Shown: positions 1 through 32,862 of the stretch, piece after piece | Position numbering within the stretch: position 1 is the stretch's first letter | How the letters are laid out: every line of letters starts with the position of its first letter | Source of the DNA: Candidatus Komeilibacteria bacterium RIFOXYD1_FULL_37_29 | Lineage (GTDB): Bacteria > Patescibacteriota > Patescibacteriia > UBA1558 > GWA2-36-10 | Direction: 5' to 3' | DNA length: 32,862 bases | Assembly (NCBI GenBank): GCA_001818495.1 | Contig: MHKS01000005.1 | Span: 81,326 to 114,187 of the forward strand | Position numbers and translations under genes: made by a program | Notes under the pieces: model-generated | The model's database searches: none | What the model saw: the letters and a program-made list of their open reading frames with translations, nothing else | What the model was told of the DNA's origin: nothing

Positions 1-1262
1 TCAGTCGGCTTGGCTTTTTTACGAGAAGATTTGGCAGGTTTTTTCTTAGATTTTTTTTCGGCTTTAGTCCCTGTGGTTTCAGTAGCAGTTTTTGTAGTTG
101 TTTCGGTCTCAATTTTTTTATCAGAAATTTTATCACCAGTGGCAGAAGAAACAATGTCAATTTTCCAACCGGTTAGTTTGGCCGCTAGACGGACATTTTG
201 TCCATTTCGACCAATAGCTAGAGAAAGTTGATTATCGGCTACTTGCACAGAAGCAATTTTAGTTTCTTTATCTAAGGTAATACCTTCTATTTCAGCTGGT
301 GATAGGGAATTACTAATAAATTTTTTAATATCATCATCCCATTCGATAATATCAATTTTTTCTCCACCTAGTTCATTGATGACAGTTTGCACTCTAGAAC
401 CGCGCTGTCCGACACAAGATCCGACTGGATCTATATTTTCATCGTGGGCCATCACAGCTATTTTTGATCTAGAGCCAGCTTCTCTGGAAATTGATTTTAT
501 TTCCACTGTGCCAGCGGCTATTTCCGGTACCTCGGTCGCAAAAAGTTCTTTGACTATCTCTGGATGAGTGCGAGATAAAATTATTTCCGGTCCTTTATTA
601 CCAATTCGTACTTCCACAATGAAAAAATTTAAGCGAGCTCCAACATTGTATCTTTCTGTACGGATTTGCTCTTCCATTGGCAAAATGGCGCTGGCTTTTC
701 CCAGATCAACAATAATCCGACGACCTTCTTTTCGCTGTATTGTGCCCAAGACTAATTCGCCCTCTTTGTCTTTGTATTCATTGAAAATATGGTCTCTTTC
801 AGCTTCTCGCAGTCTTTGGACAATAACTTGCTTGGCGGTTTGAGCAGCCATGCGTCCGTATTCTTCCGGCACTCCCAATTTTGTTTCTATAATATCACCA
901 ACTTTGTATTCTTCACCGTCTTTATTGGCTTCTGATAGCATAATTTCCGAACGAGGATTGAATCTTTTTATAAGTTCTTCTTCTGGTATCTCTTCACCAG
1001 CCTCTTTCTTTTGTTTTTGCTCTTCAACCAATTTTTCTTCTTCTTCCAGATCAACGTCTTCTACTACTATTTTAACATCAAAAACAGCCGTTTGGCCGTT
1101 GTCGGCATTAAAGACTACTTTGATGTTTTGATTTTTATTGCCAAACTCTTTACGGTAAGCAGCTGCCAGAGCAGCTTCGATGGCTCCGATAATTGCTTCC
1201 ATAGACAAGTTTTTTTCGTCGGCAATTTGTTTTATAGCTGCTGCTATATTGTTTGTCGCCAT
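1..1262 (-). CDS. nusA: Transcription termination/antitermination factor NusA; the 3' end runs off the window
   Basis: The minus-strand frame is open from ATG (1262-1260) to the window edge. It is absent from the ORF track only because no stop lies in the window. My translation starts MATNNIAAAIKQIADEKNLSMEAIIGAIEAALAAAYRKEF. It contains an S1-like segment GELVLGTIQRKEGRRIIVDLG and the KH hallmark GRNGQNVRLAAKLTGWKIDIV, followed by a Lys/Thr-rich tail. Confidence 0.9.
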   Translation of the reverse strand, partial: MATNNIAAAIKQIADEKNLSMEAIIGAIEAALAAAYRKEFGNKNQNIKVVFNADNGQTAVFDVKIVVEDVDLEEEEKLVEEQKQKKEAGEEIPEEELIKRFNPRSEIMLSEANKDGEEYKVGDIIETKLGVPEEYGRMAAQTAKQVIVQRLREAERDHIFNEYKDKEGELVLGTIQRKEGRRIIVDLGKASAILPMEEQIRTERYNVGARLNFFIVEVRIGNKGPEIILSRTHPEIVKELFATEVPEIAAGTVEIKSISREAGSRSKIAVMAHDENIDPVGSCVGQRGSRVQTVINELGGEKIDIIEWDDDIKKFISNSLSPAEIEGITLDKETKIASVQVADNQLSLAIGRNGQNVRLAAKLTGWKIDIVSSATGDKISDKKIETETTTKTATETTGTKAEKKSKKKPAKSSRKKAKPT

Positions 1263-1323
1263 AATTTTTATTTAATTATTTATTTTTTATCAAACATCAT
1301 TTATTAGCGGTATTTGATATTAC

Positions 1324-1344
1324 TATCCCCGCCCAGCGGGGATA
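1324..1344. repeat. GC-rich perfect hairpin TATCCCCGC-cca-GCGGGGATA, a member of the ATCCCCGC/GCGGGGAT palindrome family
   Basis: 9-bp perfect stem with a 3-nt loop in an otherwise AT-rich spacer. The A-run lies 3' on the plus strand, so the T-run lies 5' on the minus strand, and it is not a canonical terminator for either strand. It lies in the predicted nusA leader. Confidence 0.6.
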
Positions 1345-1387
1345 AAAAAGAGCTAGTCTACTGTAGTAAACTAACTTTAATATCTAT

Positions 1388-1416
1388 ATCATAAACTATT
1401 TTTAGCTACTAGTCAA
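1388..1416 (-). promoter_or_regulatory. Sigma70-type promoter for nusA: TTGACT-17-TATGAT
   Basis: The minus strand reads TTGACT (1416-1411) agtagctaaaaatagtt TATGAT (1393-1388). It starts 3 nt after the yraN stop and implies a nusA leader of about 120 nt. Confidence 0.6.
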
Positions 1417-1418
1417 CT

Positions 1419-1763
1419 TTATAACTGATAGCGTCTGAGGGTGGCTTTGGTGCCGGTTATTTGTATAATCAGGGCTTCTAGCTCAAAAAATTGGGGTAAT
1501 TTTCTTTGCTGGGCCAAGATTTCATAAGTCCGGCGGATTTTTTCTATTTTTTGGTTGTTGATACTTTCTTCAGCCCACAAAAATTTGTTGGTGGATCTAG
1601 TTTTTACCTCCACTACGGTTATTTGTTTATTTTTCTCCAAAACTAGATCCAATTCGCCGCAACGGCTATAATAATTTTTGACAATTAACTTGTAATGAAG
1701 TTTTTGATAATATTTTAAGGCCAAGTTTTCTCCATAATAACCCAAGGCTTTTTTATTGGACAT
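1419..1763 (-). CDS. yraN: YraN family (UPF0102) endonuclease-like protein
   Basis: 114 aa. GENLALKYYQKLHYKLIVKNYYSRCGELDLVLEKNKQITVVEVKTR matches the YraN pattern GE..A..yL...Gy.i...N.r...GEiDLi......lvfVEVKtR, which is the D...E.K nuclease core. Confidence 0.75.
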   Translation of the reverse strand: MSNKKALGYYGENLALKYYQKLHYKLIVKNYYSRCGELDLVLEKNKQITVVEVKTRSTNKFLWAEESINNQKIEKIRRTYEILAQQRKLPQFFELEALIIQITGTKATLRRYQL

Positions 1764-1801
1764 AAAAACAGACTTTAACTGCCTGTTTTTATTTTTTAAA
1801 T

Positions 1802-1866
1802 TATCTGCCTATCGCTCATACCCCGCCAAAGGCGAGGTTCCGCTTTAGTGGGACCGTGGGCAGGTA
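1802..1866. other. GC-rich compound stem-loop, a candidate structured RNA or REP-like element
   Basis: Outer 8-bp helix 1802-1809/1859-1866 (TATCTGCC/GGCAGGTA, one G-T pair) encloses two hairpins: CCCCGCC-aaa-GGCGAGG (1821-1837) and GGTTCC-gctttagt-GGGACC (1836-1855). It sits between the stop of the 1874 gene and the yraN start and is visibly GC-richer than its flanks. Confidence 0.4.
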
Positions 1867-1873
1867 GGTAGCT

Positions 1874-2278
1874 TTATTTTTTCTTGGGTAGCCACTTATT
1901 AAATTCCTGCTCTTTTTTTTCAGCTTCTGCTTTGTCAGGAAGTTTTGTTTTAGCAAAAATAATAATAAAAATCAGCCAAACAAACATTAGTAGTATAAAT
2001 ATTAGGAGCCAACCGCGAGCGCTAAGATAGAGGGCTCGAACTTCTCTAAAATACATTAGAGTCAGACCAACCAAGCCATTGGTCCAGGACCAAACTTGTA
2101 TTTTCTTCCACAATTTTTTGCGTAAATCTTTTTGGCCTATTTTTTTGTGGGTGTAAAAAGCCAAGACAAGGGAGCCGACAAAAATAATCAAGAGAACTAT
2201 TCTCAGCGGCCAGGAAAAGCCAGCCGGTGGAAAGCGATTAAATAGGTAGGAAAGATCTAGGAGTTTCTCTAGGTTCAT
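1874..2278 (-). CDS. Hypothetical membrane protein with about 3 TM segments and a Lys/Glu-rich C-terminus
   Basis: ORF-track entry 1874-2320 begins at a TTG. The first ATG is at 2278 (MNLEKLLDLSYLF...). Hydrophobic stretches are LRIVLLIIFVGSLVLAFY, GLVGLTLMYF and WLLIFILLMFVWLIFIIIF. I recognised no family. Confidence 0.6.
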   Translation of the reverse strand: MNLEKLLDLSYLFNRFPPAGFSWPLRIVLLIIFVGSLVLAFYTHKKIGQKDLRKKLWKKIQVWSWTNGLVGLTLMYFREVRALYLSARGWLLIFILLMFVWLIFIIIFAKTKLPDKAEAEKKEQEFNKWLPKKK

Positions 2279-2352
2279 GGGTATTATTTTAAATACTTTA
2301 TTATGGCCACTAAGCTCCAAGAATTAATCTCAGATCTTAGTGGACAGGCTTA

Positions 2353-2381
2353 ATACTAAATAAAAAAACAGCCCCAGTCAA
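2353..2381 (-). promoter_or_regulatory. Sigma70-type promoter TTGACT-17-TAGTAT for the 1874-2278 gene
   Basis: The minus strand reads TTGACT (2381-2376) ggggctgtttttttatt TAGTAT (2358-2353). The leader of about 75 nt contains a perfect 8-bp helix CCACTAAG...CTTAGTGG. Confidence 0.55.
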
Positions 2382-2398
2382 GGGCCATTTTTTTGAAT

Positions 2399-3109
2399 TT
2401 ATAGTTTGATAAAGATTTGTCCAAAGTGGTATTGACCAGCCTTAAATTGTTGTTCGGGAATGAGGTTTATTTTTTGGGCTTGACTGTTAATGGTTTCAGG
2501 GCTGATATGTCTATCGTTACGTGGCCCAACACCCCCCTTCCTAGCACTCCAATCAATAATGAGCATTTTACCGCCGGTTTTTAAAAGTCTCTTACCTTCT
2601 TTGAGCACTTGATCTGTTTTGTTGGTTTGAAATAAGACGTTGACCAGTAATACAAAATCTAGACTTTCTTCGGGGATTTTGGTAGCGCCGACTATTTCAA
2701 TATTACTCCAAACGGTTTTTATATTATATAAGTTAGCCATGCGAGCTTTGGACTCAATATCAGATAAACAATTTTTTACAACATCAACAGCATAAACTTC
2801 TCCTTGATCACCGACCAGTCTGGCAGATTGCAAAGTAAACATACCACCGCCAGCTCCCAGATCAGCTACACGCTGGCCATTTTTTATTCCTAGAATTTGT
2901 CCCAAAATTTGATTAGCATTTAATAGTTCGCTTTTACCAAAAACAGCGGTTTGATTTTGCCGGTGATTAGTCGCGGCAGAGGGACTGTTATTTTGTTGGT
3001 CTGATCCCAGGTCTTGATTGGCCATTTGATTGGCCGATATATTGGCAGGGTCAGTAGCGGGTGGAATTTGAAAATCAGCTGTATTTTTAGTATTTTTTGT
3101 TGCAGACAT
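2399..3109 (-). CDS. Class I SAM-dependent methyltransferase with an N-terminal Q/N-rich extension of about 70 aa
   Basis: Motif I VADLGAGGGMFT, acidic residue in VYAVDV, motifs FVLLVNVLFQ and GGKMLIIDW. The N-terminus is low-complexity (QMANQDLGSDQQNNSPSAATNHRQNQ). Confidence 0.8.
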   Translation of the reverse strand: MSATKNTKNTADFQIPPATDPANISANQMANQDLGSDQQNNSPSAATNHRQNQTAVFGKSELLNANQILGQILGIKNGQRVADLGAGGGMFTLQSARLVGDQGEVYAVDVVKNCLSDIESKARMANLYNIKTVWSNIEIVGATKIPEESLDFVLLVNVLFQTNKTDQVLKEGKRLLKTGGKMLIIDWSARKGGVGPRNDRHISPETINSQAQKINLIPEQQFKAGQYHFGQIFIKL

Positions 3110-3158
3110 AAGAAATTTTAAGGCTTATTAGTTTATTATATCAGATTTTACTTTTTTA

Positions 3159-3187
3159 TTGAATAATAATTTAAAACGGGGTATGAT
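3159..3187 (+). promoter_or_regulatory. Sigma70-type promoter TTGAAT-17-TATGAT for the glycosylation operon
   Basis: TTGAAT (3159-3164) aataatttaaaacgggg TATGAT (3182-3187), 55 nt upstream of ATG 3242. The next four plus-strand genes are separated by overlaps or gaps of 12 nt or less. Confidence 0.55.
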
Positions 3188-3241
3188 ATATATTATTAGT
3201 GTTATTTTTTATCTTATCTTAGCCTTTATTATGAAAATATT

Positions 3242-4168
3242 ATGGATTTAAGTGTAGTTGTGCCTTTATACAATGAAGAGGGGTCGCTTAGAGAGCTGAA
3301 TAAAAAATTGCAGAGTGTTTTAAGCCGTTTAAACATTAATTACGAAATTTTGTATATTGATGACGGTTCTCGTGATAATTCCGTAAAAATTTTAAAAGAA
3401 TTAGCCGTCCAAGATAGGCATTTAAAGATTATCCAGCATAAGAGAAATTTTGGTAAGTCGACGGCCTTGGCAGTAGCCTTTAGTAAGACAGAGGGAGATT
3501 TGGTTGTGACCATGGATGCTGATTTGCAGGATGATCCGGAAGAGATTCCTCGATTTATAGAGCAGATTAATCAGGGGTATGATTTAGTGTCTGGTTGGAA
3601 GCAAGATAGGCAAGATCCACTGGTTAAATTGATATCCTCTAAAATATTTAATTTAACCGTCTCCTTTTTATCGGGATTAAAAATTCATGATTTCAATTGT
3701 GGTTTTAAGATTTATAGAAAAGAGGTGGTCAAAAACCTAGAAATCTATGGGGAGCTACATAGGTTTCTGCCTTTTTTGGCTCATCAACAAGGATTTAGAG
3801 TTACTGAGATGAAAGTACAGCACCACGCTCGTAAATTTGGCGAGTCCAAATACGGGCATTTAGGATTAAGAAGGTTTAGTAATTATATTTTAGATCCTAT
3901 TAATGTAGTTTTTATAACCAAATATAAAAGAAAACCGGCTCATTTTTTTGGAAATTTGGGAATGATGGCTTTTGGTTTGGGAATTTTGATATGTATATAT
4001 TTAAGTATATTATGGTTTTGGGGGCAAGGCATTGGTAATAGGCCACTTTTATTTTTGGGTGTCCTTTTGATTATCATTGGTATACAACTTATAGCCATGG
4101 GTTTTTTGGGAGAATTGATTGTTCGAGAAAACATATCTAAAGATAAAGACGAATATATAAAGAAGTAA
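3242..4168 (+). CDS. GT2 polyprenyl-phosphate glycosyltransferase (ArnC/GtrB/CsbB/DPM1-like) with C-terminal TM helices
   Basis: LSVVVPLYNEE, ILYIDDGSRDNS and MDADLQDDPEEIP (the ArnC/DPM1-type DADLQ..PE motif), with two C-terminal hydrophobic helices (FFGNLGMMAFGLGILICIYL; LLFLGVLLIIIGIQLIAMGFL). Confidence 0.85.
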   Translation: MDLSVVVPLYNEEGSLRELNKKLQSVLSRLNINYEILYIDDGSRDNSVKILKELAVQDRHLKIIQHKRNFGKSTALAVAFSKTEGDLVVTMDADLQDDPEEIPRFIEQINQGYDLVSGWKQDRQDPLVKLISSKIFNLTVSFLSGLKIHDFNCGFKIYRKEVVKNLEIYGELHRFLPFLAHQQGFRVTEMKVQHHARKFGESKYGHLGLRRFSNYILDPINVVFITKYKRKPAHFFGNLGMMAFGLGILICIYLSILWFWGQGIGNRPLLFLGVLLIIIGIQLIAMGFLGELIVRENISKDKDEYIKK

Positions 4169-5526
4169 TGTGCATCAAGTATTTTAGTAGTTTAAAAGAG
4201 GATAAATATAAACGCCAGATAGTTTTGGTTTTTTTTCTTTTTGTTATATTTTTAATTTTATTCACCGAGCCGTATCTGAATACTTTTAATATTGTTTCCA
4301 GATATCTGACCATTGAGTCTATCGTTGAAGATCATGATTTTATTATTGATGATAAATATCAAGCTACCGATGATATTATTTATCGAGAGGGACATTGGTA
4401 TTCATCCAAGCCACCAATTTTATCAATAGTGACTTCTTCGGTCTATTATATTACCCATAATTTTTTTCATCAGGATTTTCCGGAATTTAATGAAATAAAC
4501 GAATATAAATATTATTATTCTTTGTATCCTACAGTTTATTTTACTTCCCTAATTTTTGTCGGCGGTACCTTTTTTCTTTTATTAGTTTATTTTTATAAAA
4601 CTCTAAAACTTCTAGCAGTCGATAAAAAATATCACTTACCTTTGATTTTGGGTTTGGGGCTAGGTACTTTATTTTTACCATACTCCACAACCCTCAACAA
4701 TCATACTATAGCTGGCAGTTTGCTTTTTATGGCCTTTTATTATTTATTGCTTATAAAGTATCGGGCCGGCAATGGTCCGGGATTAAATAGACATTTAAGT
4801 ATAGCTGGTATTTTTGGGTCTTTGGCTACAGTCATTGATTTACCGACGGGCTTGGTTTTTTATGGTTTATTTTTTATCTATTTTTTATTTAAATTGGGAT
4901 TTAAAAAAATCTTTTATTATCTATGGCCATTTTTTATAATATTTTCGATACATTTGTATTTTAATTATCAAGCTTTCGGGGGTTTATTGCCAGCTCAATT
5001 ATATAAAGATTATTGGTTTGGTCCGGATGGGATGCCTACTTTGGCCGCATATTTTCCTAGACACAGTTGGTATATTTATATTTTTAATATTTTATTTGGC
5101 ACCCATGGTTTTTTCTCCTATACCCCTCTTTTAATATTATCATTTTTTGGCCTATTTAAAGTTATTAAAGCTAAATCAGAATTTTTTTGGGAAGCTTCAA
5201 TAGTTTTATTTGGTTTTATTTTTGTCATTGCTTTTTATACTCTTCTGGCCAGAGACTACGGTGGGACAGCTTATGGTTTTAGGTGGTTAATATCACTTAC
5301 ACCGTTAATCTATTTTTTTATTATATTTTTATTTAAACAAGGTTTAAGTAAAAAATTATCCGTCTGGTTTAATATATTTTTTATTTGGTCTATTTTTTTA
5401 GCCATTATTGGTGTTATTGATCCTTGGCCTATGGGGTTTATCATTACCATTTTTTCAGATGGAGAATTTTTATTGCCCCCGGTTTTGGCTGTTTTACAAA
5501 CATTGGTGTATTCTTACGGTTTTTAA
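4168..5526 (+). CDS. Polytopic membrane protein, a GT-C-fold glycosyltransferase candidate (ArnT/PMT/YfhO-like)
   Basis: 452 aa with at least 10 hydrophobic segments. The first loop carries ATDDIIYREGHWYSSKPPIL, which resembles the D[DE]xxY...(H/K)PP motif of GT39/GT83 enzymes. Its start overlaps the GT2 stop (TAATG), implying coupled expression. Confidence 0.6.
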   Translation: MCIKYFSSLKEDKYKRQIVLVFFLFVIFLILFTEPYLNTFNIVSRYLTIESIVEDHDFIIDDKYQATDDIIYREGHWYSSKPPILSIVTSSVYYITHNFFHQDFPEFNEINEYKYYYSLYPTVYFTSLIFVGGTFFLLLVYFYKTLKLLAVDKKYHLPLILGLGLGTLFLPYSTTLNNHTIAGSLLFMAFYYLLLIKYRAGNGPGLNRHLSIAGIFGSLATVIDLPTGLVFYGLFFIYFLFKLGFKKIFYYLWPFFIIFSIHLYFNYQAFGGLLPAQLYKDYWFGPDGMPTLAAYFPRHSWYIYIFNILFGTHGFFSYTPLLILSFFGLFKVIKAKSEFFWEASIVLFGFIFVIAFYTLLARDYGGTAYGFRWLISLTPLIYFFIIFLFKQGLSKKLSVWFNIFFIWSIFLAIIGVIDPWPMGFIITIFSDGEFLLPPVLAVLQTLVYSYGF

Positions 5527-5538
5527 TAACTAAAGATT

Positions 5539-7389
5539 ATGAGAGTTTGCTATTTTGGTACATATGAAAAAAATTATCCACGTAACAGCAATGTTATTAA
5601 GGGCTTGTTGGTAAATAATGTGGAAGTAGTACAGTGTCATGTTGATTTGTACACTAAATTTGAAAATAAGATAAATTTGAGTGTTGTCAAAAAAGTATTG
5701 TTGCTGGCTAATATTTTTTTATCTTATATTAAATTAATAATCAAAAGATTCTCTATTGGTAAAGTCGATTATGTGATTGTTGGATACCCTGGTCAGTTAG
5801 ATATGTTTTTGGCTAGATTATTATTTTTGAATAAGAAAATAATATTCAATCCTATGTTATCTATTTATGACACCATGGTTGAGGATAGAAAGATTAGTCA
5901 TAATTTTTTAATAAAGAAGTTTTTATATTTTTTAGATCGTTTTAGTTGTGTGTTGGCTGATAAGGTAGTATTAGATACTCCGGAACATGCTGATTATTTT
6001 TCCAAAGAATTCATTATTCCGAGAAATAAATTAGCCCATGCCTATATCGGTGCAGACGAGAGCATTTTTTTTCCATTAGCCAAAGAGAGTAACGATAAAT
6101 TTAAAGTTTTGTTTTATGGTAAGTTTTCGCCGCTACATGGTATTGATACTATTGTCAGAGCAGCTAAAATTTTATCCAAATATCCAGAGATAGAATTTGA
6201 AATAATCGGCACCGGCCAGGTATACAAAGATATTGTGAATTTATCTAAAGCTCTAGATAGCCATAATATAAAATTTGTCGATTGGGTTGATTTTGAAAAA
6301 CTACCTCATAAAATAGCCCAAGCCGATGTTTGTCTAGGAGGGCATTTTGGGGCTAGCCCAAAAGGGCAAAGAGTAGTGGCTAATAAAGTTTTTCAGATGA
6401 TAGCTATGAGAAAACCGGTCGTGGTAGCCGATTGTCTGTCCTCTAAAAATGCCGGCTTTATTGATAAAGAAAATTGTTTATTATGTCCAGCTGAAAATCC
6501 TGATTTTTTAGCTAACATTATTTTATTAATTAAAAACAATTCTCAACTGGCAGAACATATATCCCAAGGAGCCATAGATTTATTTAAAAATAGGTTTACT
6601 ATTTTTGAAATAGGCAGAGCATTCAAATTTGTTTTAGAATATAAAAGAGATTCTGGTTTGGTGTTAACACCAACTTATATGATGAGAAAAAAAATAATTT
6701 TAGAATATATAAAAAATCATAATATTAAGATAGATAATTTTTTAGAGATAGGAGTTGGTAACGGTGATATGATAAATACTCTTAGTCCATATTTTAACTT
6801 TGGTATAGGTACTGATATTGGACGGGAAGTTATTGATATGGTCAGGCGTAATATTAATAACTCAAAAATAAAATTTGAGCTTAGAGATTTTTTGGAAAGT
6901 CAGGAAAAAGATAGATATCAATTAGTAGTTGCTTTGGAAGTATTGGAACACATAGAGAAAGATAGATTGGCTTTAAATAAAATAAATCAACTATTGAGTA
7001 CCGGTGGTCTATTTATCATGTCTGTTCCGGCTCATCAGAGTAAATGGAGCATTTCAGATGAGTGGGCTGGGCATTATAGACGTTATGAGAAAAAGGAATT
7101 AATAAAATTATTGAAAGATAGTGGTTTCGAAATAGAAAAATTTTATAATTATGGTTTCCCCTTAACAAATGTCTTGTGGTATGTTGGTAAAAAATTTATT
7201 AATAAAGATAAGGTTTTAGCTATTAGAGAGGCCAATAATAAAAGAAGTGGAATTGATAGGGATGTGCATAGAAAATTTAAGTTTTTGTTTAATAATTTTT
7301 TTATGTGGCCATTTTATTTAATGCAAAAATTATTTGTTAATTTTGATTTTACGCCTGCTTATTTGGTAATATTAAAGAAGTCAAAATAA
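5539..7389 (+). CDS. Fusion protein: GT-B (GT1/GT4-like) glycosyltransferase plus a C-terminal class I SAM methyltransferase
   Basis: N-terminal half: KVLFYGKFSPLHGIDTIVRAAKIL...IEFEIIGTGQ...VCLGGHFG...NKVFQMIAMRKPVVVAD, a GT-B C-domain pattern. C-terminal part of about 230 aa: FLEIGVGNGDM (motif I), LVVALEVLEHIE, GGLFIMSVP. Confidence 0.7.
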   Translation: MRVCYFGTYEKNYPRNSNVIKGLLVNNVEVVQCHVDLYTKFENKINLSVVKKVLLLANIFLSYIKLIIKRFSIGKVDYVIVGYPGQLDMFLARLLFLNKKIIFNPMLSIYDTMVEDRKISHNFLIKKFLYFLDRFSCVLADKVVLDTPEHADYFSKEFIIPRNKLAHAYIGADESIFFPLAKESNDKFKVLFYGKFSPLHGIDTIVRAAKILSKYPEIEFEIIGTGQVYKDIVNLSKALDSHNIKFVDWVDFEKLPHKIAQADVCLGGHFGASPKGQRVVANKVFQMIAMRKPVVVADCLSSKNAGFIDKENCLLCPAENPDFLANIILLIKNNSQLAEHISQGAIDLFKNRFTIFEIGRAFKFVLEYKRDSGLVLTPTYMMRKKIILEYIKNHNIKIDNFLEIGVGNGDMINTLSPYFNFGIGTDIGREVIDMVRRNINNSKIKFELRDFLESQEKDRYQLVVALEVLEHIEKDRLALNKINQLLSTGGLFIMSVPAHQSKWSISDEWAGHYRRYEKKELIKLLKDSGFEIEKFYNYGFPLTNVLWYVGKKFINKDKVLAIREANNKRSGIDRDVHRKFKFLFNNFFMWPFYLMQKLFVNFDFTPAYLVILKKSK

Positions 7390-7390
7390 T

Positions 7391-9190
7391 ATGTGTGGAA
7401 TTATAGGGTATATAGGTCAGAAAAAAAGTGTTCCGATACTAATGGAGGGCTTAAGTAAACTTGAATATCGGGGCTATGATAGCGCCGGACTTTGTGTTTT
7501 GGAGAAAAAACATTTAAAGACTATAAAAAATAAGGGGCGTATCGCTGAGTTAGCCAAAAATTTGGAATTGGCTGAGCTAGCCGCTACTATGGGTATTGCT
7601 CATACCCGTTGGGCCACTCACGGTGAACCAAATACTAAAAATGCTCATCCGCATTTGGATTGTCATGAAAAAATAGCTATAGTCCATAACGGTATAGTAG
7701 AAAATTATCAGGAATTAAAACAAGTGTTAATCAAAGAGGGTCATCAAATCAAATCCGACACGGACTCAGAAATTATTGCCCATCTGATAGAAAAATTCTA
7801 TCAAGGTGATTTAGAGCAGGCCTTGGTTCACGCCTTAGCTTTGATAGAAGGGGCTTTTGGACTAGCCGTTATTCATCAGGATGAACAGAAAATAGTAGTG
7901 GCCCGTCGTGGCTCGCCACTTATCATTGGCGTTGGTCAAGGAGAAATGTTTGTCGCCTCCGATGTGCCGGCTATTTTGGCCCATACTAAAAAAGTTATCT
8001 ATTTAAATGACAACGAAATAGCGATTATCAAAGAAGATAATTATCAGATAAAAAAATTAACCGGTGAGAAAGTAGATAAACAAATTCATGAGATAAAATG
8101 GACAGTCGATCAGATGGCTAAGCAGGGGTATAAGCATTTTATGTTGAAGGAGATTTTTGAACAGCCCAATGTTTTGGTTAATACTTTGCGTGGTCGTATC
8201 AAAGACGGTCGGGTAAAGTTGTCGGTAGATTTTGATCTTAAAAAAATCAAAAGGATTATGATTGTGGCCTGTGGCACCTCCTGGCATAGCGCTTTGATTG
8301 GTAAACACCTTTTAGAATCAATCGCTGGTATCAGTACAGAAGTAGATTATGCTTCGGAGTTTCGTTATCGTAATCCAATCATCAGAGAAACAGATTTGGT
8401 TATTGTTATTTCCCAATCTGGAGAAACCGCTGATACTCTAGCGGCGTTAAAGGAAGCTAAAGATAAAGGGGCTAAGACCTTGGGCATTGTCAATGTAGTA
8501 GGATCAACCATTACCAGAGAAGTAGATTCAGGAATTTATTTGCATGTTGGTCCAGAAATTGGTGTAGCTTCGACCAAAGCTTTTACTTCTCAGGTTTTAG
8601 CTCTTAGTTTGTTGGCTTACTATATTTGGCAAGAGACTGGCCATCAGTTGGATGAAAAAATACTTCAAGAATTACAAACTCTACCTAAAAAAATCTCTCA
8701 AGCTTTGGAGAGTGATCAGGAGATTATCAAATTGGCCAAGCAATTTAAAGATGCTAAAAACTTTCTTTATTTGGGTCGGGGCTTTAATTTTCCCGTAGCT
8801 TTGGAAGGAGCATTAAAGCTTAAAGAAATTTCTTATATTCATGCCGAGGGTTATCCAGCAGCCGAGATAAAGCACGGGCCCATTGCTTTGATTGATCAGG
8901 CTATGCCAGTAGTTTTTATTGCTACCAAAAGCAATTTATCACAAAAAATTATTAGCAACATTGCTGAAGTCAAAGCTCGAAATGGTGTGGTAATTGCTAT
9001 AGTCAATTCTGACGACCAGGTCATAAAAAAATTGGCCGACTATGTTATAGAAGTGCCAGCCACTTTAGAGGAGTTTTCGCCGGTAATCAATGTCATACCC
9101 CTTCAGCTTTTAGCTTACCACATTGCTGATTTAAAGGATCTAGACGTTGATAAGCCTAGAAATCTAGCTAAAAGTGTGACCGTAGAATAG
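7391..9190 (+). CDS. glmS: Glutamine--fructose-6-phosphate aminotransferase (isomerizing)
   Basis: N-terminal nucleophile MCGIIGYIG, GYDSAG, HTRWATHG, two SIS domains (ACGTSWHS, SQSGETADT) and the canonical C-terminus NLAKSVTVE. 599 aa. Confidence 0.97.
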   Translation: MCGIIGYIGQKKSVPILMEGLSKLEYRGYDSAGLCVLEKKHLKTIKNKGRIAELAKNLELAELAATMGIAHTRWATHGEPNTKNAHPHLDCHEKIAIVHNGIVENYQELKQVLIKEGHQIKSDTDSEIIAHLIEKFYQGDLEQALVHALALIEGAFGLAVIHQDEQKIVVARRGSPLIIGVGQGEMFVASDVPAILAHTKKVIYLNDNEIAIIKEDNYQIKKLTGEKVDKQIHEIKWTVDQMAKQGYKHFMLKEIFEQPNVLVNTLRGRIKDGRVKLSVDFDLKKIKRIMIVACGTSWHSALIGKHLLESIAGISTEVDYASEFRYRNPIIRETDLVIVISQSGETADTLAALKEAKDKGAKTLGIVNVVGSTITREVDSGIYLHVGPEIGVASTKAFTSQVLALSLLAYYIWQETGHQLDEKILQELQTLPKKISQALESDQEIIKLAKQFKDAKNFLYLGRGFNFPVALEGALKLKEISYIHAEGYPAAEIKHGPIALIDQAMPVVFIATKSNLSQKIISNIAEVKARNGVVIAIVNSDDQVIKKLADYVIEVPATLEEFSPVINVIPLQLLAYHIADLKDLDVDKPRNLAKSVTVE

Positions 9191-9198
9191 GGCCGATA

Positions 9199-9227
9199 TT
9201 GACTTTTTTGTGGTTTTTAGTTATTAT
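9199..9227 (+). promoter_or_regulatory. Sigma70-type promoter TTGACT-17-TATTAT for tRNA-Glu
   Basis: TTGACT (9199-9204) tttttgtggtttttagt TATTAT (9222-9227), 18 nt upstream of the mature tRNA 5' end. Confidence 0.6.
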
Positions 9228-9245
9228 ATTGACGTTCTTTTATTT

Positions 9246-9320
9246 GGCCCCATCGTCTAGTGGTTAGGACATCAGGTTTTCATCCTGGCAAGCGGAGTTC
9301 GATTCTCCGTGGGGTCACCA
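9246..9320 (+). tRNA. tRNA-Glu (anticodon UUC), with encoded CCA
   Basis: Manual cloverleaf: acceptor GGCCCCA/TGGGGTC, D arm GTCT-AGTGGTTA-GGAC, anticodon arm TCAGG-TT[TTC]AT-CCTGG, variable CAAG, T arm CGGAG-TTCGATT-CTCCG, then ACCA. Confidence 0.93.
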
Positions 9321-9361
9321 AGCTTTAGTTTTGATAAGTTTAGGATTTTGGGCAATAAACT

Positions 9362-9396
9362 AGCTACAGCTAAGCAAGTAGCTGTTTTTTATTTTT
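9362..9396 (+). terminator. Rho-independent terminator after tRNA-Glu
   Basis: ACAGCTA-agcaag-TAGCTGT followed by TTTTTTATTTTT. The hairpin overlaps the last codons and stop of the convergent 9370-10215 gene. Confidence 0.65.
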
Positions 9397-10215
9397 AGCA
9401 TATTTTTTAATAGTATCTTCTGCGGCTTCTTTGATCGGACGCATTTTTATATTATATTTTGACAAGTTTACAGAAGTCAGAATATTACTTGAACGTCTTT
9501 TATCTGCTAGTCCCAAACGAACCAACTCCTCTTCTTTAATCCACTCGTTTTTATGGTTTGGGTTCACATATTTTTTATAAAGTTCAATAATTTCTTTATG
9601 TTTAATAGACCCAGGATTGGTAACATGAAATATACCTTCTGCCTTTTTTTCCAATAATTGATAAAAAACATCAATCATATCATCAACTATTGTTATGGAA
9701 TTTTCAACATCTATAATTTTTTCATACTTTGACAACTTATCAAGTAAATTTGCTGGATGAGGTTTACTATCTAAAAGCATACGAACACGAGCAATACCCA
9801 CATTTTTTAGGGCAGATAAAGCTAGATCAGCTGCGAATTTAGATTTAGTATATACCACCGCCGGATTACCATAGTCTTCTTCTGTCCAAGGACCACCATG
9901 ATAGGATTGACCATAAAAAACACAACCAGTAGCCATATGAAGCATATATATATCTTTGTTATAGCAAGCTTCAGCAATTGTGATTGGCAATACTGTATTA
10001 CCTTTAACAGTTTCCATAGGATGAGTTTCACACCAGTCTACATTTGGTTTACCAACGACACCAGCTGCATTAAGCAATACATCTGGATTATGTTCGTTTA
10101 TTAATTCTTCCACATCTTGGACAGTCTCTATTCTTTTATCACTAAGTATTACATTTTCCCAACTTTCTGCACAACGATTACCTAAATATCCATTACCAAT
10201 AATTAAAATTTTCAT
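9370..10215 (-). CDS. NAD(P)-dependent nucleotide-sugar 4-keto reductase of the RmlD / NRS-ER (3,5-epimerase/4-reductase) type
   Basis: MKILIIGNGYLG (Rossmann), NAAGVVGKPNVDWCETHPMETVKGNTV, ATGCVFYG, YTKSKF (YxxxK), RVRM, KLSKYEKIIDVENSITIVDD, GIFHVTNPGSIKHKEIIELYKKYVNP, RRSSNILTSVNL. This series matches what I remember of the plant NRS/ER family (NAAGVTGRPNVDWCESHKVETIRTNV...ATGCIF.Y...RVRMP...YEKVV.IPNSMT...). Confidence 0.75.
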   Translation of the reverse strand: MKILIIGNGYLGNRCAESWENVILSDKRIETVQDVEELINEHNPDVLLNAAGVVGKPNVDWCETHPMETVKGNTVLPITIAEACYNKDIYMLHMATGCVFYGQSYHGGPWTEEDYGNPAVVYTKSKFAADLALSALKNVGIARVRMLLDSKPHPANLLDKLSKYEKIIDVENSITIVDDMIDVFYQLLEKKAEGIFHVTNPGSIKHKEIIELYKKYVNPNHKNEWIKEEELVRLGLADKRRSSNILTSVNLSKYNIKMRPIKEAAEDTIKKYAKNKKQLLA

Positions 10216-10325
10216 AGATTTTTTATTATTTTATGAATGTAGCTTGTTAAGTTTATCTAAAAATGTAAAGATTGTCCATTTTTAATTAACGGGATAATTT
10301 ATTATATATTTTTACTACATTTATT

Positions 10326-10390
10326 AAAAAATATACAGCAACTAGAGTTGCTAATTTAAATATATTAAAAAGAGACCACTTAATGTGATC
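10326..10390 (-). terminator. Two tandem hairpin terminators downstream of the 10408-11508 gene
   Basis: The minus strand reads GATCAC-attaa-GTGGTC then TCTTTTTAAT (10390-10363), followed by AGCAAC-tcta-GTTGCT then GTATATTTTTT (10352-10326). Confidence 0.55.
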
Positions 10391-10407
10391 AAGTAGCCCC
10401 TTCATTT

Positions 10408-11508
10408 TCATTCAAGCAGATAGTTAGTCGGCAGCGTGATGTTTATATAACCACGTGAAATCGTAGTTTGACAAGGTTTAAGGTTTAATTCTTCTGTCCA
10501 ATTAGCTAGAGCTGGTTTAGTGGTTTTATTTTTAATTTTGAAAAAACCACGTGCTCGCCAGAATGTGACATTGTGCCGATGAAGATTCAATGGAATGGTG
10601 CGGTAGTAAATTTTATTCAAAACCAGACTTGATGGAGTATCAGGAACTGGTGGGGTAAACGCTAATTTAATATATCCATTCCAATCAGGATTTACACCAG
10701 AGATGCCGAGAATACTATGTGTTAGGAGACTAGAAAAATACTTAGCTAGGAGTTGATTGATCATTTCATTATCTGCCTCCGGATACATTTTTTTGCATCT
10801 AGCGCGATAGAAATTAAGTTGTTTTTTAGGTAACGATCCTTTCCAACCATACCTCAGTAATTCAACTGGAATTTTAACTTTCGAATCGGATATTTCGGCA
10901 TAATCCGAAGCCTTAATCAATTCGGCGAAATAAGTTTCCAGTGATGAAGCAGTATTGAAAAAAATATCACCTGTTGTTATCGTGCTTTCTCGCAAAGTAT
11001 GTATGAATGAATCGTAACTAAAAAGCTTGATCAATGTTTCGAATTGTTGCATGTAGGTAAGTATACTTTGTTTGGTATTTATAGTGTCATTTTCTAAATA
11101 CCAACCAGTGACATCTTCAAGGCGAACTGTATATGATAGCCCTGGTTTGTAATGGGCTAGCACGCGTTTGTGTAAACAGGCCATAGTTTTGATTGCTGAA
11201 AGTTCAGCGATATCAACACCTTCATTAATCACTGGCTTTTTAGGTGCGGTCGGGACTAATATCGGAATGGGCTGGTTAATAGAAATATAATATGATATAA
11301 TTTTTCGTAGTACTTCTTGAGAGTCATCGTTTGGTATGGGACCAACACGAGTCTGTCGAGTACCCACCAGTTCATTTAGAACAGCTTCAATTTGGCTACT
11401 GTTTGTTATAGGTTTTTGTGGAAATTCATTTCTAAAAAATGAGGCAACGTCTTCGGCCTGTGAATCATTAAGCCCCTCAATTTGTATAAGTAAATCGCTA
11501 CTAGCCAT
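10408..11508 (-). CDS. Hypothetical 366-aa cytoplasmic protein with a weak motif-level resemblance to the PvcA/Dit1 (isonitrile synthase) family
   Basis: The gene is well supported: consensus promoter, SD GGGAG 8 nt upstream of the ATG, and terminators. The function is uncertain. QPIPILVPTAPKKPVIN..VDIAELSAIKTMACLHKRVLAHYKPGLSYTV parallels my recollection of the PvcA/Dit1 signature (h-h-LPaFPxKSpN...PDxAE..aL..L......Y.PG..h.I). IKLAFTPP parallels RLSIHP, but the SDG and His positions are not conserved. The confidence value refers to the family hint. Confidence 0.4.
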   Translation of the reverse strand: MASSDLLIQIEGLNDSQAEDVASFFRNEFPQKPITNSSQIEAVLNELVGTRQTRVGPIPNDDSQEVLRKIISYYISINQPIPILVPTAPKKPVINEGVDIAELSAIKTMACLHKRVLAHYKPGLSYTVRLEDVTGWYLENDTINTKQSILTYMQQFETLIKLFSYDSFIHTLRESTITTGDIFFNTASSLETYFAELIKASDYAEISDSKVKIPVELLRYGWKGSLPKKQLNFYRARCKKMYPEADNEMINQLLAKYFSSLLTHSILGISGVNPDWNGYIKLAFTPPVPDTPSSLVLNKIYYRTIPLNLHRHNVTFWRARGFFKIKNKTTKPALANWTEELNLKPCQTTISRGYINITLPTNYLLE

Positions 11509-11555
11509 TTTTTTAACTCCCTTTGATTGTTAAGGAACATTTTTTCTTTTCAAAT

Positions 11556-11585
11556 TAGTATATTAAGTATACTAAAAAATGTCAA
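11556..11585 (-). promoter_or_regulatory. Consensus promoter TTGACA-17-TATACT, with the -10 box inside a 7-5-7 palindrome that may be an operator
   Basis: The minus strand reads TTGACA (11585-11580) ttttttagtatacttaa TATACT (11562-11557). The inverted repeat TAGTATA-nnnnn-TATACTA spans 11556-11574 and covers the -10 box. Confidence 0.6.
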
Positions 11586-11699
11586 GAAAACGGAAAATGG
11601 GCATATAGAAATTACTTATATATTATTAAATCTGAAATTCTGACCAATGTTTTAATTCTTGAATAATTAGGTTTAAATTCTCAGTACAGTAGTGCACCA

Positions 11700-11723
11700 T
11701 CCAGCCTTTCGTGAAAAGCTGGA
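11700..11723 (-). other. 10-bp stem-loop that pairs better in the minus-strand RNA
   Basis: The minus strand reads TCCAGCTTTT-cacg-AAAGGCTGGA. One pair is G-U in the minus-strand RNA but a C-A mismatch in the plus-strand RNA. No T-run follows. Confidence 0.45.
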
Positions 11724-11724
11724 A

Positions 11725-11759
11725 CCAAAAATGACTTATCATCTTGATAGGTCTTTTTT
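11725..11759. terminator. Bidirectional hairpin terminator
   Basis: GACTTATCA-tct-TGATAGGTC (one mismatch), flanked by CCAAAAAT on the left and TTTTTTG on the right, so a U-run follows the hairpin on either strand. Confidence 0.5.
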
Positions 11760-11783
11760 GTTTAAAAATTTATTATACGGCAA

Positions 11784-11808
11784 GCGGGGAAGTCAAAGAC
11801 TTCCCCGC
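11784..11808 (-). terminator. Perfect 11-bp GC-rich hairpin 4 nt after the ORF67 stop
   Basis: GCGGGGAAGTC-aaa-GACTTCCCCGC. It shares the CCCCGC/GCGGGG arms and GTCAAA centre with the palindromes at 15321 and 21073. No clean U-run follows on the minus strand. Confidence 0.5.
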
Positions 11809-11812
11809 ATTA

Positions 11813-12016
11813 TTAGTTTGGAAATTTTTTAAGCCAGGCATTTTGCGCAGCTTTTTCCATGGTTGGGCCATGCCCGATGATATCCCGACTTTTGCTGGGA
11901 TGAAGATTATCAAGTAGGGCGGTATTGGGTCCGACCAAACGAATCTGGAAAGGACTAGAGCAATTGGGGTTGTGATGAAGCGAGAAGGTTACGGTACTGA
12001 GCATTTCTGTATACAT
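11813..12016 (-). CDS. Hypothetical small protein (67 aa)
   Basis: One of the strongest SD matches in the window, AAGGAG, lies 8 nt upstream of the ATG (the minus strand reads ctAAGGAGatgaaaccATG). Its own hairpin follows directly after the stop. The C-terminal IIGHGPTMEKAAQNAWLKKF loosely recalls the G.T.EEA motif of HicB/UPF0150-like domains. I have no confident family call. Confidence 0.55.
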   Translation of the reverse strand: MYTEMLSTVTFSLHHNPNCSSPFQIRLVGPNTALLDNLHPSKSRDIIGHGPTMEKAAQNAWLKKFPN

Positions 12017-12130
12017 GGTTTCATCTCCTTAGTTTGTGTGTCTCTGACAATATATCTAAATTTAATTAATATGTAAATAGTAATGGTTTATGGTAGATAA
12101 TTATAAATAGCTTGTAAATATAGAAAGGTG

Positions 12131-12159
12131 TTGACAGTATTGGTAATTTGTGCTACAAT
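12131..12159 (+). promoter_or_regulatory. Consensus promoter TTGACA-17-TACAAT for the cold-shock gene
   Basis: TTGACA (12131-12136) gtattggtaatttgtgc TACAAT (12154-12159). It predicts a 5' UTR of about 97 nt. Confidence 0.7.
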
Positions 12160-12165
12160 GTGGTC

Positions 12166-12262
12166 AAGTAATTATTTCGGTAATTACTAAGAGTAGTAAG
12201 AGTAGAAATAAAGTCGAATTTCGAAGTTACTATTATTAATTCGTTTTTTTATTTCTATTCAC
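12166..12262 (+). promoter_or_regulatory. Long structured 5' UTR of the cold-shock gene
   Basis: A 5'-terminal perfect 8-bp hairpin AGTAATTA-tttcgg-TAATTACT (12167-12188), a direct repeat AAGAGTAG x2, and a long-range perfect 10-bp helix TAGAAATAAA (12203-12212)/TTTATTTCTA (12248-12257) that ends 5 nt before the ATG. No SD. Confidence 0.5.
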
Positions 12263-12460
12263 ATGCAAGGATCAATAAAAAAATTAACCGACAAAAATTT
12301 TGGATTTATTAGTCCAGAAGAAGGCAACAAAGATTTATTCTTTCATGCCAACGAGTTGGTTGATACAAGTTTTGGAGAACTTAGAGAAGGTGATGCAGTT
12401 ACTTTTGAAGTTTCTGACACCCCAAAGGGCCCAGCTGCCACTAAGGTAAAAAGAGTTTAA
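12263..12460 (+). CDS. csp: Cold-shock domain protein (CspA family)
   Basis: 65 aa. GSIKKLTDKNFGFISPEEGNKDLFFHANEL carries RNP1-like (K.FGFI) and RNP2-like (LFFH) motifs. The C-terminal V.FEV...PKGP.A..V is typical of the family. Confidence 0.9.
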   Translation: MQGSIKKLTDKNFGFISPEEGNKDLFFHANELVDTSFGELREGDAVTFEVSDTPKGPAATKVKRV

Positions 12461-12477
12461 TTTTTCCAAATTATAAA

Positions 12478-12510
12478 ATAAAAAACCGCCCCCTCGGGTG
12501 GTTTTTTATT
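12478..12510. terminator. Bidirectional rho-independent terminator between convergent genes
   Basis: AAAAAAAA-CCGCCC-cctc-GGGTGG-TTTTTTATTTT, with an A-run before and a T-run after. Confidence 0.75.
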
Positions 12511-12523
12511 TTAGCTAATTTTA

Positions 12524-13969
12524 TTATCGACTAGCTCCAGAATAAGTAATGGCCTGCATAATATTCCAATCCTCAGTGCTTTGTGGCACATGACCATAGA
12601 TATATTGGAAGGTCTTAATGCCCTGTCTTTCACTGTTGAGGTTTCTATTTTCGGCTTTCTGGCGAAGACCATAGGTCATAACTGTGACAGCGGCATTGTC
12701 ATTGGAATCAGTCATATCAGCATCGCGTAAATAGATTTTTCTAAATTCCTTCTTAGCTCTATTTTCGGATGTTTCACTAGTTTGAGAGGGCCAGCGACCA
12801 TTGGCAATTTTTATAGCATCAGCTACTTCATCTTCTGTTTCCGGCAATTTGTTGAAAGCGGATTTAAAAGAATAAATTACCGCAGCTCTTTCACCCTCAC
12901 CTAGCTTTTTAGTATTTTCATCAACACCGTAGGTAATAAATTGGTTTAAAGTATCTTTGACACTCTGAGTAATACTTCTGACATCAGACAAAAGAGAGCG
13001 GAGATATTTTATTTCATTTTCCTGTTCTCGAAGCTTGCTGCGTAGTTCTTGTAATTCATCTAAGATATCGCCTAAGTTGTTATCCAAGAGTTGTTGGGCC
13101 TTTTCTCTGATGATAGTTAGAGAATCAACAGTCGGCTTGGTTTTGATTTGATGGCTTGGGCCATTGTAAGTAGACAAGACAGCATTACCAGCTACTCGCT
13201 CATCACCATAAAGAGCAGTAATAGAGAAATAATAAATTTGGCCAGTTTGCAGGTAACCACCAAAATCACCACGAACATATTCACTGCCATTATTTAAAAG
13301 AATAGAAGTGGTATTGGGGTCAGTGATGTATCTAGCATAGCCATGATCAGGATATTTTGGTTTATTTTTATCTCTAGAAATTACTACTTTATAGCCAGTA
13401 AAATCATCATGGTTGATTTTTTTCCAGCTCAAAAGCACGCCGTTAGTGGAGGAAGTAGCTGTTACTTCTGGTACAGGATAGTTGACAGCAGTCGTGTCAT
13501 CACTATCATCATTTACATCTTCATCTGTATCATCACTGACGCTGACGCCAGGATAAGTAAGGTGCAAAACATTGCCGGTCACTCTTTGGCCACAGCCATA
13601 GACAGCCGTGACGGTGAAGTAATAATCCTCGTCTTCTTCCAAGTAACTACCAGTAATATCTCCGCCATTGTAGACCGTGGAATTGTTGATAGTATAAGAA
13701 GTGGTTTCACGATTAGTAATGTATTTTAGATAGCCGTTGTCTGGATAAGATGGTGTAGAGTCACCTTTGGAAATGACTAGTTTGTAGCCAGATAAATTAG
13801 TATGGTCTATCTGATCCCAAGATAATAAAATGTTACTCTCGTTTAGAGTAGCTTCTACTACGGGGATAGGCAGATTATCGTCACAGGTAGTAGTAACAGG
13901 GTCGACTGCCAAGCTGACATTAGGAGTCAGTAGTATAAACGACAAGGCTAAGATAATGTTTTTGTGCAT
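12524..13969 (-). CDS. Secreted protein: signal peptide, two tandem FN3-like repeats of about 105 aa, an acidic linker, a coiled coil and a C-terminal domain ending ITYSGASR
   Basis: Signal peptide MHKNIILALSFILLTPNVSLA. Repeat 1 reads ILLSWDQIDHTNLSGYKLVISKGDSTPSYPDNGYLKYIT...YYFTVTAVYG. Repeat 2 reads VLLSWKKINHDDFTGYKVVISRDKNKPKYPDHGYARYIT...YYFSITALYG. Coiled coil: LDELQELRSKLREQENEIKYLRSLL. Confidence 0.75.
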   Translation of the reverse strand: MHKNIILALSFILLTPNVSLAVDPVTTTCDDNLPIPVVEATLNESNILLSWDQIDHTNLSGYKLVISKGDSTPSYPDNGYLKYITNRETTSYTINNSTVYNGGDITGSYLEEDEDYYFTVTAVYGCGQRVTGNVLHLTYPGVSVSDDTDEDVNDDSDDTTAVNYPVPEVTATSSTNGVLLSWKKINHDDFTGYKVVISRDKNKPKYPDHGYARYITDPNTTSILLNNGSEYVRGDFGGYLQTGQIYYFSITALYGDERVAGNAVLSTYNGPSHQIKTKPTVDSLTIIREKAQQLLDNNLGDILDELQELRSKLREQENEIKYLRSLLSDVRSITQSVKDTLNQFITYGVDENTKKLGEGERAAVIYSFKSAFNKLPETEDEVADAIKIANGRWPSQTSETSENRAKKEFRKIYLRDADMTDSNDNAAVTVMTYGLRQKAENRNLNSERQGIKTFQYIYGHVPQSTEDWNIMQAITYSGASR

Positions 13970-14051
13970 ATTTTTATTAGTTAATTATTTTATATAGTAT
14001 AGCAAAGGTCAAGCAAAGTAGCCAATAGATTATATTTATTTTTAGTAAGGA

Positions 14052-14080
14052 TTGTCATTATGGTAGCAAAGGTATAAAAT
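14052..14080 (+). promoter_or_regulatory. Promoter TTGTCA-17-TAAAAT for the thioredoxin-DsbD gene, with its -35 back-to-back against a divergent ATGACA-18-TATAAT
   Basis: TTGTCA (14052-14057) ttatggtagcaaaggta TAAAAT (14075-14080). On the minus strand the same ATTGTCAT block reads ATGACA, followed 18 nt later by TATAAT, facing the 13969 gene. Confidence 0.55.
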
Positions 14081-14102
14081 GAAAATATCTGAATATTAAA
14101 TT

Positions 14103-15317
14103 ATGATGAAAAAGTTTTTATTGGTCTTTATTTTCTTATTGTGGCCATTGGCTGGGTATTCAGCTAAGCCGGTGGAGCTTTATTTTTTTTATGCTGACTC
14201 TTGTCCGCATTGCCACAAAGAAGCTTTATTTTTGGATCAGTTGGCTGATGATTATGGAAATAAGTTGGAAATCCATCGCTTAGAGATTGGTGAACCAGAC
14301 AATGTTAGCTTGCTTTTGACTATGGCTCAAGAATTGAAAGTCAGTGTTTCGGGCGTACCTTTTACAGTCATTGGGTTAGAGTATTTTATCGGTTATTACA
14401 ATGATGAAACTACGGGGCAAGAAATCAAAGGGGCTATTGATAATTTATTACAAACAGACAGCAATAATGTTACATGGCCAGTCAAGCCGCTTGGTCAGCC
14501 CGAGCCAAACGGAGCCAGTGAGAAAGTTTTAGAGCAGACAACTGCCAGTTCCGATCAGCTGGTAAGTGATGAACAAATTGATATTCCAGTTTTGGGTCAG
14601 ATTAATCCTCGAGATTTTTCTTTACCAATTTTATCAGTAGTTTTGGGTTTTTTAGATGGTTTCAATCCTTGTGCTATGTGGGCTTTGATATTTTTAATAT
14701 CACTTCTTTTGGGTATGGCCAATAAAAAGCGCATGTGGATTTTGGGTAGTACCTTTATAGTGACTTCCGCTTTTGTTTATTTTATGTTTATGGCGGCTTG
14801 GCTGAATATATTTTTATTTTTAGGTCTGGTTTTGTGGATTAGAATTGCCATTGGCTTGTTGGCACTCGGTGGTGGTGCGTATAATATTCGAGAATTTTTT
14901 AAAAATAAAGCTGGTACTTGTAAATTGGACGGGCAAGCTCAGAAAAAGAGAGTTTTTGATAAATTAAAAACTATTACCGAGCAACCAAGTTTTATCTTGG
15001 CCCTATTCGGTATTGTCCTTTTGGCCATAGCTGTCAATATGGTGGAATTAATTTGCTCAGCTGGACTACCAGCAGTTTACACCCAAGTTTTAGCCCTCAA
15101 TGATTTGAGTACTTTACAGCATTATAGTTATATTTTGCTTTATATTTTCTTTTTTATGTTAGATGACCTATTGGTTTTTATATTGGCCATGGTCACCTTA
15201 CGTCTTACTGGACTGAGTACCAAATACAGTCGTTATTCGTCTCTAGTTGGAGGGGTATTAATGGTTGTTATCGGTTTATTGCTATTATTTCGTTATGAGA
15301 TTTTAACTTTTTCTTAA
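14103..15317 (+). CDS. Exported thioredoxin-fold domain (CPHC) fused to a DsbD/CcdA-like multi-TM thiol-disulfide transfer domain
   Basis: Signal peptide MMKKFLLVFIFLLWPLAGYSA. Thioredoxin/glutaredoxin-like YFFYADSCPHCHKEALFLDQL...GVPFTVIG. The membrane domain has a Cys in TM1 (GFLDGFNPCAMWALIFL) and a second Cys in VELICSAGLPAVY, as in the two-cysteine CcdA/DsbD cores. Confidence 0.7.
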   Translation: MMKKFLLVFIFLLWPLAGYSAKPVELYFFYADSCPHCHKEALFLDQLADDYGNKLEIHRLEIGEPDNVSLLLTMAQELKVSVSGVPFTVIGLEYFIGYYNDETTGQEIKGAIDNLLQTDSNNVTWPVKPLGQPEPNGASEKVLEQTTASSDQLVSDEQIDIPVLGQINPRDFSLPILSVVLGFLDGFNPCAMWALIFLISLLLGMANKKRMWILGSTFIVTSAFVYFMFMAAWLNIFLFLGLVLWIRIAIGLLALGGGAYNIREFFKNKAGTCKLDGQAQKKRVFDKLKTITEQPSFILALFGIVLLAIAVNMVELICSAGLPAVYTQVLALNDLSTLQHYSYILLYIFFFMLDDLLVFILAMVTLRLTGLSTKYSRYSSLVGGVLMVVIGLLLLFRYEILTFS

Positions 15318-15320
15318 ACA

Positions 15321-15350
15321 AAAAATCCCGCGTCAAACGCGGGGATTTTT
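15321..15350. terminator. Bidirectional terminator, copy 1 of a repeated palindrome
   Basis: AAAAATCCCGCG-tcaaa-CGCGGGGATTTTT lies between convergent genes. It shares an identical 19-nt core, CGTCAAACGCGGGGATTTT, with the reverse complement of 21073-21106. Confidence 0.75.
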
Positions 15351-16765
15351 TATTTGATGTATTTTGCGTATTTAAGATAGTTGGGGCTATTTTTCCAAGT
15401 GTGCCAGTCTATATCTGGATGAACGGTGTAGCCATCTAATTTTATATACATGACAATGGCATCAATTGGGTAATCGCCATAGCTATAAGCATTAATTAGC
15501 ATTTGCCAGGTGCTAGGGCTTATATAAATATAAGGTATTTTTTTATCGACAGCTTTTTTTAGTTCAGTCGCTTTACTTTGCTCATATTTTAGATCTAAGC
15601 GTGGCTGTCCGTAAAAAAAGTCTATTTTTTTATTCCACTGGCCAGGACCAAAAGGATTGTAGCCGTTTTGTACTTCTGTTCCGTCACGGTAGCCATCATT
15701 ATCGGTGTCAGAATCTTGGGGATCGGTACCAATGGTTATTTCAAAGCTGTTGCTTAATTTATCATTGTCATCATCAGGATTATTAGCAGCATCTTTGATA
15801 CCCAGGACAGCTCCCTTTTTGGTAATAAAGCTAAGTCCCTTTACTTCGGCTTTCTTTTTGTATAAAGATCCGTAAACAGAGATATTATAATAATAAGTAG
15901 TGTCTGGTTTGAGCTCTTTGATAGTGACTTCATGATCAGTACTAATCTGTGCTTCATTAATTTGTATTTTTTTAGTCAATCTATTAGGGTCAGCCCCATA
16001 TTTGATGTATGATTTTGTCGGCAGATTAGTTTCAAATTTTATGGTAGCCTGATTAGTTGACACAAGGTTGTTAGCAGAACTAATGGGCTCAATGTTTTTG
16101 ATATTGATAACACTGGCCTTATTAAATTGAGCATAAATATTTACATGTAAAGTGGCACTTTTTTTATTACCAGCTTTATCATGGATAGTTATTTTAATAT
16201 AATACTCCGAGTAGGTATCTAAATTGTAGACAAAATACTCATGATATTTTTTATAGCTACTTATTTTTTTGGTAGTTTTTTTAGTGCTATCTCCTTTTTT
16301 ATAATATTGGATTTCGGCGGCTACTTTTTCACTAGCCTCCCAAGATATAGCCACGGCATTGCCAACGGTCTGGATGACCTGATGATCTATAAAACTAGGC
16401 GCTTGGGTGTCTAACATATCTTTGGTAGAAAAAGATCGAGGATAGAGGGTTGTTTTCTCCCCATCGTTTGAGTATAGGATTATCTGGTAATAATAATTTT
16501 TGTTTTCTTCTAGACCATAAAGATTGGCTTGGTGAATTTTTTTGGCCGGGTAAGATAACTTTTTATCTAACTTGGTGGCCTCTAAACCATAGTAAACTTC
16601 GCTCCTAGCATAATCATTGGTTGTCCATTTTAAAATCGCTTGGCCGTCTTTGATGTCTCCTATTTGTATATTATAAACAGAGATTTGAGCTGAAACGCTA
16701 AATCCATAGGCAAAGGAGCTAACTCCTAAGGCGATAATTAATACTATTTTTAGCCAATTTTTCAT
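15350..16765 (-). CDS. Secreted protein: signal peptide, three FN3-like repeats, an Asp-rich TSP3-like Ca-binding segment and a C-terminal domain
   Basis: I use the ATG at 16765 (MKNWLKIVLIIALGVSSFAYG) because a perfect promoter lies inside the longer ORF-track version (to 16810). Repeats end in NYYYQIILYS, EYYIKITIHD and TYYYNISVYG. The Asp-rich segment is NPDDDNDKLSN...DPQDSDTDNDGYRDGTEV. Confidence 0.75.
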   Translation of the reverse strand: MKNWLKIVLIIALGVSSFAYGFSVSAQISVYNIQIGDIKDGQAILKWTTNDYARSEVYYGLEATKLDKKLSYPAKKIHQANLYGLEENKNYYYQIILYSNDGEKTTLYPRSFSTKDMLDTQAPSFIDHQVIQTVGNAVAISWEASEKVAAEIQYYKKGDSTKKTTKKISSYKKYHEYFVYNLDTYSEYYIKITIHDKAGNKKSATLHVNIYAQFNKASVINIKNIEPISSANNLVSTNQATIKFETNLPTKSYIKYGADPNRLTKKIQINEAQISTDHEVTIKELKPDTTYYYNISVYGSLYKKKAEVKGLSFITKKGAVLGIKDAANNPDDDNDKLSNSFEITIGTDPQDSDTDNDGYRDGTEVQNGYNPFGPGQWNKKIDFFYGQPRLDLKYEQSKATELKKAVDKKIPYIYISPSTWQMLINAYSYGDYPIDAIVMYIKLDGYTVHPDIDWHTWKNSPNYLKYAKYIK

Positions 16766-16798
16766 AAATATAGCTGTTTTTCTATTATTTAATATGGA

Positions 16799-16827
16799 AT
16801 TATAACACATTTTATAAAATATGTCAA
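16799..16827 (-). promoter_or_regulatory. Perfect consensus promoter TTGACA-17-TATAAT
   Basis: The minus strand reads TTGACA (16827-16822) tattttataaaatgtgt TATAAT (16804-16799). The upstream ATG at 16810 lies inside the spacer. Confidence 0.7.
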
Positions 16828-16923
16828 TAAAATACTCTCGCTCACTAATCCATATTTTTGACGGCTATTTTTTCCAGTCCTAATTAGAGCTTACTACAAA
16901 AGTCTACTAAAAAAAAGAGATTG

Positions 16924-16969
16924 ATCCAGCCCCTCGCGCTTGCCTGCCGGTAGGCAGGAAGGGTTGGAT
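16924..16969. other. GC-rich 46-nt compound stem-loop in a divergent promoter region
   Basis: Outer helix ATCCAGCCC/GGGTTGGAT (one G-T pair), internal loop, inner hairpin CCTGCC-ggta-GGCAGG. On the minus strand it is followed after 7 nt by T8 (16916-16909). Its 3' end abuts the TTGACA at 16969-16974. Confidence 0.4.
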
Positions 16970-17014
16970 TGACAATCATAGCTTTTTCGATAAAATGATT
17001 AAATCTGTTATAAT
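16969..17014 (+). promoter_or_regulatory. tsaD promoter region: TTGACA-16-TAAAAT, plus a second TATAAT 6 nt before the ATG that would give a leaderless start
   Basis: TTGACA 16969-16974 and TAAAAT 16991-16996. TATAAT at 17009-17014 is followed by actatt and then ATG 17021. No SD. Confidence 0.5.
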
Positions 17015-17020
17015 ACTATT

Positions 17021-18061
17021 ATGAAAATATTAGCTATTGAATCATCTTGTGATGAAACGGCTATGGCCATTTTGGAGGGCAACAGCCGCTCTTTAAAATT
17101 GAAGAAAAATATAGTTTATTCCCAAGCTAATATTCACAAACAATATGGTGGCGTCGTGCCAGAAGTAGCCGCTCGTCAACATGTGGAAACTATCATTCCG
17201 GTAATGGATAATCTCTTAGGAAAAAGTAGACTGGCCACTATAGATTATGTAGCTGTAACCAGCGGACCAGGACTGATCACTTCATTGGTTTTGGGTGTGA
17301 CAGCGGCCAAAACTTTGGCCTGGGCCAGTTCCTTACCTTTGATAGGTGTAAATCATATTGAGGGTCATATTTATTCCAATTGGCTAAGTAACAAAAAACT
17401 GGTAGCTGATGATGCTAAATTGTTTCCAGCTCTGGTACTGATTGTTTCTGGTGGTCACACAGAATTGGTGTTAATGAAAAATCACGGAGATTACAAATTG
17501 TTGGGTCAGACTTTAGATGATGCCGCTGGCGAAGCCTATGATAAAGTAGCCAAGCTTTTAAATCTTGGCTATCCGGGTGGTCCAATAGTCAGTCAAATGG
17601 CCAAAGATGGCAATCCAAAAGCTTATACATTCCCGCGACCGATGATTGATCGACCGGATTATAATTTTTCTTTTTCAGGTCTCAAGACAGCGGTGCTTTA
17701 TGCTCTGGAAAAGAAGCAGCAAGTCAGCTCTCAAGATGTGAAAGATATTTGCGCTTCTTTCCAAGTAGCTTTAGTAGAGGTTTTGGTGGCAAAGACCATC
17801 AAAGCAGCGAAGGAGCAGGGAGCTAAGGCAATTTTACTGGCTGGCGGAGTTTCAGCCAATGATAATTTAAAAAAACATCTGGCTCAAAAAGCCAAAGAAA
17901 TAAATTTGCCGTTTTTTTATCCAGACTTAAAATATACTGGAGACAATGCCGCTATGATTGCTGTAGCCGCTTATTATAATATCAATCATCAGAGGAACAA
18001 AGTATTGGTTGGTAACAAGGTTTTTGATTTGGTGCCACAAGCGAACTGGCAACTAGTTTAA
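17021..18061 (+). CDS. tsaD: tRNA N6-adenosine threonylcarbamoyltransferase TsaD (Kae1/Gcp family)
   Basis: ILAIESSCDETAMAIL, GVNHIEGHI (metal-binding His pair), SGGHTEL, GEAYDKVAKLLNLGYPGGP, FSFSGLKTAV and LAGGVSAN. Confidence 0.95.
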   Translation: MKILAIESSCDETAMAILEGNSRSLKLKKNIVYSQANIHKQYGGVVPEVAARQHVETIIPVMDNLLGKSRLATIDYVAVTSGPGLITSLVLGVTAAKTLAWASSLPLIGVNHIEGHIYSNWLSNKKLVADDAKLFPALVLIVSGGHTELVLMKNHGDYKLLGQTLDDAAGEAYDKVAKLLNLGYPGGPIVSQMAKDGNPKAYTFPRPMIDRPDYNFSFSGLKTAVLYALEKKQQVSSQDVKDICASFQVALVEVLVAKTIKAAKEQGAKAILLAGGVSANDNLKKHLAQKAKEINLPFFYPDLKYTGDNAAMIAVAAYYNINHQRNKVLVGNKVFDLVPQANWQLV

Positions 18062-18070
18062 ATAATATTT

Positions 18071-18099
18071 TTGAGATATTTTAGTAGCTGCGGTATAAT
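18071..18099 (+). promoter_or_regulatory. Promoter TTGAGA-17-TATAAT placed 6 nt before the tsaE ATG, predicting a leaderless mRNA
   Basis: TTGAGA (18071-18076) tattttagtagctgcgg TATAAT (18094-18099) atcagc ATG (18106). Confidence 0.55.
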
Positions 18100-18105
18100 A
18101 TCAGC

Positions 18106-18528
18106 ATGAGAGAATATACAGTTAAAAATCTGACAGAAACAAAAAAGATTGCTACTCAATTGGCCAAAGAATTAGTAGGGGGAGAACTTTTGGCACTGAC
18201 GGGAAATTTGGGAGCTGGTAAAACTGCTTTTATCCAGGCTCTGGCCAAAACTTTGGGAGTCAAAGAAAATATTACCAGCCCGACTTTTGTTTTGATGAAG
18301 GTCTATGATATCAAGTATAGAAAGGCTAAAAAATTTGTCCATGTAGATTGCTATCGTTTATCTGGTCATGAAGATTTATTTGATATTGGACTGGGGGATT
18401 ATTTAAATTATGATACAGTGATAGTGGCGATAGAATGGGCCGATAAAATAGCCAATTTGCCCGATCGAACTATTAGAATAAATATGGAGTTGGTAGAGAA
18501 TAATAAAAGAAAAATAACGGTTAGTTGA
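18106..18528 (+). CDS. tsaE: tRNA threonylcarbamoyladenosine biosynthesis ATPase TsaE (YjeE)
   Basis: 140 aa. Walker A LTGNLGAGKTAFIQALAK, SPTFVLM, HVDCYRL and IEWAD. Confidence 0.9.
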   Translation: MREYTVKNLTETKKIATQLAKELVGGELLALTGNLGAGKTAFIQALAKTLGVKENITSPTFVLMKVYDIKYRKAKKFVHVDCYRLSGHEDLFDIGLGDYLNYDTVIVAIEWADKIANLPDRTIRINMELVENNKRKITVS

Positions 18529-18530
18529 TT

Positions 18531-21068
18531 ATGCCTAAAAAACTTGAAGAAATGGCCAAGGCTTATGAGCCGGGCAAATATGAAGCAGAGATTTATAAGA
18601 CTTGGGAAAAGTCCGGCTTTTTTAATCCAGACAATTTAAAAACTCGCGGTAAGCCCTTTGTGATTTCTATGCCGCCACCCAATGCCACGGGGATTTTACA
18701 TCTTGGTCATGCTTCTACTTTTGCCTATGAAGATTTGATGGTTAGATATCATCGGTTAAAAGGCGACAAGACTCTCTGGGTGCCAGGCACTGATCACGCC
18801 GCCATTGCTACTCAAACCAAGGTAGAAAAAATTTTAGCCGCTGAGGGCAGTGGTCGCGAAAAGTTGGGGCGAGATAAATTTTTGACTAGAGTCAAACAAT
18901 TTGTGGCCCAGTCACAAGATACTATTCGCAATCAAACTCGCAAAATGGGCTCTAGCTGTGACTGGTCAAGAGAAAGATATACGCTGGACGAAGGATTATC
19001 CCAGGCAGTTAACGAGGCCTTTGTCCGAATGTACAATGATGGTCTGATTTATCGAGGAAATAGAATAGTCAATTGGTGTCCGCGTTGCGGTTCTACTTTG
19101 GCTGATGATGAGGTAGAATATATTGAGAAAAAAACACCCTTTTATTATTTTAAATATGGTCCAGTAACTATTGGCACGGCTCGGCCAGAAACAAAATTTG
19201 CTGATAAGATAATAGTTGTCCATCCAGATGATGAGCGTTATCAAGATATTATTGGTAAGGAATTTGAAGTCGAGTGGATAGACGGAAAGATAAAGGCCAG
19301 AGTAATTGCTGATCCTATAGCCGACAAAGAAAAAGGTACCGGTGCTATGACCATTACCCCAGCACATAGTTTTGTAGATTTTGATTTAGCCAAAAAATAT
19401 AATTTGCCAATTGAACAAATTATTGATAAAGATGGAAAGTTGACCAAAGCCGCTGGTCAGTTCGTTGGCTTGTCGGTAATGGAAGGGCGTAAAAAAGTAG
19501 TAGAGATTTTAGAGAGTAAAGGTTTGGTGGAAAAAATAGATTATGATTATATTCACAATTTGTCAGTTTGCTATCGCTGTGAAACTCCGGTTGAGCCACT
19601 GACCTCTGAGCAGTGGTTTGTAGCGGTGGATAAAAAAATACCTGGACGCAACAAGACCTTAAAGCAATTGGCTACTAAGGTAGTCAAAAGTGGGCAGATT
19701 AAGATTTTGCCGGAAAGATTTAATAAAATTTATTATCACTGGATGGACAATCTCCATGACTGGTGTATCTCCAGACAAATTTGGTGGGGGCATCGTATTC
19801 CGGTTTGGTATGATAGTGAGGGGAAAGCGATTGTAGCTATTGATAAAAAATCAGCCGAGCTTCAAGCCAAGGGTAAAAAATTAAGACAAGATGAAGATAC
19901 TTTGGACACGTGGTTTTCTTCGGCTTTATGGACTTTTTCTACCTTGGGTTGGCCGGCTAAAACCGAAGATTTCAAAAAATTTCATCCAACTTCAGTGATG
20001 GAAACTGGTTATGATATTATATTTTTCTGGGTAGCGCGGATGATTTTGATGAGTGAGTATCTTTTAAAAGACAAGCCTTTTGAAACAGTTTATCTACACG
20101 GCATGATCAGAGACAAAGAAGGTCGCAAGATGTCCAAGTCTTTGGGCAATGGCATCGACCCTTTGGATATGATTGCTAAATTTGGCACCGATGCTCTGCG
20201 TTTGTCTTTGATTATTGGTTCAGCGCCCGGCGCAGACTTGAGATTGTATGAAGAAAAAATTGCTGGTTATCGAAATTTTGTTAATAAGCTTTGGAATATT
20301 TCTAGGTTTATTTTTACTTCGGTTAAAGCCGTAAAAAGAATAAACAAACAACCCAAAGCAAAGACTTTGGCCGATCGTTGGATTTTGGCAGAATTTAATC
20401 AACTAATAAAACAAGTGACAGGTGATCTGGAAGAGTATCGGTTTTCATCCGCTGGGGAAAAGCTGTATGAATTTTCTTGGTCTAAATTAGCTGATTGGTA
20501 TTTGGAAATTGCTAAAATAGAAAAATCCAAGGATGATATTTTGCTTTATATTTTGGAGAGGTTATTAATTTTATCTCATCCCTTTACGCCTTTTGTCACC
20601 GAGTTGATTTGGCGGCAGTTTGGTAGTGGCACCTTGCTGATGGTAGACAAATGGCCAAGGGCCTCTAAATTTGATGATAAAATCATGGCGGATTTTAGTG
20701 AGCTCAAAGAGCTGATTGTAGCGATTAGAAATATTAAAGCGGCCAACAAGATTGCGCCGACGGATTTTCCGGATTGTTATATTGTTAGTGAATTTTTGGA
20801 CAAAGAATATTTGGCCTTAGCCGCTCAAATGTCTCGAGTAAATTTGGTAGAGACCAAGCTGGAGCTAGAACCGATTATGATAAATAGTAGCCAGGTCTAT
20901 ATAAATTTAAAAAGGGAATTATCTAATAAAGAGAGACAGTCTTTGGAGCAGTATATAAAAAATACACAAGATAAATTGGCCAATCAGGATTTTATGGCCC
21001 ATGCTCCGCAAAAAGTTATTGCCGATATACAAAAAAAGTTAGCCGAGGCTAAACAAAAATTACAATAA
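18531..21068 (+). CDS. valS: Valine--tRNA ligase
   Basis: PPPNATGILHLGHA (HIGH), CPRCGS editing-domain context, DWCISRQIWWGHRIP, KMSKSLGN and a C-terminal coiled coil. The ORF track starts at TTG 18525. I prefer ATG 18531, 2 nt after the tsaE stop. Confidence 0.95.
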   Translation: MPKKLEEMAKAYEPGKYEAEIYKTWEKSGFFNPDNLKTRGKPFVISMPPPNATGILHLGHASTFAYEDLMVRYHRLKGDKTLWVPGTDHAAIATQTKVEKILAAEGSGREKLGRDKFLTRVKQFVAQSQDTIRNQTRKMGSSCDWSRERYTLDEGLSQAVNEAFVRMYNDGLIYRGNRIVNWCPRCGSTLADDEVEYIEKKTPFYYFKYGPVTIGTARPETKFADKIIVVHPDDERYQDIIGKEFEVEWIDGKIKARVIADPIADKEKGTGAMTITPAHSFVDFDLAKKYNLPIEQIIDKDGKLTKAAGQFVGLSVMEGRKKVVEILESKGLVEKIDYDYIHNLSVCYRCETPVEPLTSEQWFVAVDKKIPGRNKTLKQLATKVVKSGQIKILPERFNKIYYHWMDNLHDWCISRQIWWGHRIPVWYDSEGKAIVAIDKKSAELQAKGKKLRQDEDTLDTWFSSALWTFSTLGWPAKTEDFKKFHPTSVMETGYDIIFFWVARMILMSEYLLKDKPFETVYLHGMIRDKEGRKMSKSLGNGIDPLDMIAKFGTDALRLSLIIGSAPGADLRLYEEKIAGYRNFVNKLWNISRFIFTSVKAVKRINKQPKAKTLADRWILAEFNQLIKQVTGDLEEYRFSSAGEKLYEFSWSKLADWYLEIAKIEKSKDDILLYILERLLILSHPFTPFVTELIWRQFGSGTLLMVDKWPRASKFDDKIMADFSELKELIVAIRNIKAANKIAPTDFPDCYIVSEFLDKEYLALAAQMSRVNLVETKLELEPIMINSSQVYINLKRELSNKERQSLEQYIKNTQDKLANQDFMAHAPQKVIADIQKKLAEAKQKLQ

Positions 21069-21072
21069 TTAT

Positions 21073-21106
21073 AAAATCCCCGCGTTTGACGTGGGGATTT
21101 ATTTTT
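21073..21106. terminator. Bidirectional terminator, copy 2 (inverted) of the repeated palindrome
   Basis: AAAATCCCCGCG-tttga-CGTGGGGATTTATTTTT lies between convergent valS and pilB. Its reverse complement differs from the 15321 copy only in the 5' arm. Confidence 0.75.
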
Positions 21107-22817
21107 AATCTTTTACTTCAATGAATATTTCAGCTATTGAAGTGACTCCTTCTAGTCCTTTAAGTAGGGCGTCTTGAAACATAGTCAACATGCCGTCAGC
21201 CACAGCTATTTTTTCTAACTCGTATTCAGAGGCTTTCCCAGATAAAATTATTTTTTCAATCGCCGGACTCATCAGGAGGACTTCATAAATACCAGTTCGT
21301 CCTTTAAAGCCAATACCCTGACATTTATCGCAACCTTTGGCCGTATAAAATTTGAGATTATTTAAATCGGGTTTATAACCAGATTTAGGACTGATTTCAT
21401 TTAGGGCATTTAAAATGATCGTCATCGTAGCGTTGTCTATTTTAGTGTCTTCTATTTTACAATGTGGGCATAATTTTCTGACCAATCTTTGACCGATAAT
21501 AGCATTTAAGGCTGGGGCTAGCAAAAACGGTTGGACACCCATGGCCAAAAGTCTAGGAATGGTAGCCGCCGAGGAGTTGGTATGGAGAGTAGATAGCATC
21601 AAGTGACCGGTCAAAGCGGCATTAATGGCTGTTTCGGCTGTTTCTAGGTCACGAATTTCACCAACCATGACTATATCGGGGTCTTGGCGCAGTATTGCTC
21701 GTAGTCCGCGACCAAAGGTATAGGTAGCTCTTTTTTTTATTTCTCCAGCTTTGACATCTTCATCATTGGCATCGGCATTGTCTATTTGACTTTGGACTAT
21801 ACCAGGTAGTTTGTATTCAATCGGATCTTCCAAAGTAATAATTTTTGTATCGGGGTCATTGAGCTTATTTAAGATGGCATAAAGAGTGGTGGTTTTTCCT
21901 GATCCAGTTGGACCAGTGGTAATAATCATGCCATTGGGCTTTTTCATTTCATCGCTCAAGACATTGAAAGATTTTCCTTTGAAACCTAGTTTCTCAAATT
22001 CTAATCCAACAGAGGAGGCTTTGAGTAAACGCATGACAATGCTTTCACCATAAGCCGAAGGGATAGAAGAAACGCGAACCTCTACTTTGTCTTGGCTAAG
22101 ATGTATCGTAAATCGGCCGTCTTGTGGTTTGTTGCCAATATTTAATTTTAGACCAGCTAGCAATTTGATACGGGAATTGATTTTGGGCCAAGCTTCTTGT
22201 TTGAGACTGGCTACATCATGGAGCACTCCATCCACCCGCAGACGAAGTTTGACCATATTTTCTTCAACTTCAATATGGATATCAGAGGCATTAAATTTTA
22301 AAGCGGCCGCGATGACTATATTGATGGTTTCGGTCAGATCAACTGTTTGGATAAGCTTGTTGAGATCTTCAATAGTGTTTAATTTTTTATCAAACTTATC
22401 AATGTCTTCAGCGGAGATATTGATACCCTCCATTTGTATGATTTGCGGTATTTTTTTGTAAATGGCGTAAGCGGTATCAAAACTAGCTTCGGACAGTAGA
22501 TAAATTTTTATTCGAGCGTGATATTTTTGGGCTAACTCTTTGGACAGATTGACCACCTGAGGGTTGTTGGGGTTCAGTGATCCGAGCCGCATTTCATCAC
22601 CAGTGTATAAAAAACAGACGGTTTGCAAAGCTTCCGCTTGCTCCGGGACAATTATTTTTAGAGCTTCTTGGGAGATGGGAAATTTTTCTAGATTGATGTA
22701 TGGTACGCCAATGGTATCAGCTTGAAGCTGAGTTCGTTTTTCTTTTTCTTTGAGTTCTATTTCGGACAATTTGTGGCTGAGTTTTTCCTCTCGCTCATCT
22801 CTTGATAGATCGGCCAT
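21105..22817 (-). CDS. pilB: Type IV pilus / type II secretion assembly ATPase (GspE/PilB family)
   Basis: 570 aa. N-terminal T2SSE_N-like domain, Walker A GPTGSGKTTTLYA, Asp box, Walker B IVMVGEIRD, His box TGHLMLSTLHTN and a tetracysteine motif CPHC...CDKC. Confidence 0.9.
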   Translation of the reverse strand: MADLSRDEREEKLSHKLSEIELKEKEKRTQLQADTIGVPYINLEKFPISQEALKIIVPEQAEALQTVCFLYTGDEMRLGSLNPNNPQVVNLSKELAQKYHARIKIYLLSEASFDTAYAIYKKIPQIIQMEGINISAEDIDKFDKKLNTIEDLNKLIQTVDLTETINIVIAAALKFNASDIHIEVEENMVKLRLRVDGVLHDVASLKQEAWPKINSRIKLLAGLKLNIGNKPQDGRFTIHLSQDKVEVRVSSIPSAYGESIVMRLLKASSVGLEFEKLGFKGKSFNVLSDEMKKPNGMIITTGPTGSGKTTTLYAILNKLNDPDTKIITLEDPIEYKLPGIVQSQIDNADANDEDVKAGEIKKRATYTFGRGLRAILRQDPDIVMVGEIRDLETAETAINAALTGHLMLSTLHTNSSAATIPRLLAMGVQPFLLAPALNAIIGQRLVRKLCPHCKIEDTKIDNATMTIILNALNEISPKSGYKPDLNNLKFYTAKGCDKCQGIGFKGRTGIYEVLLMSPAIEKIILSGKASEYELEKIAVADGMLTMFQDALLKGLEGVTSIAEIFIEVKD

Positions 22818-22848
22818 ATTTTTCTTTAAAATTTAATAACTATAGATA

Positions 22849-22878
22849 ATTATACTTTATAGCTACTGACTAAGTCAA
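22849..22878 (-). promoter_or_regulatory. Promoter TTGACT-18-TATAAT for pilB, with the -35 inside the palindrome TGACT-t-AGTCA
   Basis: The minus strand reads TTGACT (22878-22873) tagtcagtagctataaag TATAAT (22854-22849). Confidence 0.6.
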
Positions 22879-22891
22879 TTTGCTAGCAAAT

Positions 22892-22921
22892 AAAAAACCG
22901 TTTCTTAAGAAACGGTTTTTT
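22892..22921. terminator. Rho-independent terminator that is symmetric and therefore bidirectional
   Basis: AAAAAA-CCGTTTC-ttaa-GAAACGG-TTTTTT, directly downstream of the 22929-23888 gene on the minus strand. Confidence 0.8.
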
Positions 22922-22928
22922 AAATAGT

Positions 22929-23888
22929 TTATTTAACTAATCCAGGTAAATGTTTGTGCGCTAGGCGGTAAATCTTACTGTGGCTTTGGCCAGGGGCAAT
23001 CAAATCCAAAAAAATTGTTGCCCAGACCACATTGTAAAAAGCGCTGTAAACAGACGTGCCAACGATAAATACTACAGCCATTAAGAAAAAAGAAATTACC
23101 AAGAACATGAAGGCTAACATTGGTAAAGCGCTGGCGATGATAATAAATGGCACAAAGATAAAGACCAAAGAACTAATAATAGCTAGCATAGCTACAAAGG
23201 TTACTAAGACTAAAAATATAGCATTTTCCAAAGTGATCATCCAATTTACTTTAAAGAGTAGCCAGCTGTTTACAAAAGCTTGAGTAAAGCTTTGATTTTT
23301 TATGACCACATAAGCTATGCCATATCTAGTGACAAAGGAAATAACTACTATTAGGGGGATGATGATAAAGAAAACAAAAATTCCTAGTATTAGATAAATG
23401 GGCCAATCATTGGTGTTGGATATAAAATAGATCATCGGTGTTAGCACCAAAGCTACAAAAAAGTAACCCAAAAGAGAATTGATAATATTTAGACCAAAGA
23501 CCGGCCAAAATTTATCCACGCCTCTTTTTAATTGATTAAGTAAAGATTCTTTGACGTATTTTTGATTTTTAAAAGTAGCCACATAGGTCAGAGCTGCTTG
23601 GGAAGAAATTGCCATGATGGTAATAATAGAGAAAAATATAAATATACCCAAGAGGGCCAAAATATCTGGCAGATCAGCCCAGCTCATAGTAGCAGTAGAA
23701 AAAGTAGTAAAGATGTCTATCCAAGATTTTATATTAGAGCTGATAAAATCCGGAAAGTTATCAGAGAAATTAAACACGGCCTTTACCTCATAAAAGCCTA
23801 GAAGTGATGCAAATAGTCCGAAGAACCAGATAGTAGGGTTTCTTTTGACCAGTTGCCAAGCCAATGGGTAAACTTTTCTGTAAAACAT
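22929..23888 (-). CDS. Hypothetical polytopic membrane protein (6-7 TM)
   Basis: 319 aa, strongly hydrophobic throughout (IWFFGLFASLLGF, LLGIFIFFSIITIMAI, FFVALVLTPMIYF, LILGIFVFFIIIPLIVVISF, and others). I recognised no catalytic motif. Confidence 0.65.
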   Translation of the reverse strand: MFYRKVYPLAWQLVKRNPTIWFFGLFASLLGFYEVKAVFNFSDNFPDFISSNIKSWIDIFTTFSTATMSWADLPDILALLGIFIFFSIITIMAISSQAALTYVATFKNQKYVKESLLNQLKRGVDKFWPVFGLNIINSLLGYFFVALVLTPMIYFISNTNDWPIYLILGIFVFFIIIPLIVVISFVTRYGIAYVVIKNQSFTQAFVNSWLLFKVNWMITLENAIFLVLVTFVAMLAIISSLVFIFVPFIIIASALPMLAFMFLVISFFLMAVVFIVGTSVYSAFYNVVWATIFLDLIAPGQSHSKIYRLAHKHLPGLVK

Positions 23889-23986
23889 AATTTTATTTTA
23901 ATTTATTTTTTTATTTTCTAACTGCCTATATTATACAATAAAATCGTCAAAAAAACAAAAGGTCTTAGTGGGTAGGGATTTTATGA

Positions 23987-24015
23987 TTGACTTTTAGTCT
24001 TTTTTGTGCTATATT
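23987..24015 (+). promoter_or_regulatory. Promoter TTGACT-17-TATATT for the 24063 ORF
   Basis: TTGACT (23987-23992) tttagtcttttttgtgc TATATT (24010-24015). Confidence 0.6.
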
Positions 24016-24062
24016 ATCTAATTATTTGTACTATTCATTTCATATAGTAAAGGAGTGTTGGT

Positions 24063-24371
24063 ATGGAAGGATTCATTGATTTTTGTCAGAAGTATCCGGC
24101 CGTGGTAGTTATTCTGGGTTTTTTGGTGGTGATATTTATTATCACCAAAGGAAGAACAGTGGTCTACAATGGCCCCTGGGAAACCAAGCGTGGTAAGGCC
24201 TATACTTACACCGATCGAGCGACTGGCAGTACTTTTCTGTCACCGTCTAGGATCATAGGAGTAAACATGTTGGGTAGCCGCCGCGAAAAATTCGGCAAGC
24301 CTGCCTGGTCATTTTCCATCACCCTATTGTGGGTTGCTGTTATAGGTATTATTATCTGTGCGCTATCATGA
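24063..24371 (+). CDS. Hypothetical small membrane protein (102 aa, 2 TM, basic loop)
   Basis: Strong SD AAGGAG 7 nt before the ATG, its own promoter and terminator, and visibly GC-richer than its neighbours. TM segments are AVVVILGFLVVIFIIT and FSITLLWVAVIGIIICAL. The loop is rich in R/K/G/T. Confidence 0.65.
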   Translation: MEGFIDFCQKYPAVVVILGFLVVIFIITKGRTVVYNGPWETKRGKAYTYTDRATGSTFLSPSRIIGVNMLGSRREKFGKPAWSFSITLLWVAVIGIIICALS

Positions 24372-24394
24372 TAGGATCAAAGACACTATTTTTT

Positions 24395-24421
24395 AAAAAC
24401 CTCCCCGTTGGGAGGTTTTTC
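24395..24421. terminator. Bidirectional rho-independent terminator
   Basis: AAAAACCTCCC-cgtt-GGGAGGTTTTT lies between the convergent 24063-24371 and 24429-24932 genes. Confidence 0.8.
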
Positions 24422-24428
24422 GTTTGGT

Positions 24429-24932
24429 TTATTTTTTTAGATAGTGTCGATAATAACCCAGTAGATTACTAAAGAGAAATACTCCTTCTAAAACAGCGCC
24501 CAGCGGGGAAAAGATTATGACATTATAAGACATAATAATAAATGTACCGAGCATCATTATTTTTCGCATCAATTTATCATCTTTTTGAAAATTACCAGTT
24601 ATAAATACTGCCGAGCCTATATAGACTATAAAATCCGTCAGAGCCCGATAAGTAAAAAATAACGATAGAGTGTTTAAGCCAATAAATATTAGTAAATATT
24701 TTTTGTTTGGTTTAAAGTAGGAAACGATAAATCTAGCCACTGATATAAAGGTGATGACACCAGCGGCTGTTTTATTTAATAAAAAATAATGTGTACTGAT
24801 TAAACTAGCTGAGATGGCAAAACAGGTAAAAGTATATTGTCTTTTTTTAAACTGAAAACTTAAAAAATCAAAAACCATGGCAATCAAGACAGCGATTTGG
24901 GAGAGTACAAAAGCTAGTGTTAATATGGGCAT
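24429..24932 (-). CDS. YgjV-family inner membrane protein (tentative call)
   Basis: 167 aa, 5 TM. The N-terminal LSQIAVLIAMVFDFLSFQFKKRQ pattern, followed by HYFLLNKTAAGVI, resembles my recollection of the YgjV family (l.i.sfq.k.r......a.hf.llg..tga). Confidence 0.5.
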   Translation of the reverse strand: MPILTLAFVLSQIAVLIAMVFDFLSFQFKKRQYTFTCFAISASLISTHYFLLNKTAAGVITFISVARFIVSYFKPNKKYLLIFIGLNTLSLFFTYRALTDFIVYIGSAVFITGNFQKDDKLMRKIMMLGTFIIMSYNVIIFSPLGAVLEGVFLFSNLLGYYRHYLKK

Positions 24933-24937
24933 GTATT

Positions 24938-25462
24938 TTATAACAATTTTAAGTGATCCAAGCCTAGATAGCCGGATTCTATATCAGTTAACTGGCCGTT
25001 TCGTAAATGTTTTTTAAAATCTTCTAAAGGCACTTCCACTGTTTCGATAAACTCAGTGGCGTCTAATTTTTGTTCTTGTATTTTGTGACAATTGGTAGCA
25101 ATAAAATTATACCTCAGCATAGTAGAATAAGCGCAATCCCAGCTTTTACCAACAAATTTGAAATCACCAGTATAGCCTGTTTCTTCCAGAAATTCTCTTT
25201 TGGCAGCTTGCTTGGGTGTTTCATTTTTATCAATTACGCCACCAGGCAACTCTAGTAGTATCTTCTCTGGTCCGGGCCTAAACTGTTTAGTCAAAACAAC
25301 TTGATTGTTTTTAGTCAGTGCCAAAACACAAACCACTGGGCCCTCATGTTTAATGTCAAAAATAGCTGTTTTATTATCAGGTAATTGAAAAGTCTTTTTT
25401 ATTAATTTTCTAAAGCCAGCTGTAAAGGGCTTTTCTTTAATTTTCTTCCATTGTTTGATCAT
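24938..25462 (-). CDS. NUDIX hydrolase (ADP-ribose pyrophosphatase-like)
   Basis: Complete Nudix box GGVIDKNETPKQAAKREFLEETGY (GX5EX7REUXEEXGU). Confidence 0.85.
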   Translation of the reverse strand: MIKQWKKIKEKPFTAGFRKLIKKTFQLPDNKTAIFDIKHEGPVVCVLALTKNNQVVLTKQFRPGPEKILLELPGGVIDKNETPKQAAKREFLEETGYTGDFKFVGKSWDCAYSTMLRYNFIATNCHKIQEQKLDATEFIETVEVPLEDFKKHLRNGQLTDIESGYLGLDHLKLL

Positions 25463-25510
25463 AATTTATTCATTATTATTTAAATTTTAGCTAATAATAA
25501 GAAATAAATC

Positions 25511-25538
25511 AAAAATCTACCTATTTAGGTAGATTTTA
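25511..25538 (-). terminator. Rho-independent terminator downstream of the 25551-25958 gene
   Basis: The minus strand reads AAAATCTACCT-aaat-AGGTAGATTTTTGATTT. The stem is 8 bp. Confidence 0.7.
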
Positions 25539-25550
25539 GTGTTTTAAATT

Positions 25551-25958
25551 TTAATCTTTTGGTTTAAGAGAGGAGTGATGGTGAATTATTTTCCACTGGC
25601 CAGTTTCATTTTTTTGCCAGACAAAGGAAAATCTAGCCTCAACCGTTTGTCTATCATCCTTTCCGCCGACACTAAAGTTGTACAGACCGGAGTGGATATA
25701 AGAGTCATCACCAATAGGTTGATACTCACCTTCAATAATTTCACCTTCTGGTTTTTTTTCTAAGAAATGTTTAAAGTATTCTTCAGCGTCCTCTTGGCTT
25801 GTTTTAAATTCTTTAGACATGGTTGGTAAAAAAGTCACAGCTCGATCATAAAGGGCAGCTACTTCTTCAGCTTGACCGGATTTTAGAGCATCGTTCCAAA
25901 GATTGAAATTGGTTTGAGCCAATTCTTGTCCATTTTCTGGTTTTTTGATTTGTTCCAT
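25551..25958 (-). CDS. NTF2-fold protein (SgcJ/EcaC / DUF4440 / CaMKII-association-domain-like)
   Basis: 135 aa. WNDALKSGQAEEVAALYDRAVTFLPT...RFSFVWQKNETGQWKIIHHHSS is the typical start and end pattern of this fold family. Confidence 0.6.
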   Translation of the reverse strand: MEQIKKPENGQELAQTNFNLWNDALKSGQAEEVAALYDRAVTFLPTMSKEFKTSQEDAEEYFKHFLEKKPEGEIIEGEYQPIGDDSYIHSGLYNFSVGGKDDRQTVEARFSFVWQKNETGQWKIIHHHSSLKPKD

Positions 25959-26060
25959 GTTAGTAAGATTATTAATATTACTTTGTAAGTATAATACTTG
26001 ATTGGTGAAGGAGTGTAAAGGAATAAAATTATTATTTTTTTGAAATTGTTTTAATTTGAC

Positions 26061-26089
26061 TTGACAGAATAGTTTTTATATGTTATTAT
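26061..26089 (+). promoter_or_regulatory. Promoter TTGACA-17-TATTAT for the 26139 ORF
   Basis: TTGACA (26061-26066) gaatagtttttatatgt TATTAT (26084-26089). It is preceded by an overlapping second TTGACT. Confidence 0.6.
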
Positions 26090-26138
26090 ACAGTGTTGTT
26101 AATTTTGATGTTAAAGGTATAAAGTAGGAGGTATTAAA

Positions 26139-26498
26139 ATGAAGCAAGCGTTCTTTTCAGTGATTGTGGTTACAATAGTAGGTGCCGGCTTAGGGCATCT
26201 CGCAAAGCTCAGGGGCTTGGGCGAATCAACATCGTGGTGGCTCTTGGGAGGCGCGACATTGTGCCTTTGTCTGGCAGTATTAAATAAGTTTTCCGACATG
26301 GAGGGAGATTTCGAGGAAAGAACGGCAAAAGCGATGGCCTATCTTGGTTTCGCTGGAGTTTGTCTGTCGGCTGCTGCTTTTAGTCTTATGTGGTTTCAAG
26401 ATGTTGGGCCATTCAAGTTCGCAGGGACGGTCACTGTCTATGTCCTTGCAATCGTGGCGTCATTGTATCATTTCAAGGAGGTTTTTCTAGAAAAATAA
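26139..26498 (+). CDS. Hypothetical small membrane protein (119 aa, about 4 TM) in a GC-rich cassette
   Basis: Strong SD AGGAGG 7 nt before the ATG. This is clearly the GC-richest coding stretch in the window. It has its own promoter and terminator. TM segments are FFSVIVVTIVGAGLGHLA, WWLLGGATLCLCLAVL, YLGFAGVCLSAAAFSLMWF and AGTVTVYVLAIVASLY. Confidence 0.65.
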   Translation: MKQAFFSVIVVTIVGAGLGHLAKLRGLGESTSWWLLGGATLCLCLAVLNKFSDMEGDFEERTAKAMAYLGFAGVCLSAAAFSLMWFQDVGPFKFAGTVTVYVLAIVASLYHFKEVFLEK

Positions 26499-26522
26499 TA
26501 GGAATAAATTTCCGCAGAATAG

Positions 26523-26557
26523 ACCGTATGGTAAATCATTGCCATGCGGTTTTTTTG
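26523..26557 (+). terminator. Rho-independent terminator of the 26139 cassette
   Basis: ACCGTATGG-taaatcattg-CCATGCGGT (one G-T pair) followed by TTTTTTT. Confidence 0.7.
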
Positions 26558-26584
26558 ACTTATAAAATTATTGTAATTTAGTAA

Positions 26585-26845
26585 TTATTTCAGTTTTAGC
26601 CACCAATTTTTAAAAAATGGCACCGTCAGTGTAGACAAAATAAAAGCAAAAGCAGGGATGATAGCGTTAATGAAAGGTTTTGGTAATCCAGCAAAATAGA
26701 AAAACACCACAATGACAATGTAGGTTAAAATAGATATAACGATTTTTCTAGTCCAGCTTGTTTCCCACGCTTTATCTGCTTCAACGCGCTGGTTTCGTTT
26801 TTTTATTTCTTCGATTTCAAGTTGTAATTCTTCAATGGTTGCCAT
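26585..26845 (-). CDS. Hypothetical small membrane protein (N-terminal coiled coil plus 2 TM)
   Basis: 86 aa. EELQLEIEEIKKRNQRVEADKAWETSWTRK is followed by two hydrophobic helices. I have seen this pattern in uncharacterised small proteins, and the function is unknown. Confidence 0.6.
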   Translation of the reverse strand: MATIEELQLEIEEIKKRNQRVEADKAWETSWTRKIVISILTYIVIVVFFYFAGLPKPFINAIIPAFAFILSTLTVPFFKNWWLKLK

Positions 26846-26928
26846 AGGGGGTTTATATTAAAGGCATAAATTTATTTCGTTCAATGTTTCGGCGTATACG
26901 ACTATACTCGTATGGCGAGTAGGCGTTA

Positions 26929-27207
26929 TTAAGTGATGTTGGACTTGGATTCTTTGTACTTAAAATAAACAAGCAACACACTCAAGCTTGCAAATAATTT
27001 GATGATGTTCCCGATAATGAGGGGCAGGCTTTCAATTTTAATTCCGTAGAATAACCACATCATGCCGATTGTTAAAATCATCACATATGTCCACAGAGAT
27101 ACGCTCTTAGCCTGCTTAAGTTTGATAATCTTCTTGGCTTGTAATAATGGATTAAGTTCCAATAATGTTGAAGTAGTTAACATTATTTCGAGTAGTCCTA
27201 TTTTCAT
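26929..27207 (-). CDS. SemiSWEET / PQ-loop family sugar transporter (3 TM)
   Basis: SVSLWTYVMILTIGMMWLFYGIKIESLPLIIGNIIKLFASLSVLLVYFKYK matches the SemiSWEET pattern S.W.y......W..YGi.i.slP.i..N. The PQ position reads NPLLQ. The ORF track extends to 27240; the ATG at 27207 (MKIGLLEIM) gives the usual length of about 90 aa. Confidence 0.65.
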   Translation of the reverse strand: MKIGLLEIMLTTSTLLELNPLLQAKKIIKLKQAKSVSLWTYVMILTIGMMWLFYGIKIESLPLIIGNIIKLFASLSVLLVYFKYKESKSNIT

Positions 27208-27284
27208 AAATTTATTTTTTAAGTTTAAGCGAAAACCCAATTGAAATTGTAGTTAAATTTAACTTATCTGTAAATAGCCATTAT

Positions 27285-27316
27285 AAAAAGCCCACTCGAC
27301 TAGAGCGGGCTTTTTA
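27285..27316 (-). terminator. Rho-independent terminator downstream of ftsH
   Basis: The minus strand reads AAAAAGCCCGCTCT-agtc-GAGTGGGCTTTTTATAAT (one mismatch in the stem). Confidence 0.7.
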
Positions 27317-29122
27317 TTAAGCCAATAATTTATTAAATTCTTCTTTTTCAATGGTTTCTCTTTCTATCAAAACAGCCACGATTTTTTCTATTTTGTCTTT
27401 ATTATCATTAATAGTTTTCTCAGCAGTTTTGAGAGCATTGTGAATATAATTGGATATTTCGGCGTCAATGGTCTCAGCAGTTTTTTCACTGTAGTCGCGT
27501 CTTTCGTGAATTTCTTTACCCAAGAAAATCATTTCTTCTTTTTGGCCAAAAGTACGGGGTCCTAGTTTTTCATCCATACCATATTGAGTAACCATTTTTT
27601 TGGCCATGGCGGTTACTTTTTGTAAATCATTGGAAGCCCCAGTCGTGACTTCTTTGAAAAATATTTTTTCAGCCGCATAGCCACCTAAGAGTACCGCCAT
27701 ATCATCGATAAAGTCAGAGTAGGACTGCATTTTTTTTTCTTCAGTCGGCAAATTAATAGTATAGCCAGCGGCCCTGCCACGAGCGATAATAGAAACCTTA
27801 TGGACCGGATCAGCATGAGGCAAGATATGAGCAATCAAAGCATGACCAGCTTCATGGTAAGCCGTAATTTTCTTTTCACTGGTAGATAAGATATGACTTT
27901 TTCTCTCACGACCCAAAAGCACTCTTTCAATGGAGTTTAAAACCGTTAAGTTATCAATGGTTTTTTTATTTTCCCGAGCAGCGACAATAGCAGCTTCATT
28001 TAAGAGATTGGCCAAGTCAGCGCCAGAAAATCCCGGAGTACGCTGAGCCACTACTTTTAGATCAGCATCTTTTTCCAAAGGTTTTTTCTGAGCGTGGATT
28101 TTGAGTATAGCTTCTCGGTCTTTGATGTCTGGTAAGTCAATCACTACTTGGCGGTCAAAACGACCAGGACGAAGCAGGGCCGGGTCTAGGACATCCGGTC
28201 GGTTGGTCGCGGCTAGAACTATAATATTTGTTTGATTATCAAAGCCGTCCATTTCTACTAGGATTTGGTTGAGAGTCTGTTCTCTTTCGTCATGAGATCC
28301 GCCTAGTCCGGCGCCACGTTGGCGGCCGACAGCATCTATTTCATCGATAAAGATAATACAAGGTGAAGCTTTTTTGGCTTTTTTAAATAAATCACGAACA
28401 CGGCTAGCACCCACACCGACAAACATTTCCACAAATTCTGAACCAGAGATATGGAAAAATGGTACTTTGGCTTCCCCAGATGTAGCGCGAGCCAAAAGAG
28501 TTTTACCAGTACCCGGAGAACCCAAGAGTAAGACACCTTTGGGAATTTTGGCACCCATGGCCACAAATTTTTGCGGGTGTTTCAAAAAGTCTACTATCTC
28601 TTCTAGGTCTTCTTTGGCTTCTTTGGCACCGGCGACATCTTGAAAAGTAACTTTTTGTTTTTGGTCAGCTATTTTGGCACCAGATTGACCAAAGGTCATG
28701 GCTTTAGAATTGACACCTTGCACTTGGCGCATCATAAACCAAATCAGACCAATGATAAATAGAGCGGGGATAACAAAAGGTAAGATAGAGCCCAGTAAGA
28801 ATCCAGAATTTGATTCTTCACCGATAGTTACATCAACTTTGGCTATCTTTTCTGCTGGCACAGCGTAGTTTTTGATAACTTCGCTCAAAGACTCACTAGC
28901 TTCTTTGCGGCTAGACTGCTGGCTTTCGTTTTTTAGTAATATATCTAATTCATCACCTTTTACAGTAATGCTTTTGACTTCTTCATTGTTTATTTCTTCA
29001 ACTAGTTTGGCAATGGATATTTTCTCAATGTTTTGGGCATTTTGGTTAAATAGACCAAAGATGGCCATGATAGCCGCAAAAATGAGAAAAAATATGAGGA
29101 AATTTTTTAAAATATTTTTCAT
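27317..29122 (-). CDS. ftsH: ATP-dependent zinc metalloprotease FtsH
   Basis: Two N-terminal TM helices, Walker [12 protein letters not shown], Walker [13 protein letters not shown] region [20 protein letters not shown] and zinc motif HEAGHA. Confidence 0.97.
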
Positions 29123-29220
29123 ATTAATGATGTTATTTTTTAACCCCGCTAGAGGTTTATGACTAATATTTAGTATATCAAATATCAGAGGATAATTCTA
29201 ACGGGGTAAAATTTATAGTT

Positions 29221-30480
29221 TTATTTTTTGTCTTCGGCGGGAGCAACTGGTTCCTCAGTGGCTATGGCTTCTTCTTTTTTAGCTGAAGATTTTTTGCTGC
29301 TGGTTTTGATTTTTTTGTCTTCGTGTTCACTGTCACCAGCTTTTGTTTCTTTTTTATCCTCGGTTTCTTTGGCCTCTTTGACTTTTTTATCAATACCTTT
29401 GAGAGAAAGGCCTAAGCGATGGTGTTTTGGTTCAATAGTAAGAATAGTAAATTCGTATTCTTGACCAACAGTGACCAAGTCTTCTGGGTTGGCTACTTTT
29501 TTGCTGCTGAGCTCAGAGATATGGACTAGACCATGGATATCATTGTCCAGCTCCACAAAAGCGCCAAAAGGATTGACTTTCAAAACTTTGCCTTTTACTT
29601 TTTGGCCGATTTGATATTTGGCACTAACTTCTACCCAAGGATCTCTTTGTAATTTTTTGATAGACAGGGATATTTTGGTATCTTCAATATCTATGATTTC
29701 AGCGTGGACTTTATCACCTACTTTTATCACATCACGGGGATTATCAATTCTCTGCCAAGCCAATTCGGAAATATGGACCAAACCTTCTAGTCCGTCACCA
29801 AATTCTACGAAAGCTCCAAAATCTACTACGCCAGTTACCTTACCGTCTATTTTGTCACCGACTTGGAATTTGGAAATTACTTTCTTTTGTTTATCATCCC
29901 AAGCAGCTTTTTCAGAAACAATCAGTTTTTCTTCTTTTTCATTTATATCCAGCACCTTAGTTTTTAGGTATTGGTTAACAAAGCTTTTGAGGTGAGTAAG
30001 AATTTTATTTTTATCGCCGCCTTCAATGCGAGGATAATGCTCAATGGTGAGTTGTGATACTGGTAAAAATCCCACTACATTGCCGATTTTTATCATCAAA
30101 CCACCCTTATTGGCGTCGATTACTTTACTGTCGACAATGTTGCCATCGCGGTGTAATTTTTCCAAATGATCCCAAGCTTTTTTATGACCGGCTTCACGCA
30201 GTGATAATTCCATATAGCCGTTTTCATTGTCTAGACCAATGACAGTAGCGGCCGCTGTGTCGCCGATTTTTAAACCGGAGCTGTCATCTGATTCATCGTA
30301 TATTTCTCGACCACGAATAATACCGGTAGTGATACCGGCTAAATCAAGATAGATTTCATTTTTAGAGACGCTAATGACTGTACCAGTGACCAAGTCACCC
30401 AATTTGGGAACACTAAACGCTTTTTCATCTTTTAGCAGTTCATCCATCGGATGCTGGCTGATGGTTTTTTCTTCTGACAT
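29221..30480 (-). CDS. rpsA: 30S ribosomal protein S1 (four S1 domains) with a Lys/Glu-rich C-terminal tail
   Basis: Repeated S1-domain signatures: GDLVTGTVISV, GFLPVSQL, GDKIDGKVTGVVDFGAFVEF..GLEGLVHISEL and GQKVKGKVLKVNPFGAFVEL..DIHGLVHISEL. Confidence 0.9.
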   Translation of the reverse strand: MSEEKTISQHPMDELLKDEKAFSVPKLGDLVTGTVISVSKNEIYLDLAGITTGIIRGREIYDESDDSSGLKIGDTAAATVIGLDNENGYMELSLREAGHKKAWDHLEKLHRDGNIVDSKVIDANKGGLMIKIGNVVGFLPVSQLTIEHYPRIEGGDKNKILTHLKSFVNQYLKTKVLDINEKEEKLIVSEKAAWDDKQKKVISKFQVGDKIDGKVTGVVDFGAFVEFGDGLEGLVHISELAWQRIDNPRDVIKVGDKVHAEIIDIEDTKISLSIKKLQRDPWVEVSAKYQIGQKVKGKVLKVNPFGAFVELDNDIHGLVHISELSSKKVANPEDLVTVGQEYEFTILTIEPKHHRLGLSLKGIDKKVKEAKETEDKKETKAGDSEHEDKKIKTSSKKSSAKKEEAIATEEPVAPAEDKK

Positions 30481-30503
30481 ATTAATTATTATTAATTATC
30501 CCT

Positions 30504-30547
30504 TTTCCCTGGCGGGAAACGAGCCTTCAAGTTTGTCGAGTTTGAAG
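30504..30547 (-). promoter_or_regulatory. Two hairpins in the SD-less rpsA 5' leader
   Basis: The minus strand reads CTTCAA-actcgacaaac-TTGAAG, then TTTCCC-gcca-GGGAAA, then a 20-nt pure A/U tract (TAATTAATAATAATTAAT) ending at the ATG. Confidence 0.45.
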
Positions 30548-30737
30548 ATAAGTAGTTAATTAAAAGCTGCCTTACATTAACATAAATTGTAAAAAAAATC
30601 AAGAGTATTAGTTTTGGGGGTTTTTTAGTAAAAAAAGCCCATAAAAAGGGTCTAAAAATAGCTATTTTAATCTTTACTTTTGACCCCATTTATGATAAAA
30701 TATTCAGTATTAAAAGGTATAAAAAATTGTTAAAAAT

Positions 30738-31343
30738 ATGATAATTTCATGGCACGGCTTTAATTATTTTAAGCTCAAAGACAACGAGCATTCTTTGGTC
30801 CTCAATCCTTATGCTTTGGATAAGGATAGTAAGTTTTCCTCCGTTAATGCCGATGTAATACTTTTTTCTGACCCCAATCAGGTGGCTAAAACAAAATTTA
30901 ATAAAGAAGCTTTTGTGGTTGACTCTCCCGGTGAGTATGAGGTCAGCGACATTTTTGTTTATGGTCGCAACATCAAGGGTAACATTGTCTATTATGTGGT
31001 ATTTGAAGATATCAAGATAGCTTTTTTAGGAGAATTTAGTCACGATGATTTATCTAATACGGATTTAGAATTAATTGAAGGAGCTGATATCTTGATTTTG
31101 CCAGTTGGCGGCGGAGATTTTACTACTGCCAAGGAAGCTACCAGGATTATTCAGCAGGTGGAGCCTCGGATTGTTATCCCTAGTTGCTATCGAGCCGGCT
31201 CGGGCAAGTTAAAAGTGGATGATGTGTCTAGTTTTATCAAAGAATTTGGGGTCAAACCAGAAGAAGAAGAAAAATATAAAATCAAGAAAAAAGACCTTCC
31301 GCAGGAAGATGTTAAGTTAATCATTCTCAAGCCACAAAAATGA
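30738..31343 (+). CDS. MBL-fold (UPF0173-like) protein with the metal-ligand motifs substituted
   Basis: The architecture matches UPF0173 hydrolases (ISWHGFNYF..., ADILILPVGGGDFTTAKEATRIIQQVEPRIVIPSCY). The HxHxDH position reads FSDPNQ, the later D/H ligand positions read LGE and SCY, and no HxHxDH motif occurs anywhere. Confidence 0.6.
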   Translation: MIISWHGFNYFKLKDNEHSLVLNPYALDKDSKFSSVNADVILFSDPNQVAKTKFNKEAFVVDSPGEYEVSDIFVYGRNIKGNIVYYVVFEDIKIAFLGEFSHDDLSNTDLELIEGADILILPVGGGDFTTAKEATRIIQQVEPRIVIPSCYRAGSGKLKVDDVSSFIKEFGVKPEEEEKYKIKKKDLPQEDVKLIILKPQK

Positions 31344-31951
31344 TAATATTTGAACCAGGCGGTGGTAAAAATCTTATTTTAGTTGCTTTGGTTGGGCTAT
31401 TTGCCGTGGTGATTATTTGGCAGTGGATGGCCAGCGATCCATTTTCTAGCATTGATAAAAAAAATTATTTTTTGTCACAGCTCAAAGAGGGTACCCAAGA
31501 TGCCACGCAGGCCTTTGCTGACGTGAGAAATTCTTTTGATCAGGGTAAAGAAGAAATCAAGTCAGCCGGCGATGAGGTGGCCAAACAACTTCAGCAGGAG
31601 AAATTACTAGACGAGACTAAAAAATATTTAGAAGAAAAAGAAAACAATCTTAATTTGGAAGTACCGGAAAATAAAGAAGACTGTTTAGCTCAGGGCGGCG
31701 AGTGGAAAAAATTTGGGCCAGGAGATCAAGAAGAATGTAATCTATTTACTACCGATGCTGGTAAAGAATGTAGTGACGGTAAGGAGTGTCAGGGATTTTG
31801 TTTTGTGGAGTCAGCCGAAATCATCAGTCAGGCCGACCTTTCATCCCCCGTCAGTACAATGGGTATTTGTTCAGACAGCACAGTAGTTACTGGCAAATGT
31901 ACTGCTTTTGTCATCGGTGGTAAAACTAGTGGGAAACTTTGTATAGATTAA
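31340..31951 (+). CDS. Hypothetical membrane-anchored protein with a Cys-rich C-terminal domain
   Basis: The start overlaps the upstream stop (ATGA). N-terminal anchor LILVALVGLFAVVIIWQW, a charged helical linker, and 9 Cys in the last ~90 aa (CLAQGGEW..CNLF..CSDGKECQGFCF..GICS..GKCTAF..KLC). Confidence 0.6.
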   Translation: MIIFEPGGGKNLILVALVGLFAVVIIWQWMASDPFSSIDKKNYFLSQLKEGTQDATQAFADVRNSFDQGKEEIKSAGDEVAKQLQQEKLLDETKKYLEEKENNLNLEVPENKEDCLAQGGEWKKFGPGDQEECNLFTTDAGKECSDGKECQGFCFVESAEIISQADLSSPVSTMGICSDSTVVTGKCTAFVIGGKTSGKLCID

Positions 31952-31975
31952 TATAGTCAAGAATTTTTAAAAAAT

Positions 31976-32862
31976 ATGTCAATTAAGAAAAAATCTGTTA
32001 TTGACCCCGTAGTTGAAGGGGGCTCAAAAAAAGAAAAACCCAAGCAAGATATTTTGATAGATAATCGTGGTCATGTAGAACCATTGTCTATAGTGGAGGA
32101 AATGCGCAACTCATATATTGATTATGCCATGAGCGTCATAGTCTCTCGGGCCTTGCCTGATGTGAGAGACGGTCTAAAACCAGTCCATCGTCGTATTCTC
32201 TATGCGATGTGGACTATTGGCCTAAGACACAATGCCAAGTTTAGAAAATCAGCCACGGTTGTCGGTGAAGTCTTGGGTAAATATCATCCCCATGGTGATA
32301 GTGCTGTTTATGATTCTATGGTTAGGATGGCTCAGGATTTTTCTATGCGCTACCCACTAGTCAACGGTCAGGGAAACTTTGGCTCTATGGACGGAGATGG
32401 TGCTGCTGCTATGCGTTATACCGAGGCCAAGCTCCAAGCAGTGGCCGAAGAGCTGATGTTTGATATAGATAAAAATACTGTAGATTTTGTGCCCAATTAT
32501 GACGGCTCACACAAAGAACCACGGGTTTTACCAGCTAAATTACCCAATTTATTATTAAATGGCACCACTGGTATTGCCGTTGGTATGGCTACCAATATTC
32601 CGCCACACAATCTCGGAGAGTTGATTGATGCCATTTTTTTATTGATTGATAATCCCAAAGCTACCATTGATGATTTGATGGCCGTAGTTAAAGGTCCAGA
32701 TTTTCCTACTGGTGGTATGATTTATAATATTGAAGACATCAAAGCAGCTTATGCCACTGGACGAGGTGGTATTGTGATGCGTGGTGAAGCAGAAATTGTT
32801 GAGACCAAATCTGGTCAATTTAATATTATTATTTCTTCTGTTCCTTTTCAGGTCAACAAAGC
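31976..32862 (+). CDS. gyrA: DNA gyrase subunit A; the 3' end runs off the window
   Basis: It is not in the ORF track because no stop lies in the window. My translation reads [12 protein letters not shown]...[39 protein letters not shown]...[49 protein letters not shown], which is the GyrA N-terminal and QRDR region. Confidence 0.95.

Follow-up and report, generated by a model that had tools for sequence, protein, structure and literature searches.

A predicted isonitrile-synthase fold with replaced histidine motifs in a predominantly phage-borne protein family that has a Patescibacteria member

The window analysed here, a stretch of 32,862 nucleotides (32.9 kb) from Candidatus Komeilibacteria bacterium RIFOXYD1_FULL_37_29, contains a gene for a 366-aa protein that is predicted to adopt the PvcA/IsnA/Dit1 fold over its whole chain. 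Profile comparisons place this protein outside the isonitrile synthase family PF05141, in what appears to be a distinct sister family of these enzymes, and this family is predominantly phage-borne. On balance, the explanation that we favour is a stand-alone, soluble small-molecule enzyme of this sister family, which uses the isonitrile-synthase scaffold with a rebuilt active site.

The reading frame (Table 1) is a real gene under purifying selection; comparison with two orthologues gives dN/dS values of 0.15-0.18. With a median pI of 6.3 the family is mildly acidic, and both its pI and its conservation pattern fit an enzyme. No informative fusion was found in the N-terminal extensions of longer family members. 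In this Patescibacteria lineage the gene lies between cspA and a gene for an RmlD-like reductase, and two close relatives from the Patescibacteria have it in synteny (orthologous loci L001 and L038). Its RmlD-like neighbour in the CPR clade is a hint of glycan chemistry. A recent horizontal transfer was rejected because the GC content of the gene matches that of its surroundings. A 41-aa ORF that overlaps the stop codon (10286-10411) was rejected, as its version in L001 ends after four codons. In an Rfam scan of the window, tRNA-Glu was the only match.

Table 1. Coordinates of the 366-aa gene, of protein segments named in the text and of predicted signals, numbered from the first nucleotide of the window.
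Feature	Position	Strand	Remarks
366-aa protein CDS	10408..11508	-	Predicted structural homology to PvcA/IsnA isonitrile synthases over the full length; separate, unannotated family
Rossmann-type N-terminal half, residues 59-186	10951..11334	-	Detectable sequence homology to PF05141; keeps K91, D99/E102 and Y120-x-P-G123
R129-L-E131-D132	11113..11124	-	Family-specific; R 91%, E 98%, D 97%; at the site of C-S-D-G-(H/R)
W317-R318	10555..10560	-	W 100%, R 86%; aligns with (T/F)PWH, His replaced by Arg
Shine-Dalgarno sequence GGGAG	11517..11521	-	8 nt before ATG; GGAG kept in both orthologues
Sigma-70-type promoter TTGACA-17-TATACT	11557..11585	-	Both hexamers identical in L001 and L038
Palindrome TAGTATA-N5-TATACTA (perfect 7-5-7)	11556..11574	.	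Overlaps the -10 box, left arm in the promoter spacer; present in L038, degenerate in L001
Upstream block with direct repeat GAGAATTTAAA and AAGAATTAAAA	11650..11682	-	Repeat starts separated by 22 nt; some 100-130 nt before the predicted start of transcription
Intrinsic terminator immediately following the stop codon	10366..10400 (hairpin 10390-10374)	-	10-bp stem, 9-nt loop, T run
Second terminator-like hairpin	10336..10353	-	No counterpart in L001

A first-pass annotation, made from the sequence alone, had guessed a PvcA/Dit1 fold, and structural and profile searches bear this guess out. In Foldseek searches, the AF2 model of the protein (pLDDT 91.1, pTM 0.90) matched the PIsnA structures 9dhm (product complex) and 9dh4 (L-Tyr complex) and the PvcA structure 3e59 best, with E-values of 1e-11 to 4e-9 and TM scores of 0.52-0.66 over approximately 346 aligned columns, and all eight best-scoring matches were IsnA or PvcA chains. 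A second family member from the phage clade (P0008; model pLDDT 93.8) gave the same top matches. The next tier consisted of TyrRS, TrpRS and cyclodipeptide synthases (E 1e-4 to 1e-3, probability ~1.0, TM ~0.3); according to these fold searches, the PvcA/IsnA/Dit1 scaffold resembles the Rossmann fold of class Ic aminoacyl-tRNA synthetases. At the sequence level, hhalign aligned residues 59-186 with the isonitrile synthases (96.7% probability, E 4e-10), the family profile retrieved 9dhm (E 0.002) and 3e59 (E 0.032) from the PDB, and reciprocal HMM scores reached 34 bits. The C-terminal half aligns in global mode only and with low confidence; in this alignment the C-terminal motifs fall in register, and it agrees with the full-length structural match.

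The protein is not a member of PF05141, the family against which the first-pass annotation had proposed a Pfam check. It reaches 14.5 bits (E 0.025, residues 71-181) against a curated gathering threshold of 26.4 bits, which served as the membership cut-off. PF05141 is the top Pfam match for eight of 14 family members, all of them below threshold (best E 7.6e-4). NCBIfam gave no model match, tRNA-synthetase and cyclodipeptide-synthase families were not matched in either Pfam or NCBIfam, and none of the 14 members matched a defence, anti-defence or phage profile in PADLOC-DB and PHROGs. Among the viral structures of BFVD, the only matches were a giant-virus TyrRS and, weakly, a cyclodipeptide synthase.

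Conservation across 159 family representatives shows which parts of the isonitrile-synthase motifs persist. HMMER and HH-suite align each of the segments that had been matched to PvcA by eye in the identical way. Of the N-terminal motifs FPxKSPN, PDxAE and YxPGA, the family keeps K91 (100%), D99 (100%), E102 (96%), Y120 (80%) and G123 (97%), but shows no conservation at the Ser and Asn of KSPN. R54, Y152, W317 and G321 are likewise present in all representatives, and E174, R303 and Y257 (99% each), E131 (98%) and D132 (97%) are near-invariant. For comparison, seven authentic full-length synthases were taken from plasmid records, and the catalytic residues of IsnA were inferred from conservation among these alone. 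At the position after the third beta-strand where the synthases have C-S-D-G-(H/R), the 366-aa protein reads R129-L-E131-D132-V-T-G-W; CSDG or CADG occurs in six of the seven synthases and in 0 of the 159 representatives. The His residues of SIHP and PWH, found in all seven synthases, are replaced throughout the family, the former (in R-L-S-I-H-P) by T285 in the 366-aa protein and by Ala, Val or Thr in the family. All three conserved isonitrile-synthase His residues are gone, as the first-pass annotation had noted for SDG and the conserved His positions. In place of the SDG(H)/SIHP/PWH set the family has R54, R129, E131, D132, Y152, E174, W222, Y257, R303 and W317 (with R318 at 86%). Because the catalytic motifs are replaced, the chemistry of the family probably differs from canonical isonitrile synthesis. 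At four positions on which 89% or more of the members agree, the CPR clade departs from the family consensus (G88A, Y238C, R264H and H313N). It may differ from the phage proteins in activity as well.

The gene had been described as an orphan and as an oddity of a streamlined genome, and neither description holds. An exhaustive search retrieved 650 homologue clusters at 50% identity (E <= 1e-3), of which 405 reach E <= 1e-30, and none is annotated. The homologues are located on phage or phage-like contigs, among them approximately 28 IMG/VR viral contigs and many phage-like metagenomic contigs; the exceptions are a single small clade of Patescibacteria and one further contig from bacteria. The phage carriers range from 30% to 66% GC, and their copies are solitary genes amid small ORFs and replication genes. 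A tblastn search of 50,697 GenBank phage records gave no match, and no cultured phage in GenBank has a detectable homologue. In a strict-motif scan, only one of 185,579 species genomes had the family gene. The narrower alignment that served for scanning the metagenome and genome collections yielded few loci, so that this distribution in cellular genomes is a lower bound. With synteny in two close relatives and a single match in the strict-motif scan, the gene does not qualify as a syntenic core gene, the ordinary alternative that the first-pass annotation had named.

The 366-aa gene appears to form its own transcription unit, with a promoter, 5'UTR and first terminator that are conserved in the orthologues. 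The promoter and the strong Shine-Dalgarno sequence reported at first pass are both present. The promoter agrees with the consensus at 11 of 12 positions and ties with that of cspA for the best score in a 4-kb region. The 5'UTR is conserved in the orthologues, and its predicted structure, including possible pairing with the anti-SD, is not significant (z = 0.0, -1.2 and +1.7). Both of the tandem terminators claimed earlier exist as hairpins, but only the first is conserved; L001 retains it through compensatory stem changes, whereas the function of the second is doubtful because it is not conserved in this locus. The block with a direct repeat further upstream accompanies the gene in each of the three orthologous loci, although no two of these have the same upstream gene, and may be an activator or UP-type site.

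The perfect palindrome over the -10 box is also real, but its interpretation as an operator of a repressor-controlled gene is quite unlikely. The overlap with the -10 box would suit such a role, and L038 keeps the palindrome with one change in the loop despite a difference of approximately 50% at synonymous sites. In L001, however, three of the seven left-arm bases are changed (four are kept) while the promoter hexamers and the 5'UTR are identical, and the -10 hexamer itself makes up one half of the palindrome. Furthermore, the palindrome is the single site in the 32.9 kb, its occurrence does not exceed chance (29 of 100 shuffles gave at least one site at up to two mismatches), and no candidate DNA-binding gene is located nearby in the window.

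Genomic context separates the family from authentic isonitrile synthases. Four of the synthases sampled adjoin a P450, a TauD-family dioxygenase or an MFS efflux gene. In agreement with the first-pass annotation, neither an Fe/2OG dioxygenase nor a P450 was found in the window. Approximately 40 family loci had none either, and no other tailoring or export gene was found as a partner in these loci or in the window. All-against-all BLAST comparisons over 22 and then 31 loci detected no neighbour in common beyond close relatives, and jackhmmer searches that started from the PncB, NUDIX, isochorismatase-like and RmlD-like neighbours recovered no additional copies in the vicinity of other family members. 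A 67-aa ORF, previously considered as a conserved neighbour, is missing from both orthologous loci and was therefore discarded as a partner.

According to the favoured explanation, the retained motifs would continue to bind a co-substrate of the phosphorylated sugar type together with an amine or alpha-amino acid, as in IsnA with Tyr or Trp and ribulose-5-phosphate, the latter being its described co-substrate (PMC7949033). The new constellation of Arg, Glu, Asp, Tyr and Trp residues would guide the C-N condensation (or the reverse reaction) towards a product other than the canonical isonitrile, and an oxidative tailoring enzyme would not be needed. In phages, the gene behaves as a mobile accessory consisting of one gene and situated in early and replication regions, and one copy has become fixed in the chromosome of this Patescibacteria lineage. 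There it appears to be transcribed by itself, starting at its conserved consensus promoter and ending at its conserved terminator. The assignment of an amine and a sugar phosphate as substrates may be wrong, because all three conserved His residues are gone.

Another reading would keep the canonical chemistry. The protein would then function as an isonitrile synthase, if a very divergent one, or as a Dit1-like N-formyl-amino-acid synthase, which converts Tyr or Trp and ribulose-5-phosphate to an isonitrile or formamide and employs other residues as acid and base. The full-length fold and the retained K91, D99/E102 and Y-x-P-G are consistent with such a function, and the order of the structural matches, with IsnA and PvcA followed by Tyr- and Trp-tRNA synthetases, would fit a pocket for an aromatic amino acid. 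However, the Pfam score falls short of the gathering threshold, the motifs that six or all seven of the authentic synthases possess are replaced throughout the family, and a TauD/PvcB dioxygenase, P450 or efflux gene was never found as a neighbour. This reading is thus regarded as decidedly unlikely. We give about the same low credence to a role in NAD+ turnover, in which the protein would act on a pentose-phosphate metabolite (ribose-5-P, ribulose-5-P, PRPP, ADP-ribose or an ADPR-amino-acid conjugate) and would serve phages and metabolically dependent CPR cells in NAD+ rebuilding or in the removal of ADPR-type immune signals. Adjacent PncB, isochorismatase-like and NUDIX genes weakly hint at pentose-phosphate or NAD-related chemistry, and the co-substrate of IsnA would be in line with it. 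In two related phage-like contigs, pncB directly follows the family gene with overlapping or abutting stop and start codons, and it is bona fide (409-417 bits for NCBIfam NF003704, cut-off 379). In another phage lineage, an isochorismatase-like hydrolase is encoded 24 nt upstream of the family gene, and in L038 the divergent upstream neighbour is a NudE/ADPR-pyrophosphatase-like NUDIX gene. Each of these neighbours is confined to a single lineage and missing from all other loci, however, and the isochorismatase-like protein lacks the His-rich metal-binding motif of the nicotinamidase PncA. Moreover, the described phage NAD+ pathways NARP1 to NARP3 contain no such protein, and the PADLOC and PHROG searches were negative.

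The deeper resemblance to aminoacyl-tRNA synthetases raises the alternative that the protein is no small-molecule synthase at all. It would then either act as a sponge that binds a ligand without catalysis or be an enzyme that depends on aminoacyl-tRNA, as the cyclodipeptide synthases do. Besides the second-tier Foldseek matches, its occurrence in phage early or accessory regions, some of which also hold RNA-ligase, TROVE-like and Fic genes, could be reconciled with this idea. Nevertheless, the TM scores of these matches (~0.3) compare with 0.55-0.66 for IsnA/PvcA, the median pI would be unusual for tRNA binders, and approximately ten invariant charged or aromatic residues suit catalysis better than passive binding. 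This alternative therefore appears very improbable, and the stand-alone enzyme with a rebuilt active site is the preferred explanation.

To our knowledge, few activities of the isonitrile-synthase fold have been described, namely isonitrile formation and the apparent N-formylation by Dit1, and every known member belongs to a secondary-metabolite pathway. With its rebuilt active site, a sister family would widen the chemistry of this scaffold, and its hundreds of clusters have no annotation in Pfam, NCBIfam, PHROGs or PADLOC. In a broader and rather unlikely scenario, the protein would be the first recognised member of a phage-dominated sister family (at least 650 clusters at 50% identity) that carries out a new reaction of an amino acid or amine with a pentose phosphate in phage-host conflict, and the Patescibacteria copy would have been captured from phages. 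If so, the family might produce an inhibitory metabolite, destroy ADPR-type immune signals or feed NAD+ salvage, the last of these being hinted at by the cotranscription with pncB. If characterised, it would be a candidate auxiliary or counter-defence enzyme for phage biology. The CPR gene exemplifies the fixation of a phage-type accessory enzyme in a minimal genome, under its own conserved promoter. Of practical use is the definition of the family by the diagnostic motifs PIPxLVPxGxK, VDxAE, RxED, YYRTxP and WR(A/G)(K/R)G.

Among known systems, the phage NAD+ pathways NARP1 (Adps and Namat), NARP2 (Nampt and Nmnat) and NARP3 (PnuC and NadR) resemble the family in context only. All are phage accessory metabolic genes, and cotranscription with pncB in one phage lineage, a small minority of the loci, links the family to NAD+ pathways; in sequence and fold it is related to none of these enzymes. 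With class Ic aminoacyl-tRNA synthetases (TyrRS/TrpRS) and cyclodipeptide synthases the protein shares the deeper Rossmann-type fold of the catalytic domain, but it has no anticodon-binding domain and its family is acidic to neutral. Yeast Dit1, which forms N-formyl-tyrosine for the spore wall, belongs to the same superfamily. It is a regular member of PF05141 and works together with the P450 Dit2, whereas the 366-aa protein is placed outside PF05141 and has no such partner; nonetheless, Dit1 sets a precedent for an enzyme of the PF05141 fold whose product is not an isonitrile (PMC7345447). The closest counterparts are the isonitrile synthases IsnA/PvcA/AmbI1 (PF05141; 3E59, 9DH4 and 9DHM). 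In the family of the 366-aa protein, R-x-E-D takes the place of SDG(H), Ala, Val or Thr that of the SIHP His and Arg that of the PWH His, and the 366-aa protein has approximately 40 additional N-terminal residues. Its family is carried mainly by phages, does not occur in biosynthetic gene clusters and has no dioxygenase, P450 or efflux partner. What the synthases have in common with the 366-aa protein is a similar size, the full-length fold, the beta-strand-P-x-x-x-K loop, the D-x-A-E and Y-x-P-G motifs and the Trp of the C-terminal PW motif.

The 366-aa gene belongs to a new, unannotated family, borne mainly by phages, that is sister to the PvcA/IsnA/Dit1 isonitrile synthases. This family has kept the scaffold and substrate-anchoring half of these enzymes, has a rebuilt catalytic centre, and lacks a tailoring partner. 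The observation of the first-pass annotation stands, and its interpretation is upheld in part. The PvcA/Dit1 fold proposed there proved correct, as did the segment alignments made by eye. With the single sequence, PF05141 (DIT1_PvcA) was the top Pfam match (E 0.025), although its 14.5 bits lie below the cut-off of 26.4, and the isonitrile synthase PIsnA was the top PDB match, likewise sub-threshold (E 0.06). A 14-member family profile retrieved PIsnA (9dhm) at E 0.002 and PvcA (3e59) at E 0.032, and a weak PF05141 match was found in 8 of 14 family members. In hhalign, a family profile of 138 sequences aligned over residues 59-186 with authentic isocyanide synthases drawn from plasmid records (96.7% probability, E 4e-10); reciprocal HMM searches reached up to 34 bits. 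The AlphaFold model (pLDDT 91.1, pTM 0.90) matches PIsnA and PvcA over nearly its full length (~346 columns, E 1e-11 to 4e-9, TM 0.52-0.66), and a model of the phage-clade member P0008 (pLDDT 93.8) ranks the structural matches identically. No other structure approaches this match; the next structural tier comprises TyrRS, TrpRS and cyclodipeptide synthases (E ~1e-4, TM ~0.3, probability ~1.0). On these model comparisons, the catalytic domain of a class Ic aaRS may be the ancestor of the isonitrile-synthase superfamily, for which Tyr and Trp are the known substrates.

The motifs FPxK..N, PDxxE, YxPGA, C(S/A)DG, R(L/A)(S/T)(I/V)HP and (T/F)PWH each occur in 6 or 7 of seven authentic synthases. 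Across 159 family representatives, K91 and D99 (both 100%), E102 (96%), Y120 and G123 are retained; these motifs are all situated in the Rossmann-type N-terminal half. In contrast to the authentic enzymes, CSDG(H) is replaced by R129-x-E131-D132 (91%, 98% and 97%), the His of SIHP by A, V or T, and the His of PWH by Arg (86%). The replacement of SDG and the conserved His, first noticed in this one protein, thus holds for the whole family, and by these defining features its members would not be isonitrile synthases. R54, Y152, E174, W222, Y257, R303, W317 and G321 are invariants specific to the family. The CPR clade retains every invariant residue and differs from the consensus at four sites that are at least 89% conserved in the family (G88A, Y238C, R264H, H313N); these substitutions may mark a changed function of the cellular copies.

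The gene is not an orphan. A word-indexed search found 14 proteins, and an exhaustive profile search returned 650 cluster representatives at E <= 1e-3 (405 at E <= 1e-30), among which every named match is a 'hypothetical protein' and Pfam domains are absent. Two IMG/VR scans yielded about 28 different viral contigs, 17-223 kb in length and with a locus GC of 30-66%. Distant members lie in runs of small ORFs on the same strand, which include SNF2, PIF1, UvrD and MCM helicases, DNA and RNA ligases, Dam-type methylases, Fic, DUF932 and TROVE-like proteins. Among the loci looked up, a cellular gene context occurs only in the clade of the window and around the family protein P0005. No GenBank phage record matched the family by tblastn, and scanning 185,579 species genomes with a strict motif, which gives a lower bound, retrieved a Patescibacteria MAG only. 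The phage distribution and the lost catalytic His would surprise specialists in this enzyme class; phages commonly carry remote-fold families without known role.

The surroundings of the gene in the window are cellular, with GT2 and GT1-methyltransferase glycosyltransferase genes, GlmS, tRNA-Glu and an RmlD-like reductase to one side and the 67-aa ORF, CspA, fn3 surface proteins, TsaD/TsaE, ValRS, PilB, FtsH and S1 to the other. Two large fn3/purple-acid-phosphatase-N/TSP3-repeat proteins, with an unannotated 404-aa ORF between them, are probably surface-located or secreted and are syntenic in L001. The GC content of the gene equals that of its surroundings. The nearest homologue (78% identity) comes from a Patescibacteria MAG, where it is annotated as hypothetical, so the window is most likely part of a CPR chromosome. 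The orthologues at the Patescibacteria loci L001 and L038 share 78% and 76% identity. With a pairwise dN/dS of 0.15-0.18 at synonymous differences of 0.37-0.50, the gene is real and constrained. L001 has the same order as the window (cspA, gene, RmlD-like, GlmS, methyltransferase). L038 is partially rearranged and has a NUDIX gene directly divergent upstream, whose homologue lies 13 kb away in the window, indicating local rearrangement in the CPR clade. The RmlD-like reductase downstream is syntenic in this clade, is separated from the gene by the terminator and has its own promoter-like site; given this neighbour, a role in sugar-nucleotide chemistry is conceivable.

The gene forms a transcription unit of its own, with strong signals. 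Its promoter and strong Shine-Dalgarno sequence are present as first described, and the promoter is the joint best of the surrounding 4 kb, tied with the divergent cspA promoter. About 190 bp upstream are conserved in all three orthologous loci, with a different adjoining upstream gene in each. Both hexamers and ~40 nt of the 5'UTR, which has no significant structure, are near-identical, whereas synonymous sites differ by 37-50%. The palindrome had been taken for a repressor operator. However, the 17-nt spacer holding its left arm has six changes in L001, which destroy it there; it is kept in L038, occurs just once in the window and is not in excess over shuffled sequence. Repressor control is not supported. 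A direct repeat ~100-130 nt upstream of the predicted transcription start is the better candidate and, judged by its conservation, may bind a regulator. Both of the tandem terminator hairpins proposed 3' of the stop codon are present; the first is conserved with compensatory stem changes, but the second is not conserved. A 41-aa ORF spanning both hairpins is unconserved and most likely no gene, because it meets a stop after four codons in L001. The 67-aa ORF, between cspA and the upstream region, has its own AGGAG ribosome-binding site and no Pfam match; neither L001 nor L038 has it in the corresponding intergenic region, so it is no conserved neighbour.

Coordinates of the features discussed (window positions unless a locus is named)
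Feature	Position	Strand	Remarks
366-aa ORF	10408-11508	-	
Shine-Dalgarno GGGAG	11517-11521	-	
Promoter TTGACA-17-TATACT	11585-11557	-	11/12 consensus positions
Perfect 7-5-7 palindrome	11556-11574		contains -10 box
Direct repeat GAGAATTTAAA / AAGAATTAAAA	11682-11650	-	starts 22 nt apart; kept in 3/3 orthologous loci
41-aa ORF (rejected)	10286-10411	-	ATGA overlap with stop codon
67-aa ORF	11813-12016	-	
Strong GC-rich terminator of 67-aa ORF	11784-11808	-	
fn3 repeat protein	12524-13969	-	
fn3 repeat protein	15350-16810	-	
NUDIX homologue	24938-25462	-	
NudE/ADPR-pyrophosphatase-like NUDIX gene	L038 3730-4113	-	weak similarity; divergent upstream of orthologue
Family gene + pncB	L040 8001-10363		stop/start overlap, 9098/9095
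Family gene + pncB	L041 6727-9064		stop/start abut, 7818/7820
Isochorismatase-like hydrolase (151 aa) + family gene	L072 7522-9092; L073 2324-3894		hydrolase 24 nt upstream

We favour, with confidence slightly better than even, a stand-alone enzyme of small-molecule chemistry, which would take an amine or amino acid together with a phosphorylated sugar-type substrate, condense or cleave them, and yield a non-canonical product. The N-terminal motifs that are retained would still serve substrate binding, with a phosphate group possibly held in the loop that follows the first strand and an amine possibly bound by the acidic residues. The median pI of the family (6.3) and its clustered invariant charged residues are more in keeping with an enzyme acting on small molecules than with a protein that binds nucleic acid. 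Despite the synthetase-like second structural tier, a role that is non-catalytic or depends on tRNA is the least probable reading. A canonical isonitrile or formamide synthase would agree with the fold, but with the catalytic motifs replaced it is unlikely.

Chemistry related to NAD or ADP-ribose is just as unlikely, although three independent, lineage-restricted neighbours touch this metabolism. A bona fide pncB (nicotinate phosphoribosyltransferase) directly follows the family gene on two related GC-rich phage-like contigs (L040, L041), where genes for a ferritin and an RF-1-like release factor lie a few kb downstream. An isochorismatase-like gene precedes the family gene at L072 and L073, in another phage-like contig of ~40 small ORFs; its product apparently lacks the His-rich metal-binding motif of the nicotinamidase PncA. 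The third is the NUDIX gene of L038. Moreover, IsnA uses ribulose-5-phosphate (PMC7949033), which makes a pentose-phosphate-type co-substrate plausible. However, these neighbours are missing at all other loci, and such a protein is absent from the described phage NAD+ pathways.

The small-molecule enzyme that we prefer would act alone. An all-against-all BLAST of neighbours at 31 loci found no conserved partner gene, so that the solitary state, once thought peculiar to a streamlined genome, is a property of the family; as first reported, neither a Fe/2OG dioxygenase nor a P450 gene lies within the 32.9-kb window. The plasmid-borne authentic isocyanide synthases of Streptomyces, Hymenobacter and Burkholderia (L030, L031, L034, L037), of which the Hymenobacter enzyme has an N-terminal extension of ~230 aa, served as positive control for this comparison; in contrast to the family, they adjoin a P450, a TauD/TfdA dioxygenase or an MFS efflux gene.
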